Shown here: positions 1 through 42,512 of the stretch, in pieces | Numbering within the stretch: the first letter of the stretch is position 1 | How the letters are laid out: every line of letters begins with the position of its first letter | Assembly (NCBI GenBank): GCA_045650425.1 | Contig: JAZRRD010000019.1 | Location: 1-42,512, forward strand | Source of the DNA: Bacilli bacterium | Lineage (GTDB): Bacteria > Bacillota_I > Bacilli_A > RF39 > UBA660 | Direction: 5' to 3' | DNA: 42,512 nucleotides | Translations under genes and position numbers: made by a program | The notes under the pieces: model-generated | The model's database searches: none | What the model was told of the DNA's origin: nothing | The model's input: the letters and a program-made list of their open reading frames with translations, nothing else

Positions 1-26
1 ATTATATAATTAACTAGGTGATTATA

Positions 27-839
27 ATGATAAAATATTTAATTTATATAATTCTGGGATTTATACAAGGATTTACAGAACCTCTGCCAATATCTAGTAG
101 TGGGCATTTAATGTTATTTAATTACGTTTTTAATGTCGATTTTTTAAATGATGGAAACTTTTTAATAATATCAAATTTTGCATCATTTTTAGCAATATTC
201 TTTATTTTCAGAAAAGACATTATTGATTTAATTACAAGTTTCTTTACTTATATATTTAAAAAAGAAACACGAAAAAAATTAGCTTCTAAATTTAGATATT
301 GTTGGTTAATTGTTATCGGAACTATTCCTGTTGGTATAAGCGGTATTCTTTTAAAAGATTATGTAGATAAAGAAGTTGATCCAAGACTTTTAGGAGTAGC
401 TTTCTTAATTACATCATTATCTTTATTTATTGTTAGAAATATTAAAGGAAAGAAAAATGATGAAGACATAACTATTAAAGATGCTTTATTAATTGGTTTA
501 TTACAAGCCATTACAATTTGTCCAGGAATTAGCCGTAGCGGTACAGTATTAGTCGGATGTTTACTTTGTGGTTTAAGTAGACCTGCTGCTTTAAAATATA
601 CATTCATGTTATATTTTCCAGTTAGTATTGCATCAATGGCTTTAGAAGTATTTGATTTAATTCAAACGCCAAATATAATTGAACTTTTACCAATGTATGG
701 TGCTGGATTCTTAATGGCAGGTTTAGTAACATTATTCTCATATAACTGGTTAAGTAAATTAGTTAAAAACGGTAAACTTTGGAAATTCTCTATTTATACT
801 TTAATACTTGCAATATTTATCTTTATCTATTTTAGATAA
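27..839 (+). CDS. uppP: Undecaprenyl-diphosphate phosphatase (BacA/UppP)
   Basis: Motifs QGFTEPLPISSSGH and PGISRSG; multi-TM. Start moved to ATG 27 (AGGTGA RBS just upstream). Confidence 0.95.
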   Translation: MIKYLIYIILGFIQGFTEPLPISSSGHLMLFNYVFNVDFLNDGNFLIISNFASFLAIFFIFRKDIIDLITSFFTYIFKKETRKKLASKFRYCWLIVIGTIPVGISGILLKDYVDKEVDPRLLGVAFLITSLSLFIVRNIKGKKNDEDITIKDALLIGLLQAITICPGISRSGTVLVGCLLCGLSRPAALKYTFMLYFPVSIASMALEVFDLIQTPNIIELLPMYGAGFLMAGLVTLFSYNWLSKLVKNGKLWKFSIYTLILAIFIFIYFR

Positions 840-856
840 AGATTTTTTTATGAATT

Positions 857-886
857 AAAAAAATGATTTATTTTCATAAACCATTT
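857..886 (-). terminator. Intrinsic terminator of the LRR gene
   Basis: - strand AAATGGTTTA-tgaaaa-TAAATCATTT followed by a T-run, right at the stop codon. Confidence 0.6.
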
Positions 887-2990
887 ATTCTGTATAATTT
901 GGATCATATATTACTTCAGCAAATCCTGTAGTTGGTGTACCTACATCAAATGATCCTATATCGCCTACAAAGTTCCATTCGCTATGAAAACTAATATTTG
1001 CTAATGCATCCTCTTTAGTTCTTTTAATTACTATTGTTGTAACGTCATAGTTGTCCCCAAAAATAGAGAAACTAAGATTTGTTATAGACTCCGGAAGTAC
1101 TATTACTCCTTCTAATTCATTACTACCAAATGCATATGTCCCAATATTTTTTAATTGGCTTGGTAAATTTAATTCAGTTATATTATTACTAGCAAATGCA
1201 TCTGATTCAATAGTTTCAAGAGATTTTGGTAAAGTTAATGAACTAATATTATTATTCCAAAAAGCGTCTGCTCCTATTGTTTTTAATTGGCTTGGATTTT
1301 CTGCAGTATCTTCAAAAACAACTTCTTCCAATTTATAAATATCATATTTAAACGCATTTTGTGGTATTTCTGTTACATTAGTTGATATTATAACTTTTTT
1401 TACAGGATTATCACCAAAATGTTTACCATAATTTAGTTCAGGTTTATCCATTTGTACAACATTACCTATTTTTACCTCTGTTATATTATTACCATCAAAA
1501 GCATTAGGAGCAAGCTGTGTTAACGAACCTGGCAATTCTATTTTTGTAAGATTATTATCAGCAAATGCAAATCCACTAATCGAAACTAATTGACTCGGAT
1601 TTTCATGCGTATCTTCAAACGCTACTTCTTCTATATCGCACTCACTAAATGTAGAAAGTGGTATTTCTGTAATATTAGATTTAATTATAAGTTTCTTTAT
1701 TGATTTATTACCATCCCAATACTTTCTATCCACCAATTTATTATTCGCAATAATTACTTCATTAAAGTCATTACCATTAAAAGCATTTTCTGCAACTTCA
1801 TTTAATGAATCACAAAGATTTAAAGTTTTAATTTGAGTTGATTCAAATGCATTTGAACCGATTGTAATTAGCATACCGTTTTCTGGCCATATTAACGTTT
1901 CTAGTAAGCTATCATAAAAGGCGTAATCTCCTATATTTTCAAGATGCACTGCATCGCTTAAGTCTAATGATGTTACTTGTGACACAGGTTCTTCAAAATC
2001 TCCATCTTCAATATTAAATATTCCTACTTCTGGACCACTTATTTCATATCCAGACGCTTTATATTCTTGCCAATCTATTGCATTAAATTCTTCTTCGGTT
2101 GTTATAATTTTAAGACCCATTGCTTCTATGTCTTCTAATGTACATGTTGTTGGATTTTCACACATATCTTGTTTAACAAAAGCTATGAAATCATCTACAG
2201 TATTTTCATCTGTATAATAATATACATATTTTTCTTCTTCAGTTGTTTCATTATATAATACATAAAGTTGCATATTACTTAATGCAAAGGAAGCGCTATT
2301 AATTGTCTTTACTTTTACTCCATTTATTTCTGCTGGAACTACTACTTCAGTTCCACATTCATAATTATAGCCAGTAATTGTTCCACTATCATCTATAGCA
2401 AAACATTCGTTTAGTGCTGGAACTTCTATTCCTTGACCACCTGTGATAAATACTTGTCCTTGGAATATTTTACTTTGTTCAGAAACTGGAGCACTTTCAC
2501 TAAGCCATACTCTGATTGTATGTTCATTAGACCCATTGGCTACAACTCTTTCTACACTTACTTGTTTACTTACTCTTGATGTATATGTATTCTCTGCATC
2601 GGCGTAGTCTATATCTGATAACTCACTATATGTAAATGCGCTTTTTTCATCTAATTTTAAACGGATACTTGAGTCTTGTAAATAGTTTGATTCTTCCACT
2701 CTATTTAGACCAACGATATAATTTATTTCTTCATCACAATTATTTGTTACTGTAAATGTATATCCTGTTAGACTATTTGCTTCATCATCACTTATTGGCC
2801 AAGCACTATCTAAGTCGATTGCTGCACTTTTATCTTCTAGATTTAAATCTAGACATGCCGCTACGATATCATTTGGTGTCGTTTGTGTTTTTGTTATTTG
2901 CCAATATGCATATGTACTTCCTGCAATAATTGCTATTACTGCTACTATAGCTATTGACAATATCAAGATTTTATTCCTCTTTTCTTTCAC
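885..2990 (-). CDS. Surface protein: SipW-type signal, TasA/CalY-like N-domain, BspA-type (LRR_5) repeats
   Basis: Hydrophobic N-terminus ending GSTYAYW; beta-rich domain (YTFTVTNN...IRVWL...FQGQV); repeats such as LPKSLETIESDAFASN and LPSQLKNIGTYAFGSN. GTG start with AGAGGT RBS. Confidence 0.8.
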   Translation of the reverse strand: MKEKRNKILILSIAIVAVIAIIAGSTYAYWQITKTQTTPNDIVAACLDLNLEDKSAAIDLDSAWPISDDEANSLTGYTFTVTNNCDEEINYIVGLNRVEESNYLQDSSIRLKLDEKSAFTYSELSDIDYADAENTYTSRVSKQVSVERVVANGSNEHTIRVWLSESAPVSEQSKIFQGQVFITGGQGIEVPALNECFAIDDSGTITGYNYECGTEVVVPAEINGVKVKTINSASFALSNMQLYVLYNETTEEEKYVYYYTDENTVDDFIAFVKQDMCENPTTCTLEDIEAMGLKIITTEEEFNAIDWQEYKASGYEISGPEVGIFNIEDGDFEEPVSQVTSLDLSDAVHLENIGDYAFYDSLLETLIWPENGMLITIGSNAFESTQIKTLNLCDSLNEVAENAFNGNDFNEVIIANNKLVDRKYWDGNKSIKKLIIKSNITEIPLSTFSECDIEEVAFEDTHENPSQLVSISGFAFADNNLTKIELPGSLTQLAPNAFDGNNITEVKIGNVVQMDKPELNYGKHFGDNPVKKVIISTNVTEIPQNAFKYDIYKLEEVVFEDTAENPSQLKTIGADAFWNNNISSLTLPKSLETIESDAFASNNITELNLPSQLKNIGTYAFGSNELEGVIVLPESITNLSFSIFGDNYDVTTIVIKRTKEDALANISFHSEWNFVGDIGSFDVGTPTTGFAEVIYDPNYTE

Positions 2991-3022
2991 TATATATTAC
3001 CTCTTTCCTATCTTTCATATAT

Positions 3023-3050
3023 AGCATACCCCCCCCCGACCTTTTGTCAA
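3023..3050 (-). promoter_or_regulatory. SigmaA promoter with a G9 homopolymer in the spacer
   Basis: TTGACA-aaaggtcGGGGGGGGG-TATGCT; 16-nt spacer; G9 at 3029-3037. Confidence 0.7.
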
Positions 3051-3092
3051 AAAAAATCGACCAGAGGTCGACTTATTTTTGTAAACTTTACA
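3051..3092. repeat. ~42-bp intergenic element, copy 1 (GTCGAC hairpin/terminator plus TGTAAACTTTACA palindrome)
   Basis: aaaaaatcgaccagaggtcgacttatttttgtaaactttaca; closely similar to 16885-16925. On the - strand the hairpin is followed by a T-run. Confidence 0.7.
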
Positions 3093-5192
3093 CTAATCTG
3101 TTTTTAAATCTACTACTAATTCTAATTCTTTTGTTACTTTGGAACCTACACCAATATTAAATGAACTAACATAACCATATCCTTCTAAAGTACATTTAAT
3201 ACCTAATAAACGAGATAACGTCATCACTTCATTAGCACTCCATCCCTTAATATCTGGCATAAAGTATTCTTTACTATTTGTGAGTATAAATAATTTGTTA
3301 CCCGTTACCACAGTTTGTCCTTGTAATGGATATTGTTTAATTACCTTATCTCCATCGCCTAGAACTATTAACTCTAATTTTCTTTCGTCAGCATAATTTT
3401 TTACGCTATCAATATTTTGACTTATAAAATTGTCTATATTGATAATCTTTGATATATCTAAATCACTTTCTTCTGTAGTAATATTTGCATATTTTGCAAT
3501 TTCTTCGACTGATTTAGTTAAAACTTTTCCCATATCACCAGCAGTACCTACTAGTTGTTTAACAGAAAAATACACTATATATTTAGGATCATCTTTAGGA
3601 AACATCCCAGCAAAAGATTTAATTGTATCATATTTGCCAGTCATATATCCTCCACTTGATGAAGCTATTTGAGCAGTACCAGTTTTACCAACTAAAACAA
3701 CATTATTAGCTTTATAAGCACTAGATAACCCATCATAAACAACCCCATGCATTAAATTCCTCATTTTTGTTGCAGTGTCTTTAGAAATAACCTTTCCTAA
3801 TTCAGTTCTTTCATTTTTTAAAACTATATTACCTTCAGAATCTACTATTTTATCAACAATATAAGGTTTTAACATTATACCATCGTTAGCAATAAAAGTT
3901 AATGCTTGTAAATTTTGAATTGGAGTTGTTGTAATACCTTGACCAAACGAAGCATTTGCAAGTTCACTTTTATATTTAAAATTAATTTGACCACCTAATT
4001 CTCCAGGTAATTCTATTCCTGTCTTTTTACCAAAACCAAATTTCTTATAATAATCTTTTAATTTACCTACGCCTAATTCTAATCCTAAATTTGTTGATGC
4101 AACATTGGAAGAATAAATAAAACCAGTATCATAAGTAATTTCTCCCCAACCAGTTTTATTAAAATCACTAATTTTTACATCTGCTACCTGAATAGAACCA
4201 GACTTATAAGTTTTACTTCCATCATAAATTCCTTCTTCCATTGCAGCCATAAAAGAATACATTTTCATTGTACTTCCAGGTTCATACTGATATGAAACTA
4301 ATGGATTTAAATAAGATTCTAAAGTATTTAAGTTATTTAAATTAAAAGTTGGTGATGAAGCACTAGCTACTATAGCCCCAGTTTTAGCATCCATAATACT
4401 TAAAGTGGCCCAAGAAAGTTCTTTTGATTTAACTAAATCGGTAATTGCATTTTCTGCAATTATTTGTATGTTATTATCGATAGTTAAATAAATATCTGCC
4501 CCAGATACTGCATCTTCAGTTACAGATGGAGTATTTGGAATTTGATATCCATATGCATCTCTTTGATAAATTTTTTTACCATCTGTTCCTTCCAAATAAT
4601 CATTATAATATTGTTCAATTCCCATTTCTCCACTAATTTTACCAGTATCATTCGGTTTTGCATAACCAATGATATAAGAAGCAAATTGACCCATTTTATA
4701 ATATCTTTGACTAGATGCGATAAAATCAATTCCTGGCAAATCTAACTCTTGTATAGCTTTTTTTTCAATTTCTGTTAAATTTTTAGCATTTTTACCAAAT
4801 TCTACTTGATATGCTTCTTTATTCAGTCTCGATAAAATTTCTTCCACACTTATATTTATTAAAGGAGATAATTTTTCTGCCGTCATTTGTTTATCCACAA
4901 CGTGTTGAGGATTACTCTCATCCGTAGTACGCGATTCTTCCAAATAAGCAATTAAAGTATAAGAATTAACTTGTTGAGCAAGTAAATTACCTTTAATATC
5001 ATAAATACTGCCCCTATTTGCATATAAAATTTTTTCTACAGTATTTCTACCATCAGCAAAAGAAGTCAAGTTAATTCCATCCACCTTTGGACTTACTACT
5101 ATATAACAAAGTTTAGCTATTATTGCACAAAATAAAAGAATAACGCACACTAAAACAATTTTATATAGTTTTACCGTTATTCTTTTTTGCAT
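3093..5192 (-). CDS. pbpB: Class B penicillin-binding protein (PBP2B/2X/FtsI-type) with PASTA domains
   Basis: N-terminal TM, RGSIYD, SxxK (EPGSTMK), SxN (YSSNV), KTG (KTGTAQ); follows ftsL. Confidence 0.9.
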   Translation of the reverse strand: MQKRITVKLYKIVLVCVILLFCAIIAKLCYIVVSPKVDGINLTSFADGRNTVEKILYANRGSIYDIKGNLLAQQVNSYTLIAYLEESRTTDESNPQHVVDKQMTAEKLSPLINISVEEILSRLNKEAYQVEFGKNAKNLTEIEKKAIQELDLPGIDFIASSQRYYKMGQFASYIIGYAKPNDTGKISGEMGIEQYYNDYLEGTDGKKIYQRDAYGYQIPNTPSVTEDAVSGADIYLTIDNNIQIIAENAITDLVKSKELSWATLSIMDAKTGAIVASASSPTFNLNNLNTLESYLNPLVSYQYEPGSTMKMYSFMAAMEEGIYDGSKTYKSGSIQVADVKISDFNKTGWGEITYDTGFIYSSNVASTNLGLELGVGKLKDYYKKFGFGKKTGIELPGELGGQINFKYKSELANASFGQGITTTPIQNLQALTFIANDGIMLKPYIVDKIVDSEGNIVLKNERTELGKVISKDTATKMRNLMHGVVYDGLSSAYKANNVVLVGKTGTAQIASSSGGYMTGKYDTIKSFAGMFPKDDPKYIVYFSVKQLVGTAGDMGKVLTKSVEEIAKYANITTEESDLDISKIINIDNFISQNIDSVKNYADERKLELIVLGDGDKVIKQYPLQGQTVVTGNKLFILTNSKEYFMPDIKGWSANEVMTLSRLLGIKCTLEGYGYVSSFNIGVGSKVTKELELVVDLKTD

Positions 5193-5200
5193 AACCTCAC

Positions 5201-5497
5201 CTATTCATTCATATTTTTGATGTTATCATTATTATAAGACAAACCATATTGGTCTGCAATAGCTTTAATATTTTCTAATGAAGCCAATTCATTTATTTGC
5301 ATATCTAAGCTTTCATTAGTCTTTTCTTGAGTAGAAATTTTACTTTTAATTTTTTCCACTTCAATATTTGATTTAGAAAGTAGCGCTTGAGTTAAAACAT
5401 TACCTACAGGAATTAATAACATTACCAAAACTAGCAAAATATACATCAATTTTTCGCCTTTTAATAATTTGATTTTTGTCGTTTTCTTTTTTGCCAT
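5201..5497 (-). CDS. ftsL: Cell division protein FtsL
   Basis: Basic N-terminus, one TM, coiled coil (INELASLENIKAIA); canonical position between rsmH and the PBP gene. Confidence 0.85.
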   Translation of the reverse strand: MAKKKTTKIKLLKGEKLMYILLVLVMLLIPVGNVLTQALLSKSNIEVEKIKSKISTQEKTNESLDMQINELASLENIKAIADQYGLSYNNDNIKNMNE

Positions 5498-5501
5498 ATT
5501 A

Positions 5502-6422
5502 TTAAACCCTTTCTATTACTCTTAATTTTGCGCTCCTACTTCTACTATTTTCTTCCAATTCTTTAGCACTAGGAAGAATTGGTTTTTTATTTATTATTTT
5601 AATAAGAGGTTTATATTCATCTGGTATTTCTGGTAAACCTTTAACCATTTCATCAACTTCTGAATATTTTTTAAAAATTTGTTTAACGATTCTATCTTCT
5701 AGAGAATGAAATGTTATAACACATATTCTACCACCCTTTTTAAGCATTTTAATTGCTTCAGGCAAAGCTTCCTCAATCACTTGAAGTTCTTTATTAACTT
5801 CAATTCGAATTGCTTGAAATATTTGTCTTTCAGGATGTTTTAAATTAAAATATTTCTTTCCAACAGCACTTTCAATAATTTCAACTAATTCTTTAGTCGT
5901 AACTATTTTTTGTTTTTCACGCGCTTCGACTATTTTACGAGCAATGACTTTAGACAAATTTTCTTCACCATATTTGAAAAAAATTTCTGTAAGTTTTTCT
6001 TGAGAATACTCATTTACTACATTAAGAGCAGATAAATTTGTATTCTGATCCATTCTCATATCAAGAGTAGCATCTTTCATAAAGGAAAAACCACGAGAAG
6101 CTTCATCTATTTGAGGACTTGAAACACCAAGGTCAAATAAAAATCCGTCAACTTGAGTGACGTTTTCCTCTAAAAGGCACTCTTTTAATTTACTAAAATT
6201 AGAATGAAATATTTTAAAATTTGAAGATATCTCACTTAGGCGACGCTGAGCAAAAAGAATCGCATTTTGATCAGCATCAAAGGCGAATAGAAAACCCCTT
6301 TTCGTTCGCATTAATATTTCTTTGCTATGACCTGCATAGCCAACAGTAGCATCAACATAAATTCCATCATCTTTAATATTTAAATTTTCAATCGCTTCAT
6401 TAAGCATTACACTATAATGCAT
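5502..6422 (-). CDS. rsmH: 16S rRNA m4C1402 methyltransferase
   Basis: HYSVMLNE, DATVGYAGH, DLGVSSPQID, ITFHSLEDRIVK, RSRSAKLR. Confidence 0.97.
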   Translation of the reverse strand: MHYSVMLNEAIENLNIKDDGIYVDATVGYAGHSKEILMRTKRGFLFAFDADQNAILFAQRRLSEISSNFKIFHSNFSKLKECLLEENVTQVDGFLFDLGVSSPQIDEASRGFSFMKDATLDMRMDQNTNLSALNVVNEYSQEKLTEIFFKYGEENLSKVIARKIVEAREKQKIVTTKELVEIIESAVGKKYFNLKHPERQIFQAIRIEVNKELQVIEEALPEAIKMLKKGGRICVITFHSLEDRIVKQIFKKYSEVDEMVKGLPEIPDEYKPLIKIINKKPILPSAKELEENSRSRSAKLRVIERV

Positions 6423-6856
6423 TAAAAATTCACATCTTGAAATAAATTTTCTGCAACATCTTCTAGTTTTGAAGCGTTATCATTTAAGAAGTTATTCCAT
6501 TCTTCTTTATCCCAAACTTCAACTCTATCATTAGCACCGATTATAACAGCGTCTTTTACTAGCCCTGCATAATTTAATAATGTTGTCGCAATATTTATTC
6601 TTCCTTGTTTATCTAATTCACAAGATGATGCACCAGAGAAAAATGATCTAATAAATGTTCTAGCATCTTTTTTTGTAAATGGTAAAGTATTTAATTTTTC
6701 AACAATTTTATTCCACTCTTTTTCCGAATAAATGTATAAACATTTTTCTAAACCACGTGTGATAATAAATCTTTCACCTAATTCCATTCGAAATTTTGTA
6801 GGAATTACTACTCTACCTTTTTCATCAAGACTGTGATGATATTCACCCATGAACAT
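6422..6856 (-). CDS. mraZ: Transcriptional regulator MraZ
   Basis: MFMGEY..DEKGRV and DKQGRI repeats. Confidence 0.97.
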
Positions 6857-6865
6857 TTATATCAC

Positions 6866-6929
6866 CCACTTTCCCCCACAGTTTACCACTGTCTACCAAT
6901 ATATTACTCCAAATAACAAAAAAAGTAAA
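6866..6929 (-). promoter_or_regulatory. mraZ promoter and MraZ-binding repeats
   Basis: TTTACT-17-TAATAT (6929-6901), then TTGG/GTGG/GTGG/GTGG at a 10-nt period (6866-6899), the known MraZ operator pattern. Confidence 0.8.
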
Positions 6930-6977
6930 TATTAAAATATTCACTTTTTTTTATTTTACATTTTTTTACAAAACTTT

Positions 6978-9428
6978 TTATTCACTTCTTAAAGCGATAA
7001 CCGGATCTTTTTTACTAGCAAATTTTGCTGGAATTAATCCCGCAATAACTGTTAAAAACATACTTATTAAAACTAGAATTATCGCAGCTCCTATTGGTAA
7101 ATTAGCTTTTACACTAATATCTGTTAAATTTTTAATAATGTTATTTATTCCTAAATTTGCTAACATTGTAATTCCAATTCCGATTAAACCAGCAGTTATT
7201 CCAATAATAAAAGTTTCAGCATTAAACACTCTTGAAACATCTTTTTTTCTTGCTCCAATAGCTCTTAAAACACCAATCTCTTTAGTTCTTTCTAAGACCG
7301 AAATATAGGTTATAATGCCAATCATGATAGATGAAACCACCAAAGATATTGAAACAAATGCTATTAACACATATCCAATAACATCAACAATCGTAGTAAC
7401 CCCACTCATAAGAAGCCCAACATAATCTGTATATTCTATTACATTTTCTTCTTTACCAGCGTTTTCTTGTTTTAAATTATATTCTTTAATAACATTTTCA
7501 ATTTTTTCTTTTGACTCAAAATCTTTTGGATAAATATTTATAGTCATCGGGTTTTCTAAATCTACATTACCCATTTTAATTAAATTGTTTTTATAACTTT
7601 CTAAATTAGAAAATTCTACTCCAGTAAAAACATTAATATCTGGATTACTTTTTTGTTCTTTAACTATTTTAGAATTATTAACTTCTTTAATTACATATTC
7701 AGTTAAAGATGAATTATACCCTATTCCTCCAACTAGAGAAATATTACTATCTTCACTTGGTTTAATAATACCTGTTATTTTAAGATTTAAAGCATTATCT
7801 AATTTATTATTTAAGTAATTCTTATCCTCTTTTTTATCAATCCAAATACCATTCTCCTTTTTATAAAAATCACTATTTAATAAAAGCTTTAATTCCGTAT
7901 CCATTATCTCTTCATACGTATATTTAGATTGTTCAGGTTCTTTAACCTCTTTGCCCTTCATTATTTCTTGCATCATTTGCATTAAATCCGTCTGATTTTT
8001 TATTCCTAATGCATATAATGCATAATCTACTAATTCATTATTTTTATCAACTATCAGTACTACTTCATTATATTTTTCAGGCATTTTACCAGCTATTACA
8101 TCATACTGACTATTAAGTAAATCTTTATTATTAGAAAGTTCACTAAATACTAACATGCTATTTCCCATACTCATCGATGAACTTTCTTCTGGCATAAACA
8201 AATTCATTAAACTTGTTGGATTAACTTGAACTATATTATTTTTATCTTCAGTATTATAAATGTGTAAATTTAAATTATAACTATATTTTACATCATTAGC
8301 ATAATTTTTGATTTCTTCATTATCTTCCAAATATTTCTTAAATTCCTTTAGATTGTTAGTCTTAGCTTCTCTAGAAAAACTTTCAATCATATCAACCATA
8401 ATATCATTTGAATAAATAGCATCTTTATTATGTTTGTGATTATCATTTTCGCTAGAAAGTGATGTCATCAAAGAAGATGCATCTATAAATGTCTCTTCAA
8501 GTGATAACGGATAACTTGTTAAAGTATCTTCTTGAACTCTAGTTATATATTCATTTACTCCACTTGATAGAGATAAAATTAAAGCTATTCCAATTATTCC
8601 AATAGACCCAGCAAATGCAGTTAAAATAGTTCTTCCTTTTTTTGTTAACAAATTATTGAAACTTAAAGATAAAGCCGTTAAAAAACTCATACTAGTTTTT
8701 TTACTTTTTATTTTTCTTATTTCTTCAGTATCTTTAGTATTTGTTTTACCATCATAAGGCATAGAATCATTAAGCATTTTTCCATCTTTTAAATTAATAA
8801 TTCTTGTAGAATATTTTTCAGCTAATTCTGGATTATGAGTAACCATAATTACTAATTTATCTTTAGCAATCTCTTGCAACAAATCCATGATTTGATTACT
8901 AGTTTCTGAGTCTAATGCCCCCGTTGGTTCATCTGCAAGTAAAATATCTGGATTATTTATAAGCGCACGAGCAATTGCTACTCTCTGCATTTGTCCCCCA
9001 GACATTTGATTTGGTTTCTTATAAATATGGTCTTCTAACCCAACTTTTTTTAATACTTCAATTGCTTTTCTTCTCCTAGTTTTTTTATCAACTCCAGAAA
9101 GTGTTAAAGCAAGTTCTACATTTCTTAAAACATTTTGATGACCAATTAAATTATAACTTTGAAAAACAAATCCAACTCTATGATTACGATAAGTATCCCA
9201 ATCACGATCTTTAAATTTTTTAGTAGAAATTTCATTTATTATTAAATCTCCACTTGTATATTTATCTAGACCACCAATAATATTTAAAAGAGTTGTTTTA
9301 CCACTTCCACTGGGGCCCAAAATAGAAACAAACTCACTTTCTCTAAAACTCATACTAACATTGTCTAAAGCTTTTTGTTTAAATTCTCCTACCTGATATA
9401 CTTTACTAATCTTTTTTAGTTCTAACAT
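6978..9428 (-). CDS. Fused ABC ATPase/FtsX-type permease (MacB-like)
   Basis: GPSGSGKT, MSGGQ, LLADEPTGALD; C-terminal FtsX domain (ERTKEIGVLRAIGA). Confidence 0.9.
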   Translation of the reverse strand: MLELKKISKVYQVGEFKQKALDNVSMSFRESEFVSILGPSGSGKTTLLNIIGGLDKYTSGDLIINEISTKKFKDRDWDTYRNHRVGFVFQSYNLIGHQNVLRNVELALTLSGVDKKTRRRKAIEVLKKVGLEDHIYKKPNQMSGGQMQRVAIARALINNPDILLADEPTGALDSETSNQIMDLLQEIAKDKLVIMVTHNPELAEKYSTRIINLKDGKMLNDSMPYDGKTNTKDTEEIRKIKSKKTSMSFLTALSLSFNNLLTKKGRTILTAFAGSIGIIGIALILSLSSGVNEYITRVQEDTLTSYPLSLEETFIDASSLMTSLSSENDNHKHNKDAIYSNDIMVDMIESFSREAKTNNLKEFKKYLEDNEEIKNYANDVKYSYNLNLHIYNTEDKNNIVQVNPTSLMNLFMPEESSSMSMGNSMLVFSELSNNKDLLNSQYDVIAGKMPEKYNEVVLIVDKNNELVDYALYALGIKNQTDLMQMMQEIMKGKEVKEPEQSKYTYEEIMDTELKLLLNSDFYKKENGIWIDKKEDKNYLNNKLDNALNLKITGIIKPSEDSNISLVGGIGYNSSLTEYVIKEVNNSKIVKEQKSNPDINVFTGVEFSNLESYKNNLIKMGNVDLENPMTINIYPKDFESKEKIENVIKEYNLKQENAGKEENVIEYTDYVGLLMSGVTTIVDVIGYVLIAFVSISLVVSSIMIGIITYISVLERTKEIGVLRAIGARKKDVSRVFNAETFIIGITAGLIGIGITMLANLGINNIIKNLTDISVKANLPIGAAIILVLISMFLTVIAGLIPAKFASKKDPVIALRSE

Positions 9429-9480
9429 ATTCTTCTCCTTTTGTTCTATATTATTTAATGCTTAACTTATAATTTTTATT

Positions 9481-9696
9481 CTATCTATAATAAGGATTAA
9501 AACCATAATTATAATAATATCCTCCACCATAAGGCGCATATGGAGGATAAATTGGTCTTGGGGCTACATTATATATTGGTCTCGGACGAGTAAGTCCTAT
9601 TGCAGCCCCTCCGGTAACAGCCCCTACTAAAAACGGAAATAAAAATTGTCTATCTTCATACTTATTGTATACATACGGTTCATAATTTCTATACAT
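9481..9696 (-). CDS. Small Tyr/Pro-rich spore-coat-like protein (YmaG-like)
   Basis: FPFLVGAVTGGAAIG core plus Y/P-rich tail; GAAAGGA RBS favours ATG 9696; mother-cell-type promoter upstream. Confidence 0.6.
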   Translation of the reverse strand: MYRNYEPYVYNKYEDRQFLFPFLVGAVTGGAAIGLTRPRPIYNVAPRPIYPPYAPYGGGYYYNYGFNPYYR

Positions 9697-9718
9697 ATAT
9701 GTCATTCCTTTCTGTTAT

Positions 9719-9748
9719 AGGATATGCCTAGAAATATAATCTGTATGT
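9719..9748 (-). promoter_or_regulatory. SigmaE/sigmaK-like promoter
   Basis: ACATAC-16nt-CATATCCT fits both AC-N16-CATAnnnT and ATA-N17-CATAnnnT. Confidence 0.6.
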
Positions 9749-9816
9749 TTTTTTACCTACACAAATAAAATTTTACCACTAATTTTTAAATAACTCAAAT
9801 AACAAAAAAAGAATTA

Positions 9817-11043
9817 TTAAATGTATTTTACTACATAATAATTCTTTTTGCCTTTCTTAACCAACAAAACTTTTCCATCAATTGCTAATTCTTTAGTTAT
9901 TGTAAGTTCTAAATCTTGATATTTTTGATTATTAATACTTATTGCATTTCCTAAAACCATTTCTCTCGCTTCTCTTTTACTAGAACAAATCTTATTATTG
10001 ACTAATAAATCAATGATATTCGTATCTTCAATAATTTCACTATTTGGTACATCTTGAAAATTATTTAAAATTTCATCTGCACTTAACTCTTTTATTTTTT
10101 CTGTAAATAAAGCTTCACTAATTTTTAAAGCATTTTCATATTCTTCTTTTCCATGTATAAATGTTATTACTTCACGCGCTAATGCTTTGTGAGCTTCTCT
10201 CTTTTCTGGAGCTTCTAAATGAAGTTTTTCTAATTCTTCTATTTCTTCTTTACTTAAAAGTGTTAACATTTTTAAATATTTAATAACCATGCTATCTTCA
10301 GAATTTATAAAAAATTGATACATTTGATAAGGTGTAGTTTTACTTTTATCAAGCCAAACATTTCCTGTACCTGATTTACCAAACTTAGTACCATCAGCCT
10401 TAGTTATCAATGGCATTGTAAATGCAAACACTTCATCACCAGTAGTTTTTCTAATAAGCTCTATACCAGTTGTAATATTTCCCCATTGATCACTTCCTGC
10501 CACCTGCATATCTACACCCATATTTTCATGTAAATATTTAAAATCTAATCCCTGAATTAACATATATGAAAATTCTGCATAAGAGATACCAGTTTCCATT
10601 TGCCTTCTTACTAAATCTTTATTTAACATATAATTAACATTAATATATTTACCATAATCTCTTAAAAAATCTATTACAGTTAAATCTTTTACCCAATCAA
10701 AATTATTAACCACTTTATAAGGAAATAATTTTTGAACTTGCGTTTTTAACCCTTCAAAATTTCTAGCAATTATTTCTTTATCAGCTAAATCTCTTTCACC
10801 AGTTCCTCTCGGATCTCCAATTAAACCTGTTGCTCCCCCAACTAAAATAATTGGATTATGTCCTGCATCAGCAAGTCTTTTAGTAATTAGAAAAGAACTA
10901 TAATGACCAATATGTAAACTATCAGCCGTAGGATCTGTTCCAATATAAAAAGTCATTCCTCCATTATTTAATTTTTCTTCTAATTCTGGACTAGATATAT
11001 CTTGGATTAGTCCTCTCCATTTTAATTCTTCAAATAATTTCAT
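9817..11043 (-). CDS. tyrS: Tyrosine--tRNA ligase
   Basis: DPTADSLHIGH, GSDQWGN, KFGKS, C-terminal S4 domain. Confidence 0.97.
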   Translation of the reverse strand: MKLFEELKWRGLIQDISSPELEEKLNNGGMTFYIGTDPTADSLHIGHYSSFLITKRLADAGHNPIILVGGATGLIGDPRGTGERDLADKEIIARNFEGLKTQVQKLFPYKVVNNFDWVKDLTVIDFLRDYGKYINVNYMLNKDLVRRQMETGISYAEFSYMLIQGLDFKYLHENMGVDMQVAGSDQWGNITTGIELIRKTTGDEVFAFTMPLITKADGTKFGKSGTGNVWLDKSKTTPYQMYQFFINSEDSMVIKYLKMLTLLSKEEIEELEKLHLEAPEKREAHKALAREVITFIHGKEEYENALKISEALFTEKIKELSADEILNNFQDVPNSEIIEDTNIIDLLVNNKICSSKREAREMVLGNAISINNQKYQDLELTITKELAIDGKVLLVKKGKKNYYVVKYI

Positions 11044-11056
11044 TTTTCTTCACTCC

Positions 11057-11686
11057 TTATAATATTTCTTTTAATTCACAAACGTCTCTTATTGTTAAAT
11101 ATTCTCTATGTTTCTTGTTATTTACATAAATTGGTTCAATCCCCAATTTAGATGGTTCAATTACATCAAAATTTAAATTATCGCCTATCATCATACATTC
11201 CGTGGGCTTATATTTTCCACAAGCTTTTAAATATGATTTCTTACTAGGTTTCATAACTTCATCACCACAATGTATTTCTTTAAAATATTTCTTTATTCCA
11301 TATTTTTCTAATCTTTTTTCTTGTGATATTTTAAAAGAATTACTTAATATTACTAATTCATATTTTTCAGATAAATATTTCAAAGTATCACAAAGTTCCA
11401 AAGAAGCAACACCCTCAACACATTCTTCTAACCATTTAAAGAATATCTTGATTTTGTCATCATCCATTTTAATCTTAGTAAGCTCAGTTATACATTCTTT
11501 AAATTCATCCATATTCCAACAATCATGTGTTTTTTCATAATATTCAATAGCCATTAAAGTTTTATAAAATTTTATCCAACTTAATTTAATATTATTTTGT
11601 TTTAATAATTTTTTCAACTTTATATAATATGATTTTTTCCATGGCATTAAAGTATCATCGACATCAAAAATCAACCGTTTTTTCAT
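11057..11686 (-). CDS. HAD-IA family hydrolase
   Basis: FDVDDTL, ILSN, KP, MIGDNLNFDV motifs. Confidence 0.9.
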   Translation of the reverse strand: MKKRLIFDVDDTLMPWKKSYYIKLKKLLKQNNIKLSWIKFYKTLMAIEYYEKTHDCWNMDEFKECITELTKIKMDDDKIKIFFKWLEECVEGVASLELCDTLKYLSEKYELVILSNSFKISQEKRLEKYGIKKYFKEIHCGDEVMKPSKKSYLKACGKYKPTECMMIGDNLNFDVIEPSKLGIEPIYVNNKKHREYLTIRDVCELKEIL

Positions 11687-11704
11687 ATTTCAATCTCCAT
11701 AAAC

Positions 11705-11838
11705 AAAAAAAATTCACAAACTAAGGACGAATTATTAATCCGCGGTACCACCTTAATTTATGAATTTATTCATACACTTAATGCTGTAACGTAAGCAAAC
11801 GTTTTAACTCAGGAGTCGTAAATTCCGTCTTCGTTAAA
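11705..11838 (-). promoter_or_regulatory. Tyr T-box riboswitch, minimal architecture
   Basis: AAGGTGGTACCGCG T-box (11754-11741) pairing with CGTCCTT; Stem III tatgaa/ttcata; IIA/B pseudoknot; 36-nt Stem I with TAC specifier at 11820-11818; U8 tract; tyrS downstream. Confidence 0.85.
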
Positions 11839-11848
11839 TATGTTATGT

Positions 11849-11877
11849 ATTATAATTTAAAATTTATTTTTCTTCAA
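11849..11877 (-). promoter_or_regulatory. SigmaA promoter of the T-box/HAD/tyrS transcript
   Basis: TTGAAG-17-TATAAT, about 10 nt upstream of Stem I. Confidence 0.7.
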
Positions 11878-12262
11878 GTTTTTTTACAGCACTTTTTAAA
11901 ATTTCTGCTGTTTTTGCTTTTACCTCTTTAGCAGCATTCTCTACAACAGGAGTTCCTTTTTCAATAGCTAAATTCACTAACTCATCAGCCTTTTTACTAA
12001 TTTCCTTAGCTTTTTTCTTAACTACACTTAAAACTTTTTCCTTATCTAAGTCTGCTAATTCGTTTTGTAATTCTTTTATTTTTTCTTCAATACTTTCTTT
12101 AACTTCTTTAACATCAATTTCTTTTGCTTTATTAATTAATTCATCCATTTTTGTAGACAAATCTTTTCTTAATTCAGCCCCTTTTTTAGGCGCAAATAAC
12201 ATACCTAAGCCTGCACCAATTCCAGCCCCTAATAAAAATTTACAAAAGCCTTTTTTACTCAT
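11864..12262 (-). CDS. ytxH: YtxH-domain protein
   Basis: FLLGAGIGAGLGMLFAPKKGAELRKDL; start ATG 12262 with GGGAGG RBS. Confidence 0.9.
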   Translation of the reverse strand: MSKKGFCKFLLGAGIGAGLGMLFAPKKGAELRKDLSTKMDELINKAKEIDVKEVKESIEEKIKELQNELADLDKEKVLSVVKKKAKEISKKADELVNLAIEKGTPVVENAAKEVKAKTAEILKSAVKKLEEK

Positions 12263-12545
12263 CAAAATCTTCCTCCCTTTTTTTCTTTCTATGAAATAAT
12301 TTTGCAATAATACCACTAACGCCCTCAACTAACATATCTGAAAACGTTGAAAGTTTATCAGTTGTATAATCTATTAATGAAAATAATCCATTAAGAGATT
12401 CTACCTTATTATTTACATCATCTACTACTTTATTTACTTTCTTCATAGCATTAATTGATTGAATACCAAGTATGATACCAATAATTAATATTACAATTAA
12501 TAATAAATATATTATAATTGGTAAAAATGATAACCAGAATTCCAT
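12255..12545 (-). CDS. ytxG: YtxG/DUF948-like membrane protein
   Basis: N-terminal TM plus coiled coil; directly upstream of and overlapping ytxH. Confidence 0.7.
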   Translation of the reverse strand: MEFWLSFLPIIIYLLLIVILIIGIILGIQSINAMKKVNKVVDDVNNKVESLNGLFSLIDYTTDKLSTFSDMLVEGVSGIIAKLFHRKKKREEDFDE

Positions 12546-13447
12546 TATTCTATTTCCTCCTTCCTATCATCATACATAGAATCTATTAGTTCAAATAAAT
12601 CTTGTTCTAAAGTATCTTCTTCATCAAATTCTTTGATATCTTTATCAAGTTGCTCCAAACTATCCTCTTCATTCAACTTTTCTAATTCACTCTCTATATC
12701 ATCAATTAAAAAGTCATCTTCTTCATCTGGAATGATAATTTCTTCATGAGCACTATCCCTTAATAATTCTTCTATATCTCTTTTTTCTTCATAAATAACT
12801 TCTTCAGTCGAAATATTATTTTCTAACTCCTCTGTAACCTCTTCCAAAAATTCTTCTCTTGGTTTAGTAATTGTATTTTCTATCTCATCTTCTAAATTAC
12901 CAAAAGCTTTTTTTCTTACAGATTCGATGCTTAACTCTTTTCTTCTTGGAATATCATAATCTTTCTTTTTAGCCATAATATCTTCTTTAGTGTAATCTTT
13001 GTCTAAAATACCATAAACTGGAGAAATAATCGGTGATGGTTTAAATTTCTTTTTTTCTTCAAATCTATCATTTCTCTCATATTTTGGATATTCCAATCTT
13101 TTTTCTGGTTTTCTAACCGGTTTTTCTTTGGCTAAAACATTAGTACTTCTTACTCTAGGGACTGATGCTGCGAATTCTTCCTCATCGAATGCAGGAAAAT
13201 TAAAAGTTCTCTCTGACTTAAATAAATCTCTTTCACTATCTTCATAAAAAACCGGTTTCTCTTTTTTAGGTTCTTCTTCAATTATATCATCATCAATTAA
13301 GTCAAACAAAGGAGGTTTTTTTTCTAATTCCACATTTGTTTTTTTAGGAACAGTTTCACTTATTTTTGTTTCTTCAGGTTCATTTACTTGTTCCTCAATT
13401 ATTTCTTCCTCAAACAAAATATTTTTTATTTTACTTATAAAGCTCAT
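12545..13447 (-). CDS. Acidic protein resembling the SftA N-terminal region, with no motor domain
   Basis: Amphipathic MSFISKIKNILF, FNFPAF and FKPSPIISPVYG motifs; no Walker motifs. Confidence 0.5.
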   Translation of the reverse strand: MSFISKIKNILFEEEIIEEQVNEPEETKISETVPKKTNVELEKKPPLFDLIDDDIIEEEPKKEKPVFYEDSERDLFKSERTFNFPAFDEEEFAASVPRVRSTNVLAKEKPVRKPEKRLEYPKYERNDRFEEKKKFKPSPIISPVYGILDKDYTKEDIMAKKKDYDIPRRKELSIESVRKKAFGNLEDEIENTITKPREEFLEEVTEELENNISTEEVIYEEKRDIEELLRDSAHEEIIIPDEEDDFLIDDIESELEKLNEEDSLEQLDKDIKEFDEEDTLEQDLFELIDSMYDDRKEEIE

Positions 13448-13459
13448 TATTACACCTTC

Positions 13460-14098
13460 CTAGTTAACTAAATCTGTGTCTGGTACATCTTCTTGTTCAT
13501 TTTCTTCTGATTCAAATAACTCTAATACATTATTTTCTGTACTAGTAGTTTCAAAAATATTAAATTCTTCTTCAGAAAAGTTTAATATATCCTGTTTCAT
13601 TAAATTACTTATTATATTATCATTATACGTAATAGAAGATAAAATGCTTATAGCATCTGATAATGCCAGTTTCAAATCAGCCTCATCTACTATTACTTCT
13701 ATTTTAGCATAATTATACATAATTTCAATTAAATATTTGTCGTTTTTAATCTCATTTATTTCTAAATAGCCTTTTTTTTCATTATTTTCGTATGCTTGAG
13801 AATAAAAAATATTTGATACTTGTTCATAATTAAATTCTACTTTGTTAAAATAAGATACTAAGTCAACATATAAATAATAAACATTTCTTTCACTTTCAAT
13901 AATATCATTAAATTCTTCTTGATTACTTATTTTTAAACCATGTGAAAGCGCATAACCATAACCCTTTCTTTTCACATTTTGTTTATGACTAGAGTTATTT
14001 ATACCATTAACAATTATTTGATCATAACTTAATTCATTTATATTTGTACACCCAGTTATTAGAAAAATACTAACTAGAAGTAATATTATTTTTTTCAT
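13460..14098 (-). CDS. Lipoprotein of unknown function
   Basis: Signal peptide with lipobox LITGC; acidic tail. Confidence 0.75.
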   Translation of the reverse strand: MKKIILLLVSIFLITGCTNINELSYDQIIVNGINNSSHKQNVKRKGYGYALSHGLKISNQEEFNDIIESERNVYYLYVDLVSYFNKVEFNYEQVSNIFYSQAYENNEKKGYLEINEIKNDKYLIEIMYNYAKIEVIVDEADLKLALSDAISILSSITYNDNIISNLMKQDILNFSEEEFNIFETTSTENNVLELFESEENEQEDVPDTDLVN

Positions 14099-14140
14099 AT
14101 AACTTCCTCCATTTTAGATTATAACAAAAAAAGGTTTATT

Positions 14141-14857
14141 TTAAAACCTTTTTTGTAATTCTCGTTTTGCAATTAAAGAAGCTGATAATTCTCTATTTTC
14201 AACATCAATATGATATAAAGGGTCATTTAAAAATTCATCATAACTCATTCTATATATTTGAAAATCTGGCCTATAAAGTGTTTCAAAAGTTTCTTCACTC
14301 ATTGCCAAATTTCGAGAGCCATCACAATATAGCCCTTCTTCATTTATATTATAAGCATGTATATATTTTTCAGTATATAACCCATTAAATACCGAAGTAC
14401 AAATATCAAAGTGTTCTTGCACTGAGATAACTTGAGAAAAATAATAACAGTTATTGGACATTACATTTTTATTTTCTAATAAATACTGATTATTTAAATA
14501 TTCAGACAATTGTATAGCTTCATATGCACCATCAATAGTTTGTAATTTTATTTTTCCATCTTTTCTTTCAGCGCTTAAAATATACATAGCACCAGATAAA
14601 TCTGAGGGAAGCAAGTAATCATTAATTGATAAAGCATTTAGAACTCTCAAATAAAACTCTTCACGTCTAAAACCATATTTATTCAAAATCATATTTATCT
14701 CGTCATAAAAACATTTATTACCAGGATTAAACATAATACTAGCCCAATCTTTTCCTAAATATCCTTGTGTAATTGCAAGCAATTCATTTAAAACTTGTTC
14801 TCTTATTTTGTGTTCTTTTTCAGTCAAGTTTTGTTGCATTTTTATAAAGTTTTCCAT
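14141..14857 (-). CDS. Hypothetical protein with putative Cys-His-Asp triad (paralogue B)
   Basis: NNCYYFS...YIHAYN...YCDGSRNL; ATG 14857 after GGGGG RBS. Confidence 0.65.
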   Translation of the reverse strand: MENFIKMQQNLTEKEHKIREQVLNELLAITQGYLGKDWASIMFNPGNKCFYDEINMILNKYGFRREEFYLRVLNALSINDYLLPSDLSGAMYILSAERKDGKIKLQTIDGAYEAIQLSEYLNNQYLLENKNVMSNNCYYFSQVISVQEHFDICTSVFNGLYTEKYIHAYNINEEGLYCDGSRNLAMSEETFETLYRPDFQIYRMSYDEFLNDPLYHIDVENRELSASLIAKRELQKRF

Positions 14858-14870
14858 AATAACCCCCAAA

Positions 14871-15596
14871 TTATTTATTTTTCATTCTTTTACTTGCAAT
14901 TGCATAAATAGGAAAAGTTGAAGTAATTCCACTAGTGAAATCTTTATATTCTGAAGAATTAATATAATCATCATAACCTATTTGATTTATTACAATTGGA
15001 TTAAATAATCTTTGATATTCTTCCTTAGGTATAATTAAATTATGACTAGCATCATAGATAAAATTATCACCACCGGTATTATAAGAATGAAGATAAAGAC
15101 CTCCAAAATTCATCTTACAAAAACTAGTCGTAGCATCAACTTTATATTTTCCTAAAAAATATTCAGTTAATCTATGACAACCCGCATAGATTTCTTTACT
15201 ATTTTTTTCTTCAAGTAAATATTCATCATTAAAGGTCTCTGCTAATAAGCTTGTTCTAAATATTCCATGCAAGGTATCTAAAATTACTTCATTACCATTT
15301 AAACTAATATTATTAATAAACATAGTATTATTTAAAGAATTCACATTAAAATCACTTAAAGTTGCAATATCTACTAATATATCTTGATAAAAATCAAATG
15401 GATTAAAACGATATTTATCTAAGATACTCATAACTTGTTCTTTGTATTTCATTGCTTGTTTACTCAACAACAAATTTCTTAAAGTAGTTACCTTTTCTAA
15501 AAATTCTAATTTTTCTAATTCATCTAATACTTTATTTTCTATTTTATTATTTTTTGCAATTGACACATTTTCAAAACTTTCAATACAAAACCCCAT
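14871..15596 (-). CDS. Hypothetical protein with putative Cys-His-Asp triad (paralogue A)
   Basis: AGCHRLT...YLHSYN...IYDASHNL; ATG 15596 after AGGGTG RBS. Confidence 0.65.
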   Translation of the reverse strand: MGFCIESFENVSIAKNNKIENKVLDELEKLEFLEKVTTLRNLLLSKQAMKYKEQVMSILDKYRFNPFDFYQDILVDIATLSDFNVNSLNNTMFINNISLNGNEVILDTLHGIFRTSLLAETFNDEYLLEEKNSKEIYAGCHRLTEYFLGKYKVDATTSFCKMNFGGLYLHSYNTGGDNFIYDASHNLIIPKEEYQRLFNPIVINQIGYDDYINSSEYKDFTSGITSTFPIYAIASKRMKNK

Positions 15597-15609
15597 ATTT
15601 AACACCCTT

Positions 15610-16236
15610 TTATTTTTTTGTCGCTTTTAAATAATTAATTTTAAATCCTAAATTCGAAAACTTTTCTTCATATTCAGTTTTTATATTAAAAATATCTGAA
15701 TTATGTAAATCTAAACAAACATCTTCAAATACATACCCATAATTATTTAAACTTTTAAGACTATAAGCAAATAAACCAATATTATCAGTTTTTTGAACAA
15801 TCTTTTTCTCAGATTCAAATATTTTATCATAAACTTTTAGAAAGTCAACACTAGTAAGTCTTCTTCTTTCGTGACGTTTTTTAGGCCATGGATCAGAAAA
15901 GTTTAAATATAAAGTATCAATCTCTTTATCAAAAATCTTATCTAAGTTAATTGCATCATAATTCATAATCTTTAAATTATTTGGTACTTCTTCCATCTTA
16001 GCAATAGCTCTCGCTAAAACATTCTCATATTTTTCTATACCAATAAAATTAATCTCAGGAAAGGCTTTTGCCATATTATAAATAAATGTTCCTTTACCCA
16101 TACCTACTTCTAAATGAATAGGGTTGTCATTAGGAAATAATTCTTTATATTTTCCTTTATATTCTTCTGGTTCTCTAATTAAAAATTCACATTCTTGAAT
16201 AATTAAATCCTTATTTTTTAAATTTCTTAAACGCAT
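15610..16236 (-). CDS. trmB: tRNA (guanine-N7)-methyltransferase
   Basis: LEVGMGKG, LNFSDPWPKKRHERRRL, KTD, TEYE. Confidence 0.97.
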   Translation of the reverse strand: MRLRNLKNKDLIIQECEFLIREPEEYKGKYKELFPNDNPIHLEVGMGKGTFIYNMAKAFPEINFIGIEKYENVLARAIAKMEEVPNNLKIMNYDAINLDKIFDKEIDTLYLNFSDPWPKKRHERRRLTSVDFLKVYDKIFESEKKIVQKTDNIGLFAYSLKSLNNYGYVFEDVCLDLHNSDIFNIKTEYEEKFSNLGFKINYLKATKK

Positions 16237-16243
16237 TATTAAT

Positions 16244-16270
16244 CACTACTTTCTTTAAATTACATATAAT
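16244..16270 (+). promoter_or_regulatory. SigmaK-like promoter
   Basis: CAC-16nt-CATATAAT, divergent from trmB. Confidence 0.6.
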
Positions 16271-16291
16271 AAATTGTAAGGAGGAAAACCC

Positions 16292-16606
16292 ATGAAAAAG
16301 AATAGAAATACTTTTTTCCAAGAAGCTCAAATGAGTTCTTATAATTACTATCCAAACCCAAATATGAATTTGATGAGTGCAAACATGCCTACTCAAGCTA
16401 GCCAATCTAGCCAAACATTTTATGCAGGTCCTGCTCCTATGATGCAAAATATGCCTAATCAAAACACACAATATAGCGACATTGAATCTAGACTTGCTAA
16501 ACTAGAAAGACAAGTAAGCCGTCTAGAAGCTAGAGTTAATAAATTAGAAGGCTCCACTTATATAAACGATGATTATGATTCATCGACCAATATGTATATG
16601 GTTTAA
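16292..16606 (+). CDS. Asn/Met/Pro/Gln-rich protein with C-terminal coiled coil, probably spore-associated
   Basis: AAGGAGG RBS; low-complexity N-half; IESRLAKLERQVSRLEARVNKLE heptads; sigmaK-like promoter. Confidence 0.6.
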   Translation: MKKNRNTFFQEAQMSSYNYYPNPNMNLMSANMPTQASQSSQTFYAGPAPMMQNMPNQNTQYSDIESRLAKLERQVSRLEARVNKLEGSTYINDDYDSSTNMYMV

Positions 16607-16608
16607 AC

Positions 16609-16797
16609 TTACTTAGGTAAGTTTTTTTCGTCATAAAGCAAAAGAGCACTAAAACAATATAATTGTTCTTCTCCACAAACTCCAATCGCCACATTGAACT
16701 TGATATCTATTATATCACAATTACCTTCTTTTAAAAATTTATTTATACTATCTTCTAAATCTTTTTCATGACTTTCGTCAAATAGTTTAACTTTCAT
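16609..16797 (-). CDS. cse60: Sporulation protein Cse60 (DUF2758/YteV)
   Basis: MKVKLFDESHEKDLE...IIDIKF...LYCFSALLLY; GGTGA RBS before ATG 16797. Confidence 0.85.
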   Translation of the reverse strand: MKVKLFDESHEKDLEDSINKFLKEGNCDIIDIKFNVAIGVCGEEQLYCFSALLLYDEKNLPK

Positions 16798-16884
16798 ATC
16801 ATTCACCAAAATCATTATAAATATATTATTTTAAAAATTTTGTTGAAAAAAATATTACTCTCGTTTATATACAAAATTAAAAGC

Positions 16885-16925
16885 AAAAAATCGACCATCA
16901 GTCGACCTTTTTTGTGAACTTTACA
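16885..16925. repeat. ~42-bp intergenic element, copy 2
   Basis: aaaaaatcgaccatcagtcgaccttttttgtgaactttaca; overlaps the truB stop codon. Confidence 0.7.
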
Positions 16926-17763
16926 ATTTAATTAAATTAACTATTTTCATTATTTTATCTTTGACTTCATAAATTGCAATTTCTTCATTTTGATAATAAA
17001 GCAAAACTTTTTGATCAGATAAATCAATTTTCAAAGAATTACCATTTTTTACTTTTTCATATTCTTCTTCAGTTAAATCAATTCTTTTATAATCAAAAAT
17101 CTCTTCTAATTGTAATGATTTATAATTATTTTTTTCTACATCATTTAAAGTATAACTATTTTCAATCTTAAATTTACCTTGCTTAGTTCTTTCTAAAGAA
17201 GACATTGTACCAACTGTATTTAACTTATAACATATATCTCTTATTAAACTTCTAATATAAGTTCCTTTAGAAACATGAACTCTAAATGTTACCTCATCAT
17301 TTATAAAATCAATTAAATCAATATCAAATACTTCAATTTCATGTTTTGGAAGTTTAATATCTTTTCCTTCTCTTGCATATTCATAAAGTTTTTTTCCATT
17401 TACTTTAATAGCAGAATATTTTGGAACTTCTTGGATACTTTTCCCTAAGAAAGAATTTAAAACTTTTATTACATCATCCTTCTTAGGTATTATATCACTT
17501 GTCTTTAAAATATTACCTGTTATATCTAAAGTATCTGTTTCAATTCCCAGTTTTATTTTAGCGATATATTCTTTATCTAAAGCTGTAAGTTCATCTACTA
17601 ATTTTGTATATCTATCAACACATACTACTAAAACACCGGTCGCTATTGGATCTAGCGTACCGGTATGTCCTATTTTTTTAGTATGTAATAATTTACAAAG
17701 CTTATTTATGACATCTCTACTTGTCATATTTTTTTCTTTATTTATAACTATTACACCATTCAT
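16921..17763 (-). CDS. truB: tRNA pseudouridine(55) synthase
   Basis: GHTGTLDPIATGVL, YSAIKVNGKKLYEYAR, SKGTYIRSL. Confidence 0.97.
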   Translation of the reverse strand: MNGVIVINKEKNMTSRDVINKLCKLLHTKKIGHTGTLDPIATGVLVVCVDRYTKLVDELTALDKEYIAKIKLGIETDTLDITGNILKTSDIIPKKDDVIKVLNSFLGKSIQEVPKYSAIKVNGKKLYEYAREGKDIKLPKHEIEVFDIDLIDFINDEVTFRVHVSKGTYIRSLIRDICYKLNTVGTMSSLERTKQGKFKIENSYTLNDVEKNNYKSLQLEEIFDYKRIDLTEEEYEKVKNGNSLKIDLSDQKVLLYYQNEEIAIYEVKDKIMKIVNLIKL

Positions 17764-17764
17764 C

Positions 17765-18115
17765 TTATTTTAAATCATCCTCATGAATTTCTTTAATTAA
17801 ATCTTCGATTTTTTTACCATAAGCAATTGAATCGTCATAAACAAATCTAATCTCAGGAGTATGTCTTAAATTAATTTGTTTAGAAACTTCTCCTCTGACA
17901 TAGCGAGATGCTTCTTTCAATTCTTTTTCTAACTGTTCCTTTGATAAATTACTTAAACTTGTAAAATATACTTTTGCAAAACTTAAGTCATTAGTAACTT
18001 CACAACCAGTTACGGTAATGGTTTTTAATAAAGAATCACTAGCTTCATTAGCTAAAATGTTACTAATAATTTCAACTAGTTCTGAAGCAATTCTTTTAGT
18101 TTTAAAACCAGCCAT
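17765..18115 (-). CDS. rbfA: Ribosome-binding factor A
   Basis: VTNDLSFAKVY, LRHTPEIRFVYDDS. Confidence 0.95.
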   Translation of the reverse strand: MAGFKTKRIASELVEIISNILANEASDSLLKTITVTGCEVTNDLSFAKVYFTSLSNLSKEQLEKELKEASRYVRGEVSKQINLRHTPEIRFVYDDSIAYGKKIEDLIKEIHEDDLK

Positions 18116-20223
18116 TATCTTTTTACCTCAACCATTTCGTATGATTCAATAATGTCTCTTTCCTTAATATCATTAAAGTTATCAATAGTAATACCACATT
18201 CAAATCCTTTTTTTACTTCTTTAACAGTATCTTTTTCTCTTTGAACACTTTTAATAGTTGTATCACTAATTACTACGCCATCACGAATAATACGACATTT
18301 ACTTCCGTTTTTTACAATACCATCAGTTACATAACTTCCAGCTATATTCCCAACTTTTGAAAATTTAAAGATTTTTCTAATTTCTGCTGTTCCTAAGATT
18401 TTTTCTTCAAATTCAGGATCTAACATACCTTTCATAGCTAATTCCATTTCTTCAACTGCTTTATAAATAATTGTATATAATCTTATATCAACATTATATT
18501 CTTTAGCTATTTCTTTTGTAATATTAGAAGGAACTACGTTAAAGCCAATAATAATTGCATTAGATGCATTAGCAAGTACTACATCACTTTCAGTAATTGT
18601 ACCAATTCCACTACGAATAACTTTTACTCTAACATCTCCCACTTCAATTTTTTGTAATGCATTTTTAACTGCTTCTTCACTACCACGAACATCCGCTTTT
18701 AAAACAACATTAACTTCTTTTTGTCCCTCATTAATTTTGGCAAACAAATCATCTAAGGAAACAATATCTTTTTTAAATTTATTTTCTTTTGCTAAAGTTA
18801 ATCTTTTAGCCGCAACTTCTTTAGCTTCAGTTTCTGTTTCAAATGCCATAAATTTATCTCCAGCACTTGGATTATCATTTAATCCTGTAATTTCTACTGG
18901 AGTAGATGGTCCAGCTTCTACAATCGGATTTCCTAAGTCATCTTTCATTGTTCTGATTCTTCCATGAGTTGTTCCTACAACAATAGGATCACCAATTCTT
19001 AATGTACCATTTAAAATTAATAAGCTAGCTATTCCACCAACATTTTTATCTACTTTAGACTCAATAACTGACCCTACTGCATATCTATTCGGATTAGCTT
19101 TAAGCTCATTTACTTCACTAATAGTTTGAATAGTTTCTAAAAGTAAATCTATTCCTTCACCCGTTTTAGCAGATATATTAATAAACGGAATATCTCCACC
19201 CCAGCTCTCTGGTGTAATATTAATTTCTGCCATTTCAGTATAAACTCTTTCAACATTTGAATCTGGTAAATCAACTTTATTTACAGCTACAATAATTGGA
19301 ACATTTGCGCTTAATGCGTGATCGACAGCTTCTTTTGTTTGAGGCATTACTCCATCATTTGCAGCAACAATAATAATTACTATATCTGTAACACTAGCAC
19401 CTCTTGCTCTCATTTCTGTAAATGCAGCATGTCCTGGAGTATCTATAAATGTAATTTTATCTTCATTATACTTAATTTGATAAGCACCAATATGTTGTGT
19501 AATTCCACCAAACTCTCCTTCAACTACATGGCTATTTCTAATATAATCTAAAAGAGTTGTTTTACCATGGTCAACATGTCCCATAATCGTAACAATTGGA
19601 GGACGTTTAACTAAATCAGCTTCATTATCAATAATTTCAAATTCTTCAAAATTAGAAATATCCTGAGTTTCAGATTTCTTAAGAACTTTATTATAATCTA
19701 AAACAACAATTTCAGCATTTTCAAAATCAATCGCTTGATTTAAACTAACCATTAATCCAAGTGACATTAATTTTTTTATAATTTCAGTCCCGCTAATACT
19801 TAATGCTTCTGCAAGTTCACTAACAGTCATACCTTCCTTATATAAAACTATATCTTCATTAATTTCATTAGTTTTCAACTTTTCTTTATGCTTATACATT
19901 TCTTTTTTTAAATTATTAAAATCTTTAGAATTATCTTTAGTATTTTGCTTCTTTAATTTTTGTTTCTTAGTATGAGTATCCATTTGTTTTTCAATATTTT
20001 GTGATTCCATAATTGAATCAACAACATCATCAATTTCATCAGCTTCTTCAAAAGTTACATCATCATCAGTACTAATTAAATTAATTGCATTATCTAATAT
20101 TATAATATCATCATCAGTTAATAAATCACTTGCATCATTAACCTCAATTCCTAATTCTTGACATCTTTTTAATACTTCTGCTGGAGTTACATTAACATCA
20201 TTTGCATATTCTTTTACTGTCAT
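18115..20223 (-). CDS. infB: Translation initiation factor IF-2
   Basis: RPPIVTIMGHVDHGKT, GGITQHIGAY, DTPGH, NKVD. Confidence 0.98.
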   Translation of the reverse strand: MTVKEYANDVNVTPAEVLKRCQELGIEVNDASDLLTDDDIIILDNAINLISTDDDVTFEEADEIDDVVDSIMESQNIEKQMDTHTKKQKLKKQNTKDNSKDFNNLKKEMYKHKEKLKTNEINEDIVLYKEGMTVSELAEALSISGTEIIKKLMSLGLMVSLNQAIDFENAEIVVLDYNKVLKKSETQDISNFEEFEIIDNEADLVKRPPIVTIMGHVDHGKTTLLDYIRNSHVVEGEFGGITQHIGAYQIKYNEDKITFIDTPGHAAFTEMRARGASVTDIVIIIVAANDGVMPQTKEAVDHALSANVPIIVAVNKVDLPDSNVERVYTEMAEINITPESWGGDIPFINISAKTGEGIDLLLETIQTISEVNELKANPNRYAVGSVIESKVDKNVGGIASLLILNGTLRIGDPIVVGTTHGRIRTMKDDLGNPIVEAGPSTPVEITGLNDNPSAGDKFMAFETETEAKEVAAKRLTLAKENKFKKDIVSLDDLFAKINEGQKEVNVVLKADVRGSEEAVKNALQKIEVGDVRVKVIRSGIGTITESDVVLANASNAIIIGFNVVPSNITKEIAKEYNVDIRLYTIIYKAVEEMELAMKGMLDPEFEEKILGTAEIRKIFKFSKVGNIAGSYVTDGIVKNGSKCRIIRDGVVISDTTIKSVQREKDTVKEVKKGFECGITIDNFNDIKERDIIESYEMVEVKR

Positions 20224-20244
20224 ATAATCACCCTTTCTCTTTTT

Positions 20245-20694
20245 TTATTTTTTTAATTTAATTATTTCTATTTTTGCTTCTTCAAGCATTTGTTTAGCTA
20301 ATTCATCTTCATAATCACTATTATAAACAATTCTTTTTATACAAGCATTTACTATCATTCTAGCACAAATACCACATGGATAAGTATTGGTATATAAAGT
20401 ACCATCTTTAATACTTACTCCATGTACAGCTGCTTGAATTATTGCATTTTGTTCTGCATGAACTGCTCGACAAAACTCTTGTCTTGTTCCTGAAGGAATA
20501 TTATTGTTTAATCTTAAGCATCCACCATTATCACTACAATGTTTTAGTCCTTTAGGAGAACCATTATAACCAGTAGAAACAATTATATTTTCTTTAGTTA
20601 TTACAGCTCCAACTTGTCTTCTACAAGTACTTCTTTTACTTACTAATTCCGCTATTTCAGTAAAATATTCATCCCAACTAATTCTCTTCTCCAT
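20245..20694 (-). CDS. dCMP deaminase family protein (ComEB-like)
   Basis: RISWDEYF, TGYNGSP, HAEQNA, PCGIC. Confidence 0.92.
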   Translation of the reverse strand: MEKRISWDEYFTEIAELVSKRSTCRRQVGAVITKENIIVSTGYNGSPKGLKHCSDNGGCLRLNNNIPSGTRQEFCRAVHAEQNAIIQAAVHGVSIKDGTLYTNTYPCGICARMIVNACIKRIVYNSDYEDELAKQMLEEAKIEIIKLKK

Positions 20695-20944
20695 CTAGTT
20701 TACCTCTTAATTCTTCATAAATACTTTTAGGTACTGGTACTTCTAAGATTCTCTCTAAAGCTTTACTTTTTTCAGCTTTATTAATTACCTCTAAATCTTT
20801 CTTTAAATAAGCACCTTTACCATTAGTTCTTCCAGTTAAATCTATAACCACTTCACCATCTGGAGTTCTAACTACTCTAATTAATTCTTTTTTTTCTAAT
20901 TTTTCTTTAGTTACAACACAAGTACGCATCGGTATCTTTTTCAT
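20678..20944 (-). CDS. ylxR: YlxR/RnpM (DUF448) RNA-binding protein
   Basis: PMRTCVVT...ELIRVVR...GKGAY. Confidence 0.93.
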   Translation of the reverse strand: MKKIPMRTCVVTKEKLEKKELIRVVRTPDGEVVIDLTGRTNGKGAYLKKDLEVINKAEKSKALERILEVPVPKSIYEELRGKLDGEEN

Positions 20945-20955
20945 AAATACCTCTC

Positions 20956-22068
20956 TTATTTATTTCCTTCTTCGTTAATTTGTTTTAGTGTTTTAACAGA
21001 GATTTTATATTTTGTTAACTTACTTGCAAGCACTACATTACTTCCTTTTTTACCTATTGCTAAACTTAAATTATCATCATTTACAATAGCTAAAGCTTCT
21101 TTTTTTACTGGATCAGTTATACTTACAATTGCATCCTTTGCTGGACTTAAAGCATTTTTAATAAATTCTTCCGGTTCATTGCTATATAAAACTAAATCTA
21201 CTTTTTCACCATTTAACTCTTTTAAAATACTTCCGATTCTGCTTCCTCGTTCTCCAATACAAGCCCCAATCGCATCAATTTTTTCATTATTTGAAAAAAC
21301 TGCTACTTTACTTCTAATTCCAGCTTCTCTAGCTACTGCATAAAGTTCAATTGTACCATCTTGTAATTCTGGAATTTCAACTTCAAATAATCTTTTAACA
21401 AATCCATAATGTTTACGAGAAAGTAATATAACAGGTCCTTTTGGGCCATTTTCAACTTTAGTTACATAAACACGAATGTTTGAACCCATTTTAATTTCTT
21501 CTTCTGGAATAATTTCTGATTTTGGAAGAATTCCTCTAGTTCTACCTAAATCAATATAATAATTACGAGCATCTTCCATAGCTACTAATCCAAGCATCAT
21601 TTCAAATTCTTTATCGGCAAATTCACTAATAATACTTTCTTTTTCAGCTTCTCTTATTTTTTGAGTAATAACTTGTTTAGCTGTAGCAGCAGCAACTCTA
21701 CCAAAATCCTTCGGAGTAACTTCTTTTTCAATAGTTTCACCTACTTTAATACCAGGAACTATTTCTTCAGCTTGTTCTAAAATTATTTGTGCATCAATAT
21801 TTATTTGAGGAGGTATTTTTACAACATTTCCTTCTTCATCAATTTCTTCAGTCCCAAAATCAACATCATCAACTACTACTAAATAAGAAAATACTTTAAT
21901 GTCTCCAGTTTCACGATTAATTTCAACTCTAACATTAGTTCTTGAATCAAAATTTTTCTTATATGCAGTTTGTAAAGCCAATTCCATAGCTTCAAAAACT
22001 ACATCTTTACTAATATTTTTTTCTTCTACAATATTATTTAATGCTTTTATAAATTCTTTACTATCCAT
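20956..22068 (-). CDS. nusA: Transcription termination factor NusA
   Basis: FGRVAAATAKQ, AREAG.RSKVAV, GACIG, SLAIGKKG. Confidence 0.97.
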   Translation of the reverse strand: MDSKEFIKALNNIVEEKNISKDVVFEAMELALQTAYKKNFDSRTNVRVEINRETGDIKVFSYLVVVDDVDFGTEEIDEEGNVVKIPPQINIDAQIILEQAEEIVPGIKVGETIEKEVTPKDFGRVAAATAKQVITQKIREAEKESIISEFADKEFEMMLGLVAMEDARNYYIDLGRTRGILPKSEIIPEEEIKMGSNIRVYVTKVENGPKGPVILLSRKHYGFVKRLFEVEIPELQDGTIELYAVAREAGIRSKVAVFSNNEKIDAIGACIGERGSRIGSILKELNGEKVDLVLYSNEPEEFIKNALSPAKDAIVSITDPVKKEALAIVNDDNLSLAIGKKGSNVVLASKLTKYKISVKTLKQINEEGNK

Positions 22069-22071
22069 ATT

Positions 22072-22323
22072 CTAACCTCTTTCCTTACTAATTACATCCA
22101 AAATATAACTATCATCTGTAATATCTTCTTCATCAACCACAGGATTAATAATGTTTGTTGCTAGTACTATTGAATCCATATCCATACCATTTACTTTATC
22201 TACTTCTACAGTTAAAAAATTATATTTTCCTTTTGAAGTATACTCTATATTAGTAACCATAATTCCTTCAGGTTCTAACACTACAATTAATTTTTCTTTT
22301 AACCTTTCTAACTTATTTTCCAT
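22072..22323 (-). CDS. rimP: RimP, N-terminal domain only
   Basis: First gene of the nusA operon; LTVEVDK.NG...YILDVISKERG corresponds to the Y.LEVSSPG end of RimP-N. Confidence 0.75.
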   Translation of the reverse strand: MENKLERLKEKLIVVLEPEGIMVTNIEYTSKGKYNFLTVEVDKVNGMDMDSIVLATNIINPVVDEEDITDDSYILDVISKERG

Positions 22324-22347
22324 AACTCACCTCTTTTAATTAATAAT

Positions 22348-22393
22348 AAAAGTGAGCTTTTCTGCCCACTTAAATCTGTCTAAACGTATTATA
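22348..22393 (-). promoter_or_regulatory. rimP-nusA leader attenuator hairpin and extended -10 promoter
   Basis: TGtTATAAT, then AAGTGGGC-agaaaa-GCTCACTT plus short T-run before the rimP RBS. Confidence 0.65.
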
Positions 22394-22428
22394 ACATACG
22401 TAATCAGTAAATAAAAGGAAAAATTTTG

Positions 22429-23532
22429 TTAATTACGTTTATTTACATATAGATTATCTTTATTCATATAAATTCTTTCATTTATTAAAATATCTTTAGC
22501 ATATTTAAAAATTTCCTCAATTACTGGTTTATATTCTTCTGGATATTTTTCATAAATTTGATTTAATAAGTTATTTTCTTGAATAACTTCTAAATTAGAA
22601 ACAAAATTTATATCAGACAAAAACGTATAAATACTCCACCATAAAGCAGTAATGAAAGAATAATCGCTTCTAGCTTGCAATTCTCTTAACGAAATATTTT
22701 GACCTTCATACATCATATCTTTAATTTCATTTTTTACAAATAACTTTTCAACAGGTACTCTTTTAGTATAAAATTTTACTCTTTCCCCATATTCTATTTC
22801 TTCAAGAGTGTTCAATTCTTTTAAATCTTCTAAAGTAATACCCCAAATGTTAAAAATATTTTCTTTCCCTATATTTTTAACATTAATTATTTCTGGTACC
22901 GCCCTTATTTCTCCAGTAGCTCTTTGATATAAAATATCTATTTTATCAATATCTCTTACCATTTGGAGTAACAAAGAAATTATTTTTTGTTCAAATTCAT
23001 TAAAATTATATGTGCCAGTTAAAATTTTATTTGGATCATTTTTCCCAAAATTTGCATCAACATTATGATCAAAAATTTTAGGAAGTTCATTAGCTTGATG
23101 AAGTCCAACTGTCTTAGCAATAGTAGGTTGATACATTTCAGGAATTTCAAATATTTTAAATCCCTGATCATTTAAAAACAATTCTCCTTCTTCGCCATGA
23201 TTTTTTATTGCGGGATGTTCTTTATATACTATACTATCAACATAAGTGTCAGAATACATTGCTTGTTCAAATCTACCTATATCATGTAACAAACCAACCG
23301 ATTTAGTTAATTCTAAGAAATTTATACTTTGTCCCATTTTTTTAGCCATAGCATTAATGTTTTGAACAACTCTCATAGTATGAACATATTTTTGTTTTAT
23401 CATGTCATTTCGATGATTAAATGCTTTTAAATCTTCTTCATTAGTTACGTTTAAATATTTTTCTTTTAATTTTAAATAGCGACTATCAATATAATCGTCA
23501 AAATATTTTTTTAAATCTTCATAATTTAACAT
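22429..23532 (-). CDS. HD-domain metal-dependent phosphohydrolase
   Basis: KYVHTMRV, LLHDIGRFEQ, NHG, H, VRDIDKIDI. Confidence 0.85.
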   Translation of the reverse strand: MLNYEDLKKYFDDYIDSRYLKLKEKYLNVTNEEDLKAFNHRNDMIKQKYVHTMRVVQNINAMAKKMGQSINFLELTKSVGLLHDIGRFEQAMYSDTYVDSIVYKEHPAIKNHGEEGELFLNDQGFKIFEIPEMYQPTIAKTVGLHQANELPKIFDHNVDANFGKNDPNKILTGTYNFNEFEQKIISLLLQMVRDIDKIDILYQRATGEIRAVPEIINVKNIGKENIFNIWGITLEDLKELNTLEEIEYGERVKFYTKRVPVEKLFVKNEIKDMMYEGQNISLRELQARSDYSFITALWWSIYTFLSDINFVSNLEVIQENNLLNQIYEKYPEEYKPVIEEIFKYAKDILINERIYMNKDNLYVNKRN

Positions 23533-23577
23533 AAAAACACCCAACTAAATTATATATAAATTTATTATTAATAACAA

Positions 23578-24075
23578 CTATTTAATCCATCCATTACTAA
23601 CAAATTTAGTTTCATTAACTATTATAAAAGCCTTATTATCATAATCAATTATGATTTTTTTTAGTTCATCTAATCTCGCAGAATTTATTTGAATATATAA
23701 CATAGCTTTATTATGACCTGTTAATTTAATTTCAGAAACACCAAAATCATCTTGCTTAATTAAATCAACTAATTTTTTTACATCTTTTTTTGTAATTACT
23801 TGAACGCCCATCTTACCTCTTATAAATTTTTCAGATAATGTTAATCCAATAAAGGATCCGCTAGCATATCCTAGTGCATATGAAACCGGTATAAAAATAC
23901 TCGTAACTTCAGTGGTTAATGCCGTTCTAGCTGCATAAAACCAAATAAAGACTTCTACGAAGGCAAGACAAACTGACAATATTTTTTTCCCTCTTATCAT
24001 TATCATTGTTCTAAATGTACTAATAGAGACATCCAATATACGAGCAGCAAATATTTTAAGACATATAAAAACCAT
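23578..24075 (-). CDS. UPF0316/DUF5698-DUF2179 membrane protein
   Basis: IFAARILDVSISTFRT, YALGYASG.FIG; GGTGA RBS before ATG 24075. Confidence 0.88.
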   Translation of the reverse strand: MVFICLKIFAARILDVSISTFRTMIMIRGKKILSVCLAFVEVFIWFYAARTALTTEVTSIFIPVSYALGYASGSFIGLTLSEKFIRGKMGVQVITKKDVKKLVDLIKQDDFGVSEIKLTGHNKAMLYIQINSARLDELKKIIIDYDNKAFIIVNETKFVSNGWIK

Positions 24076-24090
24076 AATAATCACCAATAT

Positions 24091-24120
24091 TATTATGGAT
24101 TTTTATTTTAAATCATATTC
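24091..24120 (-). promoter_or_regulatory. SigmaG-like promoter
   Basis: GAATA-18nt-CATAATA. Confidence 0.5.
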
Positions 24121-24132
24121 TAAATGACTAAC

Positions 24133-24885
24133 TTACTTACACTCAAAACCAACTGTTTCAATTTCATCAACAAACACATTAACATCATCAACATAAGGTA
24201 ACAAATCCATACCAATATATTCAGATGAGTATTTTAAATTATTTTCATCAAAGCGATAAGTAATTGCCCAGAATTTTTTTCCATAATCAGCCTCGACTAT
24301 TTTATCATAATTTGTTTTTGTCTCTAAGCCTTCTAAAATAGTTTTATATGTTGATTCATATTCCTTTTTTGCTTTTTTCTCTGAAACAAATTTAGTCACA
24401 TATGTAAAATGTTTCATTTTATTTTCTTTATATTTTATTTTAACACTAATTTTATAAGACGCATTGTTTGTATCATTATTGACTTTACAAGTAATTGTAT
24501 TTGAATTATTACTTATAACAAAAATTAAAATTAATGCCAAAATAGCTAAACCAATATATAGATAAATTAATTTATTAATTTTTCTAACTTTTTTAACAAA
24601 TTTTTTTAAAGCTTTTTTCTCTTCCGAAAGTTCAATTATTGGTTCTTTTTTTATTTCATCTTGTTTTACAACCTTTTTTGTTACAGATTCTTTTTTTACA
24701 GTTTTTTTAACTACTTTTGTCTTAGGTTTATTTTCAATATTATTTTCAGCATTCTCTTTCTTTTTAGATACTGTAGTCTTTTTTACTGTTGTTGCCTTTT
24801 TTTTTCTAACTGGCATCACTTCATTACAATATTCACAATTTTTAACGCCCGGTTTATTTTGTTCTTGGCATTTTGGACACTTCAT
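24133..24885 (-). CDS. Zinc-ribbon, Lys-rich linker, single-TM protein with extracellular domain
   Basis: CPKC...CEYC; TM near residues 107-124; promoter TTGCAA-17-TATACT at 24946-24918. Confidence 0.75.
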   Translation of the reverse strand: MKCPKCQEQNKPGVKNCEYCNEVMPVRKKKATTVKKTTVSKKKENAENNIENKPKTKVVKKTVKKESVTKKVVKQDEIKKEPIIELSEEKKALKKFVKKVRKINKLIYLYIGLAILALILIFVISNNSNTITCKVNNDTNNASYKISVKIKYKENKMKHFTYVTKFVSEKKAKKEYESTYKTILEGLETKTNYDKIVEADYGKKFWAITYRFDENNLKYSSEYIGMDLLPYVDDVNVFVDEIETVGFECK

Positions 24886-24951
24886 AAAAATCCTCCCTAT
24901 GATCTTAAGTTAATAAAAGTATATCATTGTTTTAATAAATTTGCAAATATA

Positions 24952-25311
24952 TCAATTTTCCTTAACATTACAACTTTTAGGATGAAGCATGCATTCCTTA
25001 CACAAGTTATAAGTATATTCAACTTGACCAAAACCATTTACAATTGAAAAAATAAAACTTACTAAATTAGGTATAAAAAATATTACTATTGCTGCTACTA
25101 TTCTTTTAGTGAATTTAGATATAGATTTTTTTGTTTCTTTATCATCTGAAGATATTACTACTTTACCTAAGTCAATCATACCTAAAACTATTAATAATAA
25201 TGGAATTATTATTTTAAATCCATATAATATATAACCTACAAATTGCCATACCTCTGCCATTTCGCCAGAACAAAATGAATCAACAGCTTTAGCATTATAA
25301 AGACATAACAT
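24952..25311 (-). CDS. TrbC/VirB2-like (T4SS-type) pilin
   Basis: Two TM helices joined by D..K...S.D.KE.KK....KR; flanking Cys; own promoter TTTACA-18-TATAAT (25380-25351). Confidence 0.6.
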   Translation of the reverse strand: MLCLYNAKAVDSFCSGEMAEVWQFVGYILYGFKIIIPLLLIVLGMIDLGKVVISSDDKETKKSISKFTKRIVAAIVIFFIPNLVSFIFSIVNGFGQVEYTYNLCKECMLHPKSCNVKEN

Positions 25312-25401
25312 AAATATTCACCTTCTTAATAATATTCACATGCGAAAATTATTATATCACTAGTCTAACTTAAATGTAAATTGTTTAAAATATATGCCTA
25401 C

Positions 25402-25428
25402 AACAAAAATTACCTAAGTACATACTTT
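25402..25428 (+). promoter_or_regulatory. SigmaK/E-like promoter of cotJ
   Basis: AAC-16nt-CATACTTT. Confidence 0.6.
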
Positions 25429-25446
25429 ATTGTAGGAGGTTTAATA

Positions 25447-25872
25447 ATGTTATTTGAAAACAATGATTTTGGAATGATTTCTTTTATGGAATTCCCAGGA
25501 AACACATTTAATGAAACCATTTCATCTATTGACGAAGGTTTTACTAAAGGTAATATGTTTCCTAATGAGTATAAACCTTATAAAAATTATAAAGTAAAAC
25601 CCGTTAAAGCTACTACAAAAAAAGATGAACAATTATATAAAATTATGGCACTAAGTTTTGCGATTACTGATTTAAATTTATATTTGGATTTACATCCTAA
25701 TAATACAGAGATGGTAAAAAAATTCAAATCATGGGTAAAACAAAAAGAAGCCTTAGAAGAAGAATACATCAAAGAATATGGTCCATTAAAAGTAGAACAA
25801 GTCAATGGAAAAACATTTAATTGGGTATCAGATTTTCCTTGGGAAAAAACAGGAGGTTCAATGTATGTTTAG
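25447..25872 (+). CDS. cotJB: Spore coat protein, CotJA-CotJB fusion
   Basis: CotJA-like DEGFTKGNMFPNEYKPY, then CotJB FAITDLNLYLDLHP...YGPL...WVSDFPWE; GGAGGT RBS before ATG 25447. Confidence 0.85.
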   Translation: MLFENNDFGMISFMEFPGNTFNETISSIDEGFTKGNMFPNEYKPYKNYKVKPVKATTKKDEQLYKIMALSFAITDLNLYLDLHPNNTEMVKKFKSWVKQKEALEEEYIKEYGPLKVEQVNGKTFNWVSDFPWEKTGGSMYV

Positions 25873-26425
25873 TTATGTAAAAACGACACAATTTCCAATA
25901 AACATTAAAAAGAAAGATTTAAAAATGGCTCGTTATCTAATTACACAATTCGGGGGTCAAAATGGTGAATTATCTGCATCCACAAGATATTTTTCTCAAA
26001 AATTTAGCATGCCTGATGACAAAGGTGCCGCTCTTTTAAATGATATCGCTACTGAAGAAATGGGTCATGCTGAAATGATTTGTACCATGATTCATCAACT
26101 AATTAAAGATGCTACTCCTGAAGAATTAGAAAAAGCTGGACTTGGAACATTCTATACTGAACACAATAAAGGATTATATCCAATGGATTCTAATGGTGTT
26201 CCATTCAACGCTATTGGATTTGCTTCAACAGGAAACCCTATCGTCGACTTATCGGAAGATATGGCTGCAGAACAAAAAGCAAGAGCAACTTATGAAAATT
26301 TACTTCAATTAGCAACTGATGAAGATGTAATTGCTCCGCTTCTATTTTTAAGACAACGAGAAGTAGTTCATTTTAATAGATTTAAAGAACTCTATGAATA
26401 TTATTTAGATAAAGGATACTATTAA
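25865..26425 (+). CDS. cotJC: Mn-catalase family spore coat protein CotJC
   Basis: QFGGQNGEL, DIATEEMGHAEM, EDMAAEQKARATYE, REVVHFNRF; ATG 25865 with GGAGG RBS. Confidence 0.93.
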   Translation: MFSYVKTTQFPINIKKKDLKMARYLITQFGGQNGELSASTRYFSQKFSMPDDKGAALLNDIATEEMGHAEMICTMIHQLIKDATPEELEKAGLGTFYTEHNKGLYPMDSNGVPFNAIGFASTGNPIVDLSEDMAAEQKARATYENLLQLATDEDVIAPLLFLRQREVVHFNRFKELYEYYLDKGYY

Positions 26426-26435
26426 CGTATTCTTT

Positions 26436-26464
26436 TTGCATTATTAGAGGATTTAAGATATAAT
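26436..26464 (+). promoter_or_regulatory. SigmaA promoter of ftsK
   Basis: TTGCAT-17-TATAAT. Confidence 0.65.
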
Positions 26465-26483
26465 TAATTAAGGTGAATATGAT

Positions 26484-28706
26484 ATGGCAAAGCGGAAAAG
26501 CAAAAAAAATTCTGATGCGAAAGCATCTGGTTATAGTGTAGAACTAACAGGGTTATTATTAGTTTTAATTGGTTTTATTGGATTTGGATTTGGTATAGTT
26601 GGTTCATTGATAAAAAAATTTGCAATGTTTTTAGTAGGCATTTGGTGGATGTTGCTACTTTTATTTGTAATTTTAATTGGACTTTACATGCTAATAAAAA
26701 GACGTCTTCCAAAATTTATTTCAGCTAGATTAATTGGACTTTATGTAGTATTTGGCGTTATATTAGTTGCTAGTCATTTTGGCTTTATAAATAATTGTGA
26801 AACTCCTAAAGATATAATTACTATAACATTAAATCAATACATGGAACGAATTGATACAATAAGTTCTAGTACTGCTCTTTTAACATCTGGTACCTCTACA
26901 ATTGAAATTGGCGGAGGAATGATTGGTGCATCTTTAAGTACAGGATTATCTCTTTTATTTGGAGATACAGGAACAAAAATTATAACGATAGGTATGCTTT
27001 TATTCGGATTTATCCTATTATTTGATATTAAGTTAGATACTTTACTTTCTAGCTGGAGAAATAAATTAAGATTACCAAAAAGAACAAAAAAAGAACCTGA
27101 ACTTACTGAAAGAAAATTTAATGTTGATACCTTAGAATATGAAAAAGAAGAAAAACCAAAAGAAGATAAGATTGTAATTACAAGCGTTGAAGAATTAAAA
27201 ATAAATAACAACAAAGAAACATTAGATGACGATCATCCAAAAACTTTACAAGATGAACAAGAATATATTTTACCTTCACTAACATTATTAGATAATCCAA
27301 TATTAAATAAAAAGAACAATTCTAATGATTTTACAAAATCTAGTAAAGAATTGTTAGAAAATGTTCTAAGTGATTTTGGCATAAGCGGAAAAGTTGTTGC
27401 TATCCATATTGGCCCTGCAGTAACCCAATATGAATTAGTTGTTCCAAATGGTACAAAAGTAAGTAAAATTTTGAGTATAAATAAAGAAATTGCTCTAGCA
27501 TTAGCTGCTAAAGATGTTCGTATTCAGGCTCCTATTCCGGGGAAAAACACAATTGGTATAGAAATTCCTAATCCTCAAATAAGCATGGTTAAAGTTAAAG
27601 AAATACTGGGCGCAGATTTTAAAGGAAAAGATGGCAAAATAGTTGCAGCTTTAGGTAAAGATATTATGGGAACACCTAAAGTTATGGATATCGCTAAAAC
27701 CCCTCACCTTTTAATTGCCGGAGCTACAGGTAGTGGTAAATCAGTTTGTATTAATACAATCTTAGCTTCCATTTTAATGAGATATCGCCCTAACGAAGTT
27801 AAATTAGTATTAGTCGATCCTAAGAAAGTTGAGCTTTCAAATTACAACGGTGTCCCTCATTTAATGACCCCAGTAGTAACAGATCCTAAAAAAGCTTCCA
27901 TTGCTCTACAAAAAATAGTTGGAGAGATGGAAAGACGTTATAATAAATTTGAAGAAACCGGCGTAAAAAATATTACCACATATAATGAAATGATTCAAAA
28001 AGGTAATAAAAAACATCCTGAAAGAATTGACCCAATAATGCCATACATTGTTGTTATTATAGATGAACTTGCAGACTTAATGTTAGTAGCATCTAAAGAA
28101 GTTGAAGATTCAATTATGCGAATTACCCAAATGGCTAGGGCTGCTGGTATTCATTTAATTGTTGCAACTCAAAGACCTTCGACAGATGTTATTACCGGTG
28201 TTGTAAAAAGTAATATCCCTTCTCGTATTTCGTTTGCTGTATCAAGTAACATTGATTCACGTACTATCTTAGACATGGGAGGCGCCGAAAAATTACTTGG
28301 TAAAGGTGACATGTTATATTTACCAATGGGAGAAAATTCTCCAATCAGAATTCAAGGCTGCTATATATCAGATGATGAAATTAAAAGAATTATTGATTAT
28401 TGTGTAAGCGCTCAAAAAGCAAAATATGATGACACATTATTTAGCCAAGATGTTTCTAATAACGGATATGGCAAAAATAATGAACCTGAAGAATACGATG
28501 ATCCTATGTACAATGAAGTTGTAGAGTTTGCTATTCAAACAGGAAAAATAAGTGCTTCTTTACTTCAAAGAAGATTTAGATTCGGTTATAATAGAGCCGC
28601 TCGTATCGTAGACTTACTCGAAGAAAGAGGTATTATTGGACCAGCTACTGGAACAAGCAAACCAAGGGAAGTTTTAGTTAAATTAAAAGAAGATGAAAAC
28701 GAATAA
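26484..28706 (+). CDS. ftsK: DNA translocase FtsK/SpoIIIE
   Basis: N-terminal TMs, PHLLIAGATGSGKS, IIDELADLM, ATQRPS, gamma domain LQRRFRFGYNRAAR. Confidence 0.97.
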   Translation: MAKRKSKKNSDAKASGYSVELTGLLLVLIGFIGFGFGIVGSLIKKFAMFLVGIWWMLLLLFVILIGLYMLIKRRLPKFISARLIGLYVVFGVILVASHFGFINNCETPKDIITITLNQYMERIDTISSSTALLTSGTSTIEIGGGMIGASLSTGLSLLFGDTGTKIITIGMLLFGFILLFDIKLDTLLSSWRNKLRLPKRTKKEPELTERKFNVDTLEYEKEEKPKEDKIVITSVEELKINNNKETLDDDHPKTLQDEQEYILPSLTLLDNPILNKKNNSNDFTKSSKELLENVLSDFGISGKVVAIHIGPAVTQYELVVPNGTKVSKILSINKEIALALAAKDVRIQAPIPGKNTIGIEIPNPQISMVKVKEILGADFKGKDGKIVAALGKDIMGTPKVMDIAKTPHLLIAGATGSGKSVCINTILASILMRYRPNEVKLVLVDPKKVELSNYNGVPHLMTPVVTDPKKASIALQKIVGEMERRYNKFEETGVKNITTYNEMIQKGNKKHPERIDPIMPYIVVIIDELADLMLVASKEVEDSIMRITQMARAAGIHLIVATQRPSTDVITGVVKSNIPSRISFAVSSNIDSRTILDMGGAEKLLGKGDMLYLPMGENSPIRIQGCYISDDEIKRIIDYCVSAQKAKYDDTLFSQDVSNNGYGKNNEPEEYDDPMYNEVVEFAIQTGKISASLLQRRFRFGYNRAARIVDLLEERGIIGPATGTSKPREVLVKLKEDENE

Positions 28707-28717
28707 AATACACATTA

Positions 28718-30820
28718 TTACATGTGTATTTTTTGAACTAATAAATCCTTTAACTTTTTTAAACCTAAAGTTTGATAATCAGATTTTCTAATAAAATTAT
28801 TATAATCACTTTCTAATACATTATGTCTTTTCAAAAACATTTTAACTCCACTCTCATCAATAGAATTAAATTTTATCGTTTTACCAATATCATATGTATT
28901 ACTATCAGTTAAAAACTCATTTCCTATAAATCCTATATTATTTTTATTATCAGTTTGAATAGTCACTATAAACAAAGTATTTAAACAAGAAACACATTCT
29001 CCATTCCCATTTAAAAACTTGCCTTTTTCAGTTATATTTTTAACAAAACGTTTAACGTTTTCAGTAGCTAAATCATAATTTTCAAAAACAACTACGGAAA
29101 ACGAATTATCATTTAAAGGTTTTAATATATAGTCTTCTCCAAATCCAACATATCCTGCACTTGTACCAATTAATTTATTTATCGAGATTTCATTATCTAA
29201 TTCCTTTAAATCTATATTTAAGACCGGATATTTTTTATCATAAACTTCTGAGATAATTTTTGCCGTTAATTTTTTTCCGACACCTGTCGGTCCTTGAAAA
29301 CAAAGCGTTAAAGGACGTTCTTGCATCATATTATAATAATTTTTTAAAGATTTAATAATTTCATCTACAACTTGATTCTGACCAATTAATTCTTTATATA
29401 ACTTTTTTTCTATAAGATTAATGTTTTTTAATTGATTATCTTTTGAAGGAATATTTATCTTATTACTAATAATTTTTAATATATCGTCTTTCGATATTTC
29501 AAAACTAACTTTTTGTTTTATTTTTTTAAATATTTTATCTTCTTGAATTTTTAAGTTAATTGCTCTTTTAAAATCGTTTTGCTTGATTGCTATCTCTTTT
29601 TCTTTTTTTATATTTTCTATATCATGATTATCTTTTTGATTAATATATTTTTCATAATTTTTTAAATTTACATAAGCACAAACAGTATCTAATAAATCAA
29701 TAGACTTATCTGGATTATATTTATTTAATATATATTTTTCGCTTAAGTTAATTATATCATCTAAATTGTTATCAGTGATTTTAACATGATGATAATCTTC
29801 ATACTCTTTTTTTATACCTTTTAAAATATTTTTTACTTCTTCTTTGTTAGGTTCCACAATTAAAACTTTTTCAAATCTTCGTGCTAATGCTTTATCCTTT
29901 AAAATGGATTTTTCATATTCTTTTGGAGTTGTTGCACCGATACACTTTATTTGCCCTCTTGCTAAATAAGGTTTTAGAATATCCGCAGCATTAATTGCAC
30001 CTTCTGCTCCACCTGCATTAACAATCGTATGTATTTCATCAATAAATAAAATTATATTTTCGTCTTCTTTTAATTCATTAATAATTTTAGTCAGCTTTTC
30101 TTCAAACTCTCCTCGATATTTAGTCCCTGCCACTAAACTTCCCATTTCTAGCATAATAATTTTTTTATTTTCTAAATAAATAGGAACTTGTTTTAAAACT
30201 ATTCTTCTTGCTAATTCTTCTACTAAAGCCGTTTTACCAACTCCTGCTTCTCCAATTAAAATAGGATTATTTTTCTTTTTTCTTAGAATTATTTCTATAA
30301 TTTGCTGAATCTGTTCATCTCTACATAAAATTGATTCTTTTAAATTTACTGAATCATTTAAATTTATACCTATTTCCTTTAGACAAGAAATTACCTTTTT
30401 ATTACTAGTTGTAAAATCCTTATGTAATAAATCAATATCAATATTCATTGAAATAAGCATTCTAAAAGCTATACCCTCAGCTTCTTCTAACATAGCTAAT
30501 ATATAATGTACAGGAAGTATTTTTCCATTATTATTTTCGGTAGCATCTACAAGAGCATTAGCTATAATTCTTTTTAAAAGAGGTGTATATAAATTAATTT
30601 CCAGATTTTTATTCGAAGAGCCAACAATTTTTATCAGCTCACTTTTAAATTTATTATAACTTAAACCATGTTTTAAAAATATATTTTTTATATCGTCGCA
30701 ATTCTTTAATAAACTTAATAATAAATGTTCACTTCCTACATAAGGATGTTTTAGATTTTCACGTTCTTTTTCGGCATCTTTTAGAAGTTTACATCCTTCA
30801 AAATTAAAATTATTAAACAT
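28718..30820 (-). CDS. ClpC-like AAA+ ATPase with degenerate second ATPase domain
   Basis: Clp-N, D1 [25 protein letters not shown]-like M domain; D2 GPTGVGKK and VVVFENYD are non-canonical. Confidence 0.85.
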
Positions 30821-30875
30821 AAATCCTCCCTTATAAATCTATGTTTATAATGAGAAAAGTAAAATTATTTTATTC

Positions 30876-30900
30876 AAAAAGAAGTCTTTATTTTGACTTC
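30876..30900 (-). terminator. recA terminator
   Basis: GAAGTC-aaaataaa-GACTTC-TTTTT. Confidence 0.7.
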
Positions 30901-31904
30901 TAATTTTTTTTAAAACCTAATTCTTCTCTTATTTTTAATTCCAATTCTTGTTTTAGTTCAGGATTTTCTTTTAATAACTGTTTAACGTTTTCTTTGCCTT
31001 GACCTAACTTTTCACCATTATAAGCATACCATGCACCACTTTTGTCAATTATGTTCATTTCTGCAGCTAAGTCTATAATTTCACCTTCACGACTAATTCC
31101 TTCACCATACATAATTTCTACATTAGCCGTCTTAAATGGAGGAGCCACTTTATTTTTTACGACTTTTATTGTAGTCTTATTTCCCATTACATTATCCCCA
31201 TTTTTTATTTGTTCAGCTCTTCTAATATCCAAACGAATTGTTGAATAAAATTTCAATGCTCTTCCACCTGGTGTAGTCTCAGGATTACCAAACATTATAC
31301 CCACTTTTTCACGCAATTGATTAATAAATATAGCAGTAGTTTTAGTTTTATTTATAGTTCCAGATAATTTTCTTAAAGCTTGACTCATCAATCTAGCTTG
31401 TAATCCCACATGACTATCTCCCATTTCTCCATCAATTTCTGCTTGAGGAACTAAAGCTGCTACAGAATCGATTACAATTATATTTACCACTTCACTTCTA
31501 ACTAAAGCTTCACAAATTTCTAAAGCTTGCTCTCCAGTATCTGGTTGAGATAATAAAAGTTCATTAATATTAACTCCTAATTTTTTAGCATAAACAGGAT
31601 CTAAAGCATGTTCCGCATCAATAAAAGCTGCTCTTCCCCCTTCTTTTTGAACTTCAGCTATTGCCTGTAACGCAACCGTAGTCTTTCCTGAAGATTCTGG
31701 GCCATAAATCTCTATTATACGTCCCTTAGGAAAACCTCCAACTCCTAAAGCTTTATCTAACATTAATGACCCAGAAGAAGTAACATCAATATTAACATGA
31801 GAATCTTCTCCTAATTTCATTATTGCACCATTACCAAATTGTTTTTGAATATCAGCTAATACTTGTTCCAATGCCTTATCTTTATTTTTTTCTTCTTTTG
31901 CCAT
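30900..31904 (-). CDS. recA: Recombinase RecA
   Basis: [35 protein letters not shown]. Confidence 0.99.
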
Positions 31905-31936
31905 TTTATAGCCTCCTAAATTTCTAATACAACTTA

Positions 31937-31988
31937 ATTGTATTATATTAATAGATGTTTGTCAACATATTTTTCAAACGTTTGTTTG
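31937..31988 (-). promoter_or_regulatory. recA promoter with LexA (Cheo)-like box
   Basis: TTGACA-17-TACAAT (31965-31937); CAAAC-GTTT-GTTTG at 31975-31988 resembles CGAAC-N4-GTTCG. Confidence 0.65.
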
Positions 31989-32001
31989 GTATGTGAATTT
32001 T

Positions 32002-32040
32002 AAAAAAAATAACGTTTTTGCTTAACAAAAATGTTATTTT
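32002..32040 (-). terminator. pgsA terminator
   Basis: AAAATAACATTTTTG-ttaag-CAAAAACGTTATTTT plus T-run. Confidence 0.7.
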
Positions 32041-32046
32041 GAAGAT

Positions 32047-32655
32047 TTATTTACTACTAACTTTTTCTTTTGGCAATAAAAATTCCTTTGAATTATAAAC
32101 ATATTGACTACCTGAAACAACAGATAACACTGTTGCAATAATAATTAATACTTCATCTATTTTAATAGGAATCAGTTCAAACGGTAAATTACTAAACATT
32201 GCTAGAGTCATACCTATCATCATACACATTGTTTTAGCTTTACCTAAAAAGCTAGCTGCTACAACTTTACCTTTGCTTCCAGATATCATCTTACATGAAT
32301 CTACAACTATATCACGAGTAATTATTATAACCGGAACTATTACAGGGATAACTTTATTGTAAGCTAAAATAATTAATAAACCATTAACTAAAACTTTATC
32401 AGCTATAGCATCCATTACTTTACCAAAATCTGTAACCATATTTCTACTTCTAGCTATATGACCATCAATAAAATCTGTAACTGAAGCAATAACAAACATT
32501 ACACCAGTAATAATATAAAGTAAACTTATTTTGACATTTCCTAATAAATATACTGGAAAATAAATTCCTAACTCATGCCAAGGAATAATAAGCATAATAA
32601 TTATTAAAATTGCTAAAACAATTCTTCCTAAAGTTATTTTATTTGGCAAATTCAT
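32047..32655 (-). CDS. pgsA: CDP-diacylglycerol--glycerol-3-phosphate 3-phosphatidyltransferase
   Basis: MNLPNKIT, TDFIDGHIAR...TDFGKVMDAIADK. Confidence 0.96.
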   Translation of the reverse strand: MNLPNKITLGRIVLAILIIIMLIIPWHELGIYFPVYLLGNVKISLLYIITGVMFVIASVTDFIDGHIARSRNMVTDFGKVMDAIADKVLVNGLLIILAYNKVIPVIVPVIIITRDIVVDSCKMISGSKGKVVAASFLGKAKTMCMMIGMTLAMFSNLPFELIPIKIDEVLIIIATVLSVVSGSQYVYNSKEFLLPKEKVSSK

Positions 32656-32665
32656 AATATCCTCC

Positions 32666-33136
32666 TTAATCGATATAACTGATAGTAGTCGCTACATTTT
32701 TATCTACTGTAATCTGCTTAACAGACCATATAATTGTTAATATAACTAAAATAAAAATTACTAAATATATAAGAATAAAATATTTTTGTGATTTTTTAGA
32801 TTCTTTTGTATAAGGAGAAACCACTTTTGTAATTTCTTTTTCTTCTTTCACTTGTTCTTTAACTGCTTTTTCAATTTCCTTTACCGGGATTTTAGAAGTA
32901 TATTCAAACAAGTATTCATTAAAATTATTAATTATTTTATTTTCATCTAACCCCAAATATTTTGCATAATCACTTAAATATTCTTTTAATTCAAAAATAT
33001 CTTTGAAAGCTCCTATTTTACCAGATTCAATATTTTCTAAAATTATATCTTTTATTTCTAAATCTTTACTGGCTTCTAAAATAGAAATACCAGAATCCTC
33101 TCTTGTAGATTTCAGTAAATCACCAATTTCATCCAA
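32666..33136 (-). CDS. rodZ: RodZ/YmfM-like HTH-TM protein, short
   Basis: IGDLLKSTRE...IESG...YAKYLGLD plus C-terminal TM; upstream of pgsA; TTG start with AAGGAG RBS. Confidence 0.75.
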   Translation of the reverse strand: MDEIGDLLKSTREDSGISILEASKDLEIKDIILENIESGKIGAFKDIFELKEYLSDYAKYLGLDENKIINNFNEYLFEYTSKIPVKEIEKAVKEQVKEEKEITKVVSPYTKESKKSQKYFILIYLVIFILVILTIIWSVKQITVDKNVATTISYID

Positions 33137-33163
33137 GACTTTTCACTCCTTTAAAATCAAAAA

Positions 33164-33513
33164 AATAATATCTCATAAGCCATGTTCCGTCCTTCATATG
33201 AAGGGACAAATATTTATCTACCATTGCTGGTCCCCTACTTTGTTCAAATTCCATTGTAGAAGCTCCCCTACCAAAATTTGGGTTTCTCGCTCGTGGGGTT
33301 TACCACGTTCCACTATCAAAGTTTCCCTTGATACTCGTCTCTTTGGCACTTTTATATCTAATTTAACCAGTTAAGGTTATTTCAAAGCCGTTAGTTATAA
33401 ACTACCTTAGGTTATTTTTTCCCTAAGCACGAACACTACAATCATCGCAGATTGTGCGAGCATGGACTTTCCTCTACATAATAAATTTATGCAGCATTTG
33501 TCTCAATATTATT
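33164..33513 (-). ncRNA. rnpB: RNase P RNA, type B
   Basis: GAGGAAAGTCCATGCTCGC, GAAAGTGCCA-like AAAAGTGCCA, GGTAAACCCC and GAACATGGCTTAT; P1 aataatat/atattatt; follows gpsB as in Bacilli. Ends are approximate. Confidence 0.93.
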
Positions 33514-33844
33514 CCTCTTTACCATAAACAATTTTTTCAAGTTGACTAATTCGACGTAATAAATCAACATTATTTATACTTCTAGTTTGAACACTAGGAG
33601 TTTCTTCTGCTGCTTCAATCGTCGTTCTAAGTCTACGTATTTCTTGTTTTAGTTTTACGTTATCTTCTGTAAGGTCTTTTATCTCTTTTTCTTTATTTTT
33701 GATAATTGAAATAAATTCTGTGTAATCACGTATAACCATATCTAAATATTTATCAACTTCTTGAGGACGATAACCTCTTGCATCCACTTTAAATTCCTTA
33801 TCTAATATCTCTTGTGGCGTTAAATAAATTTTATCACTATACAT
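33509..33844 (-). CDS. gpsB: Cell division regulator GpsB (DivIVA domain)
   Basis: LTPQEILDKEF...RGY...EVDKYLD and C-terminal NVDLLRRISQLEKIVYG; promoter TTGACA-17-TATAAT at 33896-33868. Confidence 0.92.
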   Translation of the reverse strand: MYSDKIYLTPQEILDKEFKVDARGYRPQEVDKYLDMVIRDYTEFISIIKNKEKEIKDLTEDNVKLKQEIRRLRTTIEAAEETPSVQTRSINNVDLLRRISQLEKIVYGKEE

Positions 33845-33924
33845 GTCGTCACCTTCTTACGTTTTTAATTATATAAATTTTGTCCTATTTTGTCAATATA
33901 TCAAACTCAAACAATAATGTTAAT

Positions 33925-35626
33925 TTAACCCAATTTATTTACTTCATATACATCAATTGGCATCAAGAATTTAACTTGTTCAAATAACTTATCATTAGGC
34001 TCCACTCCATCTAAAATTGGCAAATCAAATTGTTTATAAACATCATATAAAAGCGCTTGAGCCTCACGAACAGAATCTTCTATGACCTCTTTCAATCGTT
34101 TATTACCCATACTTGATTCACCTAAAAACCTTTTAGCTAATTCAGCTTCTTTAGCCATTTTATATAACAAATCATAATCAATAGTACCATCATCATTTAC
34201 TTTTCCCATACCAAATCTAATGTACTTTTTATCATCTATACCAATAATTTGAGCATTAGCGGCAATTGAAAATTGATTAGTATCAAAACTTGCACTTAAC
34301 AAAACAACCGGATCTTGACGATCATACCCAGCCATCTGTTGAGACACCTGAATTTCTGATTCCTTCGGAAATTTAACATTTATATAAAACGAATGAAAAC
34401 CTTTATCTAAAATATATTCTGAAAATACCCCTACTAAATTTCTCTGAACTCTACTCTTAGCACTAGTATATCTTAATGCTCTTCCATCAGAATCAGTCAT
34501 TTTATTTAAATCATCTATAAGAAAGTAACTTTCTGCATAATAATGTGGAGTCTCATCATAAGCTTCAAAAACTTGATAACCATAAGTGCCTTTTTTTGTT
34601 AAAGTTACTATCGTTCTTTCTCCATTGCTATCTGTAACATCTTTAATAATTTCACCTTGAGAAATATTCTTTACCATATCATTGGCACTTACCCATGCAT
34701 AATCTATAAATTCTTCTCTTTTATTATCAAATATCTTAGGTTCTTTCTTTACTTGATTTTCTTCTACCATTTTTACAAATTCGTTCTTAACCATTTCAAC
34801 ACCAGTAAAACCAATATCATTAGCATTAATCATATAATTATTTTGTTTAACAACACTTTGATTTATTATTTCATTAACTTTATCTAAATCTAACATGTTA
34901 TCTATAAAAATATCATCACAACTTCGATCGGTTTTTAAATACATTTCTAAAATATCACTTTGAATTGTTTTAACTCTAATCTTATCACTTTCTTCATTCC
35001 CATTAATAAAATTTCCTTTTAATATACCGCTAGTAGCAGCTATATTTTTTATAAAACTAAATTCATCTAAATCAGGGTTTATATTTTTTAAAGTCGAAAC
35101 AAAATTTTGAAAATCATTTGATGAATAAAATTTTATCAAGTTTTCCAGCCCAATTACGATTCCCAATTGAGTAGCAATATTAGTTTCAAACGAATAAGCA
35201 TCTGATTTTTTACGTAATAAAATATTTACAATATATTGTGTAATACCTTCGTTTAGAGCAACAAAATAAGAATTTATCCCATCTTTTCTCTGATTTAATC
35301 CTTCATATATAATTCCATTCACAATTTTAGAAGTAAGTGCATGCACAAACTCATGTAAAAATGTTTCTAATAGTTCATCTTCCGATACGATATAATTTTC
35401 AAATTTAGTTAATAATTTAATTGTATTAGTACGAGCAACATATTCCCCAGCAAAATTAGTTTTTTTTTAATACTCTTCAGGCATTTCAATTATATTTAAA
35501 TCTTTTAAATTAATATCATTAATAATAAATGTTGGAAAGATTTCTTCAATTAAATCCACAAAATATAAATACCCTTTATCTGTACCAAACTTTTTTATTT
35601 ATTATATTATTTAATATAGTCTCCAT
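33925..35626 (-). pseudogene. Disrupted zincin (HExxH) metallopeptidase-like gene
   Basis: AGGTGA RBS plus ATG 35626; frameshift in A6 (35591-35596); in-frame TAA (35467-35469); then an open frame with FLHEFVHALT...ALNEGITQY. Confidence 0.75.
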
Positions 35627-35725
35627 TAAATAAATCACCTATAATTATTCTAACATTTATAATAAAAAAACGAATATCCAAGTGATAATTTTACATTTTT
35701 TTACATGAAATATGTATTAAAAAAA

Positions 35726-35833
35726 TCAAGATTCTTTATTATCTTGATCCTCTAAAATTCTATCCATCAAATTTAAATTCGCTAACGTAAGTGATTTAAT
35801 CATCTCATCAAAGTAAATTTCTAATCTAACCAT
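35726..35833 (-). CDS. 35-aa small protein (MVRLEIYFDEMIKSLTLANLNLMDRILEDQDNKES)
   Basis: GAGGTGA RBS; TTGAAA-16-TAAAAT promoter with TG; terminator hairpin ATCAAGAT/ATCTTGAT plus T-run over the 3' end. Confidence 0.6.
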   Translation of the reverse strand: MVRLEIYFDEMIKSLTLANLNLMDRILEDQDNKES

Positions 35834-35883
35834 ATTACTCACCTCATTATTATTTTAACAGTAATTGTTTTGTTTTCAATTAA

Positions 35884-35890
35884 TTCGACA
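35884..35890 (-). promoter_or_regulatory. Putative Spo0A box
   Basis: TGTCGAA (- strand) in the divergent sORF/recU intergenic region. Confidence 0.35.
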
Positions 35891-35972
35891 TTAAATAACA
35901 TTATATGTCAACAACAAAACAAAGGTAGAAAAAAAAATACAAATATAGTATAATTATTAAAGGTGATTGTAA

Positions 35973-36521
35973 GTGAATTATCCGAATAAAATAAAAAAAA
36001 ATAATCATAAATTAATTACTTATGACAACCGAGGAATGGATTTAGAAAATTTAATAAATAAAACAAATGAATATTACTTAGATAAAAATAGAGCTTTAAT
36101 ATACAAAAAGCCTACCCCAATAGGAATTATCGAAGGTAATTATAAAAAAATAACTAATGCTTACTTTAAGGCACCATCAACATTAGATTACAATGGATTA
36201 TACAAAGGAAATTATATAGAATTTGAAGCAAAAGAAACAAAAAATAAAACTTCATTTCCTTTACAAAATATCCACGATCATCAAATAATTCATATAAGAA
36301 AAGTAATTGAACACAAGGGAATTTGTTTTATTATAATTATGATGAACGGATTATATTATTTATTAAACGGGAATGATTTTATAGAATATATTGATACTCA
36401 CAATCGTAAAAGCATAGAATATCAATTTATTGTGGAAAAAGCATATTTATTAAAAGAAGATTATTATGGTTTAAATTATTTAGATATTGTAGATGAATTT
36501 ATAAAGGAGAGTTTAAAATGA
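35973..36521 (+). CDS. recU: Holliday junction resolvase RecU
   Basis: NRGMDLE, KKPTP, STLDYNGLYKG.YIEFEAKET, HDHQ. Confidence 0.96.
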   Translation: MNYPNKIKKNNHKLITYDNRGMDLENLINKTNEYYLDKNRALIYKKPTPIGIIEGNYKKITNAYFKAPSTLDYNGLYKGNYIEFEAKETKNKTSFPLQNIHDHQIIHIRKVIEHKGICFIIIMMNGLYYLLNGNDFIEYIDTHNRKSIEYQFIVEKAYLLKEDYYGLNYLDIVDEFIKESLK

Positions 36522-39118
36522 ATTTAAAGAAAATCAATTTTAGAAATAAAAATAAAAGGAAAAATGAAAAAAACGATCGTAAAAAACTATTAAATGCAAT
36601 TTTAGTATTTTTATCTATATTAGGTATAGGATTGGCATCACTAATACTAGTTTTTGCCCTATACATAATAATATCATCACCAGATTTTGATCAAGAACTT
36701 TTATATAGCCAAGAATCTACTGTAATGTATGATGTTAACAACAAAGAAATTGCTCGAATTGGAAGCGAAAATAGAGTTTTAATAACTTACGAAGAACTAC
36801 CACAAGTATTAATAGACGCATTAATAGCTACAGAAGATTCAAGATTCTTTCAACATAATGGATTAGACGGCGCAAGATTCTTAGTCGCTTCAATTAAACA
36901 AGCATTAGGAGATAACAGTGCTGGTGGAGCCTCTACACTATCAATGCAAGTTATAAAAAACACTTATACAGGAAAACAAGCTGATGGAATAAAAGGTATT
37001 ATACGTAAATTTACTGATATCTATATGGCAGTATTTAAATTAGAAAGCAAATATACTAAAGAAGAAATCATCGAATTTTATTTTAATTCTCAATGGCTTG
37101 GTTATGATGGTAATTTAAATTATAGTGGAATATATGGCGTTGAACAAGCCAGTCAATATTATTTTGGTAAATCAGTTAGTGACTTAACTTTAGCAGAAGC
37201 TTCAATGTTGGTTGGAATGTTCCAAAACCCGTATTATTACAATCCTTATAAAAACCCAGAAATAACAACAAAAAGAAGAAGTACTGTTTTGAAATTAATG
37301 GTTAAACATGGTTACATAACTGAAGAAGAAAGACTAAATGCAGAAAAAATATCTATTCAATCTTTATTAAAAGAAAAAAATTCTATAACAACTAGTCCTT
37401 ATCAAGCTTTTATAGATTATGTTATTGATGAGGTTGAAGAAAATACAGGTATTAATCCAATTAAAACTCCAATGGCAATCTATACAACAATTGATCCAAA
37501 TGTTCAAAAACATATAACTGATATAGAAAATGGAAATACTTATAAATGGCCAAATGAAGTCTTACAAATGGGATTAGCAATAACATCTGTTAAAGATGGT
37601 TCTATCGTAGGTATGAGTGGCGGAAGAGATTATGCTGCCAAAGGTCTTAATAGATCTACTGACATAAATAACCAACCTGGTTCAACTGCTAAAATTTTAT
37701 TTGACTACGCCCCATATATAGAATATTTAAACGGTTCAACGTATTCAATGTTCTTAGATGAATCATATACATATTCAAATGGAACTAAAATAAGCAATGC
37801 CGACAACAAATACAGAGGACTTCAAACAATGCGTCAAGCATTAAGTTCATCTAGAAATATCCCTGCATTACAAGCATTTCAAGCAGTAAGTAATTTAGAC
37901 CAAAATCTAATTTCAGACTTTGTTCACAGCTTAGGAATTAATTATGGTAAAGATTTATATGAATCTGCTTCTATCGGAGGATTTAATGGGACTAATCCCC
38001 TAGAAATGAGTGCAGCATATGGAGCCTTTGCTAGAGGTGGTTATTATATTAAGCCTTATGGATATACTAAAGCGATTGATTTAGCAAATGAGAAAGTATA
38101 CGAAAATAAATATACTAAAGATAAAGTTATGAGTGAAGAAACAGCTTATTTAATTACTAGCATCTTAGAAACCGCACAAGATAATGGTGTTGGTGGTAAA
38201 ATAAATGTTTCAGGTACAGATGTAGCTGCTAAAGGTGGTACTACAAACCTAGATTCTAAATCAGAAAAAGATAAAGGGTTACCAGGCGGAGTTACACCAG
38301 ACCACTGGAATATAACTTATTCCCCTGATTATACAATTGCTCTTTGGGTTGGATATGATACAGTTACAAAAGATTACTATTTAACTTCATCCAAAGGTGG
38401 AACAATAAGAAAAAATATTATGGGAACCCTTGGAACTAAAGTATATAAGAAAAATTCTAAATTTACTAAACCAAAAGGAGTCGTTTCTGTTGAAGTAGAA
38501 AAAGAAACATTCCCTGCTCAACTGCCAAGTGAATATACTCCAGCAAATATGCGAATAACAGAATTATTTAAAAAAGGAACCGAACCATCTGAAGTATCTA
38601 CAAGATATAGTCAACTAGAAGCTCCTAAAAATGGTAGTTATACATTTGATGGAACTAATATAAAACTTACATGGGATTCGATTAATATTCCAGATGCTAT
38701 AAATTCAACAAAATTACAAGAACATTTTAATGAGTATTATTACAATCACGCTTCAAATTATTATCAAAAAAGAATTAATTATAATAACTCTAATATTGGT
38801 ACTTTAGGTTATCAAATATATTTAAAAGATGGTAATGGAAATTTACAAAGTTTAGGTTTCACAAATAATAATAGTTTTAATTATCAAGTGACACCAGGAA
38901 ATACCACATATACTTTTATTATTAAATCTGCTTATAGTATTTTTAAATCAAACATGAGCAATGGTCTTAGTATTACAGTTTCTGTAAAAATGGATTCTAC
39001 AGTCGAAGATATTGTAAAAACGGAACAAGAGCCTAATACAAACAATTCTGAAAACACTTTTAATGAAAACTTAAATACTGATAATACATTAAATAACGAT
39101 TCTATTGAATCAAATTAA
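36518..39118 (+). CDS. ponA: Class A PBP (PBP1A) with C-terminal FN3-like domain
   Basis: EDSRFFQH.G, GASTLSMQ, RKF; SxxK (PGSTAK), SRN, KGGT; follows recU. Confidence 0.93.
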   Translation: MNLKKINFRNKNKRKNEKNDRKKLLNAILVFLSILGIGLASLILVFALYIIISSPDFDQELLYSQESTVMYDVNNKEIARIGSENRVLITYEELPQVLIDALIATEDSRFFQHNGLDGARFLVASIKQALGDNSAGGASTLSMQVIKNTYTGKQADGIKGIIRKFTDIYMAVFKLESKYTKEEIIEFYFNSQWLGYDGNLNYSGIYGVEQASQYYFGKSVSDLTLAEASMLVGMFQNPYYYNPYKNPEITTKRRSTVLKLMVKHGYITEEERLNAEKISIQSLLKEKNSITTSPYQAFIDYVIDEVEENTGINPIKTPMAIYTTIDPNVQKHITDIENGNTYKWPNEVLQMGLAITSVKDGSIVGMSGGRDYAAKGLNRSTDINNQPGSTAKILFDYAPYIEYLNGSTYSMFLDESYTYSNGTKISNADNKYRGLQTMRQALSSSRNIPALQAFQAVSNLDQNLISDFVHSLGINYGKDLYESASIGGFNGTNPLEMSAAYGAFARGGYYIKPYGYTKAIDLANEKVYENKYTKDKVMSEETAYLITSILETAQDNGVGGKINVSGTDVAAKGGTTNLDSKSEKDKGLPGGVTPDHWNITYSPDYTIALWVGYDTVTKDYYLTSSKGGTIRKNIMGTLGTKVYKKNSKFTKPKGVVSVEVEKETFPAQLPSEYTPANMRITELFKKGTEPSEVSTRYSQLEAPKNGSYTFDGTNIKLTWDSINIPDAINSTKLQEHFNEYYYNHASNYYQKRINYNNSNIGTLGYQIYLKDGNGNLQSLGFTNNNSFNYQVTPGNTTYTFIIKSAYSIFKSNMSNGLSITVSVKMDSTVEDIVKTEQEPNTNNSENTFNENLNTDNTLNNDSIESN

Positions 39119-39143
39119 AAACACGAAGTACTTCGTGTTTTTT
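39117..39143. terminator. Bidirectional terminator between ponA and dnaI
   Basis: Palindrome AAAAACACGAAGTACTTCGTGTTTTT between convergent stops. Confidence 0.8.
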
Positions 39144-40033
39144 TATTTTCTTCGATTTATACTCAGCATTTCTACATCGATTGTAAGTTGTTTAATTCTT
39201 TCAATAATTCTTCTAGCCTTAACTATATCTTCGTTATTCTTTGACGAAGCTAAATGTCTTTCTAGCTCATCAATAGTTAAATTTGAAGTAAAAAACGTTG
39301 GCATATTATTATTCATACGACTCTGTAATATTGTACCTAATACTTCATCTCTTCCCCATTCTGAAACTTTCTCTGCCCCAATGTCATCAATTAGCAGTAA
39401 ATCTACAGTCTGATAATAATTTAACTTTGCATTAAATAAATTCCAATCATCTTTTAATGTTCTTAGAGCTTCAGGGAAATATACTATTTCAGCGGAAACT
39501 TTTTTATTAAGTCTAAGTTCGTTAAATAACGCTGCTATTAAATATGTTTTTCCACATCCGAAGTTACCATGTAAATATAATCCCTTCATTGCTTTACTTA
39601 CATCATATTGGTCATAAAATTTAAGTATCCATTTAATAACTTCTGCGCGATTTAAATCTGAAGCATCTATATCTTTAAATCTAGCCTGTTCCAATTCTTT
39701 AGCAGAAGTTAATTTATTTTCTAAAACTTCTTTATGATTCTTTTGAAATTTGCAAGCTGAATAAGCAAAAGTCAATTTATCATTTTCAACTTGAGGATAA
39801 CATACATGCCCAATTACTTTATTTTTACACTCATATAAGCCATGACAATTTTTACAACGTTCCAATTCCTCTACAGTATCTAATAACTTTGTTGTATTCT
39901 TTTTTAATACTTCTTCACTTATTTTCAATTTTTTACACAATTTACAAAACATCTGATTTTGTTTTGCTTCATTAAAACTCACATCTAAAGAATTATTTAT
40001 ATCTTTAAGAGCCGTTAATTTTAATGGTTCCAT
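39143..40033 (-). CDS. dnaI: Primosomal helicase loader DnaI
   Basis: Zn-binding Cys, GLYLHGNFGCGKT, LLIDDIGAE, FFTSN. Confidence 0.95.
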   Translation of the reverse strand: MEPLKLTALKDINNSLDVSFNEAKQNQMFCKLCKKLKISEEVLKKNTTKLLDTVEELERCKNCHGLYECKNKVIGHVCYPQVENDKLTFAYSACKFQKNHKEVLENKLTSAKELEQARFKDIDASDLNRAEVIKWILKFYDQYDVSKAMKGLYLHGNFGCGKTYLIAALFNELRLNKKVSAEIVYFPEALRTLKDDWNLFNAKLNYYQTVDLLLIDDIGAEKVSEWGRDEVLGTILQSRMNNNMPTFFTSNLTIDELERHLASSKNNEDIVKARRIIERIKQLTIDVEMLSINRRK

Positions 40034-40037
40034 ATTA

Positions 40038-41306
40038 TCACCTAAATTCTTTTAAAAGCGCTTCTAGTTCTTCCTTTTCTTCCTGTGAAGCTTCAGTTTT
40101 ATTTATCTCCTTATTAAACCACGTTGGTTCTTTAACTGATTTAATTTTGTTCTCTTTAGTTTTATTTTTCTTTTTATATTCTTTTTCAGCATACTCCATT
40201 GCTTGAGATGCTGTTTCTATTTTAGCTCTTTTCCATTGACCAGCAATAGTTTCAATAAATCCACTTGTTAATTTATTATTGTTTAATTTTAAAGAATAAT
40301 CAATTAAAACATTAACTACAGCAGGATGAAGTTCTAAATCAATTAATAACATTTCTAACAATTTTAAATCTCTTGAGGTCGGATTAACACCATTGTACTT
40401 ACTTTTAAGAAAATCATACGGTGTCGTGTTTTCAAAAACAGCTATTATTCTTCCTCTTTTAGTATTATCTCCGTTCGGATTTTTTAAATATTCAGGTTGA
40501 GTTCTATAAATTAATGTAGGCAATCCTCCATTATTATACTGATAATATTTTCTACACATTTTTCTAAGTTCTTCTTTATTTAAAATACCCTTTTCAGAAA
40601 TTGTCAATCTTATTAATTCACACATTTTCAATGTATCAATATTATAAATAAAAGATAAATTATTTAATAATAATCTTAATTTCTTATTTAACATTTTCTC
40701 ATTAAAAAGTGAACTTGGTAAAGTTTCTATTAACAGTTCAAAATCTATCTGACCAGTAGCATCTACTAGACCAACATTTCTTTCTTTAACATCAAATGTG
40801 GGAATTATATTAGACGAAGTAAAAGTCTCTGTAATTCTTTTACTAATATCTTTATAATCATCCAAATTAACATTAACTTTTTGATATTGTTTTTTTAATA
40901 ACTCATATTCGTACTTACCAATATTATTATACAAAACAACGTTAAAAATAGGATGATTAAAGAATTCAGTAGCAGTTAATGGGGAATATAATTCATAAAT
41001 ATACTCATTTATATCACCCTGCTTAACGTAAGTTTTCAAAAGTCCTACAGATTCTAAACACTCTCTATTAACTTTTATTTGATTTAAATCCATTTTTAAT
41101 ACAGTCATTAAATGATGATGAGAATAATCAATACTCATAATTTCTAACTTATCTAAGTCCATCCATAAAGTTAGATATAAACTTACTGCAGCATATCCTA
41201 TAATAGGTTCATATAAAGCAATTAAATTTTTCTTATCAGCTTCGGTAAGAATTGTTTTATTTACTACTAAATATTTGTCTGCTGGTAATAAATTTAATAT
41301 TTTCAT
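40038..41306 (-). CDS. dnaB: Replication initiation/membrane attachment protein DnaB (Bacillus-type)
   Basis: LYEPIIG..AVSLY, LESVGLLKTY, VVNVLIDY...IETIAGQW, EPTW; upstream of dnaI. Confidence 0.92.
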   Translation of the reverse strand: MKILNLLPADKYLVVNKTILTEADKKNLIALYEPIIGYAAVSLYLTLWMDLDKLEIMSIDYSHHHLMTVLKMDLNQIKVNRECLESVGLLKTYVKQGDINEYIYELYSPLTATEFFNHPIFNVVLYNNIGKYEYELLKKQYQKVNVNLDDYKDISKRITETFTSSNIIPTFDVKERNVGLVDATGQIDFELLIETLPSSLFNEKMLNKKLRLLLNNLSFIYNIDTLKMCELIRLTISEKGILNKEELRKMCRKYYQYNNGGLPTLIYRTQPEYLKNPNGDNTKRGRIIAVFENTTPYDFLKSKYNGVNPTSRDLKLLEMLLIDLELHPAVVNVLIDYSLKLNNNKLTSGFIETIAGQWKRAKIETASQAMEYAEKEYKKKNKTKENKIKSVKEPTWFNKEINKTEASQEEKEELEALLKEFR

Positions 41307-41371
41307 ATTGTCACCTTCTTTTCAAACTATTATATACGATATATTTTTTTATCACAAGAAAAACAACTTAT

Positions 41372-41515
41372 TTACTTAAGGAAAAAATATATAACCATGC
41401 ATAATAATATTAATAATATAAAAAGCAATATAATAATAACGGTATTATTAAAATTATTAGCTTTTTTTCGTTCAATTATATTATTTAAAATCTCTTTATT
41501 TTTATCTTCATTCAT
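41372..41515 (-). CDS. 47-aa tail-anchored small membrane protein
   Basis: GGAGTGA RBS; MNEDKNKEILNNIIERKKANNFNNTVIIILLFILLILLCMVIYFFLK. Confidence 0.65.
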   Translation of the reverse strand: MNEDKNKEILNNIIERKKANNFNNTVIIILLFILLILLCMVIYFFLK

Positions 41516-41576
41516 AGTAATCACTCCAAATAAATTATAATTTATATTTATAATTAATGCAACTTTTAAAAAAGTA

Positions 41577-41605
41577 TTGTCAAATCCATTTTATTGTGTT
41601 ATTAT
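41577..41605 (+). promoter_or_regulatory. tRNA promoter
   Basis: TTGTCA-17-TATTAT with extended TG. Confidence 0.7.
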
Positions 41606-41622
41606 TTAATTACTTTGGAAAT

Positions 41623-41699
41623 GGCGATGTAGCTCAGCTGGCTAGAGCACCCGGTTCATACCCGGTAGGTCGTGAGTTCGAATCTCTCCGTCGCTACCA
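41623..41699 (+). tRNA. tRNA-Met(CAU), elongator type
   Basis: GGCGATG/CGTCGCT acceptor stem, TT-CAT-AC loop, GTTCGAATC, encoded CCA; resembles Bacillus elongator tRNA-Met. Confidence 0.93.
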
Positions 41700-41710
41700 T
41701 AAGGAAATCT

Positions 41711-41766
41711 GCTCGAACTTTTCGAGCTTTAATAAATAACTAATTCAGAAATGGATTAGTTTTTTT
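41711..41766 (+). terminator. Two hairpins/terminator after tRNA-Met
   Basis: GCTCGAA-ctt-TTCGAGC, then AACTAATTC-agaaat-GGATTAGTT plus T-run. Confidence 0.65.
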
Positions 41767-41804
41767 GTGTTTAAAAAACTATCCTAGAAAGAAAGGATGG
41801 TATT

Positions 41805-42071
41805 ATGGTAAATATTATTAAAGAAGAATTACCTATTGAAGAATCGTTAAAAAGGAAGTTAGAACTAATATGTGAATTTTCTAAGGTAGCTACTATTATA
41901 AATGGGAATATTAGAAAGATAGATAAAACTAATTTAAATTATATTGAACCTAATAGAGTTATCATTAAAGATAAAACAATTAAAACTCTTACCAAAAATA
42001 ATAAAGCACTTACTTTAAGAGTTAAAACTTTAAACAATAATATAAAAGAAAAAGACGATTACGAACTGTAA
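41805..42071 (+). CDS. Hypothetical 88-aa protein, possible mobile-element remnant
   Basis: GAAAGGA RBS; directly 3' of the tRNA; no recognisable domain. Confidence 0.45.
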   Translation: MVNIIKEELPIEESLKRKLELICEFSKVATIINGNIRKIDKTNLNYIEPNRVIIKDKTIKTLTKNNKALTLRVKTLNNNIKEKDDYEL

Positions 42072-42096
42072 TTGTCTTTTAAAAATATAAATTTGT

Positions 42097-42512
42097 TTAG
42101 ATATTAAAATTACCTTTTTTAAATACCAATTTTTTTCCATTTTGTGTATCAGCAATTATTTCTAAATCAGGAGTTCCAATCATAAAATCCACATGCACAT
42201 TTGAACTATTAATCCCTAAGGCATCCAATTCTTCTTGAGTTATATTTTGAGAAGTATTTATTGTGCTTGGGTTCCCTCTTCCAAGTGCTAAATGACATGA
42301 AGCATTTTCATCGAATAGAGTATTATAAAAAATTATTCCTGTATTAGATATGGGTGAATTGTTATTAACCAAAGCAACTTCACCTAAACGATTTGAATTT
42401 TTATAATTTTCAATTAATCGTTTTAAAATTTCATTTCCAGTTTTTGCTTTGTATTTTACTGCAATACCATCCCTAAACTCAATATAAAAATCATCTATAA
42501 TATTTCCTTGAA
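42097..42512 (-). CDS. M29 aminopeptidase (AmpS/PepS), 3' part; runs off the window
   Basis: Frame open to the window edge; RLGEVALV, NTLFDENASCHLALG, S.VHVDFMIG. Confidence 0.92.
   Translation of the reverse strand, partial: QGNIIDDFYIEFRDGIAVKYKAKTGNEILKRLIENYKNSNRLGEVALVNNNSPISNTGIIFYNTLFDENASCHLALGRGNPSTINTSQNITQEELDALGINSSNVHVDFMIGTPDLEIIADTQNGKKLVFKKGNFNI

Follow-up and report, generated by a model that had tools for sequence, protein, structure and literature searches.

Does a run of nine G residues, lying between the -35 and -10 boxes of a promoter, tune the expression of the surface-type protein gene that follows it? The question is raised by a locus in a 42,512-nt stretch of chromosomal DNA from a low-GC Bacillota-type organism (24-31% G+C), all of which was analysed and which we call the window. 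A sequence-only reading had proposed that slipped-strand changes in this tract make the promoter a contingency locus for a leucine-rich repeat (LRR) surface protein. We find that the G9 promoter is a credible but unproven candidate for promoter-spacer phase variation of the porA/vlp type. Whether tract length functionally controls the LRR gene through a terminator-insulated sigma-A promoter is, in our estimate, evenly balanced.

To describe the locus, we combined direct reading of the minus strand with promoter and terminator scans. The features run as follows, from the upstream gene to the LRR gene.

3093..5192, minus strand: pbp2B, the upstream gene (transpeptidase and PASTA domains by Pfam), last of mraZ-mraW-ftsL-pbp2B
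3074..3054, minus strand: intrinsic terminator hairpin of pbp2B, AAGTCGACC-TCT-GGTCGATTT, with 9 pairs (4 GC), a loop of 3 and a T-rich tail (terminator scan)
3056..3049, minus strand: T8 run after the hairpin (A8 on the plus strand at 3049-3056)
3050..3045, minus strand: -35 box TTGACA, perfect consensus (direct reading and promoter scan)
3044..3029, minus strand: promoter spacer of 16 nt, AAAGGTC plus G9 (reading and promoter scan)
3044..3038, minus strand: spacer segment AAAGGTC (reading)
3037..3029, minus strand: G9 homopolymer, the candidate slippage tract, abutting the -10 box (C9 on the plus strand)
3028..3023, minus strand: -10 box TATGCT, 4/6 matches with the key A2 and T6 present (reading and promoter scan)
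3026..3018, minus strand: alternative extended -10, TGcTATATA, 5 nt downstream of TATGCT (reading)
directly after TATGCT, minus strand: ATATATGAAAGAT (reading)
3005..3000, minus strand: Shine-Dalgarno sequence AAGAGG, core of AGGAAAGAGG, 9 nt before the GTG start
2990, minus strand: GTG start of the 701-aa LRR gene (reading)
885..2990, minus strand: gene with a GTG start for a 701-aa BspA-type LRR protein, P0001, Pfam LRR_5 (PF13306)

The promoter scan reports this promoter on the minus strand at 3050-3023 as TTGACA-16-TATGCT, scoring 10/12. The coordinates, hexamers, 16-nt spacer and count of nine G given in the sequence-only reading all prove right on direct reading, as does its placement of the tract directly upstream of an LRR gene, which is the 701-aa LRR_5 gene at 885..2990 on the minus strand. 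The gap between pbp2B and this gene is 102 nt, and the last two T's of the T8 run are the TT of TTGACA. Because the terminator lies directly upstream, the LRR gene is expected to depend on its own promoter. The arrangement thus makes a credible sigma-A-type promoter with a spacer filled by G9, and TTGACA-16-TATGCT is probably the promoter that the LRR gene actually uses. A spurious open reading frame on the plus strand (2954..3160) also spans the G tract.

The G9 tract is a composition outlier in the window. No other G or C run exceeds 5 nt in the 42.5 kb, so that the tract is indeed the longest such run in this very AT-rich DNA, as first reported. Runs of at least 5 comprise one C9, six C5 and one G5; with the tract left out, G/C runs of lengths 1 to 5 number 8052, 1429, 161, 38 and 7, and there are none of lengths 6-8. 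Extrapolating the decay of this run-length census gives 0.002-0.016 expected G/C runs of 9 or more per window, and the corresponding values are 0.004 under an independent-base model and 0.007 under a first-order model.

How much meaning the promoter match carries depends on its stringency. Loose promoter-like matches number 46 in the window versus 43.8 +/- 6.7 in shuffles, which is chance level in AT-rich DNA, and a generic promoter match therefore carries no meaning. A stringent match is rare: of 20,000 random 102-mers drawn with intergenic composition, only 85 contained a perfect TTGACA followed, after a spacer of 16-18 nt, by a -10 that keeps A2 and T6 and scores at least 4/6. TTGACA itself is a real signal in the window. 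Most genes lie on the minus strand, and five of the seven TTGACA copies there are intergenic, with intergenic DNA making up 4132 of the 42,512 nt (~10%); the four copies on the plus strand all lie within genes. A properly spaced -10 follows three of the five intergenic minus-strand copies, namely at the divIVA promoter (TTGACA-17-TATAAT, 12/12), the recA promoter (TTGACA-17-TACAAT) and the LRR promoter. Among the eight upstream-region candidates that score at least 10/12, the spacer is 17 nt in four, 18 in two, 19 in one and 16 in one, the last being the LRR promoter. Its -10 lies 32 nt from the start codon, and this distance is 18-39 nt in six of the seven other candidates; in the candidate with the 19-nt spacer, the -10 lies 142 nt from its start. 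The earlier arithmetic, by which G10 would give the optimal 17 nt and G8 only 15, is right, and 17 is the modal spacing (4/8) of the window's best promoters. Since the organism's own best promoters use 17 nt, G10 as the optimum is supported.

We then asked what this promoter would express. Pfam LRR_5 matches P0001 over three stretches (1.7e-45, 154.5 bits versus a cut-off of 27.7), and the GTG start is confirmed by the family alignment (A1), in which 25 relatives begin MKEKKKK/MEKNKRNK. An AlphaFold (AF2) model with pLDDT 83, read together with Pfam and the family alignment, gives the following organization.

residues 2-34: N-terminal helix covering a hydrophobic stretch (AlphaFold model)
residues ~45-185: beta-sandwich (AlphaFold model), in a conserved module at ~26-195
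residues ~197-330: alpha/beta linker domain (AlphaFold model)
after the alpha/beta domain: LRR solenoid with LRR_5 repeats (AlphaFold model and Pfam)
C-terminus: conserved YDPNYTE (family alignment)

With a family model above its cut-off and a predicted LRR solenoid fold, P0001 is a BspA-type LRR protein. The best match in a fold search is pneumococcal PcpA (4cp6, 3.9e-7), followed by BspA-type LRR surface proteins of gut bacteria and Treponema (4gt6, 4fs7, 4fd0 and the TpLRR structure 6mlx). LRR_5, the hydrophobic helix and these fold matches predict a surface-exposed or host-interaction product. P0001 carries no LPXTG motif or other recognisable wall anchor, and for this reason the proposed role of surface adhesin can be drawn only from family and topology.

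The N-terminal module (2391-2990 on the minus strand, residues 1-200) consists of the hydrophobic helix, a STYAYWQ motif and the beta-sandwich, which ends in FITGGQG. The sequence-only reading implied a SipW signal for this gene. An N-terminal hydrophobic signal or anchor is present, but NCBIfam yields no SipW-signal model for it and no TasA/camelysin family at E <= 0.01. In Pfam, no model exceeds its cut-off over the module; Peptidase_M73 (camelysin) is sub-threshold at residues 16-62 (E 0.026, 14.8 bits versus a cut-off of 22.5). Against the PDB, a sequence search with the module gives nothing significant and a profile search no relevant match, and a fold search gives 0 matches at E <= 0.001. 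An Atlas feature search provides a lead only, with 5 of 30 matches being clusters that bear PF12389 (score 0.91). By these searches, the module does not qualify as a SipW-cognate signal or a TasA/camelysin member.

The module is nonetheless widespread. A search with it alone yields 2299 cluster representatives with E <= 0.001, of which 891 reach 1e-10 and 60 reach 1e-30; nearly all of the 150 matches listed have it at the N-terminus or close to it. In 40 representatives hand-picked from these 150, Pfam (E <= 1e-5) finds LRR_5 in 29, a sub-threshold LRR_8 in one and nothing in 10. In the family alignment, conservation is high at residues 1-195 and in the C-terminal YDPNYTE, whereas the central region and the LRR part differ among members in both sequence and number of repeats. 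For each of the relatives P0003, P0004, P0016 and P0022 the longest contig is 29,691 nt, and these four probably share one contig. The best relative of P0001 is 60% identical, whereas relatives of the adjacent PBP2B are 98, 89, 87, 86, 86, 85, 84, 84 and 80% identical. Close strains are therefore sampled, and the LRR gene would be absent from them or far diverged; breaks of contigs at repeated genes could also hide it there. Taken together, the sequences support a fast-diverging, multi-copy LRR gene family. The locus downstream of pbp2B may itself differ among close strains, given 98-80% for PBP2B and 60% for the LRR protein.

These elements suggest how a switch at this promoter might work. 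The terminator would end the mraZ-mraW-ftsL-pbp2B transcript, and transcription would start again from the sigma-A-type promoter TTGACA-16-TATGCT, giving a leader of ~25 nt with AAGAGG before the GTG start. Since a single G run makes up nine of the 16 spacer bases, slipped-strand gain or loss in replication would shift the distance between -35 and -10 by one base at a time. A slippable G/C homopolymer is commonly taken to be one of ~7-8 or longer, and G9 is long enough to slip by that threshold. One-base slippage would move the spacer among 15, 16, 17, 18 and 19 nt, and promoter strength would follow. Strength would peak at G10, with the 17-nt spacing of the organism's best promoters; G9 as assembled (16 nt) and G11 (18 nt) would be usable and weaker, which makes G9 sub-maximal, and G8 or fewer and G12 or more would space the boxes poorly. 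The outcome would be heritable, reversible and graded expression of one variable member of the LRR family, a volume control as opposed to a clean on/off switch. Promoters generally remain active with any spacer from 16 to 18 nt, and the effect of tract length may therefore be modest. The sequence elements, the rarity of the tract, the gene family and the modal 17-nt spacing are direct observations; an appreciable rate of change in tract length, and expression of the LRR gene that follows this length, are inferred.

Most documented cases of promoter-spacer phase variation come from Neisseria, Haemophilus and mycoplasmas. In Neisseria, expression of porA, fetA and opc is controlled by homopolymers between -10 and -35, and tract length alters sigma-factor binding to produce graded expression (PMC2791445). 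Like the predicted promoter of the G9 locus, these promoters hold a G or C homopolymer, unstable in their case, between -10 and -35 of a surface-protein gene. Unlike them, the G9 locus serves a BspA-type LRR gene and its tract abuts the -10 box; moreover, Neisseria are Gram-negative pathogens in which variation was shown experimentally, while the G9 locus belongs to an uncultured low-GC Bacilli-type organism known from sequence alone. In mycoplasmas, indels in the -35/-10 spacer switch vlp (M. hyorhinis), maa2 (M. arthritidis) and vmm (M. mycoides) ON and OFF (PMC2268961). These genes resemble the LRR family in encoding multi-copy variable surface proteins, and mycoplasmas are relatives of Bacilli. 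In vlp the tract consists of poly-A and in vmm of a TA repeat, and the proteins encoded are lipoproteins. The G9 locus differs from vlp and vmm in its poly-G tract, in a genome that keeps peptidoglycan genes, in an LRR protein whose N-terminus is not of the lipoprotein type and in relatives whose spacers carry A6 or A8 (see below).

Two further mycoplasma cases bear on the locus from opposite sides. Candidatus Mycoplasma girerdii has at least 28 BspA-type LRR copies, eight of which show read-level length variation of simple sequence repeats in a metagenome (PMC5476646). The resemblance to the LRR gene's family lies in the large number of members and in their kind, BspA-type LRR surface proteins; however, the example in Fig. 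3 of that paper is a dinucleotide repeat that causes a frameshift within the open reading frame, whereas the G9 locus has a mononucleotide tract in the promoter and an open reading frame without a long repeat. In M. agalactiae, by contrast, a poly-T next to the -10 of vpma has no role, and variation arises by Xer1 inversion (PMC2268961). Both the vpma poly-T and G9 are homopolymers that directly precede the -10 of a variable surface-protein promoter; unlike vpma, the G9 locus has no flanking inverted repeats that we could find. A non-exhaustive literature search found no BspA-type gene of Bacilli described with a poly-G switch in its promoter spacer, found phase variation of BspA or leucine-rich repeat proteins in mycoplasmas only, and, for RF39/Bacilli LRR surface proteins, found no such switch among the titles listed.

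To compare the promoter with those of relatives, we scanned genome contigs with the family alignment (A1). The 34 pattern matches resolve to one locus, L001, a 2697-nt MAG contig labelled uncultured Tenericutes. It is distant, with 34% identity over residues 25-121. Two family genes lie there in tandem (114..1925 and 2012..>2695), and they are almost the same as each other in their upstream regions and signal-peptide codons. The window and both copies share a common plan when aligned (A3): hairpin and T-run, ~19-20 nt, TATGYT, Shine-Dalgarno sequence and start. The -10 is TATGCT in the window, TATGTT in copy 1 and TATGCT in copy 2, followed by ATGAAAG, ATAAAGG and ATGAAGG, respectively, and then by the Shine-Dalgarno sequence and start. 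TATGYT thus occurs in both L001 promoters, at distances to terminator and start similar to those in the window, which supports TATGYT as the -10 element and a conserved 5' cassette. The two L001 cassettes (1-204 and 1900-2102), each with terminator, promoter and signal-peptide codons, differ, among other things, in the length of the spacer poly-A (A6 versus A8) and of the T-run that follows the hairpin (T6 versus T5).

The spacers do not share the G tract. Both L001 promoters carry A6 or A8 in place of a G/C tract and have a weak -35 (TTTTAT); the G tract would therefore be lineage-specific and not a conserved family feature. In the window alone, A-runs of at least 6 nt number 52 and such T-runs 149, and because runs of A6-A8 are commonplace in such DNA, we do not count them as evidence of switching. 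Neither a further G/C tract nor a further family gene is present in the window. The suggestion that the tract is one of a genome-wide family of such promoters is accordingly unsupported by these data, with A6/A8 in both relatives' promoters. What the data support of the contingency-locus reading is a credible sigma-A-type promoter, a terminator and a BspA-type multi-copy family, with a precedent in PMC5476646; they give no evidence for the genome-wide G-tract design.

The absence of the tract from both L001 promoters also suits the alternative that survives best, a static promoter. TTGACA-16-TATGCT would work as it stands, expression would be constitutive from a slightly sub-optimal spacer, and the G run would be chance or recent filler stabilised by mismatch repair, with no meaningful switching. 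In a genome of ~2 Mb, an assumed size, extrapolation of the window census gives roughly 0.1-0.8 G/C runs of 9 or more, and one such run per whole genome is not very improbable. A tract in this position can also be inert, as the vpma poly-T shows (PMC2268961). However, G/C runs elsewhere in the 42.5 kb stop at 5, which makes a neutral G9 unexpected, and the G9 lies wholly within the 16-nt spacer of a surface-protein gene, where length matters. Runs of nine G or C are, moreover, hypermutable in studied systems (PMC2791445). We give a static promoter a minor though appreciable chance, below that of control by tract length.

It is rather doubtful that a different promoter drives the gene. Here the TG-extended -10 TGcTATATA (3026..3018) would act without contact to a -35, leaving the tract upstream of the core promoter with little or no effect on spacing and, at most, a role through DNA shape or a binding protein. 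This element lies 21 nt from TTGACA; if it were the working -10, TTGACA spacing would be irrelevant. Its TG is correctly placed at -15/-14 relative to TATATA, the counterpart in L001 copy 2 is TGcTATCAT, whose hexamer at 5/6 is better than TATGCT, and the weak -35 (TTTTAT) of the L001 promoters fits as well. On the other side, TATATA (3023..3018) lacks the conserved final T, and the counterpart in L001 copy 1 is only TGtTACCCT (3/6). A perfect TTGACA 16 nt from TATGCT is itself rare by chance (85/20,000), and the recA and divIVA promoters in the window use TTGACA and no TG.

An assembly artefact, in which the tract or its length is miscalled or the pbp2B flank is chimerically joined to a multi-copy LRR gene, is very improbable: homopolymers are error-prone and the highly similar 5' modules of paralogues (93% identity between P0001 and P0003 over residues 26-200) can mislead assemblers, but 3 kb separate the tract from the nearer end of the 42.5-kb contig, the flanks of the tract form a coherent terminator-promoter-RBS unit, and A/T runs of 8-9 nt within open reading frames leave those frames unbroken in a gene set that looks intact. 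Since such long A/T runs leave the frames unbroken, homopolymer calling seems sound; the exact G9 length is an assembly call from one assembly.

The ALTERNATIVES examined were an extended -10, an inversion switch, an Rfam element in the gap and a homopolymer artefact. For an invertible promoter, the region 2400-3700 holds only short AT-rich inverted matches (<=21 nt, 71-100% complementary), none of which brackets the promoter closely; with no flanking inverted repeats, an inversion switch is unlikely. Rfam at gathering thresholds finds only RNase P class B and a tRNA, both elsewhere in the window, and ARAGORN finds only a tRNA-Met in the window, so neither a known RNA element nor a tRNA was detected in the gap. 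A G-quadruplex is ruled out by inspection, there being a single G run. An RNA structure that involves the tract was also considered: the minimum free energy (MFE) fold of the read-through transcript pairs the 5' arm of the terminator with GGUCGG at the start of the tract, but this fold makes up 2% of the ensemble and is absent from the centroid. GGTCG occurs twice on the minus strand, 21 nt apart, at 3037-3041, running into the G tract, and at 3058-3062, in the 3' arm of the terminator. The 5' arm could pair with either copy in a read-through transcript, and the MFE fold uses the copy that runs into the tract.

The remaining genes of the window give the genomic setting. They include mraZ-mraW-ftsL-pbp2B, tyrS, infB-rbfA-truB, nusA, recA, ftsK, clp, recU-pbp1 and cotJB/cotJC. 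The cotJB gene and a gene for a cotJC-type Mn-catalase lie at 25381-26425 on the plus strand, and the peptidoglycan genes comprise pbp2B (3093-5192), a class A PBP transglycosylase and bacA/uppP (36518-39118 and 18-839). Together with the Tenericutes label of L001, cotJB/cotJC and the peptidoglycan genes suggest a walled, possibly spore-forming lineage near Mollicutes.

If the tract varies, the locus would be a clean case of promoter-spacer phase variation on a BspA-type LRR protein in uncultured, peptidoglycan-bearing Bacilli, and it would draw attention to a large, unannotated family of surface proteins as a variable coat, facing host or phage, of organisms known from metagenomes only. If the tract is invariant, this is an ordinary promoter with an odd spacer. 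A far broader proposal, which we consider unlikely, is a vlp-like system in walled uncultured Bacilli near Mollicutes. It would comprise a surface-protein family of at least 2299 representatives with the G9 promoter as one switch, and its 5' cassettes (terminator, promoter, signal and beta-sandwich) would carry lineage-specific spacer homopolymers (G9, A6/A8), with copies switching independently to create a combinatorial coat. Were it true, mycoplasma-style surface variation would be placed before wall loss, and a new export or display module would be defined, possibly a distant relative of TasA/camelysin.

Several other features of the window deserve record. Three of its four 9-nt A/T runs are A9 runs at 35929-35937, 35993-36001 and 24797-24805. 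One overlaps the -35 and spacer of the best recU promoter candidate (TAGAAA-17-TATAAT), one lies ~20 nt into the recU reading frame, and one, on the coding strand, lies ~80 nt into the gene 24133..24885, where it encodes RKKKA. These positions could be prone to changes in spacing or to frameshifts. An RNase P RNA of class B (33171-33509, minus strand, 277.8 bits) lies directly downstream of divIVA, and the plus-strand open reading frame that overlies it (33003..33374, 123 aa) is probably spurious. Finally, two small open reading frames may be coat-like or spurious: one at 9481-9705 on the minus strand (74 aa) is rich in Tyr, Pro and Gly and ends in GGGYYYNYGFN, and one at 16292-16606 on the plus strand (104 aa) is rich in Gln, Asn, Pro and Met.

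Follow-up and report, generated by a model that had tools for sequence, protein, structure and literature searches.

We propose that the UAC (Tyr) T-box heading a HAD_2 hydrolase and tyrS operon, on the minus strand of a 42,512-nt stretch of DNA (the whole stretch is called the window), uses an expression platform in which the terminator zips from the A1 helix of the antiterminator and displaces Stem III, and in which uncharged tRNA blocks this event by locking the Stem III/purine-string discriminator. We put the probability of this reading at roughly 65%. Computation showed the 17-bp helix on which the reading is built, its conservation and covariation among relatives, the missing canonical alternative and a low predicted refolding barrier. 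All structures reported below are thermodynamic predictions.

The leader spans 11842-11705 on the minus strand, to which all coordinates below refer unless marked otherwise, and lies between a YtxH-like gene and the HAD-hydrolase/tyrS operon. A promoter-like site at 11849..11877, recognised by consensus match only (TTGAAG, 17-nt spacer, TATAAT; 10 of 12 consensus matches), places the predicted transcript start at about 11842, and a TATAAT-like box is also kept upstream in aligned relatives. The first gene of the operon (11057..11686) encodes a 209-aa HAD-family hydrolase (HAD_2, E 4.4e-15) with a GGAG at 11698-11695 ahead of its ATG, and is followed by tyrS (9817..11043), which encodes a tyrosyl-tRNA synthetase of 408 aa (tRNA-synt_1b, E 3.8e-70). 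Since the U tract of the leader lies upstream of the Shine-Dalgarno sequence, we read the element as transcriptional. The window has a GC content of 27.3%, and its open reading frames are intact under table 11 with no need for genetic code 4, in which TGA would be read as Trp. Just 3' of tyrS is a candidate gene, an open reading frame of 74 aa (9481-9705, minus strand) with a hydrophobic central segment, in which 16 of the 74 residues are Tyr. The window also contains a class B RNase P RNA (33171-33509, minus strand, 277.8 bits) and a tRNA-Met gene with a CAU anticodon (41623-41699, plus strand), the sole tRNA gene present; no tRNA-Tyr gene was found in the window. These features and the intact reading frames would fit a standard-code organism of low-GC Bacillota type.

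A match to the Rfam T-box family (RF00230) covered 11840-11720 on the minus strand with a score of 66.9 bits (E 2.4e-14), and no RF00230 match in the window reached the gathering threshold of 93 bits, which we attribute to the deletion of 76 Stem I positions and all of Stem II. Stem I is ultrashort (11804..11837), with a 5-bp base helix (11837-11833/11808-11804), a GA-motif internal loop and an upper 3-bp helix (11826-11824/11814-11812) closed by a 9-nt terminal loop; it has neither the length nor the distal tRNA-elbow platform, made of interdigitated T-loops, of a long Stem I. The specifier UAC (11820-11818) is located inside the terminal loop and matches the downstream tyrS gene, and TAC was invariant in all seven leaders with such a Stem I. 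Next comes a Stem IIA/B-like element (11782..11802) with an F-box-like CGTTA, its IIA hairpin aligned by Rfam and Stem II itself absent, being deleted in the Rfam T-box alignment. A putative TGCT/AGCA pseudoknot, picked out by eye, may form in the IIA/B-like element.

The remaining parts of the sensing domain are laid out in the usual order. A purine string AAGTG (11775..11779) fits the RRRxG motif ahead of Stem III (11759..11774), which consists of TATGAA (11774-11769), the loop TAAA and TTCATA (11764-11759) and forms in the antiterminator-state folds. The linker AATT (11755..11758) joins Stem III to A1 and contains the conserved 3' AA of the purine string, so that the segment AAGTG-Stem III-AA extends over 11779-11757. 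The antiterminator core (11723..11754), as placed by the Rfam T-box alignment, is kept within the terminator and comprises A1 (AAGG at 11754-11751 with CCTT at 11726-11723), the 7-nt bulge TGGTACC of the UGGN-ACC type (11750-11744) and A2 (GCGGATT at 11743-11737 with AATTCGT at 11733-11727), with the characteristic AAGG-TGGTACC-GCG at 11754-11741. We conclude that the element belongs functionally with the T-box leaders, from which it departs in terminator topology, the pre-U strand pairing with the Stem III region in place of the canonical strand exchange, and, in the window, in the lack of a long Stem I. The reduced form of this T-box, with no distal platform, no Stem II and a sub-threshold score, leaves its tRNA affinity, and even its function, open to doubt.

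An earlier note on this DNA had described a 17-nt pairing with two G-U pairs that runs into a U8 tract, and its coordinates proved exact and equal to the predicted minimum free energy structure. The 5' strand AAATTCATAAATTAAGG (11751..11767), which runs from the Stem III loop and 3' strand through the linker into the 5' strand of A1, pairs with CCTTAGTTTGTGAATTT (11710..11726), composed of the A1 3' strand and the invading strand AGTTTGTGAATTT that follows it (11722-11710), in 17 contiguous pairs of which 15 are Watson-Crick and 2 are G-U. The U8 tract of the predicted intrinsic terminator occupies 11705..11712, and its first 3 U can pair with AAA at 11767-11765. The helix encloses the TGGTACC bulge and A2 (11743-11727) and takes up the Stem III 3' strand and loop. 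Together with the nested A2 it was the minimum free energy structure of a 73-nt local stretch in ViennaRNA, at -21.5 kcal/mol versus -9.5 +/- 2.7 kcal/mol for shuffled sequences (z -4.48; 1 of 200 shuffles at least as stable). The extended helix was also the minimum free energy and centroid structure of the 146-nt leader, which as a whole was only mildly unusual (z -1.85; 10 of 200 shuffles at least as stable). As expected for an intrinsic terminator, the predicted stable hairpin directly abuts the U tract. A generic terminator scan, which called for at least 3 G-C pairs and a loop of 3-8 nt, gave 0 sites at the leader, because the stem has 2 G-C pairs and a 24-nt structured "loop" and thus falls outside the scan rule.

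Related leaders were collected by a TyrS protein scan of species-representative genomes, which yielded 80 loci at 57-87% identity, mostly from metagenome-assembled genomes (MAGs) of uncultured low-GC Bacilli, "Tenericutes", Erysipelotrichaceae and Coprobacillaceae. A T-box motif was present upstream of tyrS in 71 of the 80 loci (63 with the strict pattern and 8 with a relaxed one) and was not found in L004, L005, L008, L013, L018, L020, L049, L052 and L053, two of which (L005 and L013) had <200 nt of upstream sequence. Outside the tyrosine leaders, no further T-boxes for other amino acids were found in the window or the fetched loci, and the extra motif matches looked spurious.

The 72 leaders (71 loci and the window) were classed by folding the segment that starts 33 nt ahead of the bulge and ends at the U tract, and noting the partner of the last 6 nt before this tract, the position of which was set by hand for L036, L061, L068, L069, L071, L075, L076, L077 and L078. 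The pre-U strand paired with the Stem III region in 27 of the 72 leaders (26 loci and the window; hereafter class A) and with the antiterminator 3' half, as in canonical T-boxes, in 40 (class B). Two canonical-like leaders (L057 and L076), in which it paired with the A2 5' strand, bring the canonical total with class B to 42. The other three (L046, L060 and L073) are of a third design that lacks Stem III, the pre-U strand pairing with the A1 5' strand and the UGGNACC bulge; in these leaders a G+C-rich pre-U strand sequesters the tRNA-binding bulge, about 55-60 nt upstream of tyrS.

In all 27 class A leaders the helix leads directly into a run of 4 or more U (median 7), and class A loci were slightly more AT-rich than the others (GC 26.9% vs 30.7%). 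An ultrashort Stem I without Stem II was found in 7 of the 27 (the window, L001, L055, L062, L067, L069 and L070), and the consensus fold of these seven contained 8 pairs, 4 of them with compensatory changes; in the other 20 class A leaders Stem I was long, as judged by eye. Thirteen class A loci have the T-box about 690-770 nt upstream of tyrS; in L011, L012, L036, L037 and L040 the distance is about 1350-1460 nt, so that one or two genes appear to be commonly co-regulated with tyrS. The RF00230 gathering threshold was reached by 1 of 10 class A loci tested versus 2 of 2 class B loci, the class A loci below it being L002, L011, L036, L055, L062, L064, L067, L069 and L080. That the window and 9 of these 10 class A loci fall short of it would help explain how the class could have gone unnoticed.

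Covariation in orthologous leaders had been put forward as a check in the earlier note, and the extended pairing turned out to be kept, with compensatory changes, in the 26 related loci. For this analysis the 27 class A leaders were placed in an unfitted MAFFT alignment and examined with the terminator-form consensus, in which covariation links the downstream strand to the Stem III loop, its 3' strand and the AA linker. In the terminator form, 87.2% of 627 cells were paired, the unpaired 12.8% being bulges, mismatches and MAFFT misalignment, and both sides had changed in 14 of 25 pairs, amounting to 65 cells. The covariation score was 0.325 versus 0.190 for shuffles, and 0 of 500 shuffles were as high on all five measures, statistics that are inflated by kinship among the leaders, including the near-duplicates L002/L003, L062/L070, L064/L074, L045/L050 and L011/L012. 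With the 3' partner shifted by 1-3 columns as a control, 41-57% of cells were paired and 4-27 showed double changes; since the consensus was taken from minimum free energy folds of the same sequences, it is favoured over these slid controls on percent paired.

The most telling positions are those at which the two structures make different demands. Columns 22-24, located in the Stem III loop and hence free of the Stem III constraint, alternate between AU, UA, GC and CG with their downstream partners, an alternation that is also visible sequence by sequence at positions p-14 to p-17. In the linker, p-7 and p-8 are always A, with a U partner in 14 and 19 of 23 leaders, respectively, and G7 and G9 of the purine-string region were invariant in the 27-leader MAFFT alignment. 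Across the same 27 leaders A2 was 100% paired with double changes in 5 of 6 pairs, A1 was invariant or compensated, and Stem III was paired in 94% of cells with 22 double-change cells, a covariation score that 0 of 500 shuffles reached. As Stem III covaries and the terminator helix does too, both of these mutually exclusive helices are under selection. Two mutually exclusive, covarying helices are the classical signature of a riboswitch expression platform.

To quantify partner specificity, we calculated the energy of the duplex that the 20 nt ahead of A1 form with the strand that comes after A1. The mean over 23 leaders was -9.6 kcal/mol for the own duplex versus -4.9 +/- 2.4 kcal/mol for cross-species combinations. 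For 18 non-redundant leaders the observed mean was -9.73 kcal/mol and the permuted mean -5.33 +/- 0.51 kcal/mol (best -7.56), with 0 of 20000 permutations reaching the observed value. The 45 non-A leaders, used as a negative control, gave -2.5 +/- 2.4 kcal/mol versus -9.8 +/- 1.5 kcal/mol for class A (Mann-Whitney p 1.5e-11), their sole strong outlier being L073, which is of the third design. Chance complementarity in AU-rich sequence is thus ruled out by the swaps and permutations, the class B control and the slid columns. Taken with the occurrence of the topology in 27 of the 72 leaders and the covariation of both helices, this own-partner specificity strongly supports the proposal of the earlier note that the terminator arises by downward extension of the antiterminator, at the cost of Stem III.

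We also examined the fold that a canonical switch would use. Under this alternative, termination would depend on the AAUUCGU/GUGAAUU hairpin or on some other pairing of the A1/A2 3' strands, the 17-bp helix being an AU-rich by-product. Such a topology would fit the textbook model (PMC7583486), and the leader in the window does contain a 9-bp G-U-rich alternative at -3.9 kcal/mol. However, that alternative makes no contact with the U tract, and the 7-bp AATTCGT/GTGAATT hairpin, which had already been dismissed as too weak to be the terminator, evaluated to +1.5 kcal/mol compared to -20.3 kcal/mol for the extended hairpin and was not conserved. The weak hairpins even differ between the window and its closest relative, L001. 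When only the sequence 3' of the bulge was allowed to fold, the class A mean was -3.6 kcal/mol and that of the other 45 leaders -13.5 kcal/mol; most class A leaders formed A2 alone under this restriction, with the pre-U strand unpaired, and class A thus has almost no usable canonical hairpin. As the extension moreover covaries, we consider a canonical switch extremely improbable. The energy difference between the terminator and antiterminator states was similar in class A (-11.2 kcal/mol) and the others (-12.1 kcal/mol), which indicates that the extension provides the driving force for which other leaders depend on the canonical hairpin.

The direct-path barrier from the antiterminator to the terminator was predicted to be 0.9 kcal/mol for the window, with means of 2.4 kcal/mol for class A and 5.4 kcal/mol for class B. 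A predicted series of folds at increasing transcript length in the window, corresponding to the co-transcriptional folding that the earlier note had suggested examining, had the toehold pair first and Stem III give way later. From +29 to +34 the four nucleotides after CCUU paired with the AAUU linker with Stem III still standing; from +35 Stem III was displaced base by base, and the U tract was reached at +41. In this model termination is a zipper, nucleated by A1 and with a toehold that contains the conserved AA.

The sequence of events under the preferred reading would be as follows. The antiterminator, consisting of A1, the UGGUACC bulge and A2, would stay folded in the terminator state, and the 13 nt past the A1 3' strand would zip downward, pairing first with the AAUU linker as a toehold. 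The invading strand would then displace the Stem III 5' strand and pair with the Stem III loop, and the product, a 17-bp uninterrupted stem against U8, would stop transcription. Uncharged tRNA-Tyr would probably lock Stem III and the AA toehold and so block the zipper; with toehold and Stem III unavailable while RNA polymerase crosses the U tract, readthrough would result. With charged tRNA or none, Stem III would be undocked and invaded almost barrier-free, and transcription would stop. Both the dependence on tRNA and the actual termination at 11712-11705 are inferred.

The A1 and A2 helices and the bulge are still formed in the terminator, so the two states do not exclude each other where the tRNA 3' end binds; what makes them exclusive is solely the requirement for Stem III reported in the literature. 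In PMC7583486, Stem III and its 5'-RRRxG...AA-3' purine string are described as indispensable in T-boxes, and the antiterminator alone, without Stem III, as not binding tRNA appreciably. With a mimic of charged tRNA, NCCA was still paired to the bulge as the linker undocked and Stem III moved off, according to PMC12647780. Because Stem III is needed for binding and undocks with the charged mimic, uncharged tRNA would be expected to block the zipper.

It is also conceivable that the extension forms in both states and that uncharged tRNA prevents termination in some other way, for instance by stacking on the bulge and distorting the long hairpin, or melting part of it, from inside. The bulge is indeed exposed in the terminator form, and NCCA of a charged tRNA mimic can still pair with it (PMC12647780). 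Yet the 13 bp beside the U tract are far from the bulge and would stay intact, Stem III covaries and is hence used, and the lack of appreciable tRNA binding by an antiterminator without Stem III (PMC7583486) speaks against the bulge acting alone. This makes tRNA action through the bulge quite improbable.

A different objection is that the extended hairpin terminates without any control through Stem III, as a constitutive attenuator or a T-box relic, or with a protein, RNase III or Rho making the decision. The T-box is heavily reduced, with its ultrashort Stem I, no Stem II and a score below gathering; the bulge and A1/A2 are still formed in the terminator state; and a 17-bp duplex could be a substrate for RNase III, which has been reported to cleave one T-box (PMC7913692). 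On the other hand, conservation down to about 60% TyrS identity extends to the UAC specifier, UGGUACC, the RRRxG...AA purines and a Stem III that covaries, which argues for selection on tRNA sensing. The same terminator occurs in class A leaders with a full-length Stem I, and all 27 have a U tract after the helix. We therefore regard a terminator free of Stem III control as unlikely.

The distribution of the classes was examined on a FastTree phylogeny of 78 TyrS proteins, unrooted and with SH-like support only, from which L059 (class A), L060 and L075 were absent since no TyrS open reading frame was picked for them. In this tree 24 of 26 class A rows sit in one half, whose 39 rows also include 7 of class B and 8 that lack a T-box, and every row of the Erysipelotrichaceae, Coprobacillaceae and Anaeroplasmataceae belongs to class B. 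The TyrS tree requires no fewer than 4 switches between the A and B designs. This distribution suggests that the class A design is old, is found across TyrS divergence down to about 60% identity and switches back and forth with the canonical one. Several loci, among them L012, L033, L064, L065, L066, L074 and L079, are labelled Actinomycetes, Muribaculaceae, Ignavibacteriales or Treponema; their TyrS proteins and T-box leaders nest among those of low-GC Bacilli, a placement suggestive of MAG contigs that were mislabelled or mis-binned.

A broader interpretation, which we offer tentatively and at somewhat under even odds, is that very low-GC gut Bacilli, a lineage that includes several MAGs labelled Tenericutes, Mycoplasma or Acholeplasma, have rewired the T-box such that the antiterminator never unfolds and the sole regulated event is the docking of Stem III and the purine string, which gates a near-barrierless zipper. 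In its most reduced form, that of the window, a specifier hairpin, a IIA/B element and a discriminator would suffice. If so, the formation of A1/A2 is not the decision step of T-box regulation, and the window would hold a natural minimal transcriptional T-box of about 135 nt. Thirty years of teaching have presented the T-box as a mutual exclusion of antiterminator and terminator, in which the A1/A2 3' halves exchange partners, with Stem III as a bystander or an aid to stacking. A natural class A would give independent evolutionary support to a view that has lately emerged from structures, in which Stem III and the purine string are the true latch that senses aminoacylation, and would offer a simple natural system for asking if Stem III docking alone decides termination. 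It would also illustrate a route by which an AU-rich genome can obtain a strong terminator with a low refolding barrier.

There are consequences for annotation as well, as most of these sub-threshold T-boxes would be missed by standard procedures, and searches for terminators only in sequence downstream of the antiterminator would mis-draw these leaders. In the TBDB database terminators were predicted by RNALfold and the transcriptional sequences came from Rfam and similar sources (PMC7778990), and typical terminator and antiterminator stems were reported for all of four glycyl T-boxes of pathogenic bacteria (PMC11404447). Full-text literature searches, whose reach excluded key comparative T-box surveys, returned no account of Stem III being part of a terminator.

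Among canonical transcriptional T-boxes the tyrS and glyQS leaders of B. subtilis are studied examples. With such leaders the element shares a specifier matching the aminoacyl-tRNA synthetase, the UGGN-ACC bulge between A1 and A2, Stem III with RRRxG...AA, the F-box/IIA-B element, an intrinsic terminator with a U tract and a terminator state that is about 11-12 kcal/mol more stable. It differs in that the leader in the window lacks the distal platform of Stem I and all of Stem II, and in the topology of the switch. In canonical leaders the terminator takes its 5' strand from the 3' strands of A1/A2, with Stem III standing in both states, and in published descriptions the terminator 5' strand is drawn from A1/A2 or the terminator lies >20 nt off Stem III (PMC7583486, PMC10907184, PMC5570125). 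In class A, by contrast, A1/A2 persist in both states and the terminator 5' strand consists of the Stem III loop, its 3' strand and the linker. The "different switching logic" claimed in the earlier note therefore holds insofar as the contested helix is Stem III and not A1/A2; the logic itself remains a ligand-stabilised competition between mutually exclusive helices.

The translational ileS T-box of M. tuberculosis shares with the window a short Stem I without the elbow-binding platform. Its antisequestrator is pre-formed, and discrimination depends on the docking of Stem III and the linker and not on NCCA pairing, as described in PMC10907184 and PMC12647780; this docking is the step that a class A terminator would exploit. 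The two differ in that the ileS element is translational, its sequestrator re-pairs the antisequestrator and Stem II is kept, whereas the element in the window is read as transcriptional and has no Stem II. Lineage-specific remodelling of the terminator and antiterminator is likewise found in the staphylococcal glyS leader, where stem Sa is inserted within these structures and the topology of strand exchange is canonical (PMC9177973, PMC4574755 and PMC11404447). The mechanism proposed for class A also resembles that of ON riboswitches of the pbuE type, in which the ligand stabilises a helix of the aptamer and toehold invasion otherwise completes the terminator, a hairpin element being able to nucleate it (PMC10907184). 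The differences are that in class A the ligand would be a tRNA, that the invaded helix, Stem III, is peripheral in the sensing domain, and that the site that pairs with the ligand is left folded.

Follow-up and report, generated by a model that had tools for sequence, protein, structure and literature searches.

In the parts of PMC7583486 considered here, T-boxes acting on transcription are described as generally requiring a long Stem I platform for fast capture of the tRNA elbow, and truncated Stem I RNAs without Stem II as showing barely detectable tRNA binding. The same parts state that A-U-rich codons need Stem II, that only the G-C-rich glycine codon dispenses with it, and that descriptions of ultrashort Stem I have so far come from translational T-boxes. 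In the literature, we found no described Firmicute or Mollicute-like T-box without both the platform and Stem II, with the proviso that supplementary figures may contain such sequences. Here we describe a tyrS leader of this kind from an uncultured member of the Bacilli; on present knowledge, as represented by these statements, its RNA should therefore bind tRNA-Tyr poorly. Judging from comparative sequence analysis and structure models, we consider it likely (probability roughly 0.7) that the leader works as a tyrosine T-box riboswitch which attenuates transcription and whose decoding domain is minimal.

The leader and its locus

The window, that is, the whole stretch of DNA analysed, comprises 42,512 nt (contig JAZRRD010000019.1, assembly GCA_045650425.1) and belongs to a reduced genome of about 1.3 Mb. 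The features discussed below all lie on its minus strand:

11849..11877 (-): putative sigma-70-type promoter, with -35 TTGAAG at 11877-11872, a 17-nt spacer and -10 TATAAT at 11854-11849
11803..11838 (-): ultrashort Stem I of 36 nt (sequence and Rfam alignment)
11818..11820 (-): specifier codon UAC (Tyr) in the apical loop, with the purine G11817 next to it; tyrS lies downstream
11782..11802 (-): Stem IIA/B pseudoknot, abutting Stem I without a spacer (Rfam alignment and sequence)
11759..11781 (-): purine string AAGUG, followed by Stem III, UAUGAA/UUCAUA, at 11774-11759 (sequence and Rfam alignment)
11723..11758 (-): T-box sequence and antiterminator (Rfam alignment)
11701..11770 (-): predicted intrinsic terminator, a long hairpin with a U tract at 11712-11701 (minimum free energy folds)
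11684..11698 (-): Shine-Dalgarno GGAG (11698-11695) and ATG (11686-11684) of the HAD-hydrolase gene (sequence and open reading frame list)
11057..11686 (-): first gene of the putatively regulated pair, a HAD-IA family hydrolase of 209 aa (NCBIfam TIGR01549, 55.2 bits, cut-off 23.3)
9817..11043 (-): second gene of the pair, tyrS, a tyrosine--tRNA ligase of 408 aa (NCBIfam TIGR00234, 370.6 bits, cut-off 113.8)

Stem I has the sequence UUUAAC-GAAGA-C-GGA-AUUUACGAC-UCC-UGA-GUUAAA. It consists of a basal helix (UUUAAC/GUUAAA), a K-turn made up of a GAA bulge, tandem G.A/A.G and an additional C.U, a helix GGA/UCC, and the 9-nt apical loop AUUUACGAC. The K-turn strands GAAGA/UGA align to gaUGA/gGA of the Rfam model, by sequence only. 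The adjoining pseudoknot is built from AACGU/ACGUU (IIA ACGU/ACGU(U)), and the IIA loop UGCU is complementary to AGCA at 11785-11782. Stem III is directly followed by AA at 11758-11757, and the resulting RRRxG-Stem III-AA motif agrees with the description in the parts of PMC7583486 considered here. The antiterminator comprises A1 (AAGG/CCUU), the bulge UGGUACC at 11750-11744 and A2 (GCGGA/UUCGU), which ends in the G.U pair G11743-U11727. Both GGAG and ATG of the first gene are located 3' of the U tract, outside the terminator hairpin, and are not sequestered. The promoter hexamers match the consensus at 10 of 12 positions and overlap the end of an upstream 154-aa open reading frame, whose stop is at 11864; the gap between TATAAT and the start of Stem I at 11838 is 10 nt. 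The sequence-only reading had named the promoter TTGAAG-17-TATAAT about 10 nt before Stem I, a 36-nt Stem I with a K-turn-like GA motif and the Tyr codon UAC in its terminal loop, and a IIA/B pseudoknot that follows at once and leaves no room for Stem II. Each of these elements is present on the minus strand, and the placement of the pseudoknot is seen in both the sequence and the Rfam alignment.

That reading had also proposed a comparison with the Rfam T-box model. In a scan of 501 nt, RF00230 matched positions 11720-11840 (-) with 66.9 bits (gathering score 93, E 2e-14), aligning the pseudoknot, Stem III and the antiterminator at high posterior probability, the last of these including AAUUAAGGUGGUACCGCG of the T-box and antiterminator. 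The covariance model hence recognises the leader and at the same time displays the truncation of Stem I and the deletion of Stem II. The specifier internal loop, AG bulge and distal loop of a long Stem I are missing, 76 model positions being reduced to 7 nt, and every model position of Stem II with its S-turn is deleted, so that Stem I abuts IIA. On the whole window, RF00230 stayed below its gathering score, and only an RNase P RNA and a tRNA are listed there. Since the score falls below this threshold, such leaders would be missed by routine annotation of gut metagenome-assembled genomes.

Single-sequence statistics are inconspicuous: the fold energy of the leader has a z-score of -1.48 and is matched by 17 of 200 shuffles, and promoter-like sites show no enrichment (5 found, 5.2 expected in shuffles). 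Because the promoter and fold scores are insignificant alone, the case beyond chance rests on comparison with relatives. The commonness of promoter-like hexamers in A+T-rich DNA also favours the idea that transcription begins at a distant upstream site and that an ordinary, long Stem I has been overlooked. Against this stand several observations. The region upstream of 11838 is the 3' end of a coding open reading frame in which the covariance model found no distal Stem I, and covariation accompanies the local closure of Stem I by its basal helix and K-turn. Furthermore, in the majority of 30 short leaders from relatives a -10-like box stands 23-28 nt ahead of the codon, at an equivalent spacing although the sequences upstream differ. 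A start far upstream giving a full Stem I, which the sequence-only reading had named as fatal to its claim, is argued against by this conserved box directly upstream, and we give it hardly any credence.

Short leaders in relatives and the specifier codon

From the family to which this genome belongs, a group of uncultured gut Bacilli with small genomes, we assembled 36 short leaders, 35 of them distinct. The codon UAC is invariant in 36/36, as is the bulge UGGUACC, and the base after UAC is always a purine (G in 17, A in 19). Four apical loops occur, AUUUACGAC in 17 leaders, AUUUACAAC in 15, ACUUACAAC in 3 and AUUUACAC in 1. Below the loop, the sequence of the 3-bp helix varies, with pairing mostly retained (GGA/UCC, GGA/UCU, AGA/UCU, UGG/CCA, AGG/CCU, GAG/CUU, GAA/UUC, UAG/CUA), and the K-turn motif is kept across the leader alignment, G159 being the one apparent departure. 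Column identity averages 75% over the aligned leaders. In an alignment of 20 leaders, 95.0% of cells pair and both sides change at 10 pairs; the covariation score was reached by none of 500 shuffles, and slid controls pair at only 39-46%. In these 20 leaders, both Stem I helices are 100% paired, and 3 pairs of the basal one covary.

The downstream elements are maintained as well. Pairing in the leader alignment amounts to 83.8% for the IIA helix, 87.9% for Stem III, 100% for A1 and 99% for A2, with compensatory changes present in the antiterminator. Complementarity of at least 4 nt between the IIA loop and downstream sequence was observed in 28 of 31 parsed leaders, in 24 distinct pairings, with a mean of 4.58 compared to 3.78 in shuffles, a modest margin in A+T-rich RNA. 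The parsing script handled 31 of 35 leaders; the leader of the window is not among them and was read by eye. Conservation with compensating changes across dozens of related gut bacteria suggests that the leader probably still works.

The loci were selected in part by a one-mismatch pattern search, which matched 197 of 401 genomes; a reversed-pattern control matched at a similar rate, and the search was used only to choose loci. Among 38 pattern-chosen loci that were fetched, 15 carry T-box leaders and 23 do not, while the 30 loci returned by the pattern search itself contain 3 leaders (G322, G141, G012). None of the 9 fetched matches to a UAC-U or UAC-C pattern adjoins a T-box.

Ultrashort leaders also precede other synthetase genes in relatives. 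Ahead of AspRS in G009, the loop is AAUGUGACA, with the codon GAC and the bulge UGGC; ahead of GlyRS in G023 and G009, loops with GGC or GGA are combined with the bulge UGGA. At 30 GlyRS loci, a T-box motif was found in 14, and in 13 of these 14 the K-turn lies just 61-69 nt from the bulge. The tyrosine loop, A[U-U-UAC-R-A]C, fits the pattern pyrimidine-U-NNN-purine-A, and many glycine leaders of the family have the loops C-U-GGC-A-A or U-U-GGC-A-G. At the acceptor end, the genome's own tRNA-Tyr has the anticodon GUA, discriminator A73 and an encoded CCA, which matches the bulge UGGU. Next to the Asp bulge UGGC and the Gly bulge UGGA stand G and U as the corresponding discriminators in G000. 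The two tests that the sequence-only reading had put forward, collecting synthetase leaders from relatives and asking whether the loop codon covaries with the synthetase, have therefore both come out in its favour: the short form recurs in the 36 leaders with an invariant UAC, and UAC stands with TyrS, GAC with AspRS and GGA/GGC with GlyRS.

These data also bear on whether the leader is a decaying relic, either sensing any uncharged A73 tRNA or acting as a constitutive attenuator, with a loop that no longer reads the anticodon. Such decay would suit the loss of both known tRNA-stabilising modules, the sub-threshold Rfam score and the reduced genomes of about 1.3 Mb. It sits poorly with the retention of UAC at the observed sequence divergence, with the purine behind it in every leader, with the upkeep of the K-turn and both Stem I helices through compensatory changes, and with the switch of the loop codon to GAC or GGA/GGC before AspRS and GlyRS. 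We regard decay as quite improbable.

One candidate for a compensating interaction was considered separately. Extended pairing of the loop UUUACR with tRNA positions 33-38 (C-U-GUA-A-A) is weakened as an explanation: miaA is present (211.9 bits) and A37 of tRNA-Tyr is probably i6A, so pairing carried on to A37/A38 is unlikely to compensate. Loop position 2 is C in 3 of the 36 leaders, which likewise counts against extended pairing.

The terminator and a proposed mechanism

In the predicted terminator (minimum free energy -20.8 kcal/mol), the loop of Stem III, its 3' half and the following linker (about 11767-11755) pair with 11722-11710, enclosing A1 and A2. The hairpin would thus compete with Stem III rather than with an antiterminator strand. 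This enclosing arrangement is seen in 28 of 30 short leaders and the canonical one in 2 of 30; covariation of the enclosing helix was shown on 24 of the short leaders. A hairpin with a U tract occurs in 30/30, with 4 to 9 U directly 3' of it. A simple terminator scan reported no terminator in the leader of the window because the scan demands at least 3 G-C pairs. The unusual layout of the terminator is absent from the sequence-only reading.

The position of the hairpin is relevant to a translational mode as in actinobacterial ileS, in which tRNA binding would free the ribosome-binding site. Two points are compatible with it, namely that ultrashort Stem I is so far known from translational T-boxes in the parts of PMC7583486 considered here, and that the Shine-Dalgarno sequence is only a few nucleotides 3' of the hairpin. 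GGAG is nevertheless found beyond the U tract, where the hairpin does not include it, a run of U follows the hairpin in every one of the 30 leaders, and Stem II, on which the actinobacterial class relies, is absent. A translational switch therefore appears very improbable.

We propose the following mechanism for transcription attenuation. Transcription would start only a few nucleotides from the Stem I base. The K-turn would then aim a very short arm, consisting of three non-canonical pairs, 3 bp and the 9-nt loop, at tRNA-Tyr, and the UAC of the loop would pair with the anticodon GUA, as its sequence and conservation suggest. The basal helix runs into the IIA/B pseudoknot, and both may stack to form a rigid spacer that reaches the acceptor end of the tRNA. 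At that point the discriminator would come into play, composed of the purine string and Stem III together with the antiterminator helices A1 and A2, their bulge UGGUACC and the terminal G.U pair. The ACCA end of uncharged tRNA-Tyr would pair with UGGU and stabilise Stem III and the antiterminator, allowing RNA polymerase to continue into the HAD-hydrolase gene and tyrS. If this stabilisation is lacking, the segment preceding the U tract is predicted, from folding and covariation, to invade Stem III, to form the long hairpin and to cause termination. Recognition of the tRNA would then depend on two contacts only, with neither the elbow platform of distal Stem I nor the S-turn of Stem II.

How two contacts might suffice allows for different answers. 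Tentatively, the leader could be a self-sufficient minimal T-box, a version that we hold to be possible, if somewhat doubtful. Its specifier would mimic an anticodon loop and capture the tRNA in a loop-loop complex of the anticodon-anticodon type; the K-turn, basal helix and pseudoknot would serve as a rigid ruler; and competition for Stem III would decide on termination. If this applies, the elbow platform and the Stem II S-turn are dispensable for a transcriptional T-box, even with an A-U-rich codon.

Alternatively, T-box function may require a helper peculiar to the lineage that stands in for the platform and Stem II, for instance a protein that binds the tRNA or the K-turn arm, or transcription that is unusually slow or paused. 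The barely detectable tRNA affinity of truncated Stem I without Stem II, as given in the parts of PMC7583486 considered here, would be accounted for by a helper, and so would the concentration of ultrashort leaders for three amino acids in one family. A search of 137 genomes from 26 further families of the class with a Tyr-specific model gave no ultrashort leader at E<=1e-13; because of this model and the strict threshold, the search lends weak support to absence outside the family. No candidate helper has emerged, and the L7Ae family of K-turn binders (PF01248) was not found in the leader's own genome, which is 94.7% complete. A helper-dependent T-box seems unlikely to us, though less so than decay.

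Should the leader function as a transcription-attenuating T-box, a tyrosine leader with neither module would contradict all three statements on T-box needs in the parts of PMC7583486 considered here. Among natural switches that sense tRNA through an A-U-rich codon it would be the smallest, measuring about 140 nt between its 5' end and the last position of the U tract. The minimal needs of specific tRNA recognition, and the spacing of decoding and acceptor-sensing domains, would become testable, and the leader could provide a compact scaffold for engineered tRNA-responsive switches.

Comparison with long forms and known T-boxes

Within the family, tyrS leaders with a long Stem I share with the short form the operon position, the absence of Stem II, the pseudoknot, Stem III, the bulge and, by eye, the enclosing terminator. 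They differ in keeping the AG bulge, the distal loop and the specifier internal loop (GAA-U-UAC-A), and are about 65 nt longer, with Rfam matches of 181-187 nt compared to 121 nt for the leader of the window. The inference of a minimal class lacking both platform and Stem II is supported by the Rfam deletions, the 36 leaders, the codon tracking and the conserved -10 box, with the qualification that the long leaders have no Stem II either. A single origin of the short form was rejected, as the TyrS tree needs 13 changes, at least 11 of which are forced by well-supported branches. Such a patchy distribution counts against the reading proposed here. The short label is clustered on this tree all the same, 13 changes standing against a shuffle mean of 18.6 with 0/500 shuffles as low. 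The tree was built with FastTree from 117 proteins, 86 of them labelled and 20 of these short; long and short labels come from a regular expression, and 4 long forms were confirmed by the covariance model.

Glycine T-boxes of the glyQS type resemble the leader in dispensing with Stem II and in having only two or three tRNA contacts. They possess a long Stem I platform, no IIA/B pseudoknot and a G-C-rich codon, whereas the leader of the window combines a pseudoknot with the A-U-rich UAC and has no platform; the glycine leaders of its family are ultrashort, too.

According to the parts of the published descriptions considered here, the actinobacterial translational ileS T-boxes (Mycobacterium, Nocardia) likewise have a Stem I reduced to a K-turn and a short codon hairpin without an elbow platform, and likewise keep the IIA/B pseudoknot and the discriminator. 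As described there, they depend on the S-turn of Stem II, which clamps the codon-anticodon duplex, and sequester the ribosome-binding site. The leader of the window, in contrast, has no Stem II, and carries a hairpin with a U tract that leaves the Shine-Dalgarno sequence outside. The ileS T-boxes are moreover specific for Ile and belong to another phylum.

With canonical class I T-boxes, such as B. subtilis tyrS, the leader shares a basal K-turn in Stem I, UAC with a purine after it, the IIA/B pseudoknot, the purine string, Stem III and AA. Also common to both are the UGGUACC bulge matching ACCA, A1/A2 with the terminal G.U pair, a U-tract terminator and a synthetase gene downstream. It departs from them in having no specifier internal loop, S-turn, AG bulge, distal loop or Stem II, in presenting its codon in a 9-nt apical loop, and in scoring under the Rfam gathering threshold. 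In the canonical class, the 5' strand of the terminator is the 3' strand of the antiterminator, whereas in this leader the predicted terminator surrounds the antiterminator, and its competitor is Stem III.

The tyrosyl leader and its operon

The sequence-only reading had described a minimal Tyr T-box lacking both the long Stem I and Stem II, and its coordinates and sequence strings were all confirmed on the minus strand, where coordinates fall along the leader from 5' to 3'. The leader and its operon consist of the following elements.

11877-11872 and 11854-11849, minus: promoter, -35 TTGAAG and -10 TATAAT with a 17-nt spacer (promoter scan)
between the -10 box and Stem I, minus: spacer of 10 nt
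11838-11803, minus: Stem I hairpin of 36 nt, UUUAAC-GAAGA-C-GGA-AUUUACGAC-UCC-UGA-GUUAAA
ending at 11782, minus: IIA/B element AACGU-UUGCUU-ACGUU-AC-AGCA, abutting Stem I without a spacer
11774-11759, minus: 6-bp Stem III, preceded by the purine string AAGUG
3' of Stem III, minus: AA, then the T-box sequence UUAAGGUGGUACCGCG and the return strands UUCGU and CCUU
ending at 11701, minus: AGUUUGUGAAU, then eight U, G and UUU
11698-11695, minus: GGAG, followed by ATG at 11686
stop at 11864, minus: upstream ORF of 154 aa, ending inside the promoter (ORF list)
11057-11686, minus: first downstream gene, a HAD-IA hydrolase of 209 aa (profile match)
downstream of the hydrolase gene, minus: second downstream gene, tyrS (TIGR00234, 370.6 bits against a cut-off of 113.8)

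The HAD-IA hydrolase gene stands between the Tyr T-box and tyrS in several genomes (the window; fetched loci L013, L092, L123, L124 and L138), a placement that would put it, too, under control by tyrosine charging. Elsewhere the Tyr leader directly precedes tyrS, with no HAD-IA gene between them. Directly 3' of tyrS in the window lies a 74-aa ORF (9481-9705, minus) that is strikingly rich in Tyr and Pro (...PIYPPYAPYGGGYYYNYGFNPYYR); it is a candidate gene.

Taken alone, the single sequence of the leader is weak evidence. Promoter-like sites in the window scan numbered 5, against 5.2 in shuffles, and thus show no excess; the leader's fold energy does not stand out (z -1.48, reached by 17 of 200 shuffles), and a simple scan found no terminator at the leader because it demands three G-C pairs. 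At gathering thresholds, Rfam reported no T-box across the window, only a class B (Bacillota-type) RNase P RNA (33171-33509, minus; 277.8 bits) and a tRNA (41623-41696, plus; 61 bits; tRNA-Met(CAT) according to ARAGORN). In a permissive scan of 501 nt, the Rfam T-box model RF00230 matches 11720-11840 (minus) at 66.9 bits (E 2e-14; gathering threshold 93). The K-turn strands, IIA/B, Stem III and the antiterminator are aligned with high posterior probability, 7 nt stand for 76 Stem I model positions, and every Stem II position is deleted. The Infernal search proposed with the earlier reading therefore recognises the leader, together with its Stem I truncation and Stem II deletion. Eleven T-box matches at E<=1 were found in the window's genome (1.33 Mb, 138 contigs, 94.7% complete); the short Tyr leader spans 121 nt, the other ten 168-218 nt. 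The genome's single tRNA-Tyr has the anticodon GUA, the loop C-U-G-U-A-A-A, discriminator base A and an encoded CCA, so that the antiterminator bulge UGGU is the expected complement.

Of 61 genomes from the same family (UBA660), TyrS was found in 60; a T-box motif lies on the tyrS strand at 22 of the 30 TyrS loci listed. By eye, Stem I is long and shows an AG bulge and a distal loop at 19 of the 22; four of the 19 were confirmed by covariance model (77.7-89.3 bits, 181-187 nt). The two long-form alignments shown have a complete Stem I with specifier region GAA-U-UAC-A and retain IIA/B, with Stem II deleted; absence of Stem II is therefore the family baseline for tyrS. The short form occupies the other three loci (in the window, in a second genome of its genus and in one from a different genus), which share an identical GAAUUUACGACUC.

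Conservation and likely transcript start of the short leaders

Short leaders were collected by three routes: a motif search used for leads only, followed by targeted fetches (in its control, one-mismatch matches were mostly chance); a covariance model built from 20 short Tyr leaders (R1), run on 151 family genomes; and R1 applied to 80 loci surrounding the nearest TyrS homologues in species-representative genomes. The best 30 R1 matches in the family comprise 21 short Tyr leaders (one truncated where its contig stops), one short Asp leader and eight long forms; because the count comes from these best 30, the short Tyr form in at least 21 of 151 genomes is a lower bound. Among the 80 loci, five scored 105-120 bits and the next best 75. 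The closest TyrS loci belong to uncultured gut MAGs labelled Bacilli, Mollicutes, Tenericutes, Mycoplasma, Anaeroplasmataceae or 'Acholeplasma sp. CAG:878'. The collection totals 36 short Tyr leaders (35 distinct), of which the five from TyrS-homologue loci may share genomes with the family set.

The codon UAC and the bulge UGGUACC are unchanged in all 36, and a purine always follows the codon. The apical loop is AUUUACGAC in 17 leaders, AUUUACAAC in 15, ACUUACAAC in three and AUUUACAC in one; none of nine fetched matches to UAC-U or UAC-C patterns adjoins a T-box. The 3-bp helix beneath the loop varies while mostly remaining paired (GGA/UCC, GGA/UCU, AGA/UCU, UGG/CCA, AGG/CCU, GAG/CUU, GAA/UUC, UAG/CUA), with a mismatch in two leaders, G127 (GGA/CCC) and G015 (AGG/CCG), G handles denoting family genomes. 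In the 20-leader alignment, pairing holds in 95.0% of cells and in 100% for both the basal Stem I helix and the 3-bp helix, falling to 39-46% when the 3' partners are slid by 1-3 columns; the structure was written by hand from the window, itself one of the aligned sequences, which biases the percentage paired in its favour relative to the slid versions. The compensatory changes are untouched by this bias: ten pairs changed on both sides, and the covariation score was reached by none of 500 column shuffles. The minimal form without long Stem I and without Stem II thus recurs as a conserved class. One short Tyr leader, in G159 (L128, G159:C10:45029-45145, minus, C denoting the contig), apparently lacks the K-turn GA motif and reads UUGAA-GUUAA-GAGAA-AUUUACAAC-UUCUC-A-UUUCAA; its loop, pseudoknot, bulge and terminator are kept.

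A distant upstream start, giving a transcript with a full Stem I hidden 5' of the hairpin, had been raised as an objection. Most of 30 short leaders have a TATAAT-like box (at least 5 of 6 positions) whose 3' end is 23-28 nt upstream of the codon's first base and 6-10 nt upstream of the basal helix, and a -35 element frequently accompanies it at 16-18 nt; in a few leaders the script picked a nearer spurious box, and in G099, where it found none, TTGACA-17-TAAACT is readable by eye. Sequences further upstream differ among genomes and are coding in the window. The constant -10 distance and this divergence make a far-upstream start unlikely.

Probable tRNA recognition and the predicted expression platform

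Rfam scans of five family genomes gave further very short T-box matches. One (G009:C12:6787-6933, minus; L142 / L133) has a basal helix, K-turn GAAGA, 5 bp, loop AAUGUGACA and bulge UGGC, and precedes an aspartate--tRNA ligase gene (574.9 bits). Compared with the Tyr leaders, its codon is shifted by two positions towards the 3' side of the loop; short leaders therefore have no single exact loop geometry in common. Two others precede glycine--tRNA ligase genes (621 bits each), at G023:C42 (loop UGGCA, bulge UGGA) and G009:C8 (loop GUGGAAU, bulge UGGA). A T-box motif lies within 300 nt upstream of GlyRS at 14 of 30 family loci (L145, L150-L152, L155, L156, L158, L159, L161, L164, L166, L167, L171, L172). 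In 13 of the 14, no more than 61-69 nt separate the K-turn from the UGGA bulge downstream; the fourteenth, in G005, was misparsed by the script and is similar by eye. These leaders combine the K-turn GCGAUGA with a helix of 3-6 bp and a loop of 5-9 nt that contains U-GGA/GGC-A, and two of them score 39-46 bits with Rfam. At about 95-103 nt, they are to our knowledge smaller than any T-box aptamer. The window's own genome has two GlyRS genes (C55:6441-7805, minus; C113:4741-6108, plus), which share 76% and 59% identity with the enzyme of G023; only 108 nt of contig precede the former, truncating any leader there. The family therefore has ultrashort leaders for at least three amino acids, and in the covariation check proposed with the sequence-only reading the loop codon tracks the synthetase: UAC with TyrS, GAC with AspRS, GGA or GGC with GlyRS. 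The tRNA discriminators in the window's genome are A (Tyr), G (Asp) and U (Gly).

The discriminator half has every feature that a review lists for aminoacylation sensing (PMC7583486), namely AAGUG (RRRxG), Stem III, AA, the bulge UGGUACC and a terminal G.U in A2, and we are fairly confident that it would be functional. The decoding half is reduced to a K-turn and a codon in the apical loop. This loop probably still reads the anticodon: the purine rule, the strictness of its conservation and the match of codon to enzyme and of bulge to discriminator are otherwise hard to account for. According to the same review, transcriptional T-boxes generally need the Stem I platform, truncated Stem I RNAs without Stem II show barely detectable tRNA binding, and the S-turn is needed for A-U-rich codons (PMC7583486). 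Set against the conserved short leader, these statements imply that something must compensate for the lost modules. Extended pairing of UUUACR with tRNA positions 33-38 is weakened as a candidate by the presence of miaA. The codon might be presented as in an anticodon loop: Y-U-UAC-R-A at loop positions 2-8 follows the pattern that tRNA shows at positions 32-38, and 7-nt loops of exactly this form occur in several Gly leaders, e.g. C-U-GGC-A-A and U-U-GGC-A-G. The basal helix might also stack rigidly on the abutting pseudoknot. A lineage-specific helper was also considered; no L7Ae-family protein was found in the window's genome, and no other helper candidate emerged.

In the classical T-box, the terminator 5' strand consists of the 3' strands of A1 and A2 (PMC7583486). 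The minimum-energy fold of the window's leader keeps A1, bulge and A2, and the predicted terminator hairpin (11701-11770, minus) encloses the antiterminator. The helix is extended downward, the Stem III loop, 3' half and linker pairing with the segment just before the U tract, to give 17 contiguous pairs including A1 (-20.8 kcal/mol). An enclosing extension of 9-15 pairs occurs in 28 of 30 short Tyr leaders (among loci L013, L037, L072-L092, L116-L131); in four of the 28 (G202, G140, G127, G165) the A1 3' strand is also displaced by the downstream strand, and the remaining two (G322, G141) have the classical arrangement. In the 24 leaders aligned, which leave out these six, the enclosing helix is 94.3% paired, with five pairs changed on both sides (columns 13-70: AU 16, GC 3, CG 2, UA 2, GU 1; columns 14-69: UA 18, AU 3, GC 2, CG 1) and a covariation score reached in none of 500 shuffles. 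The switch decision would then fall between Stem III and the terminator base, rather than at the antiterminator 3' strand; Stem III with its flanking purines is needed for binding the tRNA 3' end, as stated in the review (PMC7583486). By eye, long-form relatives and another T-box of the window's own genome (L002) share the enclosing arrangement, which is thus not tied to the short Stem I. Judged by these predicted folds, the expression platform of short Tyr leaders is unusual relative to the classical model.

Origin and relation to known T-boxes

The short state was mapped on a FastTree phylogeny of 117 TyrS proteins (86 labelled, 20 of them short), a protein tree rather than a species tree, with labels from a regular expression. 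It requires 13 changes, of which well-supported branches force at least 11, and it is clustered relative to shuffles (13 against a mean of 18.6; 0 of 500 as low). A divergent TyrS type, 40% identical (G050, G099), is likewise preceded by short leaders, and a GGAAUUUACRACUC-like sequence is common to all short Tyr leaders. The patchy tree, the second TyrS type and the shared Stem I sequence together hint at one origin followed by possible leader exchange among relatives, rather than at repeated deletion. R1 gave no match at E<=1e-13 in 137 genomes from 26 other families of the class, which, for a Tyr-specific model and a strict threshold, means not found in those searched rather than absence.

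The full-text literature searched, parts of PMC7583486, PMC7778990 (TBDB) and PMC11404447 included, describes no ultrashort-Stem-I T-box outside Actinobacteria and no T-box without both platform and Stem II, although survey supplements may list some. The short Tyr leader may therefore be an apparently undescribed variant, of which databases possibly hold copies. It shares its ultrashort Stem I with the actinobacterial leaders for which that trait is described in the literature consulted. The long-form tyrS leaders of the same family likewise lack Stem II and keep IIA/B, but have a complete Stem I.
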